DNA of 64,000 nucleotides, taken from positions 33,426 to 97,425 of the forward strand of contig CAZZAL010000002.1 in assembly GCA_964652265.1 (NCBI GenBank). The letters run 5' to 3'. A model generated the notes under the pieces. It was not told where the DNA came from. It saw only the letters and a list, made by a program, of their open reading frames with translations, and did no database searches. This stretch comes from an uncultured Planctomycetia bacterium. Its GTDB lineage: Bacteria; Omnitrophota; Gorgyraeia; Gorgyraeales; Gorgyraeaceae. Each line of letters opens with the position of its first letter. The stretch's first letter is position 1. Made by a program: the position numbers and the translations under genes. Of this stretch, positions 1 through 64,000 are shown one piece after another.

Positions 1-81
1 TCAGGTTACTTCTTTACTGGAAAAGATATTAGGAAACAGGCGGAGGGAAAAGGGAGTTATTGTAACAGTTAACGTCGATCC

Positions 82-459
82 TTAGTAGAGAAATTCCCAG
101 TTGCCAGACAGGGAGCCTGCCTGATTCATTGATATGGTTTGTCCTGAGCGGAGGCCTCCAGCTCTAGTAGCAGTAGCAGTGAAGGTTGTAAGGGTAGGAG
201 CGCTAATCGTAATGGCCCAATACGTCTGCGGCAGGCTTATATCCAGATCCTCTAAGTTAGTCGTGTAATATTCGTTTTCTGCAAAAAATATCTTTTCACC
301 TGTCTGGATATGGCCCAGGCCTGCCCTTGCTTCAACGCCCTTTGCTTTTTCAATGCTATCCGCGAATTGAGGTACGCCTATTGAAGCAAGAATGCCAATG
401 ATTATAACGACTATAAGTACTTCTACTAAAGTAAAGCCTTTTTTATCCAATGTTTTCAT
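82..459 (-). CDS. Type IV pilin / T2SS pseudopilin-like protein (prepilin-type N-terminal cleavage/methylation domain)
   Basis: Translation begins MKTLDKKG|FTLVEVLIVVIIIGILASIGVPQF: a short basic leader ending in Gly, then Phe+1, Glu+5 and a hydrophobic helix, which is the classic class III signal. The ORF track starts at 507. I prefer the internal Met at 459 because it gives the canonical short leader and removes the overlap with the upstream TPR gene. Confidence 0.8.
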   Translation of the reverse strand: MKTLDKKGFTLVEVLIVVIIIGILASIGVPQFADSIEKAKGVEARAGLGHIQTGEKIFFAENEYYTTNLEDLDISLPQTYWAITISAPTLTTFTATATRAGGLRSGQTISMNQAGSLSGNWEFLY

Positions 460-469
460 AATAGTGAGT

Positions 470-1075
470 TTATTGATTAAATTCACGCTGTATCGTGCCA
501 AGGGCATCCAGGTTTTTGAGGGCCTTTAATGCTTCTGTGTCGCCTGGATCTATCTTAAGGGCGGCATCGTAATTGGACTTGGCGTTTTTATAGTCTTCTT
601 TTTTTAGATAGACCTCACCCAATTTTTTCAAGACGCTTGTATCATTTGGGTTTATAGATTTTGCTTCTTCAAGATTTTGGATCGAGTGAGGAGTAAACCC
701 TTTTTTATAGAGCACATCAGCTATTTTTTTCAGGGTTTCAGTATCATTTGGATTAGAAGAGAGGATCTTTTCTAACCTTTCAAGGGCTCCGGAGATATTG
801 CCTTTTTTTAGCATGGATTCAGCAGAAAATGTACCAAAGAGCCTGTTGACATAATTGATAGCATTTGTGATAAAAGAAGCATCGGTCTCGCCGACCTTAT
901 TTTTTAATGATAGATGCAGGTAGTGCCGGGCCTGAAGATGGTCGTATTTTGACGATACGATCTGAGAAAAGATCTCGATGGCGTAGTCATAATTCTTTTT
1001 TTCAAGCGCCAGAATTCCTTTATTGTAAAATTCTTTTAGATCTTGCTCGCTTATTCCGTTTGTCATATAGCACAA
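470..1075 (-). CDS. TPR repeat protein
   Basis: 201 aa with repeated TPR-like helices (YDYAIEIFSQIV, GALERLEKILSSNPNDTETLKKIADVLYKKG, YKNAKSNYDAALKIDPGDTEAL). It lies immediately upstream of the pilin on the same strand. Confidence 0.7.
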   Translation of the reverse strand: MCYMTNGISEQDLKEFYNKGILALEKKNYDYAIEIFSQIVSSKYDHLQARHYLHLSLKNKVGETDASFITNAINYVNRLFGTFSAESMLKKGNISGALERLEKILSSNPNDTETLKKIADVLYKKGFTPHSIQNLEEAKSINPNDTSVLKKLGEVYLKKEDYKNAKSNYDAALKIDPGDTEALKALKNLDALGTIQREFNQ

Positions 1076-1096
1076 GTTTACAGCAAGGTTATCTCG

Positions 1097-1125
1097 TTGT
1101 CAAGATGGAAGGAATATGTTAAAAT
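1097..1125 (+). promoter_or_regulatory. Putative sigma70-type promoter of def-fmt (near-leaderless)
   Basis: TTGTCA (1097-1102), 17 nt spacer, TGtTAAAAT (hexamer 1120-1125). The def ATG at 1135 is only 9 nt after the -10 and there is no GGAG-like element in between. Confidence 0.45.
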
Positions 1126-1134
1126 AACTAAGTT

Positions 1135-1644
1135 ATGAGGAAATTACAAATCAGGGTATATCCGGATAAGATATTAAGAAAAAAGGCCGCGGTAGTGAAG
1201 GCTATAGGAGACCATGAGCGTAAAATGGCTTCTCTTATGATAGAGGCCATGCGCGCTTCAGATGGCATTGGTCTGGCAGCTCCGCAGGTAGGCATCAGTA
1301 AGCGTATTATAGTCATAGAGGATGTTGAAAATAAAAATAATGGCCTGCCGTATGTATTTTTTAATCCCAAGATACTTAAGAAAAAAGGCAGATGCAGTTT
1401 TTGCGAGGGGTGTTTGAGCGTGGTGGATGTGACTAGTGATATCTCAAGGCCAGAGTTAGTCCTTGTAGAGGCGCTTGATCAGGACGGAAAGCGAGTCAAG
1501 ATAGATACAGGCGGGATTTTAGCCAGGATCTTGCAACATGAGATAGACCATCTGGACGGCATCCTTTTTATAGACCGTATAGGTTTTTTAAAGCGGAAAA
1601 GGATCTTAAAAAATATTTCTTCAAAGGTCTGTACAAAGTTATGA
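1135..1644 (+). CDS. def: Peptide deformylase
   Basis: GIGLAAPQVG, EGCLSV and HEIDHLDG metal-binding motifs; 169 aa. Confidence 0.95.
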   Translation: MRKLQIRVYPDKILRKKAAVVKAIGDHERKMASLMIEAMRASDGIGLAAPQVGISKRIIVIEDVENKNNGLPYVFFNPKILKKKGRCSFCEGCLSVVDVTSDISRPELVLVEALDQDGKRVKIDTGGILARILQHEIDHLDGILFIDRIGFLKRKRILKNISSKVCTKL

Positions 1645-2573
1645 AAATAATATTTTTTGGAAGTTCTGAATTTGCAGTGCCTGTATTAGAGGCCTTAAAG
1701 GCAAGCGAAGAGGTCAGCCTTGTCGTTACCCAGCCAGATAGAAAAAAAGGCAGGTCCCTTAAGCTTACCCCTACGCCTGTAAAAGAGGCAGCTATTAGAT
1801 TAGGCATAAAGACTTTTCAGCCGGATAGTGTAAATACCAGGGATTCAATAGAATATCTAAAGAAGTCCAATGCTGACATATTTATTGTCGTAAGCTTTGG
1901 CCAGATCTTATCAGGAGAAATACTGGTCCTGCCCAAGTTATATTCGCTTAACGTGCATGCCTCGCTCCTTCCAAAGTATCGCGGGGCAGCTCCGATAAAC
2001 CAGGCTATTGCAGGTGGCGAAAAGGAAACAGGCGTCAGTATTATAAAAATGGATGAACGGATGGACGAAGGTGAGATAGCTTTGAAAGAGGCAATCGCGA
2101 TAGATAAAAGAGACGATGCGATTACTCTTTCAGAAAAGCTTTCAAAAAAAGGGGCTGAACTTTTATTAAAAGCAGTAGATTTAAGCAAGAGTAAAAAAAT
2201 AAATTTCCTCAGACAAGATGATACGCTCGCGACTTATGCGCCTAAACTCAAGAAAGAAGATGGGCTTATTGACTGGTCTTTAAGCGCAGATGAGATTTAT
2301 AACAGGATCCGGGCGTACCTACCATGGCCAGGTTGCTTTACACACTGGAATGAAAAGATCCTTAAGATATGGAAGGCAACACCCGTAGAGACTACTGATT
2401 CAGGCTCAAAGCCAGGCACGGTTTTAGAGGTCAGAAAAGGCAATATCATTGTAAATACTGGTAAGGGTGCAGTTGCCATAGAGGAGATTCAATTGCAAGG
2501 CAAGCGCCGCATGAAAGTCGAGGAATTCATCGCGGGTCACAAGGATATGTTGTCGGGTATCAGTTTTTACTAA
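1641..2573 (+). CDS. fmt: Methionyl-tRNA formyltransferase
   Basis: ATGA overlap with def. N-terminal MKIIFFGSSEFAVP, then NVHASLLPKYRGAAPI formyltransferase core and a C-terminal Fmt domain; 310 aa. Confidence 0.95.
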   Translation: MKIIFFGSSEFAVPVLEALKASEEVSLVVTQPDRKKGRSLKLTPTPVKEAAIRLGIKTFQPDSVNTRDSIEYLKKSNADIFIVVSFGQILSGEILVLPKLYSLNVHASLLPKYRGAAPINQAIAGGEKETGVSIIKMDERMDEGEIALKEAIAIDKRDDAITLSEKLSKKGAELLLKAVDLSKSKKINFLRQDDTLATYAPKLKKEDGLIDWSLSADEIYNRIRAYLPWPGCFTHWNEKILKIWKATPVETTDSGSKPGTVLEVRKGNIIVNTGKGAVAIEEIQLQGKRRMKVEEFIAGHKDMLSGISFY

Positions 2574-2589
2574 CTTGATGTTTTTGGTA

Positions 2590-2618
2590 TTGTCAAAGTC
2601 GTCAAGCTAAGGTATAAT
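2590..2618 (+). promoter_or_regulatory. Putative sigma70-type promoter of the GalT-like/gap/glgA operon
   Basis: TTGTCA (2590-2595), 17 nt spacer, TATAAT (2613-2618). The ATG at 2630 is 11 nt after the -10 with no SD. The -35 lies inside the 13-mer GTTTTTGGTATTG (2580-2592), which recurs at 16633-16645. Confidence 0.5.
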
Positions 2619-2629
2619 CACATCTTAAT

Positions 2630-3658
2630 ATGCCAGAGTTAAGAAGAGATCCTATAATCGGAAGATGGGTAATAATCTCGGTTGAGAGGGCAAAAAGACC
2701 GACTGACTTTAAGATCTCTCATATAAAGGAGGCAGAAGGCGTGTGTCCGTTTTGCGAGGGGCATGAGAAAGATACGCTTCCAGAGGTCTATGCGATCAGA
2801 AAGCGGAGCTCAAAAAAAGATGGACCTGGCTGGAATGTCAGGGTGGTGCCGAGTATATCCGAGAGATTAGATGTAAGTTATAGCCTGGATAGACGCGGTG
2901 TCGGCATGTATGATGTGATGGATCCTATCGGGGCACATGAGGTAATAATAGAGTCGCCAAAGCATTTCGCAGATATCCATGAATTGCCTGCGAAACAAAT
3001 AGAGAATGTGATAAATGCGAGTTCCAAAAGGATTACAGAGTTAGGAAAAGACCAGCGCCTTAAATATTGCCTGCTTTTTAAGAATCACGGATTAAGGGCA
3101 GGGGGTTCAAAGGCCACAAAGCACGTACGATCTCAGATCATAGCTACGCCTGTCACGCCTACAAGGGTCAAGGAAGAGCTCAGGGGAGCCAGGTTTTATT
3201 ATAAATATAAAGAGCGGTGCATATTCTGTGATTTGTTGAGGCAGGAGTTTGACAATGCCAGCCGCATTGTCATGGATACAAAGACTATTGTGGCTATCGC
3301 GCCGTTTGCCTCAAGGTTTCCTTTTGAGGTGTGGATATTGCCGAAAAAACATTGTTCAGATTTCAGGGATATTGGAAGGGCTGAGGTGAGGGACCTCGCA
3401 ATTGTATTTAAAAGATTATTCGGAAAGCTCTCAAAAGCACTTAATGACCCGCCGTATAATTATATGTTGCATACTGTGCCTTTCAGACACGCAAAAAGAC
3501 CTGGCTACTGGCATACTATAAAAGAAGACTATCATTGGCACATAGAAGTTACACCGCGTATAACGCATATAGCGGGTTTTGAATGGGGTTCGGGATTTTA
3601 TATAAACTCAATGCCTCCTGAGGAGGCAGCAAGATATCTGCGGGAGACAAAACTTTAG
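2630..3658 (+). CDS. GalT-like (HIT superfamily, hexose-1-phosphate nucleotidyltransferase / ADP-glucose phosphorylase-like) paralog with degenerate active site
   Basis: CPFCEGHE zinc knuckle, GAHEVIIESP and C-terminal HWHIEVTPR...GFEWGSGFYIN are as in GalT-family proteins. The HxHxQ position reads KHVRSQ (His 3122-3124, Arg 3128-3130), and the NKFPAL position reads SISERL. Confidence 0.8.
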   Translation: MPELRRDPIIGRWVIISVERAKRPTDFKISHIKEAEGVCPFCEGHEKDTLPEVYAIRKRSSKKDGPGWNVRVVPSISERLDVSYSLDRRGVGMYDVMDPIGAHEVIIESPKHFADIHELPAKQIENVINASSKRITELGKDQRLKYCLLFKNHGLRAGGSKATKHVRSQIIATPVTPTRVKEELRGARFYYKYKERCIFCDLLRQEFDNASRIVMDTKTIVAIAPFASRFPFEVWILPKKHCSDFRDIGRAEVRDLAIVFKRLFGKLSKALNDPPYNYMLHTVPFRHAKRPGYWHTIKEDYHWHIEVTPRITHIAGFEWGSGFYINSMPPEEAARYLRETKL

Positions 3659-5672
<2,014 letters not shown>

Positions 5673-5693
5673 ATAAAATGGTGTCGCGCACTA

Positions 5694-7121
5694 GTGCGTG
5701 GCACCGATCCATTTGTGAACATACTATTTGTTTCCTCAGAGGTTTTTCCTTTTGCAAAGACAGGGGGTCTAGCAGATGTTGCCGGGGCCTTACCTCAAGC
5801 ACTTAGCAAAAGAGGACATAACTGCAGCGTAATCCTGCCACTTTATAAATCTGTCAGAGAGAATGGTTTTTCCCCTGAACTTTTGAAGAAAGAAAAGGAT
5901 TTTAACCTGTATTTTTTAAAACAGGGCAGTGTAGATGTATATTTCATAGAGAAAGACGAATATTACAATCGGGATCAGCTCTATGGAACCCCTCAAGGTG
6001 ATTATCCGGATAATGCATTGCGCTTTGGGTTTTTCGCAAAGGCCGTGATAGCATCGTTCGTCCATATAGGTAATGTGGATATCTTGCATTGCAATGACTG
6101 GCAGTCAGCCCTTATCCCGCTTTACGTAAGACTTTTTCATAAAGAAGATCCCGGGTTCAAATCTAGGAAGATAATCTTTACAATACATAACATGGCGTAC
6201 CAGGGGCTTTTTGGAAAAGAGGTCATGGATGAGCTGGATATTCCCAGAAGCTTATTTACCATGCACAAGCTCGAGTTTTGGGGCAGACTTAATTTTATGA
6301 AAGCCGGTATAATCTATTCAGACGCTGTAACTACTGTAAGCAAAGGCTACGCCAGCGAGATTTTGACACCTGAATTCGGATGCGGACTTGACGGACTTTT
6401 AAAGACAAGAAAAAAGGATCTCCATGGGATACTTAACGGCGCAGATTATTCTATATGGAATCCTAAAACAGATAGATTTATAAAGACCAAGTACTCCAAG
6501 GAGGATCTGGACGGAAAAATCGAGTGCAAAAAAGACCTCGTGAAAGACTTCGGCATAAAATACGATAAAGACCGTCCTCTTATTGGCATGATAACAAGAC
6601 TTGCTGAACAAAAGGGCATTGACCTTGTTGCCGATGCAATGGAGGAGATGATCAGGGTGGGCGTTGATTTTGTGCTCCTGGGGTTTGGCGATGAAAAATA
6701 CAATAATATATTCAGGGATCTTGCAGCCAGGCACAAGGGACACGTAGGCGCAAAGATAGATTTTGATAATGCGCTTGCTCATAAAATAGAGGCAGGTGCA
6801 GATATGTTTCTTATGCCGTCGAGATATGAACCGTGCGGCCTAAACCAGTTGTATAGTTTTAAATATGCTACAGTCCCTGTTGTGAGGGCAGTCGGGGGTC
6901 TGGATGATACTGTTATGAATTTCAATTCTTCCGCAAAAGAAGGCAATGGTTTTAAATTTAGAGATGCCACTGCCTGTGCACTCTTGGGAGCTATTAAGGA
7001 AGCCTGCAGCGTTTTTAAAGATAAAGAGCTATGGACAGCACTTCTATATAATGGCCTATCTTGTGATTATTCCTGGAATTCATCCGCAGAGAAATACGAA
7101 AACCTGTACAATAAATTGTAA
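5694..7121 (+). CDS. glgA: Glycogen/starch synthase (GT5, ADP-glucose type)
   Basis: FAKTGGLADVAGALP (KTGGL motif), HCNDWQSAL, PSRYEPCGLNQLY. The start is uncertain: GTG at 5694 or in-frame GTG at 5715 (VNILFVSSE...). Confidence 0.9.
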   Translation: MRGTDPFVNILFVSSEVFPFAKTGGLADVAGALPQALSKRGHNCSVILPLYKSVRENGFSPELLKKEKDFNLYFLKQGSVDVYFIEKDEYYNRDQLYGTPQGDYPDNALRFGFFAKAVIASFVHIGNVDILHCNDWQSALIPLYVRLFHKEDPGFKSRKIIFTIHNMAYQGLFGKEVMDELDIPRSLFTMHKLEFWGRLNFMKAGIIYSDAVTTVSKGYASEILTPEFGCGLDGLLKTRKKDLHGILNGADYSIWNPKTDRFIKTKYSKEDLDGKIECKKDLVKDFGIKYDKDRPLIGMITRLAEQKGIDLVADAMEEMIRVGVDFVLLGFGDEKYNNIFRDLAARHKGHVGAKIDFDNALAHKIEAGADMFLMPSRYEPCGLNQLYSFKYATVPVVRAVGGLDDTVMNFNSSAKEGNGFKFRDATACALLGAIKEACSVFKDKELWTALLYNGLSCDYSWNSSAEKYENLYNKL

Positions 7122-7135
7122 TGCAAAAATAGCAT

Positions 7136-9067
7136 ATGAATAAGATCAGTTTTGCAATGGGCCTTCATTTTCACCAGCCTGTTGGAAATTTTGGCGAGAT
7201 CCTTGAACGTTCCTACCGCAATTGCTATAAACCTTTCCTGGAGGTATTTTCTAAATATCCCGAGGCAAGGATGACATTTCATTTGTCAGGCAATCTCCTG
7301 GATTATTTCCAAGACTTTCATCCCGAATTTTTAGATAAGGTAAAGGCGTTGGTCGACAGCGGTCGGGTAGAGATCATGGGCGGAGGATATTACGAGCCTA
7401 TTTTTCAGGCGATACCAAGGCGCGACAGGATCGGCCAGGTACAGATGCTCTCCGATTATTGTAAAAATAGATTCGGAAGGAGACCTTTAGGCATGTGGAT
7501 GCCTGAACGGGTGTGGTCTCCCGAGCTTATAGGAGACCTCTATAGCTGTGGCGTAAAATATACTGTTTTAGATGATGCACATCTTATGAAGGCCGGGGTG
7601 AGCGAGAGAGAACTTTGTAGCTATTTTACGACATCTCATGAAGGAAGTAGGTTAGCGATTTTTCCTTCAAGTAAGACCTTGCGATATAGTATTCCTTTTA
7701 AGGCCCCTCGTCAAATAATAGATTATTTTAAAAAGATAGCCAAAGACAAAGAATACGTTTTGTTTACATATGGCGATGACGTTGAGAAATTCGGGGAATG
7801 GCCGTGGACGCATGATTGGGTTTACAGGAAAGGTTGGCTTGATAATTTTTTTAAGGAATTGACTAAAAATAGACACTGGATAGAACTGGTTACGTTTTCT
7901 GAATACATGGATTCTCATCCTCCAAAAAGAGACATATCTATTCCAGAGACCTCTTATGAAGAGATGCTAGAATGGTCCGAAGGCTCATGGATGAATTTTT
8001 TATCAAAATATCCTGAGTCAAACCAGATGCACAAAAGGATGTTGTACGTGAGCCGTAAGATTAACGAGGTCGAGGTCCCAGAATTTACAGAAAAACTGAA
8101 AGAAGCCAGGAAAGAGTTATACAAGGCCCAGACTAATTGTGCCTACTGGCATGGCGTGTTCGGTGGTATTTATCTTTATCATTTAAGGAGTGCAGTCTAT
8201 GAGCATCTTATAAATGCAGACAGGATCATCGATAAGATAGAACACAAGCCTCAGGAAGACTGGAAAGAGGCCAGGAGAGTCGATCTTTATAAGAATGGAG
8301 AGGATTCCATAGTTTGTGAGAGTAAAGATTTTTTCATGAGCATAGATCCTGGATGCGGCGGTATCATAAGGGAGCTTGATTACAAACCTGAATCTATTAA
8401 TCTAGTAAATACACTTGCCAGACGCAGGGAGTCTTATCATAGGAAAGCAATAGAGAAGCTTAATAACAGGATTACCTCGTCCCTTAAGATTTATGAGGCG
8501 ATTAAATCCGTGGATAAAAGGATAAAAAGAGGCATCTTTTACGATAGGTACTTACGTTCATGCCTCGTAGATCATTTTATAGATAGGGATTTAGAGAAGA
8601 GAGATTTCGCAGATTGTAATTATACTGATTCAGGGGATTTTGCAGATGGTATGTATGCTGTTAGTTTGAAAGACAAGAAGGTAATATTAGAACGGGAAGG
8701 TAAAGTCTCAGGTACGCCGGTGTTTATCAGAAAAGAGATATGTATTTATTCAGAGAAAGAGATAGGAATCTTATACACCATTAAAAATAAGGGTACCGAT
8801 AAATTGAATGTTTATTTTGGGACAGAATTTAATGTAACGATGCCGGGTGCTGAATCAAGCGAGGTTCTTGGGTTTTCCACAGAACCTGAAAAGATATGGA
8901 ATTTTCCTGTGGAGACTGTCTCACAGTCAGAGCGTTCATATGATATGAATTACCAGTCTACCTGTATATTTCCGATCTGGCATATAGGACTTGGTGCTGG
9001 GGAAGAGAAGAGGATAGATATAAGTTGGAGGATGCTTGTCCAAGGCTTGGCCTTGAAAGAGACATGA
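7136..9067 (+). CDS. GH57 family glycoside hydrolase (4-alpha-glucanotransferase / alpha-amylase type)
   Basis: FAMGLHFHQPVGNF, WMPERVW (nucleophile Glu region) and YGDDVEKFGEW (acid/base Asp region) follow the GH57 pattern known from Thermococcus litoralis 4-alpha-glucanotransferase. The size, 643 aa, is similar. Confidence 0.85.
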   Translation: MNKISFAMGLHFHQPVGNFGEILERSYRNCYKPFLEVFSKYPEARMTFHLSGNLLDYFQDFHPEFLDKVKALVDSGRVEIMGGGYYEPIFQAIPRRDRIGQVQMLSDYCKNRFGRRPLGMWMPERVWSPELIGDLYSCGVKYTVLDDAHLMKAGVSERELCSYFTTSHEGSRLAIFPSSKTLRYSIPFKAPRQIIDYFKKIAKDKEYVLFTYGDDVEKFGEWPWTHDWVYRKGWLDNFFKELTKNRHWIELVTFSEYMDSHPPKRDISIPETSYEEMLEWSEGSWMNFLSKYPESNQMHKRMLYVSRKINEVEVPEFTEKLKEARKELYKAQTNCAYWHGVFGGIYLYHLRSAVYEHLINADRIIDKIEHKPQEDWKEARRVDLYKNGEDSIVCESKDFFMSIDPGCGGIIRELDYKPESINLVNTLARRRESYHRKAIEKLNNRITSSLKIYEAIKSVDKRIKRGIFYDRYLRSCLVDHFIDRDLEKRDFADCNYTDSGDFADGMYAVSLKDKKVILEREGKVSGTPVFIRKEICIYSEKEIGILYTIKNKGTDKLNVYFGTEFNVTMPGAESSEVLGFSTEPEKIWNFPVETVSQSERSYDMNYQSTCIFPIWHIGLGAGEEKRIDISWRMLVQGLALKET

Positions 9068-9077
9068 GATTTTTCAG

Positions 9078-9106
9078 TTGCATACAGTACATATTTATGC
9101 TATATA
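9078..9106 (+). promoter_or_regulatory. Possible internal promoter upstream of pgk
   Basis: TTGCAT (9078-9083), 17 nt spacer, TGcTATATA (hexamer 9101-9106) in the 71-nt GH57-pgk spacer. The pgk RBS GGAGG follows. Confidence 0.35.
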
Positions 9107-9138
9107 TAATATCTTATTAGGTGTGGAGGTATTGATTA

Positions 9139-10323
9139 ATGGATAAAAAGACCATAAAGGACATTGATATTAAGGGTAAGCGGGTTCTCATGAGGGTGGA
9201 TTTTAATGTTCCTCTTAATAAGGACCTGGAGATCACGAGTGATGCAAGGATAAAAGCAGCCATACCTACGATAAAGTATGCGCTTGATTCTGGGGCAAGG
9301 CTTATTTTGATGAGCCATCTTGGAAGGCCCAAGGGCAAGGTGGAAGATGGCATGAGACTTACCCCTGTCAGCGAGAGGCTTTCAGAGCTCCTGAGTAGAG
9401 AAGTCATAAAGTTAGATGAATGTATCGGCCCTAAGGTAAAAAAGGTAGTCTCTGGTATAAAGGATGGCGAGGTCGTACTTCTTGAGAACCTGAGGTTTCA
9501 TGCTGAAGAGACAAAGAACGATACTAGTTTTGCGAAAGAACTTGCAACTCTCGGTGAAGTATATGTGAATGATGCTTTTGGTACTGCGCATCGTGCACAT
9601 GCATCCACAGAAGGTGTGACTAAATTTTTAAAGGTAGCGGTTGCAGGATTTTTACTTGGAAAAGAGATCGAATATTTTGAAAAGGCGCTTTCTGATCCGC
9701 CAAAGCCGTTTGTCGCGATACTGGGCGGGGCAAAGGTGTCTGACAAGATCACAGTAATAGAGAATCTTTTGGATAAGGTCAATGCATTGCTTATAGGCGG
9801 CGGTATGGCCTATACATTTATAAAAGCTGAAGGCAAAGAAATAGGCAATTCTAAATTAGAGCCTGATAAGCTGGATATTGCAAGGACATTAAAAGAAAAG
9901 GCAAGACGAAAAGGCGTGAAGATAGTGCTGCCCGTAGATCATTTGATTGCTGATAAGATAGACGCAGATTCTAGTACCAGGGTTGTGGACGAGACAATAC
10001 CTCAGAACTGGATGGGAGTTGATATTGGCCCCAAAAGCGTCGATGAATTTAAAAAGGAATTAAGGAATGCAAAGATGGTTATATGGAATGGTCCATTGGG
10101 TATTTTTGAGATATCGAAATTCGCAAGGGGGACAGAAGACATAGCCAGATTTGTTGCAGGACTTAAGGCGACTACGATTATAGGCGGAGGCGATACAGCG
10201 AGCGCTATTTCTAAGCTTGGCTTAGAGAGTTCCATGTCACATATCTCTACTGGAGGAGGCGCATCGCTTGAATATATGGAAGGTAAGCCACTTCCCGGAA
10301 TTGCTGCTTTGAATGACAAATAG
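9139..10323 (+). CDS. pgk: Phosphoglycerate kinase
   Basis: RVDFNVPL N-terminal motif, NDAFGTAHRAHAS, STGGGASLEY near the C-terminus; 394 aa. Confidence 0.95.
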   Translation: MDKKTIKDIDIKGKRVLMRVDFNVPLNKDLEITSDARIKAAIPTIKYALDSGARLILMSHLGRPKGKVEDGMRLTPVSERLSELLSREVIKLDECIGPKVKKVVSGIKDGEVVLLENLRFHAEETKNDTSFAKELATLGEVYVNDAFGTAHRAHASTEGVTKFLKVAVAGFLLGKEIEYFEKALSDPPKPFVAILGGAKVSDKITVIENLLDKVNALLIGGGMAYTFIKAEGKEIGNSKLEPDKLDIARTLKEKARRKGVKIVLPVDHLIADKIDADSSTRVVDETIPQNWMGVDIGPKSVDEFKKELRNAKMVIWNGPLGIFEISKFARGTEDIARFVAGLKATTIIGGGDTASAISKLGLESSMSHISTGGGASLEYMEGKPLPGIAALNDK

Positions 10324-10391
10324 ATGTATAACTTTAACCTGAGACTTTTGATGTCGCTGAGGAGGTTCAGGTTAGTATAGAGGAGTATAAG

Positions 10392-11150
10392 ATGCGTAGA
10401 CCGATTATTGCGGGAAATTGGAAGATGAATAAGACAGTACAGGATGCCGTAGATGTGGCTGTTGGGCTTAAAAGGAAATTTTATACATTTTCAGATGCAG
10501 ATATTGTAATAGTGCCTCCTTTTACAGCACTAGCCAAGGTACATGACGAGATTATAGACTCGAGTATTATGCTGGGCGCGCAGGATATGTACTGGGAGAC
10601 AGAAGGCGCCTTTACAGGAGAGGTTTCTCCTATGATGCTTAAGGATGCAGGATGCAGGTATGTGATAATCGGACATTCAGAAAGAAGGCATATTTTCGGG
10701 GAGACTGATGAGGAAGTGAATAAAAAAGTTCGCATAGCGTTAAAGCATGGCATGGTCCCTATAATGTGTGTAGGTGAGAAGCTAGAAGAAAGAGATACTG
10801 GCATGACGTTTGAGATCCTGGAGAAACAGCTTTCAAGAGGGTTAAAGGATATGCCTAAGGACGAGGTTGCGCGAATAGTTATTGCGTATGAACCAGTATG
10901 GGCAATAGGTACTGGCAGGACCGCTACCCCGCAACAAGCGCAAGAGGCGCATAAGTTTATCCGAGATTATATAGAACGTTCCTATAATAAAGAGACTTCT
11001 GTAAAGATAAGGATACAGTACGGAGGCAGTGTGAAGCCGGGGAATATAGCAAAATTGATGACACAGGAAGATGTTGATGGTGCGCTTGTAGGCGGAGCGA
11101 GCCTTGACGTGAATTCATTTACAGAGATCGTGCAGAACGCGGTATTATAA
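10392..11150 (+). CDS. tpiA: Triosephosphate isomerase
   Basis: IAGNWKMN, IIGHSERR, AYEPVWAIGTG and VGGASL motifs. Confidence 0.95.
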   Translation: MRRPIIAGNWKMNKTVQDAVDVAVGLKRKFYTFSDADIVIVPPFTALAKVHDEIIDSSIMLGAQDMYWETEGAFTGEVSPMMLKDAGCRYVIIGHSERRHIFGETDEEVNKKVRIALKHGMVPIMCVGEKLEERDTGMTFEILEKQLSRGLKDMPKDEVARIVIAYEPVWAIGTGRTATPQQAQEAHKFIRDYIERSYNKETSVKIRIQYGGSVKPGNIAKLMTQEDVDGALVGGASLDVNSFTEIVQNAVL

Positions 11151-11164
11151 GGAGGAGAGGTAAT

Positions 11165-11533
11165 ATGTATGCGATTTTAATTGTAGTGCATGTGATAGTC
11201 AGTATTTTTTTGATAGGAGTGATCCTGCTTCAGGCAGGTCGCGGCGGGGGGCTTGCTGATTCTTTTGGCGGTTCACAGATGCAGAGTTTGTTCGGCACAA
11301 AGAGTACGACAGTCCTTACAAGGATGACTACGGTGTGCGCTGTTGTTTTTATCTTAAGCTGTCTTTCGCTGGCGATCATCTCTAGTCGTAGGTCCAAGTC
11401 TTTAGTGGAAAGAGTTGATACTCCAGTGGCAACAGAGACAGTTGAGGTGGATGATGCTGCTGAAGCTGAAGAAATTCCGGATACAGTCCCTATCTCAGAA
11501 GAAACGCAAGGGAGTACGAACGAGGCAGAATAA
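11165..11533 (+). CDS. secG: Preprotein translocase subunit SecG (with acidic C-terminal tail)
   Basis: N-terminal TM helix, LLQAGRGGGLADSFGG motif, second TM helix. It occupies the position after tpiA that is conserved in many bacteria. The acidic tail VEVDDAAEAEE is unusual. Confidence 0.8.
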   Translation: MYAILIVVHVIVSIFLIGVILLQAGRGGGLADSFGGSQMQSLFGTKSTTVLTRMTTVCAVVFILSCLSLAIISSRRSKSLVERVDTPVATETVEVDDAAEAEEIPDTVPISEETQGSTNEAE

Positions 11534-11534
11534 G

Positions 11535-13148
11535 TTGGCTATTCAAAAAAGCATTATCAGAAAAATAAAGACCGTCTTTCAAAAGGCGGTCTTTTTGTTT
11601 ATAGGACTACTCCTTTTGGGATTCAGACCGGATTACGGTGACGCAATAGTAGTCGGTTCTATTGGTGAACCGCGGACGCTCGTCCCTATTCTGGCTTCTG
11701 ATAGCTCTTCAGGTGCGATCTGCGGACTTGTATTTAATGGCCTTGTAAAATATGACAAGGATTTAAATCTAGTAGGAGACCTTGCTGAAAGATGGGATGT
11801 CTCAGAGGACGGGCTCGAGATCATATTTTATTTAAGAAAGGGTATCAGGTGGCAAGACGGCTTGCCCTTTACAGCAAGAGATGTAGAGTTTACGTACAAG
11901 AGCCTGATAGACCCGGATGTAAGGACGCCTTACAGCGGAGATTTCCAGATGGTCGAAGAGTTTGCGATCCTGGATGATTACACGTTGAAGGTTGTATACA
12001 AAGAGCCGTTTTCCCCAGGTCTTTCCAGCTGGGGCATGAATATCATGCCTAAGCATCTGCTTGAAGGGGAAGACCTAAATAGTACAGATTTTTCAAGAAG
12101 TCCTGTTGGCACAGGGCCGTATAGATTTAAATTGTGGAAGACAGGCGAGAAGGTAGAGCTATTGTCTAATCATGATTATTTTGAAGGCAGACCTGGCATA
12201 GACCGCTACATATACCGGATTATACCTGACCAGGCGACGATGTTTCTGGAGCTAAGGGCAGAGGGAGTAGATTATATTTCTCTTTCACCTTTACAGTTTA
12301 AGAGGCAGACAGACAACAAGTTTTTCAGGGAGAATTTTCAAAAGTTTAATTTTCCAAGTTTTGGATATACGTATCTGGGATACAATCTAGAAGATGGAAG
12401 GTTTAAGGATCTAAGGGTCAGGCAGGCAATAAATTATGCAATAGATAAAGATGAGATCATACGGGGAGTGCTTTTGGGACTCGGGAGAGTCGCGACAGGA
12501 CCTTTTATACCAGAATCATGGGCCTATAACAAGGATGTACGGCCTCTAGAGTATGATCCTGGAAAAGCAAGAGCACTTTTAGAAGAAGCAGGGTGGCGCG
12601 ATGAAGATGGAGACAATATATTAGAGAAAGACGGTGCAGAATTTTCATTTACTATCATTACAAATCAGGGTAATAACGAGCGCAGGATGACAGCGGAGAT
12701 CATACAGAGGAGATTAAAAGAGGTCGGGATAGATGTCAGGATAAAGATAATAGAATGGAGCACTTTTGTCAGCGAGTTTATAGATAAAAGAAGATTTGAC
12801 GCAGTGCTTCTGGGGTGGAGCTTGAGTTTGGATCCTGATATGTATGATATATGGCATTCGTCAAAGACCATGCAGGGTGAATTTAATTTTGTCGGGTATT
12901 CAAATCCTGAGGTCGATAGATTACTTTTGGAAGGCAGAAGCAAATTTGACCAGGCCGAGCGGAAGAAGATATACCACAGGATCCATGAGATCTTATATGA
13001 GGAGCAGCCGTATCTATTTTTGTATGTGCCCTTAGCATTACCTATTATCCATGACCGGTTTAAAGGTATTGAAGTAGGTGCCTCAGGCATTGGCCATAAT
13101 TTTATAAAATGGCATGTGCCAAAGGCAGAGCAAAAATATACAAGATGA
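11535..13148 (+). CDS. ABC transporter substrate-binding protein, family 5 (Opp/Dpp/Nik peptide/nickel type)
   Basis: Family-5 SBP-like sequence ([47 protein letters not shown]). I start at in-frame TTG 11535, with GAGG 9 nt upstream. This gives [30 protein letters not shown], a plausible signal peptide. The ORF-track start 11415 overlaps secG. TTG 11595 is an alternative start. Confidence 0.75.
11567..11600 (+). terminator. Rho-independent terminator-like hairpin after secG
   Basis: AAAGACCG (11567-11574) pairs with CGGTCTTT (11587-11594). Inner CTT/AAG pairs extend the stem, and TTGTTT follows. It lies inside the predicted signal-peptide coding region of the next gene. Confidence 0.55.
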
Positions 13149-14119
13149 TCAAATATATTTTACGCAGGATATTGGGTTTGGTTCCGCTTTTATTGGGTAT
13201 AACTATTATTACCTTTGCAGTGATCCATCTTGCCCCAGGCAAACCCACGGACCTCGAAGCGCAGTTTAACCCAAAGGTCTCTATGGAGGCGCGCGAGAGG
13301 CTCGAGCGGCTCTATGGCCTGGATAAACCTATTCACATTCAATACACAGATTGGCTGAAACGACTTTTACGTTTTGATTTCGGGATATCTTTTGTTGACT
13401 CAAGACCTGTTATCAAGAAGATCGGGGAACGTATACCGGTCACACTTGGTATAAACCTGGCCTCGATCATCTTGATATTCTTGATAGGCGTGCCCATAGG
13501 TGTGAGTTCGGCGGTCAAAGAAAAAAGTTTTTATGATAGGTTCATGACAGTGTTTGTGTTTGTCGGATTTGCGATCCCTACCTTTTGGCTAAGCTTGATC
13601 CTTATGGATCTTGTAGGTGTAAGGTGGGGGCTTTTACCTGTATCAGGTATAAAGTCTCTTGAATTTGATAAATTCAGTCTGATTGAAAAGATAATCGATG
13701 TTGCGAGGCATCTGGTATTACCTGTTTTTGTATCAGCGTTTGGCGGTCTTGCAGGGATCTCGCGTTATATGCGCAGCAACATGGTACATGTCTTGAGACA
13801 GGACTACATAAGGACAGCAAGGGCAAAGGGATTGAAAGAAGGGGACGTGGTTTATAAGCATGCCTTGAAAAATGCACTACTTCCTGTTGTCACTATTTTA
13901 GGATTATCTGTGCCAGGGCTCATAGGGGGCAGTGTTATCTTTGAATCCATATTCAGTATACCAGGCATGGGCAGACTTTTTTACGAATCAGTAATGGCAA
14001 GGGATTATCCTGTTATCATGGGTGTCCTGGTGATTGGCGCGGCCTTGACGCTTTTAGGCAATCTTCTTGCAGATATTTCATATGCGGCTGTAGATCCGCG
14101 GATAAAACTCAATGAATAG
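13145..14119 (+). CDS. ABC transporter permease (OppB/DppB type)
   Basis: [25 protein letters not shown]-terminus typical of DppB/OppB, and the conserved loop [30 protein letters not shown]. The internal Met at 13145 forms an ATGA overlap with the SBP stop. Confidence 0.9.
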
Positions 14120-14906
14120 ATTAATGATTTTTGGGATAGGGATAGTGCTTTTCTTTGCAATAGTGGCGGTTTTCGCGCCTCTTATTGCCCCACATGATCC
14201 TGGCCAGATTGATATTGAAAATATACTTACAGGACCGTCACGACAGCATCTCTTAGGTACCGACAGTTTAGGCAGAGACTTATTCAGCCGCATGGTTTAC
14301 GGGACTCGCATATCTTTACTCGTTGGTTTGATAGCTGTGGGTATCTCTGCTATTATCGGAATACTCCTCGGGTCTTTAGCTGGTTACTATGGTAGGTGGG
14401 TTGATGTCTTGATTATGCGGTTTGTGGATATAATGCTTTGTTTCCCGACGTTTTTTCTGATACTTGCAGTGATCGCGCTTTTGGAGCCGAGCATTGTCAA
14501 CATCATGATAATAATCGGAGTCACGAGCTGGATGGGCGTGGCGCGTCTTATAAGAGCAGAGATATTGAGTTTAAAGGAGAGAGATTTTATATATGCTGAG
14601 AAGGCTATAGGTGCAAGTGACCTCAGGATTATTGTAAGACACCTGATCCCAAATGCCATTGCCCCGGTACTCGTGAGTATTACACTGGGGATCGCTGCTG
14701 CAATTCTTGTGGAGTCGAGCCTGAGTTTTCTTGGTATAGGTGTGCAGCCTCCTACGCCAAGCTGGGGGAATATCTTAAGCGAGGGCAAATCTGTTATGGG
14801 AGCGGCATGGTGGATGATGCTTTTTCCAGGCCTGGCAATTTTTATAACAGTCCTTGGTTATAATCTTCTTGGCGAAGGCATAAGGGAGAAGTTTCTAAGG
14901 GTTTAG
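14112..14906 (+). CDS. ABC transporter permease (OppC/DppC type)
   Basis: [15 protein letters not shown] motif and [30 protein letters not shown] loop; 8-nt overlap with the upstream permease. Confidence 0.9.
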
Positions 14907-14936
14907 CTTAAAAGCTTTAGGCACAAAAAGGACAGT

Positions 14937-15902
14937 ATGATTCTGGAGATAAAGGGTTTAAAGGTAAGCTATAACGATATAGAGGTAGTGCGAGGGGTTG
15001 ATCTCTCTATTGATAAAGGCGAATGCGTTGGGCTGGTCGGCGAGTCAGGTTGCGGCAAAAGCACAATAGGGCTTTCAATAACAAAGCTTATCCCTAGGGA
15101 AAAGGGCAGGATCGATGCAGGCAGTATTTTACTGGAGGGCAAGGATATCTTGTCCTTGGATCCCGATGGATTGAGGACGATCAGGGGGAGAAGGATATCT
15201 TATGTGTTTCAGGATCCATTTAGTTCCTTAAACCCTGTTTTTACGATTTATGACCAATTAAAAGAGGCCTTACCTGGCAAGGAAAATACTGAAGAGGTTA
15301 TCTCTGGGATACTAGATAGTGTTGGGCTTTCTAAAATAGCAGGTAATAAAAAGATCTATCCACATGAATTATCTGGAGGCATGCAGCAGCGCGTGATGAT
15401 AGCAATGGCGATTGCTTCAAATCCGGATTTACTGGTGCTGGATGAGCCGACAACAGCGCTTGATGTCACGATCCAGAATCAGATATTAGAGCTCATCATG
15501 GAACTAAAGAACAAGATGAGGCTCTCGATTTTATTTATATCACATGACTTAAAGACGATTTTTAGACTTTCAGATAAAGTAACTGTTATGTATGCTGGTA
15601 GAATAGTCGAAGATGCCTCAAAAGAAAATATAATCTCGCAGCCCATGCATCCCTATACCATGGGCCTAGTAGGTTCGATACCGTCTTTTGAACACAGAAA
15701 AGAAAGGTTTAACGCTATAGAAGGCAATGCCCCTCTTTTTTCAGATCTGCCAAGGGGCTGTAAATTTCATCCTCGCTGTAAATTTAGAATAGATAGATGC
15801 TTAAAAGAGGAACCGCAACTGGAAGAGACTTCAAACGGAGGCGTTTCCCGCTGCATAAGGGTAAAGGAGCAATTCTTTGATGGAGCTATTAAAAGTACGT
15901 AA
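14937..15902 (+). CDS. ABC transporter ATP-binding protein (OppD/DppD type)
   Basis: Walker [10 protein letters not shown], signature LSGGMQQR, Walker [13 protein letters not shown], and a C-terminal Cys-containing oligopeptide-type extension (CKFHPRCKF). Confidence 0.9.
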
Positions 15903-16632
15903 GCTAAAGAAGGTTTTTCCAAAACATAAAGTGGCTGCGGTTGACGGCGTGGATTTTTCCATCTTTAAAGGCGAGATACTGGGTCTTGTAGGTGAGTCTG
16001 GTTGTGGCAAGACTACACTTTCAAGGACTCTCTTGCGGCTTACCGATGTCCATGAGGGAGAGGTTTTTTATAGAGGGAAGGATCTGTTAAAGATTTCTCA
16101 TGAAAAGATGAGGGGCATGCGTAAGAATTTACAGATCATCTTTCAGGACCCATATATGTCTTTAGATCCTCGGATGAAGATCGGAGAAATCCTGGAAGAG
16201 GTTTTCCTGATTCACGAGAGGCTTACAGCACTAGAAAGAAGAAAAAAGGTAGTAGAAATCCTGGAAAAAGTAGGCCTGGGAGAGGTCTATTTAAGGCGAC
16301 TTCCGTCTGAGGTTTCTGGAGGAGAGCGGCAACGCGTTGGAATTGCTCGTTCATTAGCCACTGATCCTGAATTTATAATATGTGATGAGCCTGTTTCCAG
16401 CCTTGATATATCTGTGCAGGCCCAGATCCTGAATCTCTTGATGGATATCCAAAAGAAGAAGAACCTGACTTATTTTTTTATAAGCCACGATCTGAATGTC
16501 ATAGCATCTATATGCGATAGAGTAATAGTGATGAAATCAGGTAGATTTGTAGAGATAGGTTCTTGTGAGGATATCTTTAAAAATCCTCAGCACGCCTACA
16601 CAAGGAGCCTGGTTGATTCAAGCCTCGCTTGA
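15880..16632 (+). CDS. ABC transporter ATP-binding protein (OppF/DppF type)
   Basis: Walker A GESGCGKTT, signature VSGGERQR, Walker B FIICDEPVSSLD. The ATG at 15880 is preferred over TTG 15877; AAAGGAG lies 10 nt upstream. Confidence 0.9.
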   Translation: MELLKVRKLKKVFPKHKVAAVDGVDFSIFKGEILGLVGESGCGKTTLSRTLLRLTDVHEGEVFYRGKDLLKISHEKMRGMRKNLQIIFQDPYMSLDPRMKIGEILEEVFLIHERLTALERRKKVVEILEKVGLGEVYLRRLPSEVSGGERQRVGIARSLATDPEFIICDEPVSSLDISVQAQILNLLMDIQKKKNLTYFFISHDLNVIASICDRVIVMKSGRFVEIGSCEDIFKNPQHAYTRSLVDSSLA

Positions 16633-16642
16633 GTTTTTGGTA

Positions 16643-16671
16643 TTGCTGAAAGGGCTAAGTTAGTATATAAT
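16643..16671 (+). promoter_or_regulatory. Putative sigma70-type promoter of glgC
   Basis: TTGCTG (16643-16648), 17 nt spacer, TATAAT (16666-16671), followed by RBS AGGAGG (16685-16690) and TTG start 16695. The -35 lies inside GTTTTTGGTATTG (16633-16645), identical to 2580-2592. Confidence 0.5.
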
Positions 16672-16694
16672 AGGCGTCTATATAGGAGGTAGAG

Positions 16695-17909
16695 TTGAAG
16701 AATGTGCTTGCATTTATAATGGCTGGAGGCAAAGGCGAAAGGCTTTTCCCTCTTACAAAAGACAGGGCAAAGCCAGCAGTGCCTTTTGGTGGCGTGTATA
16801 GGATCATAGATTTTACACTTTCTAATTGTATTAATTCGGAACTGCGAAAGATACATATCCTGACCCAGTATAAGTCATCTTCTCTTACAAAACATATTGT
16901 CAGGGGTTGGAATGTGCTGAATGGAGAACTAGGGGAGTACATAGACGTCATACCTGCCCAGCAGAGGGTTGATGAGCGCTGGTATGAAGGCACAGCAGAT
17001 TCTATCTATCAGAATATTTATGCGATCGAGGATGAAAAACCGGATTATGTCGCTATCCTTGCAGGGGACCATGTTTATAAGATGGACTACAAGGAGATGT
17101 TTGATTTTCACGTGGCCAAAAAGGCTGATCTTACAGTAGGAGTTGTGAGTATGCCCAAAGAAAATGCGTATGAGTTGGGCGTGTGTGAGCTTGATGGAGC
17201 AGCGGGTATCAAGACTATTACTGAAAAACCCGGCTCCGGCGCAAAGTTATTCAAGGATTCCAAAACAGCATATGTTTCAATGGGCATATATATTTTCAAT
17301 AGAACGGTGTTGAAAGAGGTTTTATCACAAGATGCCAAAGACAAGAAATCGTCGCATGATTTTGCAAGGGATATCATACCTTCGATGCTAGGTAGATACA
17401 AGGTCTGCGCTTATAATTTTATAGATAAAGAAAGGAATGAGCCGAGGTACTGGAGGGATGTCGGAGATATAGATGCGTATTACGAGGCCAATATGGACCT
17501 TGTAAAGATCTTGCCAGCGTTTAACTTATACGATAAGGAATGGCCTTTCAGGACATACCAGGAGCAGTTTGGCCCTGCAAAGACTGTGTTCGCTCACGAG
17601 GACAAGAAAAGGATAGGCATGGCTCTTAATTCTCTTGTCTGTAATGGTTGTATTATAAGTGGAGGTAAGGTGCAGTCGAGTATACTTTCGCCCAATGTCA
17701 GGATAAACAGTTTTTCAGAGGTGTCAGATTCTATTCTTATGGAAGGTGTGGATATAGGAAGACATGCTAAAGTAAAGCGCGCTGTCATAGATAAGTATGT
17801 AAGGGTCCCGCAGAAGATGGAGATAGGTTTTGATTTAAAAAAAGACAGCAAGCGTTTCAAGGTGACTGCCTCAGGCATAGTTGTTATACCAAAGGGCACG
17901 GTGTTGTAG
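16695..17909 (+). CDS. glgC: Glucose-1-phosphate adenylyltransferase
   Basis: AFIMAGGKGERLFPLTKDRAKPAVPFGGVYRIIDF N-terminal nucleotidyltransferase motif, GTADSIYQN, and a C-terminal left-handed beta-helix region. TTG start with a strong RBS. Confidence 0.9.
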   Translation: MKNVLAFIMAGGKGERLFPLTKDRAKPAVPFGGVYRIIDFTLSNCINSELRKIHILTQYKSSSLTKHIVRGWNVLNGELGEYIDVIPAQQRVDERWYEGTADSIYQNIYAIEDEKPDYVAILAGDHVYKMDYKEMFDFHVAKKADLTVGVVSMPKENAYELGVCELDGAAGIKTITEKPGSGAKLFKDSKTAYVSMGIYIFNRTVLKEVLSQDAKDKKSSHDFARDIIPSMLGRYKVCAYNFIDKERNEPRYWRDVGDIDAYYEANMDLVKILPAFNLYDKEWPFRTYQEQFGPAKTVFAHEDKKRIGMALNSLVCNGCIISGGKVQSSILSPNVRINSFSEVSDSILMEGVDIGRHAKVKRAVIDKYVRVPQKMEIGFDLKKDSKRFKVTASGIVVIPKGTVL

Positions 17910-17910
17910 C

Positions 17911-18360
17911 ATGATAAGAAAAGCCCATGTAGGAGATATAAAGGATATCCAGGAATTGATAAATTTTTATGCAAAAAAAGACGAGATGTTGCCTCGTTCA
18001 TTGAACGAGCTGTATGAAAACCTCAGGGATTTTTTTGTCTATGAGGAAAAAGGTAAGGTCACCGGCTGCGTGGCATTGCATGTTACATGGGAGGACCTTG
18101 CAGAAGTGAGGTCTCTTGCGGTGCTTGCCTCAAGCCAGAAAAAGAAGGTCGGGAGTGCTTTGGTAAGCGCAGCCTTCCAAGATGCGAAGAGGCTCAAAGT
18201 GAAACGCGTATTCGCACTTACATATGTTCCTTTATTTTTTGAGAAATTTGGATTCAAAAAAGTCGATCATTCAGACCTGCCGCATAAGATCTGGTCAGAA
18301 TGCATAAAATGCGTCAAGTTTCCTGATTGCGAAGAAGTGGCACTGGTGATAGACTTATAG
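17911..18360 (+). CDS. GNAT N-acetyltransferase, ArgA C-terminal-domain-like (possible short N-acetylglutamate synthase)
   Basis: 149 aa: MIRKAHVGDIKDIQELINFYA..., acetyl-CoA loop QKKKVGSALV, C-terminal LPHKIWSECIKCVKFPDCEE. Internal Met at 17911, 2 nt after the glgC stop. Confidence 0.65.
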   Translation: MIRKAHVGDIKDIQELINFYAKKDEMLPRSLNELYENLRDFFVYEEKGKVTGCVALHVTWEDLAEVRSLAVLASSQKKKVGSALVSAAFQDAKRLKVKRVFALTYVPLFFEKFGFKKVDHSDLPHKIWSECIKCVKFPDCEEVALVIDL

Positions 18361-18368
18361 GATTAATC

Positions 18369-19637
18369 ATGGCATATACAATAACTGAAAAAATATTACT
18401 AGCCCATACAAAAGAAAATTCTATTGCTCCGGGAGATTTTATTTACGCTAAGATAGATATGGCGCTCGGAAATGATATTACTGCACCTATTGCTATAAAG
18501 GAATTCGAAGTCTCTAGGGCCAAAAAGGTATTTAATAGGAAAAGAATCGCTCTTGTGCCAGATCATTTTACGCCTGCGAAGGACAGGAAGAGTGCCTTGC
18601 AGGCAAGGATCTTAAAGGATTTTGCCAAGAAGCATAGAATAGAGAATTATTTTGAAGTAGGCCGTATGGGCGTGGAACATGCGCTTTTGCCAGAACAGGG
18701 TCTTGTGGGATCAGGTGATTTGATCATAGGGGCTGATTCTCATACTTGTACGTATGGCGCGCTTGGCGCATTTTCAACTGGCGTGGGCTCTACAGATCTT
18801 GCAGCTGGTTTTATTACAGGCTGCGTGTGGCTGAAAGTACCTGAGACAATGAAGTTTGTTTATCACGGGAAGATGCCTAAATGGGTGAGCGGAAAAGACC
18901 TGATTCTACATACAATAGGAGATATCGGCGTAGACGGAGCTTTATATAGGGCTATGGAGTTTAGTGGCGAGGCCATCCGTAGATTGCCCATGGATGATAG
19001 ATTTGCGATGTGCAACATGGCTATTGAGGCAGGAGGGAAGTCAGGGATCATAGAACCAGACGAGATCACGCGCAGGTATCTGGCTAGTACAAAGTATAAA
19101 GTAAAAAGCAAAAGGTTTTTTAAAAGCGATAAGAATGCTAAATATCATGAAGTCCGCGAGTATGATGTTAAAAAGATCGAACCACAGGTCTCTGCTCCAC
19201 ATCTGCCGAGCAATGCCGGAGGAGTGACTAAGTTTAAAAATGTAACTATTGATCAGTCAGTGATCGGCTCGTGCACAAATGGCAGGATCAGTGACTTAAG
19301 GATAGCTGCCAGGATATTAAAAGGCAAAAAGGTCAACTCAAATGTCCGTCTGATAATAATACCTGCTACCCAAAAGATCTATCTGGAGGCCATGAAAGAG
19401 GGCCTTGCTGATATATTTTTAAACTCAGGCGGTGTTTTTTCAACTCCGAGCTGCGGTCCCTGTCTCGGAGGCCACTTAGGTATTTTAGGAAAAGGTGAGC
19501 GTGCGATCGCAACTACTAATAGAAATTTCCGGGGTAGGATGGGACATCCTTCCAGCGAGGTCTATCTTTCCAATCCAGCCGTGGCTGCAGCAAGCGCAAT
19601 AAAAGGCAGGATCGCGCATCCTGACGAGGTAATCTAA
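18369..19637 (+). CDS. leuC: 3-isopropylmalate dehydratase (or homoaconitase-type) large subunit
   Basis: Aconitase-family motifs [22 protein letters not shown] and CGPCLGG (Fe-S ligand cysteines); about 420 aa, the short archaeal-type form. Internal Met [10 protein letters not shown] chosen as start. Confidence 0.85.
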
Positions 19638-19638
19638 T

Positions 19639-20139
19639 ATGAAGTTCAAGGGCAAGGTCTGGAAATTCGGGGATGATGTAAATACAGATGAGATAATACC
19701 GGCCAGGTTTCTCAATACCCAGGATGAAAAGGAACTTGGAGAACACTGCATGGAAGATATCGATGCCAGCTTTGCAAAAAAGGTCTCCAAGGGAGATATA
19801 ATAGTCGCTGGCAAGAATTTTGGATGTGGCTCTTCAAGAGAGCATGCCCAGATCTCAATAAAAGGCGCAGGTGTTTCGTGCGTGATAGCAGAGAGTTTTG
19901 CCAGGATCTTTTACAGGAATGCGATAAATGTAGGTCTCCCCATACTAGAGATAGATGATGCAACGAATATCCATGCCGAAGACTATCTTGAGGTGGATCT
20001 GGATAGGGGCGAGATCTTAAATCTATCCGAAAACGAACAGTGCAAGGTCCAGCCTCTACCTAAATTTATTCAGGAGATCATAAAATCAGGCGGACTTTTA
20101 AAATGGATCAAAAGGAGAGCTAATAAATGTACAAGATAG
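19639..20139 (+). CDS. leuD: 3-isopropylmalate dehydratase (or homoaconitase-type) small subunit
   Basis: [13 protein letters not shown] swivel-domain motif; 166 aa, directly after leuC. Confidence 0.85.
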
Positions 20140-21176
20140 CGGTGATCGCAGGAGACGGGACAGGACCAGAAGTAGTAAGAGAGGGACTAAAGGTTCTTGA
20201 GGCATTAGGCAAGAAAAATAATTTTAAATACGAGACAGTAGAATATGATCTTGGCGGAGAGAGATATCTAAAGAAAAAAGAACTCGTGCCTGATTCTGTC
20301 TTAAAGGAACTTTCTAGTGTGAGCGCGATATATCTGGGCGCGATAGGACACCCAGACGTCAAGCCAGGCATATTGGAACAGGGGATACTTTTAAAACTCA
20401 GGTTTCATTTTGAGCAGTATATAAACTTGAGGCCAGTAAAACTCTATCCAGGGGTGTGGACACCTTTAAAAGACAAGAAACCAGAGGATATAGACTTTGT
20501 CGTTGTAAGAGAAAATACAGAAGGCCTGTACAAAGGCATGGGTGAATTCCAGAAGAAAGGTACAAAAGATGAAATAGCTCTTCAGGTTTCTCACAATACA
20601 AGAAAGGGTGTTGAGCGCTGCGTCAGATTCGCGTTTGAGTATACTAAGAAGAGAAACAAAAGAAAGGACCTTACGCTTTGCGGAAAGACAAATGTTCTGA
20701 CTTATGCGTGGGATCTATGGGACAGGACGTTTAATGAGGTCGCAGGAGAGTACAAAGACGTGAAGACAGATTATGCCCACGTGGATGCGACTTGCATGTG
20801 GATGATAAAGAATCCAGAATGGTTTGATGTCATCGTGACAGATAATATGTTCGGAGACATTATTACTGATCTTGGAGCTATGATCCAAGGCGGTATGGGT
20901 ATTGCTGCAGGAGGCAATATAAATCCTTTAGGAATTTCCATGTTTGAGCCAATAGGCGGGTCTGCTCCGAAATACACAGGAAAGAACGTGATCAATCCTC
21001 TTGCCGCTATCTGCGCATTGGGGATGTTACTGGAATCTCTGGGCGAGAAGAAATCCGCAGTAGAGCTGGAGCGTTCAGTGATGAAGGTGACCGGAGAAAA
21101 ACTAAAAAGTCTTTCAGCAGGCAAGATGGGTTATTCTACGAGTGAAGTCGGTGATTTAGTAGTAAAGAATTTATAA
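20127..21176 (+). CDS. leuB: 3-isopropylmalate dehydrogenase family (beta-decarboxylating dehydrogenase)
   Basis: [22 protein letters not shown] and [12 protein letters not shown] motifs. Substrate (isopropylmalate, tartrate/D-malate or homoisocitrate) cannot be fixed by eye. Confidence 0.8.
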
Positions 21177-21190
21177 CAAACGAGGTATTT

Positions 21191-22219
21191 ATGGCTAAAA
21201 AATATAATGTTGCTATAGTCGGGGCCACTGGAATGGTGGGTGGCGAGTTTATAAAGATACTACAGGAGCGTAAGTTTCCTGTCAAGGAGATCCGGCTTTT
21301 AGCATCCGGTCGCTCAAAAGGGAGGAAACTGAAATTCTGCGGAAAAGATCATGAGGTGCAGGAACTCAGGAAAGATTCTTTTAAGGATATAGAGATTGCC
21401 TTGTTTTCAGCAGGGGCTGGGATCAGTAAAGAATTTGCACCTATTGCTGCAAAGGCAGGTTGCGTGGTAGTGGATAATTCTAGTGCTTTTAGGATGGATC
21501 CCGGAGTACCTCTTGTGGTGCCTGAAGTGAATCCCGAAGTTATAAAGAGACATAAAGGTATTATAGCAAATCCGAATTGCTCCACCATACAGATGGTCGT
21601 GGCCTTAAAACCGCTCCATGATGCAGCAAAGATAAAAAGGATAGTTGTCTCTACCTATCAATCTGCTTCTGGATGGGGAAAAGAGGCAGTGGATCAGCTA
21701 TGGGAAGAGACTGAGGCAGCTGTTAGGAGCAAAAGACGAGAGGCGAGTAAGGACGTAAAGAAGGTCAAAAAGGTGCTTCCTGATCAGATCGCCTTTAATG
21801 TCATCCCTCACATAGATGTATTTTTGCCAAACAGGTACACTAAAGAAGAGATGAAGATGGTAAATGAGACCAGGAAGATCATGGAAGATGATAACATAAG
21901 GATCACTGCTACTTGTGTGCGTGTCCCGGTTTTGACGTCACACGCAGAGGCAGTTAATATTGAAACCGAAAAGAAACTGACTCCGGATGAGGCAATCGAG
22001 ATCTTAAGAAATACCCCTGGCGTTGAGATCATAGATGACATTTCAAAAGAGCAGTACCCCCTTCCACTAGATGCTGCAGGAAAAGATGCTACCTATGTAG
22101 GCAGGATCCGCGCGGATGAATCTGTAGAAAACGGTCTTAATCTTTGGGTTGTAAGTGATAATCTACGTAAGGGCGCGGCATTGAACGCAATCCAGATCGC
22201 AGAAGCCTTGATCAAGTGA
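21191..22219 (+). CDS. asd: Aspartate-semialdehyde dehydrogenase
   Basis: VAIVGATGMVG Rossmann motif, IANPNCSTI active-site Cys, SDNLRKGAALNA near the C-terminus. Confidence 0.9.
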   Translation: MAKKYNVAIVGATGMVGGEFIKILQERKFPVKEIRLLASGRSKGRKLKFCGKDHEVQELRKDSFKDIEIALFSAGAGISKEFAPIAAKAGCVVVDNSSAFRMDPGVPLVVPEVNPEVIKRHKGIIANPNCSTIQMVVALKPLHDAAKIKRIVVSTYQSASGWGKEAVDQLWEETEAAVRSKRREASKDVKKVKKVLPDQIAFNVIPHIDVFLPNRYTKEEMKMVNETRKIMEDDNIRITATCVRVPVLTSHAEAVNIETEKKLTPDEAIEILRNTPGVEIIDDISKEQYPLPLDAAGKDATYVGRIRADESVENGLNLWVVSDNLRKGAALNAIQIAEALIK

Positions 22220-22962
22220 TACATAATATACACCTTACAATCGAATATGACGGCACCAGGTTTTGTGGCTGGCAGAGTCAGCGTCGAGGCAAAAAATTAA
22301 AAACAATACAAGAAGAGATTGAAAAAGCAGGAAAATGCCTTTTTGGAAAAAGGATTAAGGTGGCGGGTGCTGGCCGCACAGATTCAGGCGTTCATGCAGA
22401 GGCCCAGTCAGCAAGTTTTAAAATAGATTCAAACCTACCTTTACGTAATATAAAGAGAGGCCTTAATAGTTACCTCCCCAAAGACATTGCTGTTGTTTCT
22501 ACAGAGGCAGTAAAGTTGGATTTTCATCCCAGGTTTGATGCCAAAGAAAAGCTCTATAGGTATATCATAATCAACAGAAAGATACGTTCGCCTTTACTGA
22601 AGAGGCATGCTGCCCTTGTTTCTTATGACCTGGATATAGACGCGATGAAAGCGGCGGCAAGATATTTTATCGGAAAGAAAGATTTCAAGTCCTTCCAGGC
22701 AAGCGATAAAAAAGAAAAAGGCTCTGTGCGTACTATTACGAGATGTAATGTCGTTAATAAATCTCCTATAATAGAAGTATATATACAGGCAGACGGTTTT
22801 TTGTACAATATGGTCAGGAATATTGTCGGCACATTGATAGATGTGGGTAGGGGCAGGACAAAGCCAGGCGAGGTGAAAGTTATCTTATCTAAAAGAGAGC
22901 GCCGGGCAGCTGGTCAGACCGCGCCGGCAAAAGGCCTTTGTCTGGTCAAGGTATTTTATTGA
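22216..22962 (+). CDS. truA: tRNA pseudouridine(38-40) synthase
   Basis: IEYDGTRFCGWQSQ, and GAGRTDSGVHA with the catalytic Asp; 4-nt overlap with asd. Confidence 0.9.
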   Translation: MIHNIHLTIEYDGTRFCGWQSQRRGKKLKTIQEEIEKAGKCLFGKRIKVAGAGRTDSGVHAEAQSASFKIDSNLPLRNIKRGLNSYLPKDIAVVSTEAVKLDFHPRFDAKEKLYRYIIINRKIRSPLLKRHAALVSYDLDIDAMKAAARYFIGKKDFKSFQASDKKEKGSVRTITRCNVVNKSPIIEVYIQADGFLYNMVRNIVGTLIDVGRGRTKPGEVKVILSKRERRAAGQTAPAKGLCLVKVFY

Positions 22963-22964
22963 TA

Positions 22965-23510
22965 ATGGGATACGAGGCGTCTCTGGAAAAGGCATGGGGA
23001 GTGTTTGGTGCTGGGCTCGGAAACAGGCGCATAAGGTTTTTGGGCGACGAGTACGAGGTGGATTTTTCTAAAAGTGAGATTCTGTCTTTATCCCGCAATA
23101 TCAAGGCAAAGGATTATTATAAGATTTTAATACTTCATTATCTTGCGGCTGAAAATAAAATCGGAGATACAAATAAAGACAAATGGATATCATTCAAGGA
23201 GACAGAAGGTGGAAAAGAATATTTTCCAGCATTTCGCAAAAGAGCTATAGAGCCTATACTTAAAAAATACGGAGATAACCCTGCTTTAATATTTGAAGTA
23301 GCAAGACCTTTAGGAGCAGAGAAGATGGACGCAGGAAGCGCAGCTGTATCTATAGAGGTATTTCCGGGGGTAAAGGTCGGAGTAGTCATTTGGGCCAAAG
23401 ATGATGAGTTCAGTGCAGATTGTAATATTTTATTTAACGAAACCATAAAAAAGATTCTGCCAACCGAAGACGTGGCTGTTCTTGGAGGGATAGTAGCTCA
23501 TTCTTTATAA
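22965..23510 (+). CDS. Hypothetical protein (resembles DUF3786-type proteins from memory; unverified)
   Basis: 181 aa: MGYEASLEKAWGVF...RFLGDEYEVDF...ILILHYL...WISFKE. No catalytic motif recognised. Starts 3 nt after the truA stop. Confidence 0.5.
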   Translation: MGYEASLEKAWGVFGAGLGNRRIRFLGDEYEVDFSKSEILSLSRNIKAKDYYKILILHYLAAENKIGDTNKDKWISFKETEGGKEYFPAFRKRAIEPILKKYGDNPALIFEVARPLGAEKMDAGSAAVSIEVFPGVKVGVVIWAKDDEFSADCNILFNETIKKILPTEDVAVLGGIVAHSL

Positions 23511-23511
23511 T

Positions 23512-24309
23512 ATGCCTAAGAATATTGTTTACATAATTATAGTAGTAATGTTTTTATTAGGTTATTTACGTTATTTTGAATACAGATCTCTTTATTTTCC
23601 GATGGAAGATTTGGAATATACCCCAGCTGATATAGGCCTATCTTACAGTGACGAGTATGTCGTTACAGATGACGGTAAGAAATTGAATGCCTGGCTGATC
23701 CCTGCGAAAGATTCACGATTTACTCTTTTATTCTGCCATGGCAATGGAGGAAATATAAGCCACAGGATATATAAGATAGGGATATTGAATAGTTTAGGCG
23801 TTTCCGTCTTTATCTTTGATTATAGAGGGTATGGAAGGAGCACTGGAAGGCCTTCTGAGAGAGGCCTTTACAAAGATGCTCTGGCCGCGTATGAATACCT
23901 GGTTTCCGAAAAAAAGGTCTCTCCTGACCGGATAATCCTTTATGGCGAATCTCTTGGTGGTGCGGTCGCAACCCATCTTGCCTTACAAAGGCCTGTAGAG
24001 GCGCTAATAACAGAATCCGCTTTTACATCTACGCCAGATATGGCAAGAGAGATTTATCCTATATTTCCCACGTTTTTTATCTCTTCGAGATTTGATATCC
24101 TGACCAAGATAAAGGATGTGGGTATCCCAAAACTTATAATGCACTCCAAGGATGACGAGATAGTGCCATTCGGTCATTCTGTAAAACTCTTCAATGCTTC
24201 TTCTGGAGAAAAAACGCATCTTGTGCTAAGGGGTAGTCATAATAGCTGCTACCAGGATTCAGGGGATAGATATTCTTCAGGGATCAAGGGATTTTTAGAA
24301 AGACTATGA
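23512..24309 (+). CDS. Membrane-anchored alpha/beta hydrolase (serine hydrolase, lysophospholipase/aminopeptidase S33-like)
   Basis: N-terminal TM helix (IVYIIIVVMFLLGYL), HGNGGN oxyanion region, GESLGG nucleophile elbow, and a late HSKDDEIVP / GSHN Asp and His candidates. Confidence 0.8.
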   Translation: MPKNIVYIIIVVMFLLGYLRYFEYRSLYFPMEDLEYTPADIGLSYSDEYVVTDDGKKLNAWLIPAKDSRFTLLFCHGNGGNISHRIYKIGILNSLGVSVFIFDYRGYGRSTGRPSERGLYKDALAAYEYLVSEKKVSPDRIILYGESLGGAVATHLALQRPVEALITESAFTSTPDMAREIYPIFPTFFISSRFDILTKIKDVGIPKLIMHSKDDEIVPFGHSVKLFNASSGEKTHLVLRGSHNSCYQDSGDRYSSGIKGFLERL

Positions 24310-25208
24310 AGTCGCGAATTTTATACGAGGTAGATCCTCACAATAGACTTATCGTTAAGAAGTCTAGCAAGCGATCTGAAGTCAAGCAATTCCGTCAGGT
24401 CGTGAGTGGCCGGTTTAAGACGGATAAAAAGAACAAGCTTTCCTACGAAATCCTTAAATCCTCCGCATCTAGCATTCCTCAGAAGATAAAATTTTCCGGC
24501 AGGTATTTACTGAATGAAAAGCACAACCTTGTTTACGTCCTGGATAAATGGAATAACCAGTATGCGGGGAACCGACTCAGGTTAAAGACAGGGATCATAG
24601 ATGCACGCTCTAACGAAATAATCTTTTTACTGAATTCCAGGCAATCCAAAAATAAAAGTTCAGTTTATACCATGAAGCTCCATGGCGCGTGGCAGGCAGA
24701 TAAACATAATCGGCTTACCTTTGGCGTAAAGAAAGGAGATGGGAGATCTGACACCCTGACTTTTTTTAACGCATGGAAAGTAAATAAAAATAGAGAAATA
24801 GAATATATATTTGGACCAGGGGAGAATTCTATAAAGCTTAAGGGTTCCTGGTGCATAAAGAAGAGGGGCCGGCTCAGTTACATTCTGGATAAAAGGATTG
24901 GTTCGGGGTTTAATTTTCGGACATCACTAGGTCATGTAATCCCAAAAAGAGGCAAGACTTATCTCATATTTAACATTATAATAGAGATATCAAAAGGGAA
25001 GCACATCAAAAGAAAGATTATTTTTTCAGGCAAGTGGAGCGTGACGAAGGGTAGAAAGATCGAACTGGAGCTTTCTCCCAGCAGAAAAAAGATTATAACC
25101 CTAAAATTGACAAAAGATATCTTGGATAAAAAAGGCATTGCTTATATAGAGTCTTTCCTTAAGGAGAGAGACAGGTATTTAGGCGGAGGAGTTTCATTAG
25201 GATGGTAG
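24306..25208 (+). CDS. Basic repeat protein of unknown function (about 7-8 beta-hairpin-like units)
   Basis: 300 aa, Lys/Arg-rich. A recurring ~30-aa unit with G-x-(W/F/Y)...(N/R)-x-L-x-Y: VVSGRFKTDKKNKLSYEIL, IKFSGRYLLNEKHNLVYVLD, MKLHGAWQADKHNRLTFGV, LTFFNAWKVNKNREIEYIF, IKLKGSWCIKKRGRLSYILD, IIFSGKWSVTKGRKIELEL. ATGA overlap upstream. Confidence 0.6.
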   Translation: MKSRILYEVDPHNRLIVKKSSKRSEVKQFRQVVSGRFKTDKKNKLSYEILKSSASSIPQKIKFSGRYLLNEKHNLVYVLDKWNNQYAGNRLRLKTGIIDARSNEIIFLLNSRQSKNKSSVYTMKLHGAWQADKHNRLTFGVKKGDGRSDTLTFFNAWKVNKNREIEYIFGPGENSIKLKGSWCIKKRGRLSYILDKRIGSGFNFRTSLGHVIPKRGKTYLIFNIIIEISKGKHIKRKIIFSGKWSVTKGRKIELELSPSRKKIITLKLTKDILDKKGIAYIESFLKERDRYLGGGVSLGW

Positions 25209-27853
25209 CTTATAGCATGAACGAGAATTTTATTAGATCGGTCGAGCAATTCCAGGATAGGATTGCAATCGAGAATAGGGCAGGCGGTAGATTTAAGACC
25301 CTGACTTACACTGAGCTGGATAAAGAGGTGAAGGCTGCAGCCTGTTTCATATCCTCGATTGGCATCAGAAAATCTGACAGAGTGATAATTATCCTTGAGA
25401 ACTCTCCTGAGTGGATAATAATCTTTTTTGCGTTAGCTTATATAGGCGCAGTTGTAGTACCTCTTGATCCGCGGATGTCTGAAAAAGGTATTAAAAATAT
25501 AATCTCTGATTCCGGAGCAACGCTTGCTTTTATTTCCAAAGAGGACCAGAGGCTGTCTGAATCCTTAAAAGAAGAAATCCGTATTCTTACATTTGAAGAT
25601 ATAAAAGAATCGCCCTTGCAGGGAAAGATCGAAAGCGCTCGCGTGGAGCCAGACGAGACAATGGTCCTTTTATATACCTCTGGCACCACAGATCTTCCAA
25701 AAGGCGTGATGCTGACGCATAAAAACCTCTGCGCAAATTTTTATTCCATGAAACAGATGAAGATCTTTTCTACAAGAGATGTAATATTATCTGTCCTGCC
25801 ACTTTATCATTCATATTCACTTATGACCACGTTTATCGCCCCGTTTTTTTCAGGCTCCAGGATCATATATGTGCCACCTGACTGGCCGGAGAAATTGAGC
25901 GACTATATGAAAGAAGTAGGCGCGACCATGTTTATTGGCGTGCCGCAGATATATCATATGATGCACGCTCGCATGATGAAGAAACTCGATAAAGTAGGAG
26001 GCGCTAGAGGGCTCTATATAAAATTAGCGATATCTCTTGGTCTTGCAAAACCTTTGATACCTGGCCTCAGAGGTGCCTTTGGAAAAAAACTTCGTTTTTT
26101 TATAAGCGGAGGAGCAAAGCTTGATGCGACCGTAGCGCGAGATTTTTTTAAGCTTGGCTTTAAGATATTAGAAGGATATGGCCTGACAGAGACATCTCCT
26201 GTTGCCAGCTTAAATCCAATAAGAAGGCCAAAGATCGGTTCGATCGGACAGGCTATACCTGATGTAGAGCTAAAGCTCCTCAGTAAAGATGTGAACGGAG
26301 TAGGGGAGATCGCTATCAAAGGTCCGAATGTCATGAAAGGATATTATAATAATGAGGCAAAGACCAGGGAAGTGATCAAGGACGGCTGGTTTTTTTCAGG
26401 CGATCTCGGGTATGCGGATAAGGACGGGTACTTTTATATTACAGGCCGGTCCAAGGAGATGATCGTCCTTTCATCAGGAAAAAACATCTACCCTGAAGAG
26501 ATAGAAAAACATTATTCTGTGACACCCTATATAAAGGAGATGTGCGTTTTAGGTGTCTTAAAAGATAAGGGCGGAAGTAAATTAGAATATTTGCATGCGG
26601 TCGTGGTACCGGACTTTGAGTTTTTTAAGGAGCGGGGAGAGATGAATGTACGAAAGGTAATAAAGGCTACATTTGATAATCTTTCAAAGGACCTGCCGGG
26701 TTATAAGCACATCATGGGATTGAGTGTTACCCAGGAAGCCCTTCCTCGCACAGTGCTCGGGAAGATGAAACGCTACGAGATCGAAAAAAAGATCATGCCT
26801 GTTATTTTAGATGAGAGGAAAGAAGAGAAAGAGCTGACGCCTCAGGAAGAGGCGATGGCCGGGTCTCCTAACGCAAAGAGATTGATCAAGTGTATACAGG
26901 ATGCGCTGGATGTCAAAGGCCCGATACATCTTAATGATAGCATAGAGCTTGACCTGGGTGTTGATTCGCTCGGCAGGGTGGAGCTCGTGCTGGCTATTGA
27001 AAAATGTTTTGATATAACGTTTCCTGAAGAGATGGTCGCAGGAGAGATCTTTACAATAAAGGACGTACTCTTGAAAGTAGAGGAATTACTTGGAGAAGGC
27101 GAGAGAAAAGGATCTAAAAGCGAGAAGGGACAAGGAAGAAAAGCCATATCATGGCCTGAGATCCTAAGACAGCCTTTGCCAGAAGAATTTCAGAAAAAGA
27201 TATTATTGCGTATAAGCTGGGTTGATTACGTGATTACTTTTTTGATCACGGGACTCTTTAAGATATTTTTCAAGATTTTTTATAATCTTAAAGTGGAAGA
27301 CGTTAATAAGATTCCGAGGAAAGGGCCGTATGTCCTGTGTGTGAATCACACGAGTTTTCTAGACGGCTTTATCGTGGCGGCTGGAGTTCCGGTCAGGATA
27401 GAATTGGATCTATTTTTTATTGGATTCAGGCGGTATTTTATATTTCCTATAGTGAGGAACATGGTAAGGCGCTCAAGGATCATTCCTATAGATGCTACCG
27501 AGATCATAGAGGCCATGCAGGGTTCGAGTTTTATTTTGAAACATAATAAGGCCCTGTGTATTTTTCCAGAAGGCGAGCGTTCTATAGATGGCGAGCCAAA
27601 GGAATTTAAGAAAGGCATAGGTATAATCGCCAAGGAATTAGGCGTGCCTCTTGTGCCTGTTTTGATCAAAGGTGCATTCCAGGCATGGCCTAGGACAGAG
27701 CGTTTTCCGAGACTCGCTCCAATAAAAATAAGATTTGGAGACCCTGTAGCTAGTGCTACGCTTATTAAGAAAGGCAAAGTCCTTGGCGGGAGAGATGATG
27801 AAGAAGCTATTTCCCTGGCTATCAGAGAGGAATTGGTCAGATTAAAATGTTAA
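25202..27853 (+). CDS. Tri-domain fusion: acyl-AMP/CoA ligase (ANL) - acyl carrier domain - TM segment - PlsC/LPLAT acyltransferase
   Basis: ANL motifs YTSGTTDLPKGV, GYGLTETS, GDLGYADKDGYFYITGRSKEMI and GKMKR. Carrier motif LGVDSLGRVEL (Ser codon 26966-26968). Hydrophobic ITFLITGLFKIFFKIF. LPLAT motifs NHTSFLDG (His 27347-27349), FPEGERS and VPLVPV. Start could be 25202 or Met 25217. Confidence 0.85.
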   Translation: MVAYSMNENFIRSVEQFQDRIAIENRAGGRFKTLTYTELDKEVKAAACFISSIGIRKSDRVIIILENSPEWIIIFFALAYIGAVVVPLDPRMSEKGIKNIISDSGATLAFISKEDQRLSESLKEEIRILTFEDIKESPLQGKIESARVEPDETMVLLYTSGTTDLPKGVMLTHKNLCANFYSMKQMKIFSTRDVILSVLPLYHSYSLMTTFIAPFFSGSRIIYVPPDWPEKLSDYMKEVGATMFIGVPQIYHMMHARMMKKLDKVGGARGLYIKLAISLGLAKPLIPGLRGAFGKKLRFFISGGAKLDATVARDFFKLGFKILEGYGLTETSPVASLNPIRRPKIGSIGQAIPDVELKLLSKDVNGVGEIAIKGPNVMKGYYNNEAKTREVIKDGWFFSGDLGYADKDGYFYITGRSKEMIVLSSGKNIYPEEIEKHYSVTPYIKEMCVLGVLKDKGGSKLEYLHAVVVPDFEFFKERGEMNVRKVIKATFDNLSKDLPGYKHIMGLSVTQEALPRTVLGKMKRYEIEKKIMPVILDERKEEKELTPQEEAMAGSPNAKRLIKCIQDALDVKGPIHLNDSIELDLGVDSLGRVELVLAIEKCFDITFPEEMVAGEIFTIKDVLLKVEELLGEGERKGSKSEKGQGRKAISWPEILRQPLPEEFQKKILLRISWVDYVITFLITGLFKIFFKIFYNLKVEDVNKIPRKGPYVLCVNHTSFLDGFIVAAGVPVRIELDLFFIGFRRYFIFPIVRNMVRRSRIIPIDATEIIEAMQGSSFILKHNKALCIFPEGERSIDGEPKEFKKGIGIIAKELGVPLVPVLIKGAFQAWPRTERFPRLAPIKIRFGDPVASATLIKKGKVLGGRDDEEAISLAIREELVRLKC

Positions 27854-29859
27854 AGAAGCTAATACTTGTTTCAGTCAGCTTTCTCAGTCTTTTTCTGGAG
27901 CTCTGCCTTATACGGTGGATACCTGCGCATATTTTTTCCATAGCATTTTTTTCAAATACTGTTCTTATAGCTTCTTTTCTGGGGCTGGGGCTTGGTCTTC
28001 TTCTGTCAGAAAAAAAGCGAGACCTCTTCAGTGTCTTTCCGTGGATCTTTGCCATCAGTGTAGTAGTAGTTTTGTTATTAAAGAATATTCAGGTTGATAT
28101 CCCTGCTGATGCCGAGACCTGGATATGGAGCTACTACCACGGGAATAGACTATATGTGCCTCCGTTTAAGATTTCCATTATCGCAGTCCTTGGTTTTGTC
28201 TTTAGCGTGACGATTTTTATTTTTATTCCCATCGGGCAGAAGATAGGGAAACTAATGAAGGATTTTTCTCCGCTCCATGGCTATACGTTAAATATTATAG
28301 GTAGCCTGCTTGGCGTTATAGGTTTTGCAATAGTCAGTTTTTTAAATGCCCCGGCTTTTTTATGGTTTTTGATAGCAGGGCTTATTATTTTAGCGCTATT
28401 TTATAAAAGACGGGGATTCATCGGATGCTTGGCTATAGTTATTTTTATTGTGGCTATGGTTGGATTAGTAGAGAAGGATACAGTCTGGTCCCCTTATTAT
28501 TCTATCGAACTCTCAGAATCGGACGAGGATGGGTTTAGTCTTTATGTAAATCAGCTTTTTCACCAAAGGGCAGTAGATTTTGATAAAGAGTCGTATGCGG
28601 CTGATAAATTTTTGTTCCCCTATAGATGGTTTAGCCCTGAGAGAGTCCTTATAATAGGCTCTGGTACTGGAAATGACGTATGGGCTGCCAGAAAGTCTGG
28701 GGCGAAGCATATAGATGCTGTTGAGATCGATCCTGTGATTGTTGAGCTGGGCAGAAAACGCCATCCTCAACTTCCGTATGATAGTGATAGTGTTAGAGTT
28801 TTCATGGATGATGCACGTTCCTTTATGCATAAAAGTTCTCAGCCGTACGATATGATAGTATATGGGACCCTGGATTCCCATGCCACGCTTTCAGTGACTT
28901 CGTCCATTCGCCTTGATAACTACGTGTATACCCGTGAGGCGTTCGAGGAGACACGGAAGCTTCTTTCTCCGGATGGGGTCATGGTGTTACTTTTTTCAGT
29001 TCCGACTGAGTGGATAAAACAAAGGCTTTTAGAAACCGTGCGTTCTGTTTTCAGGGAAGATGAAGTGCGATATATAGTCACAGATCCTTATTTGTTTAAT
29101 CTTATAATATTTGCAGGACCTGGCCTTGATACGGCGCTTTCAAGATATCCTGAATTAAAAAGCACGCTGTCAGGGCCGCCTTTAAAGGCAGATATAAAGA
29201 TCCCCAAGGATGATTGGCCATATTTATATCTTAAAAAGGCCGGGATCCCACATCTTTACCTGATTACCCTTCTGACGCTCATCTTTATTTCCGTTACAGG
29301 GATATTTGTTTTTACGCCTTTAAGGCGGGGGAGAATAAATCCGTTTTTTCTTTCTATGGGATGCGGTTTTCTTCTTCTTGAGACAAAGAGCGTGACCACG
29401 CTTTCATTGCTTTTTGGCTCTACGTGGATAGTAAACGCAGTGGTGTTTTCAGCCATCCTTTTTCTTGCGTTATTGGCTAATTGGCTCGTGATGACAAAGA
29501 AGCTGGATGAGACAAAGTGGTTTTTTGGGGCCCTTGTTTTGTCTTTAATCGGCAGTTATTTTTTTCCTTTAAATAGTCTTTTGAGATTGAGTTTTTTCAT
29601 GAAGGTCTTTGCAGCAGGTCTCTTGGCAGGGCTGCCTATTTTCTTTGCAGCTGTTATATTCGCTATTGTTTTTAGGCGCACTAAGTATGCTGGTATAGCC
29701 CTTGGCTCTAATCTTATAGGAGCAGTAATCGGAGGTTTTTTAGAATATAGCTCTATGTTATGGGGGTTAAGCGCGCTTTATATAGTGGCATTGGGATGGT
29801 ATTTGATTGCTGGGTTTTGTTTGTTTAATCCGCTATCTTCATCATTGTCAAAAGCATAA
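27847..29859 (+). CDS. Polytopic membrane protein with central spermidine-synthase-like (class I SAM/dcSAM-fold) domain
   Basis: About 6-7 hydrophobic helices N-terminal. The central domain is VLIIGSGTGNDVWAARKSGAKHIDAVEIDPVIVELGRK...DDARSF...YDMIVYGTLDSH. About 6-7 further helices are C-terminal. 7-nt overlap with the upstream fusion gene. Confidence 0.75.
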   Translation: MLKKLILVSVSFLSLFLELCLIRWIPAHIFSIAFFSNTVLIASFLGLGLGLLLSEKKRDLFSVFPWIFAISVVVVLLLKNIQVDIPADAETWIWSYYHGNRLYVPPFKISIIAVLGFVFSVTIFIFIPIGQKIGKLMKDFSPLHGYTLNIIGSLLGVIGFAIVSFLNAPAFLWFLIAGLIILALFYKRRGFIGCLAIVIFIVAMVGLVEKDTVWSPYYSIELSESDEDGFSLYVNQLFHQRAVDFDKESYAADKFLFPYRWFSPERVLIIGSGTGNDVWAARKSGAKHIDAVEIDPVIVELGRKRHPQLPYDSDSVRVFMDDARSFMHKSSQPYDMIVYGTLDSHATLSVTSSIRLDNYVYTREAFEETRKLLSPDGVMVLLFSVPTEWIKQRLLETVRSVFREDEVRYIVTDPYLFNLIIFAGPGLDTALSRYPELKSTLSGPPLKADIKIPKDDWPYLYLKKAGIPHLYLITLLTLIFISVTGIFVFTPLRRGRINPFFLSMGCGFLLLETKSVTTLSLLFGSTWIVNAVVFSAILFLALLANWLVMTKKLDETKWFFGALVLSLIGSYFFPLNSLLRLSFFMKVFAAGLLAGLPIFFAAVIFAIVFRRTKYAGIALGSNLIGAVIGGFLEYSSMLWGLSALYIVALGWYLIAGFCLFNPLSSSLSKA

Positions 29860-29888
29860 TTGACGTGTGAATTATTGAGGAGAAGGAC

Positions 29889-30809
29889 ATGAAGAAGGGC
29901 ATAGATTATTTTACAAGACTTTTACCTGTGTGGACAGTGCTTGCAGGTATCCTGGGGTATTTTTTTCCAGCTATACTCGTTCCGTTGAAAGGGCATATTG
30001 AATGGCTTTTTATGCTGACAATGTTGGGCATAGGCACGGTCTTGAATTACGAGGATTTTTTACCGATAATTAAAAAACCTCACACTGCTCTCTTGGGTAC
30101 CCTTACGCAGTTTGCAGTGATGCCTCTTCTTGGATTTACAATAGCAAGGATATTGAATCTTTCACCAGCCCTTACTTTAGGGCTTGTGCTGGTCGGAAGC
30201 GTGCCAGGGGCGATGGCAAGTAATGTAATCTCTTATCTGGCAAAGGCAGATGTCGCGTATTCTATTTCAGTCACGACTACCTCTACGTTTCTTGCGCCGC
30301 TTTTAACACCTCTTTTCATATATATCTTTGCGCATACGATAATAGAGATACAGTTCTGGCCCATGTTTTTTAGTATTGTAAAGATGGTCATAGTGCCGCT
30401 TCTTGCAGGACTTTTTATAAAGAGACATTTTAAAAGATTGCTCGAGACATTTTCAAATATCGCTCCTGCGTTTTCAACAGTTTTTATAGCCCTTATATGC
30501 GGCTTGATCGTGGCGTTAAATAGAGACCATTTATTGAGCGTGAGCGTGGTTGTATTTATAGCAGTGTTCTGGCATAATCTATTAGGCCTTGCTTCAGGAT
30601 ATGGCGCTGCCAAGCTTTACGGATTTGAGGCAAAAAGGAGACGCACGCTTTCTATAGAGGTAGGCATGCAGAACGCAGGACTTGGCGCAGTGCTTGCCCT
30701 GAAACATTTCAGTGCAGATGTTGCTATAGTGCCTGCGCTTTTTGCTACGTGGTGCGTGATAACAGCATCTATACTTGCAGAGTTCTGGAGCAAAAGGAGG
30801 GTAATATGA
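29889..30809 (+). CDS. Bile acid:sodium symporter (BASS/SBF) family transporter
   Basis: 306 aa, about 9-10 TM helices. GSVPGAMASNVISYLAKADVAYSI and EVGMQNAGLGAVLA motifs typical of the SBF-like family. RBS GAGGAGAAGG. Confidence 0.8.
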   Translation: MKKGIDYFTRLLPVWTVLAGILGYFFPAILVPLKGHIEWLFMLTMLGIGTVLNYEDFLPIIKKPHTALLGTLTQFAVMPLLGFTIARILNLSPALTLGLVLVGSVPGAMASNVISYLAKADVAYSISVTTTSTFLAPLLTPLFIYIFAHTIIEIQFWPMFFSIVKMVIVPLLAGLFIKRHFKRLLETFSNIAPAFSTVFIALICGLIVALNRDHLLSVSVVVFIAVFWHNLLGLASGYGAAKLYGFEAKRRRTLSIEVGMQNAGLGAVLALKHFSADVAIVPALFATWCVITASILAEFWSKRRVI

Positions 30810-31078
30810 GTAAGGTAGTAGTCAGAAAGGGAACAAAAGAAGAACTGGAGAAGTTGGGCGTGGATAAGTGGCCTACATGGGAGAGCGAGGTAAAGAAGTT
30901 TGACTGGGAATATGATGATGACGAGACATTTTTTGTGCATGAGGGCAAGGTAAAGGTAGTAACATCTGACGGCGAAGAAGTCGAATTTGGAAAAGGTGAC
31001 CTTGTCACGTTTCTAAAAGGCGTAAAATGTACGTGGGATGTAAAGGAAAGAATAAGAAAGGTATATAGGTTCGGATAA
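30806..31078 (+). CDS. Small cupin-domain protein (cupin_3/DUF861-like)
   Basis: 90 aa from the internal Met with RBS AGGAGGG: VDKWPTWESEVKKFDWEYDDDETFFVHEGKVKVVTSDGEEVEFGKGDLV is a typical single cupin barrel. Confidence 0.7.
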   Translation: MSKVVVRKGTKEELEKLGVDKWPTWESEVKKFDWEYDDDETFFVHEGKVKVVTSDGEEVEFGKGDLVTFLKGVKCTWDVKERIRKVYRFG

Positions 31079-31082
31079 GATT

Positions 31083-32120
31083 ATGCGAGTAGGGATGTAT
31101 TATACAAATAAAGATGTGCGGGTAGAAGAAAGGCCTGTGCCAAAGATAGGTTCGGATGAGCTTCTTGTACGCGTAGAGGCAAGCGGTATATGCGGTACAG
31201 ACGTTGTGGAGTGGTACAGACGCGACAGGGTGCCTTTGGTTTTAGGCCACGAGATAGCAGGAGAAGTGGTTGATGCGGGAAAAGGCGTGAAGGGATATAA
31301 ACAAGGAGATAGGATTTCTGTATCGCATCATGTGCCGTGCGGAGAGTGTCATTATTGCCTGAGTGATCATCATTCAGTTTGTGAGACCCTGCGCAAGACG
31401 AGTTTTGACCCAGGCGGATTTTCAGAATTCGTAAGGATACCAGCTGTAAATATAGAAAAAGAAGGCGTGTATAAACTGCCAGATGAGGTATCTTTTGAAG
31501 AAGCGACATTTGTAGAACCATTGGCATGCGCCCTGCGTGCACAGAGGCTTTCATGGAAAAGACCAGGTCCTGGCCAGAGTGTTTTAGTTGTCGGAAGCGG
31601 CCTTTCAGGGCTTTTGCATATTCAGTTGGCAAAGTTAAAAGGTTTTGGTAAAATAATCGCCACTGATATAAATGATTATAGGCTAAAACAGGCCTTAAGG
31701 TTTGGGGCGCACCACGTGATTCATGCAAAGAGAGAGGTACCTGGCAAGGTAAAGGAACTTAATAACGGCAGGTTAGTGGATTTTGTTATTTTGTGCACTG
31801 GCGCTCGTTCAGCTATTGGGCAGGCATTTGATTCTTTAGATCGCGGAGGCGTGATTTTGGTTTTTGCTTCAACAGAAGAAGGCTTGAAGTTTTCATTACC
31901 TGTAAATGAATTTTTCTGGAGGAGTGAGCGGACGATAGTCTCTTCTTATGCGGCAAATCCTCGCGAGCATAGAGAAGCACTAAAGTTAATAGAAGAGAAA
32001 AAGGTAAACATCAAAGATATGATAACGCATAGATTTGGTATAAAAGATATTCAAAAAGGTTTTAACCTTGTTAGAGACGCAGGAGAGTCGATAAAGGTAA
32101 TAATAGAGCCACAAAAGTAG
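31083..32120 (+). CDS. Zinc-dependent medium-chain alcohol/polyol dehydrogenase (threonine/sorbitol dehydrogenase-like)
   Basis: ICGTDV, GHEIAGEV (catalytic Zn), CGECHYCLSDHHSVC (structural Zn lobe), VVGSGLSG Rossmann motif. Confidence 0.85.
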   Translation: MRVGMYYTNKDVRVEERPVPKIGSDELLVRVEASGICGTDVVEWYRRDRVPLVLGHEIAGEVVDAGKGVKGYKQGDRISVSHHVPCGECHYCLSDHHSVCETLRKTSFDPGGFSEFVRIPAVNIEKEGVYKLPDEVSFEEATFVEPLACALRAQRLSWKRPGPGQSVLVVGSGLSGLLHIQLAKLKGFGKIIATDINDYRLKQALRFGAHHVIHAKREVPGKVKELNNGRLVDFVILCTGARSAIGQAFDSLDRGGVILVFASTEEGLKFSLPVNEFFWRSERTIVSSYAANPREHREALKLIEEKKVNIKDMITHRFGIKDIQKGFNLVRDAGESIKVIIEPQK

Positions 32121-32133
32121 AGAGGAGAATGTT

Positions 32134-32907
32134 ATGGACTGGGGGATGAAGAACCGCCTTTCGAGGATAATAAAGCCAGAGACCAAAAGGACTGTCATGC
32201 TGGCTGTTGATCACGGTTATTTTTTAGGACCTACGAGTGGACTTGAAGAACCGGGTAAGACAATTAAACCGCTTCTAGGGCATGCTGATTCGCTCATGTT
32301 GACAAGAGGAGTTTTACGCGCATCAGTCGATCCTGGTATTTCTGTCCCGATCGTACTAAGGGTATCGGGCGGGAACAGCATAGTAGGAGATGACCTTTCA
32401 AATGAGACGATAACTGTTTCTGTAAAAGATGCAATACGTCTTAATGTCAGTGCAGTTGCGCTTTCAATATATGTAGGCTCAAAGTATGAACACAAGACCT
32501 TGAAGAACCTGGCTACGCTTGTAAGTGAATGTGAAGAGTATGGTATCCCGGTTTTGGCTGTTACTGCTGTTGGCAAGGAAATGACAAGGGATGTGAGGTA
32601 CTTGAGTCTTGCATGTAGGATCGCAGCGGAACTGGGCGCTCATATGGTAAAGACATATTACTGTAAGGATTTTACAAAGGTCGTACAGTCATGCCCTGTC
32701 CCTGTAGTTATTGCAGGCGGCAAGAAGATCCCTGAAAAAGATGCCTTGGAACTGGCTTACAATGCAGTGAGTGACGGCGCAACAGGTGTTGACATGGGCC
32801 GCAATATATTTCAGTCAAAGGACCCAGTCGGCATGATAAAGGCTGTACGTAAGATCGTGCATGAAAATGCAAAACCAGGCGAATGCTATAAGGACTTAAG
32901 GATTTGA
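32134..32907 (+). CDS. Class I aldolase, DhnA/FbaB-LsrF family (archaeal-type FBP aldolase-like)
   Basis: 257 aa: MLAVDHG..., GAHMVKTYY (Schiff-base Lys context), VVIAGGKK, GVDMGRNIFQ. Substrate not assignable by eye. Confidence 0.75.
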   Translation: MDWGMKNRLSRIIKPETKRTVMLAVDHGYFLGPTSGLEEPGKTIKPLLGHADSLMLTRGVLRASVDPGISVPIVLRVSGGNSIVGDDLSNETITVSVKDAIRLNVSAVALSIYVGSKYEHKTLKNLATLVSECEEYGIPVLAVTAVGKEMTRDVRYLSLACRIAAELGAHMVKTYYCKDFTKVVQSCPVPVVIAGGKKIPEKDALELAYNAVSDGATGVDMGRNIFQSKDPVGMIKAVRKIVHENAKPGECYKDLRI

Positions 32908-32910
32908 CCT

Positions 32911-33270
32911 ATGTTTTTTAAGATAGTCGGGATATTGTGGATAGGCCTGGGTATCTGGTGGGTGATGAGGCCACAAGGCCTAAAGAGGCGCTTTAGAAAA
33001 AAGGTAAAAAGATCCAGGAGAAAGCTATTATTTTTGATAATACTTTTAATGGCAGGTCTGTTTTTATCCGCTGCAAAGTACGCACATGGCCTTCTTGCCA
33101 ATGCGTTTCTCATAATAGGGGTCTTGGGTATCATAAAAGCAATATTTTTCTTTTCCTCAAAAGCTGCTGAAAGAGCAATTGACTGGTGGCTCGAAAAACC
33201 CCTCTGGATGTGGCGTATATGGGCCGCATCTTTTATTCTTTTAGGCATCTTATTCCAGAAAATCGGTTGA
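32911..33270 (+). CDS. Small integral membrane protein, unknown function
   Basis: 119 aa with four hydrophobic segments and a highly basic loop (KRRFRKKVKRSRRK). No recognised motif. Confidence 0.5.
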   Translation: MFFKIVGILWIGLGIWWVMRPQGLKRRFRKKVKRSRRKLLFLIILLMAGLFLSAAKYAHGLLANAFLIIGVLGIIKAIFFFSSKAAERAIDWWLEKPLWMWRIWAASFILLGILFQKIG

Positions 33271-33280
33271 TATTTTTCCC

Positions 33281-33308
33281 TTGACAGCGTAAGGTTTTAT
33301 GGTATAAT
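33281..33308 (+). promoter_or_regulatory. Putative sigma70-type promoter of rplM-rpsI
   Basis: TTGACA (33281-33286), 16 nt spacer, TGgTATAAT (hexamer 33303-33308). Confidence 0.55.
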
Positions 33309-33334
33309 TTAGCTTTCTCAGAAAAGGGTATATT

Positions 33335-33763
33335 ATGATTACAACCATGCTAAATAAGAACAATGTATTGCGTAAATACTATCTTGTAGACGCTAAGGAC
33401 AAGATCCTGGGCCGCGTTGCAGTCCAAGTGGCTCTGGTTTTGAGCGGAAAGCGCAAGAATAGCTATACGCCTAATGTGGATAACGGTGATTTCGTGGTAG
33501 TAGTGAATGCAGGAGGAGTGAAGGTAACAGGCGCAAAGCTCGAACAGAAGACATACAAGCATTATACAGGATATCCTAGTGGCTTGAGAATAAAGAACTT
33601 AGAGACACTTTTAAGGACGAAGCCCACAGAGGCGATTCATCACGCAGTGAAAGGGATGTTACCCAAGAATAAATTGGGCTCAAGGATGATCGTGAGGTTA
33701 AAGGCATACGCAGGGCCAGAGCATCCGCATCAGGCTCAAAACCCTGAAAAATTAGAGATATAA
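33335..33763 (+). CDS. rplM: 50S ribosomal protein L13
   Basis: YYLVDAKDKILGRVA... and GMLPKNKLG motifs; 142 aa. Confidence 0.95.
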   Translation: MITTMLNKNNVLRKYYLVDAKDKILGRVAVQVALVLSGKRKNSYTPNVDNGDFVVVVNAGGVKVTGAKLEQKTYKHYTGYPSGLRIKNLETLLRTKPTEAIHHAVKGMLPKNKLGSRMIVRLKAYAGPEHPHQAQNPEKLEI

Positions 33764-33773
33764 GGAATAAGCC

Positions 33774-34214
33774 ATGATAGAAGAAAATATACAAGAAAAT
33801 CAAGAGAACGTACAACCTAGTATACTGCAAGGTGTTATCTGGACAACAGGGAGGCGTAAGCGGTCCATAGCTCGCGTGCGACTAATGTCCGGAAATGGCG
33901 AGATACAGGTCAATAAAAAGCCTCTTGATGAATATTTTAACAGGCCTACTTCAAGGTTGATCATACGCCAGCCACTGAAGGCCACCAATCTTCTTGATAA
34001 GTATAATATAATTGCGACTGTAAAAGGTGGTGGAAAATCAGGTCAGGCTGGAGCTCTTAGGCATGGTATATCAAGGGCCCTTGCAAAAATAGGCCAGGAA
34101 ACAAAGACATCATTGAAGAGAAAGGGATTTTTGACCAGGGATCCTCGGGTAAAGGAACGTAAGAAGTATGGCCAGAAAGGTGCCCGAAAGAGATTCCAGT
34201 GGACCAAGAGGTAA
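33774..34214 (+). CDS. rpsI: 30S ribosomal protein S9
   Basis: GRRKRSIARV, GGGKSGQAGALRHGISRAL, and C-terminal RDPRVKERKKYGQKGARKRFQWTKR. Confidence 0.95.
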   Translation: MIEENIQENQENVQPSILQGVIWTTGRRKRSIARVRLMSGNGEIQVNKKPLDEYFNRPTSRLIIRQPLKATNLLDKYNIIATVKGGGKSGQAGALRHGISRALAKIGQETKTSLKRKGFLTRDPRVKERKKYGQKGARKRFQWTKR

Positions 34215-34241
34215 GGTAGTTCAAAACCAGAGAATATATCG

Positions 34242-34300
34242 ACGCCTATCCAGTCATTTTCCGACGAGAAATACATTGACAGGATAGGCGTTTTTATTTT
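34242..34300 (+). terminator. Rho-independent terminator after rpsI
   Basis: ACGCCTATCC (34242-34251) pairs with GGATAGGCGT (34282-34291). An inner GTCA/TGAC extension adds to the stem, and TTTTATTTT follows. Confidence 0.6.
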
Positions 34301-34305
34301 ATAAT
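34276..34305 (+). promoter_or_regulatory. Putative promoter of the arg operon, overlapping the rpsI terminator
   Basis: TTGACA (34276-34281, inside the terminator loop/stem), 18 nt spacer, TATAAT (34300-34305). The argC RBS GGAGG follows. Confidence 0.45.
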
Positions 34306-34331
34306 CGTCTATATTACAGACGGAGGCAGGC

Positions 34332-35345
34332 ATGTTAAAAGTTGGCATAATGGGTGCGAACGGCTATGCTGGAGAAGAGCTTCTAAGGATTTTAGTAAAA
34401 CATCCTGAAGTAAAGATCACAGTAGTCGCCGGAAAAATAGATACTACTTATATATACGAGCTATATCCATGGCTGAATGGAATACTTGATCTGGAGTGCT
34501 CTGATCTAAGCGCAGAAGAGGTAGCCAAGAGATGCGATTGCGTGTTTTTGGCGCTTCCGCATATGGTCTCGATGCAGTTTGCGCCTCTATTTTTGAAGAA
34601 GGGCGTAAAGGTAATCGATCTTAGTGCTGATTTCAGGCTAAGGGACGTAGGCATATATGAAAAATGGTATGAGAAACACACTTGCCCTGAATACATAAAA
34701 AAGGCAGTGTATGGTCTGCCTGAGTTTTATAGAAAAAGAATAAAAGAGGCAGAGCTAATAGCAAACCCTGGGTGTTATCCTACAAGTATTATTTTAGGTT
34801 GCGCGCCGTTTTTAAAAGAGGGAACAGTAGACACTAAATTTATTATAGCTGATTCAAAATCAGGTGTGAGCGGAGCTGGCAGGGTGCTGAACCAGGCATT
34901 TATGTCCAAAGAGTTAGAAAACAGTTTCAAGGCGTATAAAGTAAATGCACACAGGCATATGCCAGAGATAGACCAGGAATTGAGCGTTCTTAATGGCGCA
35001 AAGGTAGCTGTGAATTTTATACCGCATCTTATTCCAATGGAGAGGGGCATAGAGAGCACGATCTACCTCAAGTTAAAAAAGAGGACAGATATGAAGAGTG
35101 CACTTGGGCTCTACAAGGATTTCTACAAGAATGAATATTTTGTAAGGGTCTTGGACCAGGGCGTATGCCCTGATACAAAGAACGTTGTAAAAAAGAATTT
35201 CTGCGATATTGGCATACAGGTGTTTCCTGAAAAAGAAATGGCGATCGTGATGACTGTGATCGATAATCTTACTAAAGGCGCAAGTGGCCAGGCAGTACAG
35301 AACATGAATATCATGTATGGATTCAAGGAGAAGCTGGGATTATGA
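34332..35345 (+). CDS. argC: N-acetyl-gamma-glutamyl-phosphate reductase
   Basis: GIMGANGYAGEEL N-terminus, ANPGCYPTS active-site Cys. Confidence 0.9.
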   Translation: MLKVGIMGANGYAGEELLRILVKHPEVKITVVAGKIDTTYIYELYPWLNGILDLECSDLSAEEVAKRCDCVFLALPHMVSMQFAPLFLKKGVKVIDLSADFRLRDVGIYEKWYEKHTCPEYIKKAVYGLPEFYRKRIKEAELIANPGCYPTSIILGCAPFLKEGTVDTKFIIADSKSGVSGAGRVLNQAFMSKELENSFKAYKVNAHRHMPEIDQELSVLNGAKVAVNFIPHLIPMERGIESTIYLKLKKRTDMKSALGLYKDFYKNEYFVRVLDQGVCPDTKNVVKKNFCDIGIQVFPEKEMAIVMTVIDNLTKGASGQAVQNMNIMYGFKEKLGL

Positions 35346-36541
35346 AGATCATTAAAGGTGGCGTGACTGCACCAGGAGGATTTTTAGCAGGTGCGGTTAA
35401 TTGTGGAATAAAAAAAAGCAAAAGACCTGATCTGGCGCTTTTGTATTCTGAGAAGCCTTGTGTCTCTGTAGGCACCTTTACTACGAATAAGGTTAGATCT
35501 GGATCTGTGGAGTTATGTGAAAGGCATCTTAGGGATTCAAGGGCCCAGGCAGTGATCGTGAATAGCGGCAATGCAAATTGCTGTGTTGGGAAAAAAGAGA
35601 TAAAGGATGCTGAGGTGATAACGGGTTTGGCAGCTAGAAAAATAGGTCTTACAAAGGCCATGGTCTTGATTGCTTCAACAGGCATTATAGGAAGGCCGCT
35701 CCCTCTGGCTAAAATAAAAAATAAGATACCGGCTTTGACAAAGGCCCTGAAGAAAGACGGCCATCTATTTGCAAAGGCTATAATGACAACAGACACGGTT
35801 CATAAAGAAAAAGCAGTCATGATAAAGATCGGCGGTAAACTGGTGAAGATAGGCGGGGCAGTAAAGGGCTCAGGCATGATCTGTCCGAACATGGCTACAA
35901 TGCTTGCATTTTTTACAACAGATGCTGCGATCGAAAAGACCGCATTAAAGAAAGCCTTTAAGGAAAGCGTGGCTGATTCTTTTAACAAGATCAGTGTTGA
36001 CGGAGACATGAGCACAAATGACAGCGCTATTATATTTGCAAATGGCATCGCAGGAAATAAAACCGTAAAAAAAGGTAGCGCAGATTATTCTAGATTCTCC
36101 AATGCCCTTAAGTTTGTATCAGGTGAGCTTGCCAAAAAGATAGTATTGGACGGGGAAGGCGCTAGGAAATTTGTAGAGATAAAAGTATTGGGTGCAAAGA
36201 CTAAAGGCGATGCGGAAAAAATCGCAAGGCATGTTGCGGATTCAAGCCTTGTAAAGACCATGATAGCAGGTGGTGATCCGAATTGGGGCAGGGTTAGTGC
36301 AAGTGTTGGCTCGAGCGGAGTCAGCATAAAACAGAATAAACTAAGTATATATTTTGGAAATAAATTAGTCATGAAAAATGGCGCAGCAGTCAATGTTTCA
36401 AGAAAAGCGCTCGTTGGTATTTTTAAGAAAAAAGACATAGAAGTAACTATTGATCTTGCTTTGGGGAGCTCATCCAGCAAGGTCTGGAGTTGTGACCTGA
36501 CAGAAGAATACGTAAGGATAAACTCGGAATACGAGACATAA
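35342..36541 (+). CDS. argJ: Bifunctional ornithine acetyltransferase / N-acetylglutamate synthase
   Basis: GVTAPGGFLAGAVNCGIKK N-terminus, PNMATMLAFFTTDA self-cleavage motif (ATML), C-terminal INSEYET-type ending. ATGA overlap with argC. Confidence 0.9.
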   Translation: MKIIKGGVTAPGGFLAGAVNCGIKKSKRPDLALLYSEKPCVSVGTFTTNKVRSGSVELCERHLRDSRAQAVIVNSGNANCCVGKKEIKDAEVITGLAARKIGLTKAMVLIASTGIIGRPLPLAKIKNKIPALTKALKKDGHLFAKAIMTTDTVHKEKAVMIKIGGKLVKIGGAVKGSGMICPNMATMLAFFTTDAAIEKTALKKAFKESVADSFNKISVDGDMSTNDSAIIFANGIAGNKTVKKGSADYSRFSNALKFVSGELAKKIVLDGEGARKFVEIKVLGAKTKGDAEKIARHVADSSLVKTMIAGGDPNWGRVSASVGSSGVSIKQNKLSIYFGNKLVMKNGAAVNVSRKALVGIFKKKDIEVTIDLALGSSSSKVWSCDLTEEYVRINSEYET

Positions 36542-36542
36542 T

Positions 36543-37397
36543 ATGAAAGAAGCCATAAGAAAATCAGAGGTACTTATAGAGGCCTTACCTTATATAAAGT
36601 CATACGCCAACAAGATCTTTGTCATAAAGTATGGAGGTAGTGCACTTATAGACCCCCAGATCAAGAAAGGGGTCTTAGAAGATATTGTCTTTATGAGTTA
36701 TGTCGGCATAAGGCCGATCCTAGTGCATGGCGGAGGCCCATTTATCAACGATGAACTAAAGAGATTAGGTAAAAACATAGAATTTAAGAATGGGTTAAGG
36801 GTTACTCCTTTAGAGACCATGGAAGTAGTTGACAGGGTCTTGAGTGATGTCAATCATGCAATCGCCTCAGATATCAAGGGATTAGGAGGCAGGGCAGTAA
36901 GTTTAAATACGCTTGAGAAGGGTGTGATAAAGGCCAAGCCGCATAAAGATTCCAAGGACATGGGATTTGTCGGCGAGGTGGATAGCATAGATGCAGGACC
37001 TATAAAAAAGGCAGTAAGACCAAGATCAGTGCCTGTGATATCCTCTGTTGGCATAGGAGGAGATGGCAAGCACTATAATGTAAATGCAGATGAGGTAAGT
37101 TCAAAGATCGCTGTGGCTATAAAGGCAGTTAAGCTGGTGCTTCTGACAGATGTCAAAGGCATAATGAAAAATAAAGGAGACGAAGGCACGCTGATCCCTA
37201 CCCTGACCATGGAAGAGATAGAGAGGCTCATAGGTGATGGTGTTATCCAGGGAGGGATGATACCAAAGGTCAAGGCCTGTACAAACGCCCTCTCTGCTGG
37301 GATTTCAAAGACACATATAATAGACGGTAGGATCCCGCATAGTTTGCTTCTCGAGATCTTTACAGACAGGGGAATAGGAACGGAGATTATAAAATAA
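36543..37397 (+). CDS. argB: Acetylglutamate kinase
   Basis: VIKYGGSA, LVHGGGP and NVNADEVS motifs. Confidence 0.9.
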   Translation: MKEAIRKSEVLIEALPYIKSYANKIFVIKYGGSALIDPQIKKGVLEDIVFMSYVGIRPILVHGGGPFINDELKRLGKNIEFKNGLRVTPLETMEVVDRVLSDVNHAIASDIKGLGGRAVSLNTLEKGVIKAKPHKDSKDMGFVGEVDSIDAGPIKKAVRPRSVPVISSVGIGGDGKHYNVNADEVSSKIAVAIKAVKLVLLTDVKGIMKNKGDEGTLIPTLTMEEIERLIGDGVIQGGMIPKVKACTNALSAGISKTHIIDGRIPHSLLLEIFTDRGIGTEIIK

Positions 37398-38572
37398 TGA
37401 ATACAAAAGAGATAATAGCCCAGTATGAAAGATTTGTAATGGGGACATACTCAAGGGGCCCTGCAGTTATGGTCAAAGGTAAAGGCCTTAAACTCTGGGA
37501 TCTGGAAGGAAATGAATATCTGGATTTTTTCACGGGCTGGGCTGTGAGCGGCTTAGGGCATTGCCATCCCATGGTCGTGAATGCTGTGAGGAATTATCTT
37601 AAAAAGATCATTCACGTTCCTAATAATTATTATAATATGCTCCAGGGAAAACTGGCAGAGAAGATAATCGAGCATTCTTTTGAGGGCAAGGTCTTTTTTT
37701 GTAATAGCGGCGCCGAGGCAAACGAAGGAGCAATAAAGCTTGTAAGGGCATATGGTACCTTAGGAGGTAAATACGAGATCATTACGATGCAAAATTCTTT
37801 TCATGGAAGGACGCTTGCGACTGTAACAGCAACCGGCCAGGAGAAGTATCATAAAGGTTTCAAGCCCCTGCCAGCTGGGTTCAAGACAGTTCCTTTTAAT
37901 GATATAAGCGCATTGGAAGATGCGATCACAGATAAGACTCAAGGTATAATGCTGGAGCTTATACAGGGAGAAGGCGGTATAAATGTCGCAGATAAAGATT
38001 ATGTAAAAAAAATCAGAAAGATCTGTGACGAGAAGGATCTTGTACTTATCTTTGATGAGGTCCAGACAGGTATGGGGAGGACTGGTAGTATGTTTTGTTT
38101 CAAGGATTATGGTGTTACTCCAGATGTCATGACACTTGCAAAGTCCTTGGGCGGTGGCCTTCCAATAGGCGCAATGGTAGCATCTTCGAGGTTCGCAGAT
38201 GTCTTAAAGCCAGGCATGCACGCCTCGACTTTTGGCGGCAGCCCTATTGCTTGCAGCGCAGCCTTGGCTACATTTGAAGCCATTAAAAAAGAAAAGCTAC
38301 TTTTAAATACAAAGAAGATGAGCGCCTATCTTGTCGAAAGACTCGAGGAACTAAAGAAGAAACACCCTGTTATAAAGGAGGTAAGGGGCATGGGCCTTAT
38401 GATAGGCGTAGAGCTTACAATAGAAGGCAAGGATATTATTGAATCGTGTTTCAAAGAAAAAGTATTGATAAATTGTGCACATGGTCATGTATTAAGGCTT
38501 ATGCCCGGCATGATAGTGACTAAAAAAGAGATAGACAGGACTATTAAAATTCTGGATAGGGTGATGACATGA
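37397..38572 (+). CDS. argD: Acetylornithine aminotransferase (class III PLP)
   Basis: SGAEANEGAIKL, DEVQTGMGRTG, TLAKSLGGGLPIGA (PLP Lys). TAATG overlap with argB. Confidence 0.9.
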   Translation: MNTKEIIAQYERFVMGTYSRGPAVMVKGKGLKLWDLEGNEYLDFFTGWAVSGLGHCHPMVVNAVRNYLKKIIHVPNNYYNMLQGKLAEKIIEHSFEGKVFFCNSGAEANEGAIKLVRAYGTLGGKYEIITMQNSFHGRTLATVTATGQEKYHKGFKPLPAGFKTVPFNDISALEDAITDKTQGIMLELIQGEGGINVADKDYVKKIRKICDEKDLVLIFDEVQTGMGRTGSMFCFKDYGVTPDVMTLAKSLGGGLPIGAMVASSRFADVLKPGMHASTFGGSPIACSAALATFEAIKKEKLLLNTKKMSAYLVERLEELKKKHPVIKEVRGMGLMIGVELTIEGKDIIESCFKEKVLINCAHGHVLRLMPGMIVTKKEIDRTIKILDRVMT

Positions 38573-39462
38573 AAAAAGATCTAATAACCATAAAAGATTT
38601 GACTGTCTCTGTTGTGAACGAACTTTTTAGCCTGGCCGGAGAACTAAAGAAAAAGAGAAAGACGCACGAAAAGTCCTTGAATAATAAGACGCTTGGCCTT
38701 ATCTTTGAAAAACCATCTAACAGGACCAGGGTCTCCTTTGAAGTAGGGATGTTCGAGCTTGGCGGGAGGACTATCTATCTTGGGTCTGATGAGATAAGGC
38801 TTGGAAAAAGAGAGGCTGTCAAGGATGCGGCAAAGGTACTTTCCAGGTATTTGGACGGTATTGTTGCAAGGACGTTTTCTCACGCAAGGCTTCTTGAGAT
38901 CGCAAAGAATTCAGATGTCTCTGTGATAAACGGCCTGACAGATCTATTACATCCATGCCAGGCGCTTAGTGATATCTTTACTATAAAGGAGAAAAAGGGG
39001 TTAAAGGGAGTTACACTTGCTTTTATAGGAGATGCCAATAATGTTTTAAATTCGCTTCTCCATGGATGCAGCAAGGTAGGTATCAAGGTGAATATAGCAA
39101 GCCCTAAAGGCTATGCCCCAAAAAAAGAGGTCTTAAAGGATGTCGGAGGCGCTGTAGAATTATTCGATTCAGCAAGGGATGCTGTAAAAGACGTTGATAT
39201 TATTTATACAGATGTATGGACCAGCATGGGCCAGGAAAAGGAATATAAAAAGAGGTTAAGAAAATTTAGAAAATTTCAGGTGAACTCCGATCTATTGGGC
39301 TTAGCAAAAAAGGATGCGCAAGTCATGCATTGTCTTCCTGCACATAGAGGAGAGGAAATCACAGACGAAGTCTTGGATGGTAAACAGTCGATAGTCATTG
39401 ACCAGGCAGAGAACAGGCTGCATGTACAAAAGGCAATACTAGTAAAACTTTTGAGAGGTTGA
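38569..39462 (+). CDS. argF: Ornithine carbamoyltransferase
   Basis: FEKPSNRTRVSFE, HPCQALSD and HCLPAHRGEE motifs. Confidence 0.9.
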   Translation: MKKDLITIKDLTVSVVNELFSLAGELKKKRKTHEKSLNNKTLGLIFEKPSNRTRVSFEVGMFELGGRTIYLGSDEIRLGKREAVKDAAKVLSRYLDGIVARTFSHARLLEIAKNSDVSVINGLTDLLHPCQALSDIFTIKEKKGLKGVTLAFIGDANNVLNSLLHGCSKVGIKVNIASPKGYAPKKEVLKDVGGAVELFDSARDAVKDVDIIYTDVWTSMGQEKEYKKRLRKFRKFQVNSDLLGLAKKDAQVMHCLPAHRGEEITDEVLDGKQSIVIDQAENRLHVQKAILVKLLRG

Positions 39463-39463
39463 T

Positions 39464-40636
39464 ATGAATAGAAAAGTTGTTTTAGCGTATTCAGGTGGAT
39501 TAGATACTTCAGTGGCAGTGAGATGGCTTGTTGAAGAGGGCTACGACGTGATTGCCTATATGGCTGATGTAGGTCAGGGCGGAAATTTCACAAGATTAAA
39601 GAAAAGGGCCCTTTCAGCTGGCGCTTCAAAGGTAGTCCTCCAGGATCTGAAAAAGGAATTTGCCCAGGACTTTGTCTTTAAAGCACTTAAGGCAGGAGCG
39701 GTCTATGAATCAGAATATCTCCTGGCAACCGCGCTTTCAAGACCTATCATAGCAAAAGGCCTTGTGGAGACTGCTAAAAAAGAAAAGGCAAGCTCTATAG
39801 CGCACGGCTGTACAGGAAAAGGAAATGACCAGGTGAGGTTTGAAGTGACAGCCATGGCACTTGCACCGGGCCTAAAGATAATTGCACCTCTTAGGGAGTG
39901 GAATATGTTTTCAAGAGATGAAGAGATAGAGTATGCCCATGAAAAAGGTATAGATATAGATGTTACAAAGAAGAGTCCATATAGCCTGGATCAGAATATC
40001 TGGGGCATAAGCATTGAATGCGGTGTATTAGAAGATCCATGGAATGAGCCGCCACAGGATGCCTACAAGATGAGTGTGGACCCCAAGAAGGCGCCAAATA
40101 AAGCAACATATGTAGAGATCGGTTTTGAAAAAGGTGAGCCTGTAGCGATCAACGGAAAGAAATATAAACCCGTGGATCTGATAACCAAGCTCAATAAGAT
40201 CGGTGGCAGGAATGGCATAGGTAGAACTGACCTCGTAGAAAACAGGCTTGTTGGCATCAAGTCAAGAGAGATATATGAGGCGCCTGCAGGATGGATCCTG
40301 TATAAGGCCCATAAAGATCTAGAGGCGCTTGTATTGGATAGAGAGATATTACATTTTAAGGAAAGTATTTCCTTGAAATACGCAGAGCTTGTTTATTACG
40401 GTCTATGGTTTACGCCTTTAAAGAAATCGCTCGATGCCTTTATAGGCGAGACACAGAAGAATGTTACAGGCAAGGTAAAGATGAAACTCTTAAAAGGCGT
40501 AGCAGGTGTAGCAGGGAGAACTTCGCCTCATTCACTCTATAAAAAAGAAATGGCAACGTATGAAGCAGGCGATAAATTTGATAGATCTGTAGCAGAGGGA
40601 TTTATAAAGGTATGGGGTATGCCGTATAAGAAATAA
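39464..40636 (+). CDS. argG: Argininosuccinate synthase
   Basis: VLAYSGGLDTS, GCTGKGNDQVRFE, ENRLVGIKSREIYE. Confidence 0.95.
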   Translation: MNRKVVLAYSGGLDTSVAVRWLVEEGYDVIAYMADVGQGGNFTRLKKRALSAGASKVVLQDLKKEFAQDFVFKALKAGAVYESEYLLATALSRPIIAKGLVETAKKEKASSIAHGCTGKGNDQVRFEVTAMALAPGLKIIAPLREWNMFSRDEEIEYAHEKGIDIDVTKKSPYSLDQNIWGISIECGVLEDPWNEPPQDAYKMSVDPKKAPNKATYVEIGFEKGEPVAINGKKYKPVDLITKLNKIGGRNGIGRTDLVENRLVGIKSREIYEAPAGWILYKAHKDLEALVLDREILHFKESISLKYAELVYYGLWFTPLKKSLDAFIGETQKNVTGKVKMKLLKGVAGVAGRTSPHSLYKKEMATYEAGDKFDRSVAEGFIKVWGMPYKK

Positions 40637-40645
40637 GGAGTTTTT

Positions 40646-41965
40646 ATGAAGAATAAATTATGGGGTGGAAGATTTACTAAGAAGACAAATCCTTTAGTGG
40701 ATGAATTCACAAGATCGATTCAGTTTGATAAAAAACTGGCTGAGTATGACTGTATAGGTTCGCTTGCGCATATCAATGTGCTTAAAAAGGCAGGACTTTT
40801 AAACGTCGCAGAACACAAGAAACTGGAAACCGGTTTAAGAGGTATACTAGATTCAATAAATAAAGGCGTTTTTGAGATAGAGCCTAAATTTGAGGATATC
40901 CACAGTTACGTGCAGCATCTTTTAGAGGCAAAGGTGGGCAAGGTAGCGCTTAAGCTCCATACATGTAGATCAAGGAATGATCAGGTGGTGTTTGATACAA
41001 AACTTTATTGCCTGGAGAATGCAGCATCATCTTTAGGGCTTTTTTCAGGACTTGGTAGGAAATTGACCAAGTTGGCAAAAGATAATCCCAAGCAGATCAT
41101 CCCTGGTTATACGCATATGCAGCACGCTATACCTGTAAGTCTGGGGGATTATTTCCAGGCGTATTCTGAAATGCTAAAGAGAGATGCCAATAGACTCCAA
41201 AGCGCTTCAAAGAATATATCCCTGACAATGGGTTCCGGTGCTATTGCCGGCACATGTATTGATGCACAAAAATATGAAGATAAAGAGATCGCACCAGCTT
41301 CTAATGGCATTGATACTGTAAGCGACAGGGATTTTATCATAGAGATACTGAGCTCTCTTGCGATAGCAGGTATGCACCTGTCAAGGCTTGCAGAGGATCT
41401 GATCCTATGGTCAACGAGAGAATTTGATTTTATAGACATAGATGATGCCTTTTGCACAGGCAGTTCTCTTATGCCGCAGAAGAAGAACCCGGATGTATTA
41501 GAACTAGTAAGAGGAAACACAGGGAAACTCTATGGAAACCTTATGAATGTACTCGTAATGATGAAGGGTCTACCTTTATCATACAATAGAGACATGCAGC
41601 TAGATAAAGAGCCTCTATTTAGTTCTTTTGAGATCATACAGCAGGAATTAAAGGTTCTGGCAGCGCTCCTGCCAAAGATAAAGTTCAAAAAACAAAATAT
41701 TGCCAAGCAGCTCGAAGACGAATGCCTATACGCGACTGACATAGCAGATTATTTAGTTCAAAAAGGCGTTGCGTTTAAAGATGCACATGCGATCATAGGT
41801 AAACTCATAGCGTATAAGATTAAAACCGGCAAGGAAATAAAGAAGATGGCTAACCTTGAACTTAAAAAGTTCCATCCTTTATTGACTTCTAAGGAGATGA
41901 AAAGAATAATAAACCCGGAGACATCCATCAAGTCAAAGAAATCTATAAAAAGAAAGAAAAGGTAA
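40646..41965 (+). CDS. argH: Argininosuccinate lyase
   Basis: KLWGGRF N-terminus, GYTHMQHAIP, GSSLMPQKKNPD fumarase/lyase signature. Confidence 0.95.
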   Translation: MKNKLWGGRFTKKTNPLVDEFTRSIQFDKKLAEYDCIGSLAHINVLKKAGLLNVAEHKKLETGLRGILDSINKGVFEIEPKFEDIHSYVQHLLEAKVGKVALKLHTCRSRNDQVVFDTKLYCLENAASSLGLFSGLGRKLTKLAKDNPKQIIPGYTHMQHAIPVSLGDYFQAYSEMLKRDANRLQSASKNISLTMGSGAIAGTCIDAQKYEDKEIAPASNGIDTVSDRDFIIEILSSLAIAGMHLSRLAEDLILWSTREFDFIDIDDAFCTGSSLMPQKKNPDVLELVRGNTGKLYGNLMNVLVMMKGLPLSYNRDMQLDKEPLFSSFEIIQQELKVLAALLPKIKFKKQNIAKQLEDECLYATDIADYLVQKGVAFKDAHAIIGKLIAYKIKTGKEIKKMANLELKKFHPLLTSKEMKRIINPETSIKSKKSIKRKKR

Positions 41966-41969
41966 AGAT

Positions 41970-43223
41970 ATGCACGACTTTAAATATAAACACAATCAGC
42001 TTTATTGCGAGGGAACCCGCATAGATAAACTCGCAAAAAAATATGGCACACCTCTTTATGTATACAGTCGTAAGACTTTCCTGGATCATTACAGGAAATT
42101 GCAGGCTGCGTTCAGGAGTGTGAGGCCCCTTATATGTTATTCAGTAAAGGCGAATTCCAATCTTTCTATACTAAAGATGCTTGTTAAAATTGGCGCTGGG
42201 TTGGATATTGTCTCAGGGGGAGAACTTTCTAGAGCGCTTAAAGCAGGGGTATCTCCGAAAAAGATCGTATATGCAAGCGTAGGAAAGAAAGAAAAAGAGA
42301 TAGAGTATGCCATAAAAAATAATATCCTTCTTTTCAATGTAGAATCTTTGTCCGAAGCTAGGATGATTAATAAAGTTGCAAGGAGACTACGCAGGAGACA
42401 GGCTATTGCCCTTCGTGTAAATCCTAATGTTAAGGCAAAAACGCATAAATATATCACGACCGGGCACAAACAGAATAAATTCGGTATTGATATAGAGACA
42501 GCGAAAGATATGTTCTTAAACCGGAGAGAGTTTAAAAACCTTGATGTAACCGGTGTACACCTGCATATTGGTTCGCAGATAGTCGAGGCAAAACCATTTG
42601 TAAAGGCAATAGAGAGACTGGCGGGTTTCGTAAAGGATATGGAATCCCGCGGCATAAGGATAAAATGGTTTAATATCGGCGGCGGGCTCGGAATAATCTA
42701 TTCCGGCGAAAGACCGCAGACTGCCCAGGAATATGCAAAAGCAGTCCTACCATTATTAAAAAAGTTGAATGCAAGAATAATACTTGAGCCAGGTAGGTTT
42801 ATCTCTGGTAACGCAGGAGTGCTTGTTGCAAAGGTGTTGTATATAAAAGAAGTCCCTGGCAAGAATTTTGCAATAGTGGATACAGCGATGAATGACCTCC
42901 TAAGGCCGAGTCTTTACGAGGCATATCACGAGATATTACCTGTTGAGTCAAGGCCATACAGATCCTCGAGAAGGATCCGCAGGTATGATATAGTAGGCCC
43001 TGTGTGCGAGAGTGGAGATTTTCTTGGCAAGGACAGGAAGTTTATTGATTTAAAAGAAGGAGATCTTTTGTCTGTCATGAGCGCAGGCGCGTATGGATAC
43101 AGCATGGCCAGTAACTATAATTCCAGGCCACGGCCAGCAGAGATATTAGTGGATGGTAGTCGCGCAAGACTCATAACGCGTCGCGAGACATACAAAGATC
43201 TAGTACGATTGGAACTGTTCTAA
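41970..43223 (+). CDS. lysA: Diaminopimelate decarboxylase
   Basis: YSVKANSN (PLP Lys), HLHIGSQ, GGGLGI, GPVCESGD. Confidence 0.9.
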   Translation: MHDFKYKHNQLYCEGTRIDKLAKKYGTPLYVYSRKTFLDHYRKLQAAFRSVRPLICYSVKANSNLSILKMLVKIGAGLDIVSGGELSRALKAGVSPKKIVYASVGKKEKEIEYAIKNNILLFNVESLSEARMINKVARRLRRRQAIALRVNPNVKAKTHKYITTGHKQNKFGIDIETAKDMFLNRREFKNLDVTGVHLHIGSQIVEAKPFVKAIERLAGFVKDMESRGIRIKWFNIGGGLGIIYSGERPQTAQEYAKAVLPLLKKLNARIILEPGRFISGNAGVLVAKVLYIKEVPGKNFAIVDTAMNDLLRPSLYEAYHEILPVESRPYRSSRRIRRYDIVGPVCESGDFLGKDRKFIDLKEGDLLSVMSAGAYGYSMASNYNSRPRPAEILVDGSRARLITRRETYKDLVRLELF

Positions 43224-43253
43224 GACTAGGTCCTGAACAGTATTGAGAATAAT

Positions 43254-44045
43254 ATGGGAAGATTAAAATTTACAAAGATGTCTGGTGCTGGAAATGACTT
43301 TATAGTAGTCCAGACCAGGCTAAAGGGGTACTCCAGAGTCGCGCAACAATTATGTCAAAAAAACACAGGTATAGACGCGGACGGACTGTTAGTTTTAGAG
43401 AAGTCAAAGAAAGCGGATTTTAAGATGCGGATATTCAATACAGATGGCAGCGAAGCTGAGATGTGCGGCAACGGGTTGAGATGTGCAGCGCTTTATGTCG
43501 GTAAAAAGGGAAAGATAAAGATCGAGACGATAGCAGGCATATACGAGGCCCAGATCACGGCTAAGGATAGGGTCAGGATAAAGATGGAGGAACCAAAGGC
43601 AATAAAGCGCGATTTAGTTATAAAGGTAAATGCTAGAAACGTAAAGGTGGGTTGCCTAGATACAGGGGTTCCTCATGCAGTGATCTTTGTGCAGGGGATA
43701 GATAAAATTAACGTGGATTCTATAGGTCGAAACATAAGGTATCACGCAAAATTCAAGCCGCGTGGTACAAATGTTGATTTTGTCGAGATAGTAGATGATA
43801 AAAATATAAAGATGAGGACGTATGAACGCGGTGTAGAGGGCGAGACCCTTGCATGCGGTACAGGCGCAGTGGCATCTGCCATAATAAGTGGTCTTAGCTC
43901 TCGAGGTTCAGCGTACAAGATAGACGTTCATACAAAAGGCGGGATTTTGAAGGTTTATTTTAAAAAATCCGGAAAAAGGATCAAAGATGTCTATTTAGAA
44001 GGTGAAACAAGAAAGGTTTTCAAGGGAGAGGTGGATTATGTTTGA
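43254..44045 (+). CDS. dapF: Diaminopimelate epimerase
   Basis: KMSGAGNDF, NTDGSEAEMCGNG and LACGTGA (two catalytic Cys). Confidence 0.9.
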   Translation: MGRLKFTKMSGAGNDFIVVQTRLKGYSRVAQQLCQKNTGIDADGLLVLEKSKKADFKMRIFNTDGSEAEMCGNGLRCAALYVGKKGKIKIETIAGIYEAQITAKDRVRIKMEEPKAIKRDLVIKVNARNVKVGCLDTGVPHAVIFVQGIDKINVDSIGRNIRYHAKFKPRGTNVDFVEIVDDKNIKMRTYERGVEGETLACGTGAVASAIISGLSSRGSAYKIDVHTKGGILKVYFKKSGKRIKDVYLEGETRKVFKGEVDYV

Positions 44046-44913
44046 AGGTTCAATGGTAGCTATTGTAACGCCATTTAAAAAAGGAAAAGTAGATGAGAAG
44101 ACTCTAGCGGAACTTGTAGAGTTTCATATTAAGAACGGGACCAGCGCTATTGTGCCATGTGGCACAACAGGCGAGTCAGCAACGCTTTCCTATGAAGAGC
44201 ATGACCATGTTATAGACGTAGTAATAGAGGTTAGTAATAAAAGGGTACCTGTTATGGCAGGGACTGGTTCAAATAATACCAGTGAAGCTATAATGCTGAC
44301 AAAACATGCAAAGGCCAAAGGCGCAGACGCATCACTTCAGATCACCCCTTATTATAATAAACCCACGCAGGAAGGGATTTATCTCCATTTCAAAAAAATA
44401 GCAGATGAGGCAGATATTCCTTTGATCGTTTATAATATTCAATCGCGCACAGGTGTAAACATAACTCCTGAGACAATGGAGCGCCTGAGCAAAGTAAAAA
44501 ATATCGTAGGCGTAAAAGAGGCAAGCGGAAACCTGGATCAGATGTCCAGGATACGAGAATTATGCGGTGATGACTTTGATCTGATATCAGGAGATGATGA
44601 TATGACCTTACCTGTTCTTAAAATAGGAGGCACAGGCGTGATTTCAGTAGTAGCCAATATCGTGCCAAAGGATGTCAGCGATTTAGTTTCTAAATTTAAA
44701 AAAGGAGACGCACAAGGCGCAGAGAAATTACAGAATAGGCTTTCTCCGCTTGTAAAGGCAATGTTCATAGAGACGAATCCTATTCCTGTCAAGACAGCAA
44801 TGGCGCTTATGGGTATGATAAAAGAGCCAGGGCTTCGCCTTCCTATGTGTGACATATCCAAAGAGAATCTAGTAAAACTTAAAAAGGCACTGAAAGATTA
44901 TAGTCTCTTGTAA
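44038..44913 (+). CDS. dapA: 4-hydroxy-tetrahydrodipicolinate synthase
   Basis: AIVTPF, CGTTGES, YYNKPTQEG, GVKEASG (Schiff-base Lys). Internal Met MFEGSMVA chosen; 8-nt overlap with dapF. Confidence 0.9.
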   Translation: MFEGSMVAIVTPFKKGKVDEKTLAELVEFHIKNGTSAIVPCGTTGESATLSYEEHDHVIDVVIEVSNKRVPVMAGTGSNNTSEAIMLTKHAKAKGADASLQITPYYNKPTQEGIYLHFKKIADEADIPLIVYNIQSRTGVNITPETMERLSKVKNIVGVKEASGNLDQMSRIRELCGDDFDLISGDDDMTLPVLKIGGTGVISVVANIVPKDVSDLVSKFKKGDAQGAEKLQNRLSPLVKAMFIETNPIPVKTAMALMGMIKEPGLRLPMCDISKENLVKLKKALKDYSLL

Positions 44914-44922
44914 GGAGATAAC

Positions 44923-45663
44923 ATGATAAGACTTGTTATAAGCGGTGTAGCAGGAAGGATGGGAAAAAGAATAGCGGCTCTTGCGTCAGAAGATAAGGCG
45001 TTTGAGGTAGCGGGTGGCTTAGAGTCACCAGATTGTCCTCTTATTGGAAAAGATATAGGGGAGATTCTTGGCCTTGGAAAGATCGGTAAGTCCCTAGGGA
45101 CTGAATTTAAGAAAGTAGCCGGAGACTGTGACGCATTGATAGAGTTTACATTTCCTTCTGTGACCATGGAGCACCTGGAGGTTGCCTGCAAGAATAAGAT
45201 TGGGATGGTGATAGGCACTACAGCCTTATCTTCTGAAGACATGGAAAGAATAAAAAAGGCCTCTAGGGAGATCCCTATAGTATTTTCTCCAAACATGAGC
45301 GTTGGTGCAAATCTATTATTCAAGATTACTGAGATTGTTTCAAAGGCATTGAGCAAGGATTATAAAGTCCAGATCGTAGAGGCCCACCATGCCAAGAAAA
45401 AAGATGCACCCAGCGGCACTGCCAAAAGATTAGGAGATGCGGTTTTGAAGGTTCGGGGCGAGACCCCTCCTATAGAGTCTATAAGAGAAGGTGATATAGT
45501 AGGAGACCATACTGTAAGGTTCCAAGGAGGAGTAGAGACAGTAGAGCTTACACACAGGGCGCATTCAAGGGATGCATTTGCAAAAGGAGCACTGGATGCA
45601 GCAAAGTTTTTAACAGGCAGAAAACCAGGCTTCTATACTATGCACGATGTAATCGCTATGTAA
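44923..45663 (+). CDS. dapB: 4-hydroxy-tetrahydrodipicolinate reductase
   Basis: VISGVAGRMGK N-terminus and EAHHAKKKDAPSGTA signature. Confidence 0.9.
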   Translation: MIRLVISGVAGRMGKRIAALASEDKAFEVAGGLESPDCPLIGKDIGEILGLGKIGKSLGTEFKKVAGDCDALIEFTFPSVTMEHLEVACKNKIGMVIGTTALSSEDMERIKKASREIPIVFSPNMSVGANLLFKITEIVSKALSKDYKVQIVEAHHAKKKDAPSGTAKRLGDAVLKVRGETPPIESIREGDIVGDHTVRFQGGVETVELTHRAHSRDAFAKGALDAAKFLTGRKPGFYTMHDVIAM

Positions 45664-45680
45664 TTAGAAAGGATCGTAAC

Positions 45681-46847
45681 ATGGATTTCAAATTTACTGA
45701 CAGGTTAAATAATCTTCCGCCTTATTTATTTGTAGAGGTTGATAAGGCGAAACGTAAAGCCATAAAAGAAGGAAAAGACATAATAGACCTTGGGATAGGA
45801 GATCCTGATGAAGGCGCCCCCAAAGAGGTGATTGATTCCCTCTGCAGGGCCCTGCAGGATTCTGGCAACCATCATTATCCTCTTGACCAGGGGATTCCCC
45901 TCTTAAGAAACAAGATAAGAGATTGGTATAAAAAGAGGTTTGGTGTATCTCTTGATCCAGGAAAAGAGATCCTTGCATTGATAGGTTCTAAAGAGGGCAT
46001 TGCCCACATGCCTCTTGCGTTTATCAATCCAGGAGATGTGTCTTTGATCCCTGACCCCTGCTATCCGCCGTATCGAGGCGGCACGATCCTGGCAGGGGGA
46101 GACGTATATAATATGCCTCTTCTGGAAGAGAATAATTTTCTACCTGATCTAAATAAAATAAAAAAGGATGCATTAAAAAAAGCGAAGATCCTTTATATAA
46201 ATTATCCAAATAATCCTACAAGCGCGGTATGCGAAAAAGGTTTTTTTGAGGACGTGGTACTTTTTGCAAAAAAACACAATCTGATCGTAGCCCATGACGC
46301 AGCCTATTCTGAGATAATGTTTGACGGATACAGGTCGGATAGTTTTTTAAAAGTAGCTGGAGCTATGGATGTAGGGGTGGAGTTTCATTCTGTTTCCAAG
46401 ACCTGCAATATGACTGGCTGGCGCATTGGATTTGTCTGTGGGAATGAAAAAATCATATCCGGGATAGCCAAGGTAAAGTCCAACATAGATTCAGGTGTAT
46501 TTACTGCAATACAACTCGCAGGTATTACTGCTTTAGATATTGCTGAAAAACATCTTGAGAGGATGAACAGGGTTTACCAGGAAAGAAGGAATGTCCTGGT
46601 CGACGGACTTAATAGAATAGGTTGGCCTGCCAGGAAACCAAAGGCAACGTTTTATGTTTGGACGCGAGTTCCAAAGTCCTACAAGTCTTCTATAGAGTTT
46701 GCTGCGATGGTGCTTGATAAGGCGGGCATAGTCATAACACCTGGCATAGGCATGGGAGATAGCGGCGAGGGTTATGTGAGGATGGCACTTACTGTCTCCA
46801 AAGAAAGGATGCAGGAGGCAGTAGACAGGCTCCAGAAGATCTTATAG
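45681..46847 (+). CDS. dapL: Class I/II aminotransferase, probable LL-diaminopimelate aminotransferase
   Basis: LPPYLFVEVD, YPNNPT and SVSKTCNMTGWRIGF (PLP Lys) are typical of the DapL/AspC-like group. Its position directly after dapB, with no dapD/dapC/dapE in the operon, supports DapL. Confidence 0.65.
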   Translation: MDFKFTDRLNNLPPYLFVEVDKAKRKAIKEGKDIIDLGIGDPDEGAPKEVIDSLCRALQDSGNHHYPLDQGIPLLRNKIRDWYKKRFGVSLDPGKEILALIGSKEGIAHMPLAFINPGDVSLIPDPCYPPYRGGTILAGGDVYNMPLLEENNFLPDLNKIKKDALKKAKILYINYPNNPTSAVCEKGFFEDVVLFAKKHNLIVAHDAAYSEIMFDGYRSDSFLKVAGAMDVGVEFHSVSKTCNMTGWRIGFVCGNEKIISGIAKVKSNIDSGVFTAIQLAGITALDIAEKHLERMNRVYQERRNVLVDGLNRIGWPARKPKATFYVWTRVPKSYKSSIEFAAMVLDKAGIVITPGIGMGDSGEGYVRMALTVSKERMQEAVDRLQKIL

Positions 46848-46849
46848 AT

Positions 46850-47245
46850 ATGCGGTGTTACATAGGTGTTGGCTCAAATCTCGGAGATAGAGAAAGGAAT
46901 ATCGAAAACGCGATTCAGAAATTGCGTGAGGCGAGAAGCATTGATGTAAAAAAGACATCTCAGATTTATGAAACAGAGCCAGTGAATGGACCACTACAAC
47001 CAAGATACCTTAATGGTGTTATAGAGATCGAGACAGAAATAATGCCACAGGAGCTTCTTTGCGCTCTACAGAGAATAGAAAAAGAGCTTGGTAGAGTAAG
47101 ACTGATTAAAAATGGACCGCGTACTATAGACCTGGATATACTCACCTATGGCGAGGAGAAAATAGATGAACCTGATTTAAAGGTTCCACATCCGAGAATG
47201 AACGAACGCGAGTTTGTACAGCGACCATTGAAGGATCTATTATAA
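46850..47245 (+). CDS. folK: 2-amino-4-hydroxy-6-hydroxymethyldihydropteridine pyrophosphokinase
   Basis: IGVGSNLGDR, PRTIDLDIL, PHPRMNEREFV. Confidence 0.85.
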   Translation: MRCYIGVGSNLGDRERNIENAIQKLREARSIDVKKTSQIYETEPVNGPLQPRYLNGVIEIETEIMPQELLCALQRIEKELGRVRLIKNGPRTIDLDILTYGEEKIDEPDLKVPHPRMNEREFVQRPLKDLL

Positions 47246-47254
47246 AAGGCGGGC

Positions 47255-48097
47255 ATGGAAGTTTATCGAGGCGTAAAACCGTTAATAGACAGGATAGATA
47301 AGGTAAAAAAACAGGGTAAACGCATAGGTTTTGTGCCTACCATGGGTTTTTTACACGAGGGCCACTTAAGCCTCATAAGAAAGGCAGCCAAGGATACAGA
47401 CTGCGTGGTAGTAAGTATCTTTGTAAATCCTATCCAGTTTGGACCAGGGGAGGATCTTGAAAAATACCCCAGAGACTTAAGGCGCGATTTAAGGTTTTGC
47501 AGGGATAATGGTGTGGACGCTGTATTTATTCCTATGTCAAAGATGTTGTATGGAAATGGATTTTCAACCTATGTGGATGTTAAAAATCTTACGGATGGCC
47601 TTTGTGGGATCCAAAGACCAGACCATTTTAAAGGTGTCGCAACTGTAGTTGCGAAACTTTTTAATATTATAAGGCCTGATGTGGCATATTTTGGTCAAAA
47701 GGATGCACAGCAGACGCTTTTAATCAAAAAAATGGTCGAAGACCTTGATATACCTGTAAAAATAAAAGTCATGCCTATTGTTAGAGAAAAAGATGGCCTT
47801 GCAATGAGTTCGAGGAATGCATATTTAAATAGTTGTCAGAGGAGAGAGGCACTTTCGTTATATAAGTCTTTAAGGGTAGCTAGGGATCTGCATAAAAGAG
47901 GAGAAAAGAACTCAAAAAAAATAATCAGAGAGATGCGCAGTGTAATCCTTAAGGAGAGGCACGCAAGCATAGAGTATGTTTCAATAGTAGATCTTAAAAG
48001 GCTTAAGCCTATAAATAGGATTTCCGAAAAGACGCTGGTTGCAGTGGCAGTTAAAATCGGAAAGACAAGATTAATAGATAACATCATCTTAAATTAA
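47255..48097 (+). CDS. panC: Pantoate--beta-alanine ligase
   Basis: VPTMGFLHEGHLSL, FGQKDAQQ, REKDGLAMSSRN. Confidence 0.9.
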   Translation: MEVYRGVKPLIDRIDKVKKQGKRIGFVPTMGFLHEGHLSLIRKAAKDTDCVVVSIFVNPIQFGPGEDLEKYPRDLRRDLRFCRDNGVDAVFIPMSKMLYGNGFSTYVDVKNLTDGLCGIQRPDHFKGVATVVAKLFNIIRPDVAYFGQKDAQQTLLIKKMVEDLDIPVKIKVMPIVREKDGLAMSSRNAYLNSCQRREALSLYKSLRVARDLHKRGEKNSKKIIREMRSVILKERHASIEYVSIVDLKRLKPINRISEKTLVAVAVKIGKTRLIDNIILN

Positions 48098-48109
48098 AGG
48101 AGATAGATT

Positions 48110-48466
48110 ATGTTCCGCACAATTTTAAAATCAAAGATACATGGGGCAAAGGTTACACAGTCAAATCTGGAATATAAAGGAAGCATTACAATAGATCCTG
48201 AATTACTGGAGGCGGTTGATCTCATCCTTAATGAAAAGGTCCAAGTGATAAATCTTAATAATGCCAGTAGGCTGGAAACATATGTCATAGCTGGCGAGAA
48301 GGGTTCAGGTATCATAGGCATGAACGGTGGGGCAGCGCTACATGCTGCTGTAGGTGATAAGCTTCTTATAATGTCTTATGCCTTAATGGAGACAAAGAAT
48401 GCTATTAGCTATGCCCCAAAGATTGTTTTTCTCGACGATAAAAATAAGATAGTCGATAGAAAGTAG
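48110..48466 (+). CDS. panD: Aspartate 1-decarboxylase (pyruvoyl-dependent)
   Basis: MFRTILKSKIHGAKVT, YKGSITID (Gly-Ser self-processing site), NGGAA. Confidence 0.9.
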   Translation: MFRTILKSKIHGAKVTQSNLEYKGSITIDPELLEAVDLILNEKVQVINLNNASRLETYVIAGEKGSGIIGMNGGAALHAAVGDKLLIMSYALMETKNAISYAPKIVFLDDKNKIVDRK

Positions 48467-48474
48467 GTAGAGCC

Positions 48475-49434
48475 ATGGATGATATAAAATACAGAGATAA
48501 CCTAAAAAAGAAAATACGAAAGTTAAAAAAAGAAAAAGACGCTGTAGTAATAGTCCATAATTATCAACGCGATGAGATCCAGGATATAGCTGATATAAGC
48601 GGGGATTCCCTTGCGTTGAGCCGGGCAGCTGTAAAGGCCAGTGCCAAGGTCATTGTGTTCTGCGGAGTGGATTTTATGGCAGAGAGCGCCTCGATATTAA
48701 ACCCCGATAAGATTGTACTCTTGCCTGTTAAAGAAGCAGGATGCCCAATGGCAGACATGGTAACAGTTGAGCGTCTGAGAGAAAAAAAGAAAGAATATCC
48801 GAATGCCGCCACAGTATGTTATGTAAATTCTTCTGCTGAGATCAAGGCAGAGAGTGATATATGCTGCACTTCTTCCAATGCTATTCAGATCGTAAACTCC
48901 TTAAAGGATCATAAGGATATCATATTTATCCCGGACAAAAATTTAGGCAGATACATACAGGCCAACATACCTGATAAAAGAATCGTTTTATGGGAAGGAT
49001 TTTGTCCTACTCATATACGTGTATCAAAGGAAGAGGTGTTGAGGATGAAAGCCCAACATCCAGAATCTCTGGCGTTGGCACATCCTGAATGTAACCCAGA
49101 CGTCCTTTCTGTAAGCGACCATATCTGCAGCACAGCCGGTATGTTTAAATTTGCCAAGGCTTCAAAGGTAAAATCATTCATCATCGTCACGGAATCAGGC
49201 ATGTTATATGGACTAAAGAAAGCCAATCCTGACAAAGATTTTTACGTGCCGACAGAGAGGTTGGTATGTCCGACGATGAAGCTTACGACCCTGGGATGGG
49301 TGGCACATTCCCTTGAATCAATGGAACATCAGATCAAGATCACAGGAGAAATAAAGGAAAAGGCGTATGAGTCTTTGATGCGCATGCTCAAGGTTTCAGG
49401 AGAGAAATCAGGCGCTGCAATATCAGGAGTTTAA
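48475..49434 (+). CDS. nadA: Quinolinate synthase
   Basis: VHNYQRDEIQD, FCGVDFMAESA, and Cys-bearing segments GCPMA, FCPTH and VCPTMK matching the three-domain NadA pattern. Confidence 0.9.
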   Translation: MDDIKYRDNLKKKIRKLKKEKDAVVIVHNYQRDEIQDIADISGDSLALSRAAVKASAKVIVFCGVDFMAESASILNPDKIVLLPVKEAGCPMADMVTVERLREKKKEYPNAATVCYVNSSAEIKAESDICCTSSNAIQIVNSLKDHKDIIFIPDKNLGRYIQANIPDKRIVLWEGFCPTHIRVSKEEVLRMKAQHPESLALAHPECNPDVLSVSDHICSTAGMFKFAKASKVKSFIIVTESGMLYGLKKANPDKDFYVPTERLVCPTMKLTTLGWVAHSLESMEHQIKITGEIKEKAYESLMRMLKVSGEKSGAAISGV

Positions 49435-49435
49435 A

Positions 49436-50221
49436 ATGAAGAATATAGGTATAATAGGCTGCGGGACAATAGGGACAGGTATAGCAGAGTTTATAGAGAC
49501 TACTCTCAAGGATGAGGCAACGCTCGTGGCACTCTGCGACATTGATCCCAAAAAAGCAGATATCCTTTCGAGAAAATTAAAACCAACTCCGGTTATAAGC
49601 TCCATAGACGTCCTGATAGAAAAAAGCGATTTAGTAATAGAAGCAGCAGGCATGAGCGTGTCCTTAGAGGTTGCGGAAAAAGCGGTCTTACAAAAAAAAG
49701 ACGCGCTTATCATGAGTACAGGAGGCCTTTTAAAAAACTCAGGACTGTTTAAAAGGGCAAAGGCAGCCGGGTGTAACATTTATGCCCCCAGCGGTGCTGT
49801 CTGTGGCTTGGATGGCCTGAGGGCTGCAGGCATAGGTAAGATAGAAAAGGTGACATTGACCACAAGAAAACCTCCGCGTGGACTAAAGGGTGCAGCGTAC
49901 CTGATAAAAAACAAAATAGACATAGATGGAATAAAAAAAGAGACTGTTATCTATAGCGGGACAGCCAGCGACGCTGTAAAACATTTTCCAAAGAATATCA
50001 ATGTGGCGGCAACACTGAGTCTTTCAGGGGTAGGGCCAGATCGTACCATGGTAAAAATAATTACATCTCCGGAATATACAAAGAACACCCATGAGCTAGA
50101 GGTAGAGGGTGAGTTCGGAAGGCTTTTTACGAGGACTGAAAATGTCCCGTCGAAGAACAATCCAAAGACCAGCCAGCTAGCTATATTTTCAGCACTTGCA
50201 AAATTAAAAGAGGTGATTTAG
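49436..50221 (+). CDS. nadX: L-aspartate dehydrogenase
   Basis: IGIIGCGTIGTGIA Rossmann motif, PSGAVCGLDGL, NPKTSQLAIFSA. 261 aa, directly after nadA as in Thermotoga-type NAD operons. Confidence 0.8.
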   Translation: MKNIGIIGCGTIGTGIAEFIETTLKDEATLVALCDIDPKKADILSRKLKPTPVISSIDVLIEKSDLVIEAAGMSVSLEVAEKAVLQKKDALIMSTGGLLKNSGLFKRAKAAGCNIYAPSGAVCGLDGLRAAGIGKIEKVTLTTRKPPRGLKGAAYLIKNKIDIDGIKKETVIYSGTASDAVKHFPKNINVAATLSLSGVGPDRTMVKIITSPEYTKNTHELEVEGEFGRLFTRTENVPSKNNPKTSQLAIFSALAKLKEVI

Positions 50222-50223
50222 AT

Positions 50224-50361
50224 ATGGAGAAATGTAAAAATTATGACAAGAATATGAAGGAATGCCCTTGCACGTATGAACCGTGCTCTCGGAAAGGTGT
50301 TTGCTGTGAATGTCTGAGGTATCATTTGAAAAATGGCGGAGAACCAGCTTGTTTTAAATAA
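50224..50361 (+). CDS. Cys-rich micro-protein (45 aa), not in ORF track
   Basis: My translation is MEKCKNYDKNMKECPCTYEPCSRKGVCCECLRYHLKNGGEPACFK, with 8 Cys. AGAGGTGA lies about 8 nt upstream, and the ORF starts 2 nt after the nadX stop. It resembles a CxCTYxxCxRKGxCCEC small-protein family, possibly DUF6485 (from memory, unverified). Confidence 0.55.
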   Translation: MEKCKNYDKNMKECPCTYEPCSRKGVCCECLRYHLKNGGEPACFK

Positions 50362-50397
50362 AGAAATAAAAATAAAAATGAAAGGGGGTGAGATAGA

Positions 50398-50523
50398 ATG
50401 GCAGAGAAAGTATTGAAATGCGGCATAAAGAAGGCAAAGGGATATCTTTATTTTATCGATAAAAAAGGAGATATTTCCAGAGCAAAGATGGCGCGGGGCG
50501 GAAAAAAGAGAAAAAGAAGATAA
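50398..50523 (+). CDS. Basic micro-protein (41 aa), not in ORF track
   Basis: My translation is MAEKVLKCGIKKAKGYLYFIDKKGDISRAKMARGGKKRKRR. A strong RBS AAAGGGGGTGAG (50381-50392) ends 5 nt from the ATG. Confidence 0.5.
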   Translation: MAEKVLKCGIKKAKGYLYFIDKKGDISRAKMARGGKKRKRR

Positions 50524-50532
50524 AAGCAATAA

Positions 50533-50580
50533 CCCCTCACCCTACCTTTTTTCCGGAATAAAAAAGGAGAGGGTGAGGGG
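50533..50580 (+). terminator. Very stable 19-bp hairpin (terminator-like, no 3-prime U tract)
   Basis: CCCCTCACCCT-A-CCTTTTTT (50533-50552) pairs with AAAAAAGG-AG-AGGGTGAGGGG (50560-50580), with a 7-nt loop CCGGAAT. It lies 10 nt after the micro-ORF stop, and GTATCATTTACGG follows rather than a T run. Confidence 0.5.
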
Positions 50581-50587
50581 GTATCAT

Positions 50588-50616
50588 TTACGGATGTATA
50601 GCAATAATCCTACTAT
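50588..50616 (+). promoter_or_regulatory. Possible promoter of the M20 peptidase gene (near-leaderless)
   Basis: TTACGG (50588-50593), 17 nt spacer, TACTAT (50611-50616). The ATG at 50628 is 11 nt after the -10 with no SD. Confidence 0.3.
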
Positions 50617-50627
50617 CCACACTCCTT

Positions 50628-51869
50628 ATGAAAACAAATCTTTTAAAATATCTGAAAATAAATAAAAGCGACCTAGTCTCTTTGGTGTCGCAGCTCGTAG
50701 AGATCCCGACTGTAAATCCGCCAGGCACAGATTATGAAAAAATAGTGGATTTTCTTGAGAAGAGGTGTAAGAAAATAGGCTTAAACACAAAGAGATACCT
50801 GACTCCACGTAGTGTCTTAGAGAAATCAGGAGTCAAAGATGGCTCTAAGAGGATCAGCCTAGTTGTGGATTGGAAGGTCGGTTCGAAAAAGACATTACAT
50901 ATGGCGTCTCACTATGATGTTGTTCCTGCTACTGATAAGTGGCGAACCCCTCCTTTTAAGGCGGTTATAAGAGGCAACAGGATCTACGGTCGAGGATCAG
51001 AGGATATGAAGGGAAATATAGCATGCGTGTTGTCTGCGCTGGAGTCTATGAAGAAATGTAGGGTAAGACCAAGGGTAAACTTGCAGGTTTCTTTTACGCC
51101 TGATGAGGAGACCGGTGGGGCAACAGGACTCGGATATTTAATCAAAAAAAATCTTGTAAAGGCAGACTATGCTGTTACCGAAGGGCATTCAGGATTTTAT
51201 GTTTCCATGGGGAATAAAGGTGTAGTGTGGGCTGAGGTCATGGTTGAAGGCAAGGCAAGCCATGCGTCTCTGCCGCACAAAGGCATCAATGCCTTTGAAA
51301 GGGCAGCAGAACTTGTTATGGAGTTTAAGAAGTTGAAGAAAAAACTAGCCTGCAGAAAAACAAGATACCGCATGATAGATGATGTTTCCAGGAGTCCGAG
51401 TTTCGTCATGGGAGGTTTAGTAGAGGGAGGTGCAAAGCCGAATATCCTGCCGGGTAGGGTATTATTTAGCATTGATAGGCGTTTGATCCCGGAAGAAGAC
51501 GCTTTTCATGCTGCAAGAGAGATAAGAGAAGTCATTAAAAGATTTAATGCCAGGTACAAGGACTCAAAGGTACATGTAAAGTTTATTACTAAGCAGGACC
51601 CGTCTATATCTCTCAGAGATGAAGAATTTTTCAGGGTTGCCTCAGAATCCATAAGGTCTGTTATCGGCAAAAAGGCCGTGTTCACTATAATGCCCGGAGC
51701 TACAGATATACGTTATTTTATGCGACAGGGAGTGCCCAGCTTAGGTTATGGTGCAAAGGGCGGCGAGAGCTGGCATAGTGACAATGAATTTGTATATATA
51801 GATAGCCTCCTCGATACTGTAGAGGTATATGTGTTGCTTATGAGCGGGTTGGGACGCAGTAATATATAA
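50628..51869 (+). CDS. M20 family metallopeptidase (ArgE/DapE/ACY1 type)
   Basis: SHYDVVP, GRGSEDMKG and PDEETGG metal-ligand motifs; 413 aa. Confidence 0.8.
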   Translation: MKTNLLKYLKINKSDLVSLVSQLVEIPTVNPPGTDYEKIVDFLEKRCKKIGLNTKRYLTPRSVLEKSGVKDGSKRISLVVDWKVGSKKTLHMASHYDVVPATDKWRTPPFKAVIRGNRIYGRGSEDMKGNIACVLSALESMKKCRVRPRVNLQVSFTPDEETGGATGLGYLIKKNLVKADYAVTEGHSGFYVSMGNKGVVWAEVMVEGKASHASLPHKGINAFERAAELVMEFKKLKKKLACRKTRYRMIDDVSRSPSFVMGGLVEGGAKPNILPGRVLFSIDRRLIPEEDAFHAAREIREVIKRFNARYKDSKVHVKFITKQDPSISLRDEEFFRVASESIRSVIGKKAVFTIMPGATDIRYFMRQGVPSLGYGAKGGESWHSDNEFVYIDSLLDTVEVYVLLMSGLGRSNI

Positions 51870-51872
51870 TTT

Positions 51873-54656
51873 ATGAGCAATAAATTTATTAAAATCGTTG
51901 GAGCAAAGGAGCACAATCTTAAGGATATCAATCTGGATATCCCGCGCAATAAACTCACAGTCGTTACCGGGCTAAGCGGTTCAGGTAAATCTTCTCTTGC
52001 GTTTGATACGATATATGCTGAAGGCCAACGCAGGTATGTAGAAAGTCTTTCTGCTTATGCTCGCCAATTCTTAGAGCAACTCCAGAAGCCAGATGTAGAA
52101 CATATCGAAGGCATGTCTCCTGCGATTTCCATTGAACAGCGGAGCGCAGGAGGGAATCCACGCTCAACAGTAGGGACCACTACAGAGATCTATGATTATC
52201 TGCGCCTTTTATTTGCACGTGCAGGCACACCTTACTGTTATAAATGTGGCCAGAAGATACAAAGGCAGTCTCAGGATGAGATAATCGATAGGATTCTTAA
52301 ATATCCTAAAGGCACGGCCCTGGTGATACTGGCCCCTGTGGTAAGAGGCAGGAAAGGGGAATATCTCAAGCTGTTCACGGAATTTAAAAAACAGGGATTC
52401 CTCAGGGTTAGGCTGGACGGAAACATATTTTCTCTTGACGATAAAATAAGGTTAGACAAAAAGAAAAAGCATAATATAGAAGTAGTAGTAGACAGGCTTA
52501 AAGTTGAGGACGACATCAGGGAACGCCTTGCTGATTCTATCGAGATCGCCCTTGGGGTTGGAAAGGGTTTAGTCTTGGTTTCCAAAGGTGAAAAGGAAGA
52601 GGTTTTATTTAGTGAGCTTTATTCCTGTTCTAAATGTGGGATAAGTTACGAAGAGATCGAACCCAGGATCTTTTCTTTTAACAGCCCTTATGGTGCGTGT
52701 CAGGCATGCGGCGGCCTCGGAACAAAGATGGAAATAGACCCTGACCTTGTCATACCTGATAAGAGGAAATCCCTGAGGGAGGCAATAAAGCCCTGGCGTG
52801 TTGGCGGCAAAAGGATAGTCTTACACTACAGGAGGCTATTGAGAAAACTCGGAAGTGAATACGGATTTGATATCGATACCCCCTTTAATGAAATTCCTAA
52901 AAAGATAAGAAACGTTATACTTCATGGTTCGACATCTAAAGATTGGATGCGTTTCGAAGGAGTCCTACCAAATCTCCTCAGGCGCCTCAAAATAACAGAT
53001 AGTGATTTCATGAGGCAGGAGATCAATAAATACACGAATGAATCCACCTGTCCTGCTTGTGATGGCAGGAGGTTAAGGCCAGAGAGCCTTTCCATTAAAA
53101 TAAACAACATGTCTATAAGCGAGGTGACAGATCTTTCAATAAAAGATGCCAAGCAATTTTTCTCAGATTTAAAACTTTCGAATAGACAGGAAAAGATAGC
53201 GCGTCAGATCTTAAAAGAGATACGCGAGCGCTTGAGCTTTATGAGCAACGTAGGTCTTGATTATCTGACCCTTGATAGACGGAGTTCGACTCTTTCCGGA
53301 GGAGAGGCGCAGAGGATAAGACTTGCCACGCAGATAGGCGCTGGCCTTGTTGGCGTGGTTTATATCCTGGACGAACCAAGCATTGGCTTACATCAGAGGG
53401 ACAACGCAAAACTCTTAGGTACTTTAAAGGCATTGAGGGATTTAGGAAATACATTGATAGTTGTTGAACATGACGAGGCCACTATTAGGGGAGCTGACCA
53501 TATCATAGACCTTGGCCCTGGAGCAGGAAAGCATGGAGGGTATGTTGTGGCGCAGGGGAGACTAGCCGATATCCTAGATTGCAAGGGATCTCTTACGGGA
53601 AGGTATCTGTCTGGTCAATTAAAAATCAAGACGCCTAAAAAAAGAAGAAAGATAATAAAATCAAGGTCTCTTATTGTAAGAGGTGCCAGAGAGCACAATT
53701 TGAAAAACATAGATATCGAGATACCACTTGGTGTTTTTGTCTGTGTAACAGGCGTGTCAGGTTCTGGAAAAAGTACGCTCGTAGACGATATACTTTACAG
53801 GGCCCTGGCAAAACATATCTATAGATCAAGGCAGAAACCAGGACTGCATGAAAAAATAGACGGGCTTAAACATGTAGACAAGGTCGTGGTAGTGGACCAA
53901 AGCCCTATTGGCAGGACACCCCGATCGAATCCCGCTACGTATACAGGTGTATTTTCTTTTATAAGGAATATCTTTTCAAGGCTTCCTGAGTCAAGGATGC
54001 GTGGATACATGCCTGGCCGTTTTAGTTTTAATGTAAAAGGCGGTAGATGTGAGGCCTGTCAGGGAGACGGTATTAAAAAGATAGAGATGCATTTTTTGCC
54101 AGATGTGTATGTCAGGTGCGAGGTATGCAATGGCAGGCGTTATAATCACGAGACCTTGCAGGTCTTGTATAAAGGTAAGTCTATTGCTGATGTCCTGGAG
54201 ATGAGCGTAGAGGAAGCGCTGGGGCTTTTTAAAAACATACCCCATATACGACAGAAATTAAAGACACTGACTGATGTCGGTCTTGGTTATATCGAATTAG
54301 GCCAGTCAGCGACCACTCTTTCAGGCGGAGAGGCGCAGAGGGTAAAACTTACCACAGAACTCAGTAAAATAGGAACAGGTAGAACCATTTATATACTTGA
54401 CGAACCTACGACTGGCCTTCATTTTGCCGATATCGATAAGCTTCTTAACGTACTGCATGCCCTTGTAGAGGCCAAAAATACTGTCCTTGTAATAGAACAT
54501 AATCTTGATGTGATAAAATCCGCTGACCATATAATCGACCTTGGACCTGGCGGAGGGGACAGAGGTGGCAAGATAGTAGCCTCGGGCACGCCAGAGAAAG
54601 TCATGAAGACTTCTGCATCATACACTGGAACATATCTGAGGAAACATTCGACTTAA
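51873..54656 (+). CDS. uvrA: Excinuclease ABC subunit A
   Basis: [14 protein letters not shown] and [11 protein letters not shown] Walker A motifs, two LSGGEAQR signatures, zinc-finger modules (CSKCG...CQACGG; CPACDG; CEACQGDG...CEVCNG); 927 aa. Confidence 0.95.
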
Positions 54657-54663
54657 ATTCTCC

Positions 54664-54692
54664 TTGCGCACTTTTCCCATTAGTGCTATATT
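54664..54692 (+). promoter_or_regulatory. Possible promoter of the TPR/exbBD operon (near-leaderless)
   Basis: TTGCGC (54664-54669), 17 nt spacer, TGcTATATT (hexamer 54687-54692). The in-frame ATG at 54703 is 10 nt after the -10 with no SD. Confidence 0.4.
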
Positions 54693-54702
54693 TATATGCA
54701 GA

Positions 54703-57168
54703 ATGCGAGCTATAACACCCATATATATAATAATAGCCGGTATATTATTGCTATCATGCCCACTAAATGCCCAGTCTGCAGATAATAGCGATCTCCTTCT
54801 CGCCAAGAAATCATTTCAGGATGGCTTCTACAAGATAGCTGCTTCCTCATTTGAAAAATTTATATCTGAAAATCCGCAGAGTTCAAGCTTACTAAAAGCC
54901 CGCCTTTTATTAGGAGAATCATTAGTACATCTCGATAGATTTAATGACGCGATGGCTCAGCTTGACGCTGTACTCGCCTCTGAAGAAGCAACCCCTTTTG
55001 AGGACGAGGCTATTTACTGGAAGGCAGAGATATATTTCAAGACGCGAGATTTCCAGAAGGCAAAGGAATTATACAATAGGATCCTGTCGGAATTTCCAGC
55101 GTCTAAATACAGACCCTTTGCGGGCTATTCTATTGCATGGTCCTTACATGAGGAAAAGAAATACGAAGAGGCACTGGATAATTTTTCTCTATTTCTAGCC
55201 AACAATCCTTCATTTGAATTGATAGATGAGGTAGACCTGAAGATAGGCGAGATATCTTATAAGCTAAAGCAATATGACAAATCTCTAAAAAAATTAAAAG
55301 AGTTTGTTTCGCGAAACGAGGATCCTGAGAAATTAGCAAGCGCGCATTTTTATATCGCAGAAAATCTTTACTACAAAGGTAATTACGAAGATGCAGCCAA
55401 GTCTTACGACAGGTCTTTGGTGTTGACTGCCCAAGAGACTAAAACCGCGCAGGCTATATACGGAAAGGCGTGGAGCTTCATCAAGATGCTTAAATATGAA
55501 GAAGCCATAGAGCAGTTTGAAGAGCTGAAGACACTCAAGAATGAAGGCTCTCTCATGGATTTTATTCACTTCGGTGAGGCCGTAGCGTTTAGTAATCTGG
55601 GGATACTTGACAAGGCCTTGGAGTCATACAGCGAGATCATAGAGAAATTTCCCAAGAGCAAATGGTCGGCTAATGCCTATCTGGGTAAGGGAGAGGCATT
55701 ATATCGCTTAGGCCTGCTTGAAGACGCGTTGATCGTATTTAAAGAAGGGATCAAACTTTTTCCTTTAAGCGAACATTCAGATGACATGCGCTATAATCTT
55801 GGCTGGGTCTATTTTAAGCTCGAGAGGTTTGACAGGGCTATAGAAGAATTCGGAAGGGTTATAAAAGATTCTGACAGTGATTTTTACCGTGTATCCTCGT
55901 ATTGCAGGTTGGGTGATGTGTATATAGAAAAGGACGAACTCAAAAAAGCCCTAAATGCATACGACATGGTGTTAAAGGAATCCAATGTGAATCCAGACGC
56001 GGTATTTGGTTATGTTGATTATGCCCAGTATCAGATCGGCCGTCTTTTATTTAAACTGGAAAGGTACCAGGGAGCAATACTGGCGTTTCAAAGTTTAATA
56101 AAAAATTACCCTGGCTCGAATAATATCGAAGATGCTAAATTTGGGTTGGCTATAGCCTATTTTAGGAAACAGGATTTTGGTTTATCTATCAAAGAGCTGA
56201 AGGTTTTTTTGAAAGAATATAAAAGAAGCAAGTATAAGGTCGAGGCGCTGTTCCATCTAGCGAGTGCTTATTATAACACCTCAAATTACAAAAGGGCTCT
56301 GCGCATATTCAAGGACATATCATCAATGGAGCTTTTTCCAGAATCTGCGCGCCAGGCATTTTACGAGATAGGGTGGTGTTATTATAAATTAGGAGAGACA
56401 AAGAAGGTCTTGGATCAGTTTGAGCAGTATATTGACAAATACCCTGAAGACGGGCTTGCCCAGGATTCGCGTTTCTGGATCGGAGAATATTACGCGGATA
56501 AAAAAGATTATGAAAAGGCTGAGGAGTATTTTCGAGATATAGTTAATGTATCTCCTGATAGCAGTCTTTCAGATGATGCAGAGTACAGGATGGCCATTAT
56601 TTTTTATGAAAAAGGAAACAAGAACAAAGGTCTTAAGGCCTTGAATAAATTAAAAGAGAGTTATCCTAAAAGCGAATTAATCCCAACAGTTGAGCTTAAG
56701 ATAGCAGAGATACTGATGAAGAAAAAAGATTTTTTAAAGGCAAAAGAAACGCTAAAAGGAATCATTGCAGATTATAAAAACACTGCCTATGTGAATATCG
56801 CTTCCAGGTATTTTGGAGATATCTTAAAAAAAGAGGGTGATGCTGAATCAGCGATAGATTATTACAAAAACGCATTGGATTCAAGGCGGGGAGATTTTAA
56901 TGCCAACATACAATATGCTATCGCAAAGCTTTACGAGGAACTAGAGGATTTTGATAATGCGATCGCGGAATACATGAAGGTCTGGTATGTGTATCCTGAT
57001 TCGACCCTCGCGGTGGTAAAGTCACAGATGGATTGCGCGAGATTATTTGAGAAGCAAAGCAAGTGGGAAGATGCAGCAAAGCTCTATAAGAAAGTATCCA
57101 TGATGGATGCCAAGGAATCTCGGTATGCAAAGGAAAGATTGGGATGGATAAAAAGGAACAAGAGGTAG
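54703..57168 (+). CDS. Large secreted TPR-repeat protein (YbgF/CpoB-like repeats)
   Basis: MRAITPIYIIIAGILLLSCPLNAQSA signal peptide, then more than 15 TPR-like units (Y..A...F..f...yP.s). The ATG at 54703 is preferred to the ORF-track TTG at 54664. Confidence 0.75.
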   Translation: MRAITPIYIIIAGILLLSCPLNAQSADNSDLLLAKKSFQDGFYKIAASSFEKFISENPQSSSLLKARLLLGESLVHLDRFNDAMAQLDAVLASEEATPFEDEAIYWKAEIYFKTRDFQKAKELYNRILSEFPASKYRPFAGYSIAWSLHEEKKYEEALDNFSLFLANNPSFELIDEVDLKIGEISYKLKQYDKSLKKLKEFVSRNEDPEKLASAHFYIAENLYYKGNYEDAAKSYDRSLVLTAQETKTAQAIYGKAWSFIKMLKYEEAIEQFEELKTLKNEGSLMDFIHFGEAVAFSNLGILDKALESYSEIIEKFPKSKWSANAYLGKGEALYRLGLLEDALIVFKEGIKLFPLSEHSDDMRYNLGWVYFKLERFDRAIEEFGRVIKDSDSDFYRVSSYCRLGDVYIEKDELKKALNAYDMVLKESNVNPDAVFGYVDYAQYQIGRLLFKLERYQGAILAFQSLIKNYPGSNNIEDAKFGLAIAYFRKQDFGLSIKELKVFLKEYKRSKYKVEALFHLASAYYNTSNYKRALRIFKDISSMELFPESARQAFYEIGWCYYKLGETKKVLDQFEQYIDKYPEDGLAQDSRFWIGEYYADKKDYEKAEEYFRDIVNVSPDSSLSDDAEYRMAIIFYEKGNKNKGLKALNKLKESYPKSELIPTVELKIAEILMKKKDFLKAKETLKGIIADYKNTAYVNIASRYFGDILKKEGDAESAIDYYKNALDSRRGDFNANIQYAIAKLYEELEDFDNAIAEYMKVWYVYPDSTLAVVKSQMDCARLFEKQSKWEDAAKLYKKVSMMDAKESRYAKERLGWIKRNKR

Positions 57169-57207
57169 TGTCTTAAAATAGAGACTTTAAAATGAGGGGA
57201 GGTAGTA

Positions 57208-57828
57208 ATGTTTGAGATTATTCAAAAAGGCGGACCTGTAATGTATCCTATCATACTTTGCTCTATAGTTGCCTTTGCTATAGTGATAGAAAGGCTTTAT
57301 CATCTCTATAAGGCAAGGATAGATACAAGAGATTTTATGAACAACATAGAGATTACTATAAAACGCAACAGGATCGCTGAGGCGATAAAGATATGCGACA
57401 ATACCCCTGGTCCTATCGCACATATAGTCAAGGCCGGGGTCATGAAACATGATAGATCCAGGCAAGAGATAAGGGAATCTATCGAAGATGCTGGTCATCA
57501 AGAGGTCCCAAGGCTTGAGAAAAATATCAGTCTTCTGGCAACCATTGCTCAAATATCTCCGCTTCTGGGTCTACTCGGGACAGTCACGGGTATGGTCAGG
57601 GCCTTTCAGATAATACAAGAGAAATCAGCTTCTTTTAATCCTGTCAGTCCAGGGGACTTGGCAGGAGGGATATGGGAGGCACTCTTGACAACGGTGGCAG
57701 GACTGATTGTAGCGATCCCTACAGTCGTGGCCTATAACTATCTGGTAAACAGGGTTGAGGAATTTGTCCTTGAAATGGAAAGAAGTACCACAGATGTTAT
57801 AAATATGCTGTCGCAGAGAGGAGTTTGA
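57208..57828 (+). CDS. MotA/TolQ/ExbB family proton channel
   Basis: Three TM helices, LATIAQISPLLGLLGTVTGM and EALLTTVAGLIVAIPTVVAYN motifs. RBS GGGGAGG. Confidence 0.9.
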   Translation: MFEIIQKGGPVMYPIILCSIVAFAIVIERLYHLYKARIDTRDFMNNIEITIKRNRIAEAIKICDNTPGPIAHIVKAGVMKHDRSRQEIRESIEDAGHQEVPRLEKNISLLATIAQISPLLGLLGTVTGMVRAFQIIQEKSASFNPVSPGDLAGGIWEALLTTVAGLIVAIPTVVAYNYLVNRVEEFVLEMERSTTDVINMLSQRGV

Positions 57829-57829
57829 C

Positions 57830-58228
57830 ATGCGATTCAAACGCCGTGTTCAATTTGTAAAGGGCCATCTTGACATCGCTCCGCTTATAGATTGCATTTT
57901 TCTTCTCCTGATATTTTTTCTTCTGACCTCAAATTTCATATTTCAGCCAGGCATAAAGATAAACCTTCCAAAGGCGGTGACGAGCGAAGTTGTGCAGGAG
58001 AATACCCTTGTGATCACTGTGACGTCTGACAATAGATTCTATTTGAATGAATCACCCATAACCTTTGTGGAATTAAAGAGCAAGCTAAAGCGTACTGCAA
58101 AGAACAAGCCTATCCTGATAAAAGCAGACAGGGCTGTGGCGCTGGGCAGGGTGGTCAAGATATGGGATTTTTGCAGGGACACTGGGATTACGCAGATTAA
58201 TATAGCAACAAATCAAGAGGTTCGTTGA
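57830..58228 (+). CDS. ExbD/TolR family protein
   Basis: IAPLIDCIFLLLIFFLL TM helix followed by a periplasmic domain (ILIKADRAVALGRVVKIWD). Confidence 0.85.
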   Translation: MRFKRRVQFVKGHLDIAPLIDCIFLLLIFFLLTSNFIFQPGIKINLPKAVTSEVVQENTLVITVTSDNRFYLNESPITFVELKSKLKRTAKNKPILIKADRAVALGRVVKIWDFCRDTGITQINIATNQEVR

Positions 58229-58237
58229 CGAGGAACA

Positions 58238-58924
58238 GTGGCAACTTTATTTAAGGACCGCAATCTCAATATTGCTATAGTCATTTCAGCATCGTGCCAT
58301 CTTATAGGGATGCTTTCTATAGCCCCTGTGATTGCTTCAGACAGTATGAAAAATACTCACGGGACAGTTTCTTTTCTGGGCTCGATTCTAGAAAGAGTTA
58401 TTGCTGTTCCTGAGAACTCATTGACTTTAGAGGAGGATTATTTTATTCAGAATCTAGAGAGGACTGCGCTTTCCAATTCAGAGAGAGTTAGTTTAGTTTC
58501 TCCTGATGTAGGTTCAAAGTCTAGAGCTTCAGAGCCGGATAAAGGCAGATTCGTTTCTAATAATGATAAAGGTAGTGTTCCTTTTTTTGGATTGCGCCAA
58601 TCAAAGAAGGAAAGACCTAGGATTGAATTTTCTGATGTTTTCATAGCTGGCGAGGCAAAAGACAGAATGCTTTTGTATAAGCCAGACTTACCTAAGGTTA
58701 TTGTACTGGATTCTGATTTTAGCCTTGATCATGAAGTGGTTGTAAGATTCAGGATTCATCAGTATGGATTTATCGAAAATCCTGAATGTCTCATGTCCAG
58801 TGGGTCACCCGAGGTAGACCGTGCAGCCATAAGATATATAAGAAAGTGGCAATTTGTGCCACTTGACAGTAAAAGAGACGGGCCGCAGGAAGGGATGGCA
58901 CGGCTCAGGTTTGCCTTTTATTGA
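58238..58924 (+). CDS. TonB/TolA-like energy transducer (C-terminal TonB_C-like domain)
   Basis: GTG start with GAGGA RBS. An N-terminal TM helix (IAIVISASCHLIGMLSIAPVI), and a C-terminal segment GSPEVDRAAIRYIRKWQFVP resembling TonB_C. No Pro-rich spacer. Confidence 0.6.
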   Translation: MATLFKDRNLNIAIVISASCHLIGMLSIAPVIASDSMKNTHGTVSFLGSILERVIAVPENSLTLEEDYFIQNLERTALSNSERVSLVSPDVGSKSRASEPDKGRFVSNNDKGSVPFFGLRQSKKERPRIEFSDVFIAGEAKDRMLLYKPDLPKVIVLDSDFSLDHEVVVRFRIHQYGFIENPECLMSSGSPEVDRAAIRYIRKWQFVPLDSKRDGPQEGMARLRFAFY

Positions 58925-58970
58925 CTTCATAAACTATTTTGCAAGAAGTACGAAGTCAAAGGGATAAGAG

Positions 58971-59207
58971 ATGATAGAAGTAGAATTTTCGCTGGCGGTT
59001 GCAGCATATCTTGTTTTAGCGATAGTTTCTATCCTGGCATTGTGGATGTTATCTGAGAGAAGAAAGAGACCGGGATTATTTTTGTCGGAGGAGGCCTTTT
59101 TCTGGCAGTGCAATATCTGTACGCATGTATATGTAGACAGTAAGCACAGCGCGATTTCCAAATGTCCCAGATGCGGGAGTTATAATAAAAAAGAGGAGGC
59201 AGTTTAA
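58971..59207 (+). CDS. Small membrane-anchored zinc-ribbon protein
   Basis: 78 aa: a TM helix (LAVAAYLVLAIVSILALWML), a basic stop-transfer segment, then CNIC-x17-CPRC. Confidence 0.55.
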   Translation: MIEVEFSLAVAAYLVLAIVSILALWMLSERRKRPGLFLSEEAFFWQCNICTHVYVDSKHSAISKCPRCGSYNKKEEAV

Positions 59208-59222
59208 CAAAAGGAGGTTTAT

Positions 59223-59471
59223 ATGCCTGAGGAGAAATTGCCGATATCGGCGCCTTTGAAAGTGCTGGAGTACAGGACGATAAGCAAAGGCTTTGGCTGG
59301 TGGTCAGCGACTGTCCTGGTAGAATCATGGGGTAACAGGAGGCTGTGTCTTTATCTATGGCAGAAGTCAGATAAAGGATGGAAGAGGAAGCAAAAATATA
59401 CCATACACAGCCAGGAGCGCTGGAAGTTGATATCAGAGTCAATAGAAGAACTATTAGGGGAATTACAATAA
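59223..59471 (+). CDS. Hypothetical Trp-rich 82-aa protein
   Basis: A strong RBS AAGGAGG ends 6 nt before the ATG. Seven Trp residues (GFGWWSATVLVESWG, LYLWQKSDKGWKRKQKY). No family recognised. Confidence 0.55.
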   Translation: MPEEKLPISAPLKVLEYRTISKGFGWWSATVLVESWGNRRLCLYLWQKSDKGWKRKQKYTIHSQERWKLISESIEELLGELQ

Positions 59472-59510
59472 AAGAAGCCCTTTAAGTGAGCTTAGAAAGG
59501 CCGGGTTATT

Positions 59511-59870
59511 ATGAATAACAAAGGCATAGCCTTTTTTGTAAGCCTTGCTCTAGTATTGTTGCTATCCATGGCCGCGTTTGTATTTTTAGTCAGCGCCTAT
59601 AATTCTAGCAATATCAACGAAAGCCTTCTTAGGAGAGCCCGTGCTATAACCATAGCAGAGGCAGGTATTAACTATGCCTTCTGGAAGATTAGGATTAATG
59701 AAGATGATATCGGCAATCCTATGAGCGGTTACTTCCCTGGTACCTGTACATTGTCTCCCTCTATATCAATTCCTACAGGATGGAGCGTAGAGGTTACGGT
59801 CCAGGATACGGGTACTGACCCCAAAACAGTAAGATCCACGGTTAATTATCCAAAATCTACAGTTTTTTAA
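59511..59870 (+). CDS. PilX_N/GspK-like minor-pilin-like protein (no canonical prepilin cleavage motif)
   Basis: MNNKGIAFFVSLALVLLLSMAAFVFLVSAYNSS...RARAITIAEAGINYA follows the PilX N-terminal pattern (Gly, hydrophobic helix, then A.aaAEAG). Position +5 is Val, not Glu. Confidence 0.5.
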   Translation: MNNKGIAFFVSLALVLLLSMAAFVFLVSAYNSSNINESLLRRARAITIAEAGINYAFWKIRINEDDIGNPMSGYFPGTCTLSPSISIPTGWSVEVTVQDTGTDPKTVRSTVNYPKSTVF

Positions 59871-59888
59871 GCACGTAAGATTGTAAGT

Positions 59889-59935
59889 TTATAAGAACGT
59901 AACTTGTATAGATATAAGTAGTTACGTTCTTATAA
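59889..59935. repeat. 15-bp perfect inverted repeat (terminator and/or operator)
   Basis: TTATAAGAACGTAAC (59889-59903) and GTTACGTTCTTATAA (59921-59935) with a 17-nt loop. An outer ACGTAA (59873-59878) / TTACGT (59946-59951) pair flanks it. A T run at 59943-59947 follows. Confidence 0.6.
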
Positions 59936-59971
59936 TATTATGTTTTTACGTTTCTCTCTATCCCCCCTACC

Positions 59972-60000
59972 TTGACAAAGTAAATTCCTTATGGTATATT
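59972..60000 (+). promoter_or_regulatory. Near-consensus sigma70 promoter of the HTH-pilMNOPQ operon
   Basis: TTGACA (59972-59977), 17 nt spacer, TGgTATATT (hexamer 59995-60000). The RBS GGGGGTG precedes ATG 60044. Confidence 0.6.
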
Positions 60001-60043
60001 TTATTTCACCTAGGTTTAAGTAAATCTATTAGGGGGTGTTATA

Positions 60044-60232
60044 ATGTCTAGGCTTATGGATACAGATGAGTTAGCCAAATATCTAAAGCTTGAGAAACAG
60101 ACCATCTACAACTGGCTTAACCAGAAGAAGATCTCAGGTATAAAGGTGGGCCATGTCTGGAGGTTTGACAAAAAAGCGATCGATAGATGGCTACAATCTC
60201 ATATGGTAGAGGCTAAACCGAAATCAAAATAG
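60044..60232 (+). CDS. Small helix-turn-helix DNA-binding protein (excisionase/MerR-type HTH_17-like)
   Basis: 62 aa: MDTDELAKYLKLEKQTIYNWLNQKKISGIKVGHVWRFDKKAIDRWL is the typical excisionase-family winged HTH. Confidence 0.8.
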   Translation: MSRLMDTDELAKYLKLEKQTIYNWLNQKKISGIKVGHVWRFDKKAIDRWLQSHMVEAKPKSK

Positions 60233-60241
60233 AGTTTTGTT

Positions 60242-61840
60242 ATGAATATTCTTTCACTCAGCAAAAAAATCACAGGTTTGTATATAGGCCATGAGACTGT
60301 GGACCTTGTTGTGTTAAAAGGTACCCTTAGTGGTCCGAAACTTGTCAAATTTGGCCAGACTTACATATACCCCAAAGAAAAACAAGAAGAGGTGTTGCCG
60401 GAGGCAGCAGAGGGTAACACAGTTACGATAGATTCCCAGGCAAAGAAACCAAAACAATCAAGAGATGAGTATATAGTTGAGGCCATAAAGAGGGTCTTCA
60501 GGGAGAACCATGTTAAGCCATCTAGCGTGGTTGCCGCTATCTCCAGCGAAGAGGTCATGATACGTTATTTTCAGATGCCGAAGATACCAAAGCAGGAATG
60601 GTCTCAAGCGGTTAATTTTGAGGCAAAACGGTATATACCTTTTCGCATGGAAGACGTGTCTTCTGATTTTCAGGTGATCCAGGGCAAGGCTGGGGCCAGC
60701 AGCATGGATGTAGTGTTTGCAGCTGTTAAACAAAACACAGTAGAGAATATAGTCAAGCTGGTTGAGCGCGCAGGTGCCAAGCCGGTCATCATAGAGCCAG
60801 CGCCTTTTAGCCTTATCAGGGCCTTTAACGCAGCTGAGCAGATAAGTACCAAGGTAAACACCGCTATTGTTAACATAGATAAAAATACTGCCAATATAGA
60901 CATACTTAGAAACGGAGTTCCTTATATAGTAAGGGACATTATCTTGGACGATGGTATCTCTGAAGAAAGATCACTAGAGCCGATATTCGAAAAGCTGCTT
61001 GCCGAAATAAAACTATCCTTTGATTTTTACGAAAAACAGTTTCCTGCTGAAGTCATAGACAAGATAATCATTCACAGTCAACTACCGCTTGAGAACTGGC
61101 ATGAGCTAGTGGGTAAGGAACTACAGATACCCGTCGAGGTAGGCGATCCTTTGAGAGGCGTAAGGATCAAGAAGGACGTTGTTCCTGCAGGACTTGCTAT
61201 AGCATTTGGGCTGGCTCTGCGAGGTTTGTCAGGACCTTTTATAGATATAAATCTATGCAAAGAAAGGTTACGTGTCTATAAATCAAAGGAGATGTTTTTA
61301 AAGATGGTTTTTATGGAGGCATCAGTCGCTGTATTTTTGTTGATCTTGTTAAGACTTGTATGTATGAAGGCAGTAGCTCCACTGACAAAGGAATTTGACA
61401 AGACAATGTCTGAGAGGCCAAGGGTAGAGGTCAATATAAAAGATGATTCTATAGGAGCGCTGGAGCGGATGAAGAATAGCATGGACGCGAAAAAAAATCT
61501 GCTCGCAAATATCATCTCAAGAAGAAGTTATGTTACTAAAGGCATGATAGATTTTGCAGAGTTGGTGTCTGATAATATATGGCTGACTGAGGTGAATTTT
61601 GAAGAAAAGGTAGGAAAGAAGGATGTTTCCAAGATCTCGAGACACCTTAATATAAAAGGTTATTGCCTTATAGATGGCGAGACGAGCGAGACAGATACTA
61701 TTAATAATTTCTTGATGGATTTAAAAGAGAGTGACATGATAAAAAAGAGGATGCGTAGGGCTGATATCGTGTCAGTTGAGAAGGCAAAGATAGAGGGCGA
61801 AAACGTAGCCAGGTTCGAGATCGTGTTTACAGGACCGTAA
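60242..61840 (+). CDS. pilM: Type IV pilus assembly protein PilM fused to a PilN-like TM/periplasmic domain (GspL-like architecture)
   Basis: N-terminal actin-like ATPase fold (GLYIGHETVDLVVL, VNFEAKRYIPFRMEDV, DIDKNTANIDIL), then a TM helix (MEASVAVFLLILLRLVCM) and an about 170-aa C-terminal domain ending VARFEIVFTG. Confidence 0.75.
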   Translation: MNILSLSKKITGLYIGHETVDLVVLKGTLSGPKLVKFGQTYIYPKEKQEEVLPEAAEGNTVTIDSQAKKPKQSRDEYIVEAIKRVFRENHVKPSSVVAAISSEEVMIRYFQMPKIPKQEWSQAVNFEAKRYIPFRMEDVSSDFQVIQGKAGASSMDVVFAAVKQNTVENIVKLVERAGAKPVIIEPAPFSLIRAFNAAEQISTKVNTAIVNIDKNTANIDILRNGVPYIVRDIILDDGISEERSLEPIFEKLLAEIKLSFDFYEKQFPAEVIDKIIIHSQLPLENWHELVGKELQIPVEVGDPLRGVRIKKDVVPAGLAIAFGLALRGLSGPFIDINLCKERLRVYKSKEMFLKMVFMEASVAVFLLILLRLVCMKAVAPLTKEFDKTMSERPRVEVNIKDDSIGALERMKNSMDAKKNLLANIISRRSYVTKGMIDFAELVSDNIWLTEVNFEEKVGKKDVSKISRHLNIKGYCLIDGETSETDTINNFLMDLKESDMIKKRMRRADIVSVEKAKIEGENVARFEIVFTGP

Positions 61841-61847
61841 TTTACGG

Positions 61848-62408
61848 ATGGGTTATATGGCAAAAAAAATCGTGAAGAAAAAAATAAATAAACTTGTAGT
61901 AATAAGCGCCGTAATAGTCAGTCTTACTCTTTTTATAGCAGTGGTGCTTATCTACTTGCCGTTTTTAAATAAGACTAAATCTTTGAGGCAGGGTATATTA
62001 AAGGAGAGGGAAAAGAATATCCTCATAGGAAAGGTAAGGGCGCTGGGTAAGCATTTAAAGGTCTACAAGAAGCAGATACCTAAGGGCAGGGGCGTTTCAT
62101 GGCTTATAAGTGCGATTTCTGATATGGCGTTAAAAGAAGGGATAGAGGTATCTTCTATTAAACCAGGCGCGCCAGGAGACAGGAAGTTATATACTAAATT
62201 GCATGTAGTGCTCGAGACTGTTTCTACATACGAGCAGCTTGGTAATTTTATAGCAAGGATCGAGTCTTCAGAGAAGTTTTTAAGGGTGGAGAATATTGAA
62301 ATAAAAAGGCTTGATCTTGATGGAGATTTTGACGAGGGTGGTACAAAGTTTGAGGCATTTGACGTAAAGGGAGATATCGTAATAAGCACGATTGCCTTGA
62401 AAGAGTAG
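61848..62408 (+). CDS. pilO: PilO/GspM-like pilus assembly protein
   Basis: Basic N-terminus, a TM helix (LVVISAVIVSLTLFIAVVLIYL), a coiled-coil, then YTKLHVVLETVSTYEQLGNFIARIESSEKFLRVENIEIKR, typical of the PilO C-terminal domain. The start may be Met 61857. Confidence 0.6.
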   Translation: MGYMAKKIVKKKINKLVVISAVIVSLTLFIAVVLIYLPFLNKTKSLRQGILKEREKNILIGKVRALGKHLKVYKKQIPKGRGVSWLISAISDMALKEGIEVSSIKPGAPGDRKLYTKLHVVLETVSTYEQLGNFIARIESSEKFLRVENIEIKRLDLDGDFDEGGTKFEAFDVKGDIVISTIALKE

Positions 62409-62416
62409 GGAAAAAG

Positions 62417-62902
62417 ATGGCTGATGTGGATTTGAAAAAACAACAGATGGAATATATAGGCATAGGACTTCTAGTCCTGGTGGCATTTTTTATAGGCGTT
62501 GCCCGGTTCAAGAAGAAAGGCAATGGTGACGAAGTTTTTTCCAGGAAAGAATTTAATAAAGAATGGGCAGAGGTAGAGATCTTAGAGAAGAAGGTACCGA
62601 AGGAAGATAAAAAGATAGCGTATGTGACTTACTCTGACAGGATTCCGTTCAAGGGCCCATTTGAAGGGGAATTGACTACAGAGACATCTGGGGTCGATGT
62701 AATGCTTCCTTCGATGACATTCCAGGGTATGATCTGGAGTAGCGAGAGACCACAGGTAATAATAGATAATAATGTATACGATATAGGCGATGTCATAGTC
62801 ATAGGCTCAGGTGAGACTGCGGATGAAATAAAGATAAAAAATATAGATAAGCAAGGCATACATTTGAGATATAAAGGAGTGGAGTTTTTAAAAAGACCGT
62901 AA
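62417..62902 (+). CDS. PilP/GspC-like protein (TM anchor plus small beta domain)
   Basis: A TM helix (IGIGLLVLVAFFIGV) and a C-terminal segment FQGMIWSSERPQVIIDNNVYDIGDVIV...IKIKNIDKQGIHLRYKG resembling the PilP/GspC HR domain. It sits between pilO-like and the secretin. Confidence 0.4.
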   Translation: MADVDLKKQQMEYIGIGLLVLVAFFIGVARFKKKGNGDEVFSRKEFNKEWAEVEILEKKVPKEDKKIAYVTYSDRIPFKGPFEGELTTETSGVDVMLPSMTFQGMIWSSERPQVIIDNNVYDIGDVIVIGSGETADEIKIKNIDKQGIHLRYKGVEFLKRP

Positions 62903-62919
62903 TAAAAAGGAGGTTGGAA

Positions 62920-64000
62920 ATGAAGATTATGAGATCAGTTTTTGCGGTGGTACTTATGCTTTTTATGTCGTCACCTTCTATAGCTAGCGACGGAAATTAT
63001 GGCGTGTCTGGTAAAGCAGGGCCAGTGCTTGAAAATCTTGTTTCCATGGATTTTCAGGATGCAAACCTGAAGACCGTGCTTAAGATATTCTCGCAGCAGT
63101 CAGGCCTGAATTTTGTCGCAAGTCAGAATGTAGAAGATAGGACTGTCACTATTTATTTTGATAGTGTTACAGTAGAGGACGCCTTAAGTTACATCATGAG
63201 CGCGAACAGCCTTGTCTATGAACAGGATCCGGGCAGCAGCATTTTTATAGTCAAGGAATCCGGGAAACCGGCTATTGAAACATTGACAAAGATATACGAG
63301 TTAAAATATGCCCAGTTGTCCCCTCCTCCCACAGAAGAAGGCGCCGAGGAAAAAGATGCAGAGATCGTTTCTGTTATAGAGGGTATTATTTCTGAAAACG
63401 GAAAGATGGTAACAGACAAGAGGTCAAACAGCATTATCATAACAGATGTCCCGAGCCAATTTGCTGTGATTGAGGATGTGTTGGCAAGGCTAGATACGCG
63501 CACCCAGCAAGTCATGGTCGAAGTAGAGATACTTGAGACCTCGACAACTGTTGCTGACAAGTTAGGCATAAGCTGGTCAGGTACATTTGGCGTACTTACA
63601 GGGCCTAATGCTAATACAGTGTGGCCGTTGAGAGGAAAATTCAATAAAGATAGTGCTATAGGAGAAGGCATAGCTACAACGGGCACCTTTGATTTAAGAG
63701 GCATGACTGCTACGTTAAGGGCTATATTGAGCGACACAGATACGAGGATCCTGGCAAGGCCGAAAGTCCTTACCCTAAATAATGAGACAGCAAAGATAGA
63801 ACTTACGGCTGAGACTGCTGTTGCGACCGTGACTACCACGACGGATACAGGAAGCTCTACCTCTACTACGAGCACAGGTGCAGAAAGGATAGATACTGGT
63901 ATAATATTAGAGGTGACACCGCAGATAAATAAGGACGGCTATATAACAATGCACATAGAGCCAAGCGTTACAGTGCCGGTATTATCGACATATTTTAAGA
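62920..64000 (+). CDS. pilQ: Secretin (PilQ/GspD family), 3-prime truncated by window end
   Basis: My translation from ATG 62920 (RBS AAGGAGG) gives a signal peptide MKIMRSVFAVVLMLFMSSPSIAS. It continues with an STN/N0-like segment FQDANLKTVLKIFSQQSGLNFV, an N1 domain NSIIITDVPSQFAVIEDVLARLD, and the secretin core ILARPKVLTLNNETAKI...GIILEVTPQINKDGYITMHIEP. It is open to the window end, so it is absent from the ORF track. Confidence 0.85.
   Translation, partial: MKIMRSVFAVVLMLFMSSPSIASDGNYGVSGKAGPVLENLVSMDFQDANLKTVLKIFSQQSGLNFVASQNVEDRTVTIYFDSVTVEDALSYIMSANSLVYEQDPGSSIFIVKESGKPAIETLTKIYELKYAQLSPPPTEEGAEEKDAEIVSVIEGIISENGKMVTDKRSNSIIITDVPSQFAVIEDVLARLDTRTQQVMVEVEILETSTTVADKLGISWSGTFGVLTGPNANTVWPLRGKFNKDSAIGEGIATTGTFDLRGMTATLRAILSDTDTRILARPKVLTLNNETAKIELTAETAVATVTTTTDTGSSTSTTSTGAERIDTGIILEVTPQINKDGYITMHIEPSVTVPVLSTYFK

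Follow-up and report, generated by a model that had tools for sequence, protein, structure and literature searches.

A fused ligase–carrier–acyltransferase protein of Omnitrophota with a predicted role in lysolipid reacylation

The window (the whole 64-kb stretch of DNA that was analysed) holds a gene that joins a ligase, an acyl-carrier domain and a PlsC-type acyltransferase in a single polypeptide, and each of the three domains keeps its catalytic residues unchanged across all 116 homologues compared. With moderate confidence, we propose that this fusion protein takes a free fatty acid, loads it onto its own carrier and passes it to a lysolipid, in an Aas-like reacylation with the ACP built in. 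At 50% identity, the family to which it belongs has 292 representatives, and 245 of its loci lie in GTDB species genomes. Almost all of the family falls within Omnitrophota, where it is nevertheless not universal, and some branches belong to Nitrospirota.

Three domains in one stable open reading frame

The fusion gene (25202..27853, + strand) is intact, with an ATG start, 883 codons for amino acids and no internal stop. The earlier note had read it as one polypeptide carrying a ligase, a carrier and a PlsC acyltransferase, and the Pfam HMMs bore this out with matches well past chance level: AMP-binding (PF00501, residues 12-382; 290 bits, E 3e-86), PP-binding (PF00550, residues 560-613; 34.4 bits against a cut-off of 20.8) and Acyltransferase (PF01553, residues 696-823; 77.4 bits against a cut-off of 23) all exceeded their gathering scores. 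The motifs and coordinates quoted there are likewise all correct, namely YTSGTTDLPKGV (158-169), GYGLTETS (325-332), GDLGYADKDGYFYITGRSKEMI (400-421) and GKMKR (520-524) in the ligase, LGVDSLGRVEL (585-595) in the carrier, and NHTSFLDG (715-722), FPEGERS (788-794) and VPLVPV (815-820) in the acyltransferase. The ligase and the carrier-acyltransferase part lie within one reading frame at 84 of 86 related loci, so that the fusion is stable. Conservation was scored in an alignment of 116 homologues sharing 42-92% identity.

The first domain (25235..26791, + strand) is a member of the ANL adenylate-forming superfamily, with an N-subdomain at residues 12-382 and a C-subdomain at about 419-530, where Pfam AMP-binding_C matched weakly. 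Its A3 (P-loop), A5, A7, A8 (hinge) and A10 motifs (YTSGT..PKG, GYG.TE, GD, GR.K and G-K521, the last holding the catalytic A10 lysine) are invariant in all 116 homologues. In the PDB the domain comes closest to feruloyl/fatty-acyl-CoA synthetase, MatB and FadD13, and Foldseek gave TM scores of 0.85-0.87 against MatB and feruloyl-CoA synthetase. We rejected membership of the FAAL subfamily, as CoA ligases (8weu, MatB, FadD13; 1e-51 to 1e-46) were much closer than EcFAAL (3pbk; 1.8e-31) and a fold alignment with MatB (550 columns for 503 residues) revealed no extra segment of the FAAL insertion type.

The carrier domain (residues 547-635; 26840..27106, + strand) resembles FAS-II ACP at the sequence level, with matches at about 1e-5 in which the DSL motif aligns with theirs. 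In the model it is an acyl/peptidyl carrier fold, a four-helix bundle in which Ser589 opens the helix at 589-603, so that the DSL serine sits where carrier helix II begins; flexible linkers are modelled on both sides of it. This position, together with the invariance of D588-S589-L590 in all 116 homologues, down to 42% identity, marks Ser589 (codon 26966..26968, + strand) as the predicted phosphopantetheine attachment site. Some relatives carry two or three tandem carriers, and some variants have two acyltransferase domains.

The ligase and the carrier are also spaced as in known adenylation-carrier proteins. Ser589 follows K521 by 68 residues, a spacing similar to that of NRPS A-T didomains; in these and in FAAL-ACP proteins the carrier serine lies about 70 residues past the adenylation domain. 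The A-PCP structures of McyG (4r0m) and SrfA-C (2vsq) superpose over the ligase and carrier of the fusion protein. Its adenylation domain groups with CoA ligases, however, and thereby differs from the FAAL of FAAL-ACP proteins. Fusions of a FAAL-like acyl-activating domain with an LPLAT domain have already been recorded, with their function left unassigned (PMC8460268).

Between the carrier and the acyltransferase, the earlier note had placed a TM segment. The AlphaFold2 model instead has one amphipathic helix at residues 673-694 (27218..27283, + strand), with a mean Kyte-Doolittle hydropathy of 1.43 and a hydrophobic moment of 1.42. The protein's best 19-residue hydropathy stretch contains 2 lysines, and across the family the maximal 19-residue hydropathy has a median of 1.71, the stretch holding 2 charged residues. 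From the model, this helix is more likely an interfacial anchor than a membrane-spanning one; a true TM helix here is unlikely because it would put the carrier and the acyltransferase on opposite sides of the membrane.

The C-terminal domain (residues 696-882; 27287..27847, + strand) is an LPLAT/PlsC acyltransferase, with the HX4D motif of block I, the FPEGxR motif of block III and the proline of block IV. H716 (27347-27349), D721 (27362-27364), F788-P-E790 and R793 are invariant in all 116 homologues, and P819 is present in 115. Its best solved relative is the stand-alone PlsC of Thermotoga maritima, TmPlsC (5KYM; E 3.6e-9), with which the HX4D and FPEGxR blocks align. Helix 673-694 takes the place of the part of TmPlsC that lies N-terminal to the aligned core. 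Both proteins have a hydrophobic helix before the catalytic core, as would be expected of a monotopic membrane anchor. They differ in the donor: TmPlsC, of 247 residues, takes acyl-ACP or acyl-CoA from solution, whereas we expect the fusion protein to carry its donor tethered in cis.

Similarity to Aas in a reversed order

Both catalytic halves are homologous to those of Escherichia coli K-12 Aas (b2836), the bifunctional 2-acylglycerophosphoethanolamine acyltransferase/acyl-ACP synthetase; by BLASTP, the ligase shares 27% identity with it (E 3e-35) and the acyltransferase 22% (E 7e-11). We predict that the two proteins have their chemistry in common, with ATP-dependent loading of a free fatty acid onto a phosphopantetheine thiol followed by acylation of a lysophospholipid. 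The order of the domains is opposite, as the comparison with a reversed Aas had suggested: residues 681-825 of the fusion protein align with Aas 1-140, and residues 95-436 with Aas 292-631, so that the ligase comes first in the fusion and the acyltransferase first in Aas. Moreover, Aas uses a separate ACP, whereas the fusion protein has its carrier built in. The best NCBIfam match of the acyltransferase domain is the Aas-type PRK08633, at 88 bits and below that model's full-length cut-off, ahead of the AGP acyltransferase profile TIGR00530 at 59.9 bits; all NCBIfam Aas models score well under their cut-offs against the fusion protein. An OlsF profile matched the domain weakly. The block II residue R743 is kept as Arg in 99 of the 116 homologues and replaced by Lys in 10, which we infer would suit a phosphate-bearing acceptor.

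A recurrent alpha/beta-hydrolase partner

In the window, the neighbours of the fusion gene encode a DUF3786 protein, an alpha/beta-hydrolase, a 300-residue protein and a SpeE-like protein. The hydrolase (23512..24309, + strand; 265 aa) matches Hydrolase_4/Abhydrolase_1 in Pfam and has an N-terminal TM helix at residues 4-22 and the triad Ser147/Asp215/His243. It is the sole widely conserved partner of the family and its most recurrent neighbour, found at 36 of 85 loci and always on the same strand. Among 46 well-flanked loci, 27 have it fused or within 5 kb (about 16 abutting), with the triad conserved, and in one member (P0099) it is fused to the N-terminus of the ligase. Its closest PDB relatives are the alpha/beta-hydrolase domains of MARTX RtxA (E about 1e-15). 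The ABH domain of Vibrio cholerae is a phospholipase A1 (PMC4640098), although the likeness to that domain spans only about 90 residues around the nucleophile. Where the fusion family is accompanied by the hydrolase, the Aas operon has LplT. An MFS transporter recurs near the family; it is not LplT-like (E 0.32), and therefore the parallel with Aas/LplT is incomplete. Genes for a patatin-like phospholipase and for another PlsC-type acyltransferase also recur nearby, at 11 and 8 loci respectively.

The other two neighbours are of narrower distribution. The basic, 300-residue accessory protein (24306..25208, + strand), whose gene overlaps the start of the fusion gene by 7 nt at its stop, had no match in Pfam or NCBIfam; it has about 166 homologues, nearly all in Omnitrophota, and its gene stands directly upstream of the fusion gene at 11 loci, all in the close clade. 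AlphaFold2 predicts it as all-beta (pLDDT 74), and our search found no structural match to this model. Downstream, a polytopic membrane protein of 670 residues (27847..29859, + strand) overlaps the stop of the fusion gene by 7 nt. It has a central spermidine-synthase-like domain of the methyltransferase fold (Pfam Spermine_synth, 46.6 bits), flanked by hydrophobic segments that number about 7 on the N-terminal side and about 5 on the C-terminal side; it adjoins the fusion gene at only 2 related loci and is thus no conserved partner. At another locus (L003), polyamine genes lie downstream of the fusion gene. In a clade at about 43% identity the gene has other neighbours: it is clustered with genes for a GtrA-like membrane protein, for a carrier-acyltransferase protein that lacks the ligase, and for a GT4 glycosyltransferase fused to the hydrolase.

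A model for acyl transfer in cis

Our model suggests that the ANL domain would use ATP to adenylate a free, probably long-chain, fatty acid, and that the ligase would then thioesterify the acyl group onto the phosphopantetheine arm at Ser589 of the same protein. The carrier would swing on its disordered linker to the PlsC-type domain, which the amphipathic helix may hold on the cytoplasmic face of the membrane, and the H716/D721 dyad would move the acyl chain to a hydroxyl of a lysoglycerophospholipid. The membrane-anchored hydrolase would most likely be a phospholipase or lysophospholipase that provides the free fatty acid, the lysolipid acceptor or both. We hypothesize that the two proteins form a deacylation/reacylation module for remodelling or salvage.

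The mechanism that the earlier note had proposed, in which a fatty acid is activated, tethered in cis and handed on to a lysolipid, is the best-supported reading because the DSL motif is invariant, relatives have tandem carriers, and the ligase and ACP domains of Myxococcus xanthus ElbD are active in vitro (PMC9131029). We also favour it because the acyltransferase prefers the Aas-type over the AGPAT profile and both halves are homologous to Aas; because the hydrolase is co-directional or fused and its solved relatives are of the MARTX ABH type; because a patatin-like phospholipase and a second PlsC-type acyltransferase recur nearby; and because the fusion is stable, has tandem-carrier and two-acyltransferase variants, and aligns with A-PCP structures at the 68-residue spacing. 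The accompanying proposal that CoA is bypassed is not established, since the ligase is CoA-ligase-like and not FAAL-like; acyl-CoA could also be a product, which counts against our reading. Further observations weigh in the same direction: no PPTase gene was found within the window, the hydrolase is missing at about 40% of well-flanked loci and resembles the phospholipase A1 domain over a short stretch only, the recurrent MFS transporter is unlike LplT, the neighbours in the distant clade differ, and the ElbD acyltransferase was inactive in vitro (PMC9131029).

Alternative functions

The acyltransferase might instead substitute for PlsC/PlsB, acylating lysophosphatidic acid or glycerol-3-phosphate and so building phospholipids de novo from scavenged fatty acids. 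The relationship to TmPlsC and the TIGR00530 match fit this alternative, as do the absence of fab, acpP and plsX/Y/C genes from the window and the host-dependent traits of Omnitrophota nanobacteria (PMC10066038). We consider it possible but unlikely, as the Aas-type profile outscores the AGPAT profile, the family is not phylum-wide, and other PlsC-type genes adjoin at the 8 loci mentioned; nor did we find a literature statement that Omnitrophota lack fatty-acid synthesis. If true, this would be the main membrane-building route by which ultra-small, possibly host-dependent Omnitrophota use exogenous fatty acids.

Somewhat less probable is a non-phospholipid acceptor (a glycolipid, an amino- or polyamine lipid, or a lipoprotein), which the PlsC-fold domain would acylate on O or N as part of a specialised pathway for envelope lipids. 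The overlapping spermidine-synthase-like gene, the polyamine genes at L003 and the weak OlsF match point this way, and the GtrA-like, ligase-less carrier-acyltransferase and GT4-hydrolase neighbours in the distant clade hint at such an acceptor in that clade. Against this, the GT4 and SpeE-like genes are not conserved family-wide, phospholipid acyltransferases are the best profile matches, and the Arg or Lys at position 743 would fit a phosphate.

We think it improbable that the fusion protein is an ElbD orthologue with its reductase supplied in trans, marking a capacity for alkyl-ether lipids. ElbD of M. xanthus has the architecture FAR-ACS-ACP-AT (PMC9131029), and by this published architecture the fusion protein has the same ACS-ACP-AGPAT core in the same order. 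With ElbD as the BLAST query, 93 of 267 Black Sea Omnitrophota MAGs were scored as having 'ElbD homologues' (PMC11868695). However, ElbD starts with a FAR1-like reductase, whereas AMP-binding in the fusion protein starts at residue 12, and no NAD_binding_4/FAR domain was found in it or in 130 relatives with listed domains (the precomputed domains of the 120 closest homologues and 10 atypical members); the length of ElbD was seen in none of the best 150 representatives. The elb operon context (elbB, HAD phosphohydrolase; elbC; elbE, NAD-dependent epimerase) is absent at this locus, and neither HAD, epimerase nor reductase families were among the recurrent neighbours in 85 loci. In addition, Pontiella has an ElbD homologue yet no ether lipids (PMC11868695). 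Since neither the reductase domain nor elb neighbours were found, our data do not support an ether-lipid role of the ElbD type, and the family is probably not an ether-lipid marker. The label 'ElbD-like without reductase' agrees with the literature: as cited in PMC9131029, Lorenzen et al. (2014) described FAR-less ElbD-like homologues in other phyla, and the layout was thus known before.

Finally, that the ligase just makes acyl-CoA for the acyltransferase, with the carrier a vestigial or structural spacer, is highly improbable: genuine CoA ligases are closest to the ligase, no sign of FAAL features was seen in it and many PlsC enzymes accept acyl-CoA, but a vestigial domain would lose its attachment serine, and here the Asp-Ser-Leu is invariant and some members have two or three copies of the carrier.

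Implications

If our preferred mechanism of tethered reacylation is true, there is a second form of Aas-type lysolipid reacylation, arranged independently and with the carrier covalently built in, and a single polypeptide would be convenient for studies of channelling from ligase to carrier to acyltransferase. Environmental lipid surveys have inferred a capacity for ether lipids from the 'ElbD homologues' of Omnitrophota (PMC11868695); that the reductase and the elb context are absent here argues against reading such matches in this way. The conserved pairing with the membrane-anchored hydrolase makes it possible to test ideas on how membrane lipids are turned over or scavenged in an uncultured nanobacterial phylum. 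More speculatively, the fusion protein and its phospholipase-like partner, with the all-beta protein in this clade, might form a self-contained acyl-exchange machine that dispenses with free CoA and soluble ACP; this would perhaps be the principal acylation route of ultra-small, host-dependent Omnitrophota, which may use it to build or remodel their membranes directly from the fatty acids or lipids of other cells.

The fusion gene encodes a ligase, a carrier and an acyltransferase

An earlier note, made from the sequence alone, had read window 25202-27853 (+) as one gene for an 883-residue ligase-carrier-acyltransferase. This ORF is intact and has an ATG start. All the motifs quoted for it were found, with the carrier serine, Ser589, at exactly 26966-26968 and the acyltransferase histidine, His716, at exactly 27347-27349. 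Pfam detected the three domains in this single ORF: AMP-binding (residues 12-382, E 3e-86, with a weak match to the AMP-binding C-terminal subdomain at 419-530), PP-binding (560-613; 34.4 bits, cut-off 20.8) and Acyltransferase PF01553 (696-823; 77.4 bits, cut-off 23).

The sequences nearest to the adenylation half are CoA ligases, namely the feruloyl/fatty-acyl-CoA synthetase 8wev/8weu (1e-51), the malonyl-CoA synthetase MatB and M. tuberculosis FadD13, while the E. coli FAAL 3pbk reaches only 1.8e-31. Judged by sequence, the activating domain is CoA-ligase-like. The carrier is similar to FAS-II ACPs (about 1e-5), with aligned DSL motifs. The best solved relative of the C-terminal domain is T. 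maritima PlsC 5KYM (3.6e-9), with HX4D and FPEGxR aligned, and the top NCBIfam model for the acyltransferase half is the Aas-type 'acyl-[ACP]-phospholipid O-acyltransferase' PRK08633 (88 bits, against 59.9 bits for the generic AGP acyltransferase model).

We compared the protein directly with E. coli K-12 Aas, the acyl-ACP synthetase/lysophospholipid acyltransferase: both domains are homologous and their order is permuted. The alignments pair residues 95-436 with Aas 292-631 (27% identity, E 3e-35) and residues 681-825 with Aas 1-140 (22%, E 7e-11). Apart from its domain order, the fusion protein differs from Aas in having its own carrier domain and no partner of the type of LplT, which shares an operon with Aas.

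The helix preceding the acyltransferase resembles an interfacial anchor

We modelled the fusion protein with AlphaFold2, using 61 homologues (mean pLDDT 80.6). The model comprises the ligase (residues 1-536, followed by a short low-confidence linker), a four-helix carrier (547-635) whose helix 589-603 starts at Ser589, a disordered linker (636-650), a single 22-residue helix (673-694) and the acyltransferase core (697-882). In Foldseek searches, the N-terminal part superposed on MatB and feruloyl-CoA synthetase (TM 0.85-0.87 on the target), and the NRPS A-PCP didomains McyG 4r0m and SrfA-C 2vsq aligned across ~680 columns, which correspond to the ligase plus the carrier.

A transmembrane segment had been proposed between the carrier and the acyltransferase. 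The model does contain a helix there, but its properties disfavour a membrane span. Helix 673-694 is amphipathic (mean hydropathy 1.43, hydrophobic moment 1.42) and has two Lys within its best 19-residue window; the family median of maximal 19-residue hydropathy is 1.71. A span is also disfavoured because it would leave the carrier and the ligase, which needs ATP, on one side of the membrane and the acyltransferase on the other. Monotopic PlsC has N-terminal anchoring helices, and the 5KYM core aligned to the acyltransferase domain begins at 5KYM residue 56. Since the helix is amphipathic and a span would separate donor from catalyst, we read the modelled helix as an interfacial anchor, as in monotopic PlsC.

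The three active sites are invariant in a family centred on Omnitrophota

We aligned 116 full-length homologues, which share 42-92% identity. Invariant in this alignment are the P-loop, GYG.TE, GD, the GR.K hinge and the A10 Lys521 of the ligase; D588-S589-L590 of the carrier; and H716, D721, F788-P-E790 and R793 of the acyltransferase. The ligase and carrier-acyltransferase halves are held in a single ORF in 84 of 86 related loci. The family members P0158, P0181 and P0160 have two or three carriers in tandem, and P0246 has two acyltransferase domains. The invariant active sites, the persistence of both halves in one ORF and the carrier tandems are what one would expect of a carrier that works as a shuttle and is no spacer.

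The closest homologues come from Candidatus Omnitrophota and are annotated only as 'AMP-binding protein' or 'long-chain acyl-CoA synthetase'. When only the carrier-acyltransferase half was used as query, an exhaustive search gave 292 representatives (50% clustering, E <= 1e-30), mostly of 870-940 aa; no ElbD-length protein occurs among the best 150 of them. Scanning GTDB species genomes with a query alignment of 5 sequences yielded 245 loci. The best 80 of these are mostly from Omnitrophota, some under evidently wrong MAG labels, the others being from Nitrospirota/Thermodesulfovibrionales, one Auribacterota MAG and one Elusimicrobiota MAG. Several GTDB representative MAGs with an Omnitrophota-type gene, some with the same synteny (loci L009, L011, L013, L014, L018, L020, L043, L049, L050 and L052), are titled 'uncultured Planctomycetia', 'Coxiellaceae' or 'Gammaproteobacteria', and these record titles are probably taxonomically mislabelled. 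The Omnitrophota MAG PPR_0458 has the fusion gene twice, on different contigs (L024, L040); thus, paralogues exist in some genomes.

An alpha/beta-hydrolase is the most recurrent partner

For 85 loci we took every ORF lying no more than 5 kb from the fusion gene and clustered this set without prior assumptions. The most recurrent neighbour is an alpha/beta-hydrolase (36 of 85 loci, always on the same strand), represented in the window by a 265-aa protein at 23512-24309 (+). Among the 46 loci having at least 3 kb of flank on each side, it lies within 5 kb or is fused in 27, and about 16 of the hydrolase genes abut or overlap the fusion gene. Its position varies: upstream in the window, L001 and L006, downstream in L003. 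In one family member of 1162 aa, P0099, it is fused to the ligase N-terminus, and in L004 and L005 it is fused to a GT4 glycosyltransferase beside the fusion gene.

The catalytic triad of the hydrolase, Ser147/Asp215/His243, is conserved, and the protein carries an N-terminal TM helix. Its catalytic domain should face the cytoplasm, since the P0099 fusion puts the hydrolase directly ahead of the cytoplasmic ligase. Among solved structures, it is closest to MARTX RtxA alpha/beta-hydrolase domains (E about 1e-15), with esterases and monoacylglycerol lipases next; the sources searched offer no name more specific than 'alpha/beta hydrolase' or 'FrsA'. In V. cholerae, the ABH domain of MARTX is a phospholipase A1 specific for PI3P (PMC4640098). 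As the alignment spans ~90 residues, we treat a phospholipase A1 role only as a lead.

The 85 loci also repeatedly contain a lipobox-bearing patatin-like phospholipase (11 loci), an additional PlsC-type acyltransferase (8 loci), two-component regulators and an ATG22-like MFS transporter (13 loci). We considered whether this transporter parallels LplT and rejected the idea, since it is ATG22/MFS_1-like and unrelated to E. coli LplT (E 0.32).

A clade at about 43% identity has the fusion gene in a different cluster (L005 1-8724, L004 1-8748). This cluster encodes a GtrA-like 891-aa membrane protein, a ligase-less carrier+acyltransferase protein (about 490 aa) and the GT4 glycosyltransferase-hydrolase fusion (about 695 aa), with a patatin-like lipoprotein and a PLDc_N protein downstream, and may represent an acylated-glycolipid pathway.

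The fusion gene lies in a tightly packed gene run

In the window, the fusion gene sits inside a tightly packed + strand run, in the order leuCD, leuB, asd, truA, DUF3786, the hydrolase (23512-24309), a 300-aa protein (24306-25208), the fusion gene, a 670-aa protein (27847-29859) and an SBF/PanS-like transporter. Neighbouring genes overlap at three consecutive junctions, by 4, 7 and 7 nt. In a search for operon boundaries, promoter- and terminator-like sites occurred no more often than in shuffled sequence; the GC content is even, without an island. Apart from the fusion gene, the 64-kb window contains no fatty-acid synthesis, acpP, plsX/Y/C or PPTase genes (the upstream 16 kb was judged by eye).

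The very basic 300-aa protein, whose stop overlaps the fusion gene start by 7 nt, has no match in Pfam or NCBIfam. Its ~166 homologues, nearly all from Omnitrophota, are all annotated 'hypothetical', and its AlphaFold2 model is all-beta (pLDDT 74), with no fold match in the PDB by Foldseek (best TM 0.15). It is limited to the close clade, where its gene immediately precedes the fusion gene in 11 loci. The 670-aa membrane protein, whose start overlaps the fusion gene stop by 7 nt, has a central spermidine-synthase-like/methyltransferase-fold domain, preceded by about 7 hydrophobic segments and followed by about 5. As only 2 related loci have this SpeE-like gene beside the fusion gene, we left it out of the core.

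The DUF3786 gene (22938-23510, +), whose start may overlap the end of truA, is immediately 5' of the hydrolase gene in 6 loci of the close clade (L001, L006, L009, L013, L020, L021). The SBF-family transporter just downstream of the cluster (29889-30809, +) has the PanS pantothenate/pantoate transporter as its best model (245 bits, cut-off 400), and panC (47255-48097, +) and panD (48110-48466, +) also lie in the window; the three may be relevant to phosphopantetheine-precursor supply, or this may be coincidence. Farther upstream, two tandem paralogues of 342 and 329 aa (2630-4648, +), which by eye look like galactose-1-phosphate uridylyltransferase/HIT-type proteins, adjoin gap, glgA, a GH57-like gene, pgk and tpiA.

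Discussion

The best-supported scheme for the fusion protein is Aas chemistry with a built-in ACP. A free fatty acid would be adenylated at the expense of ATP and thioesterified onto the protein's own holo-carrier; the flexible linker would then deliver the acyl carrier to the membrane-anchored acyltransferase, which would move the acyl group to a lysoglycerophospholipid. The hydrolase, plus the patatin in some lineages, would supply the lysolipid and/or the fatty acid, forming a deacylation/reacylation module. The first two steps have direct precedent, since the ligase and ACP domains of the Myxococcus ether-lipid enzyme ElbD are active in vitro (PMC9131029). We infer the final transfer and the identity of its acceptor. 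This scheme preserves the domain order, tethering in cis and lysolipid transfer of the earlier note, with caveats on that acceptor, on the 'TM' and on the proposed bypass of CoA, which is no firmer than plausible because the ligase is CoA-ligase-like.

We think it unlikely that the enzyme instead serves de novo acylation of LPA or G3P with scavenged fatty acids. A non-phospholipid acceptor, to which the GT4/GtrA context of the distant clade and the SpeE-like neighbour in the window would point, seems a little less probable again. The two weakest explanations are an ElbD-type ether-lipid role with the reductase in trans, which is improbable given that no FAR reductase domain was found in the fusion protein or 130 domain-listed relatives and no elb-type gene among the recurrent neighbours of the 85 loci, and acyl-CoA formation with a vestigial carrier, which is scarcely credible with the carrier serine invariant in 116 homologues.

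The architecture itself is already on record. ElbD is FAR-ACS-ACP-AT (PMC9131029), and the fusion protein differs from it in lacking both the reductase and the elb operon context. One passage of a review, citing Lorenzen et al. 2014, describes ElbD-like homologues without FAR in other phyla as unstudied (PMC9131029), which agrees with the label 'ElbD-like without reductase' given earlier to this protein. Fusions of an acyl-activating domain with a lysophospholipid acyltransferase have also been mentioned (PMC8460268). Our literature search found no published biochemistry of the reductase-less architecture, and no mention of lipids or fatty-acid synthesis in two papers on Omnitrophota as a phylum. 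What we add is the three invariant active sites, the compact Omnitrophota/Nitrospirota distribution, the CoA-ligase-like activating domain, the reinterpreted 'TM' helix and the conserved hydrolase partnership, fusions included.

In a Black Sea survey, 'ElbD homologues' reported for 93 of 267 Omnitrophota MAGs were counted as a potential for ether-lipid synthesis, and the paper also noted that Pontiella has an ElbD homologue and does not make ether lipids (PMC11868695). Our family is the obvious candidate for these Omnitrophota homologues, and it counsels caution in taking ElbD similarity as an ether-lipid marker. While the architecture by itself will not surprise a specialist, the family is a clean candidate for a reacylation enzyme that carries its own carrier.
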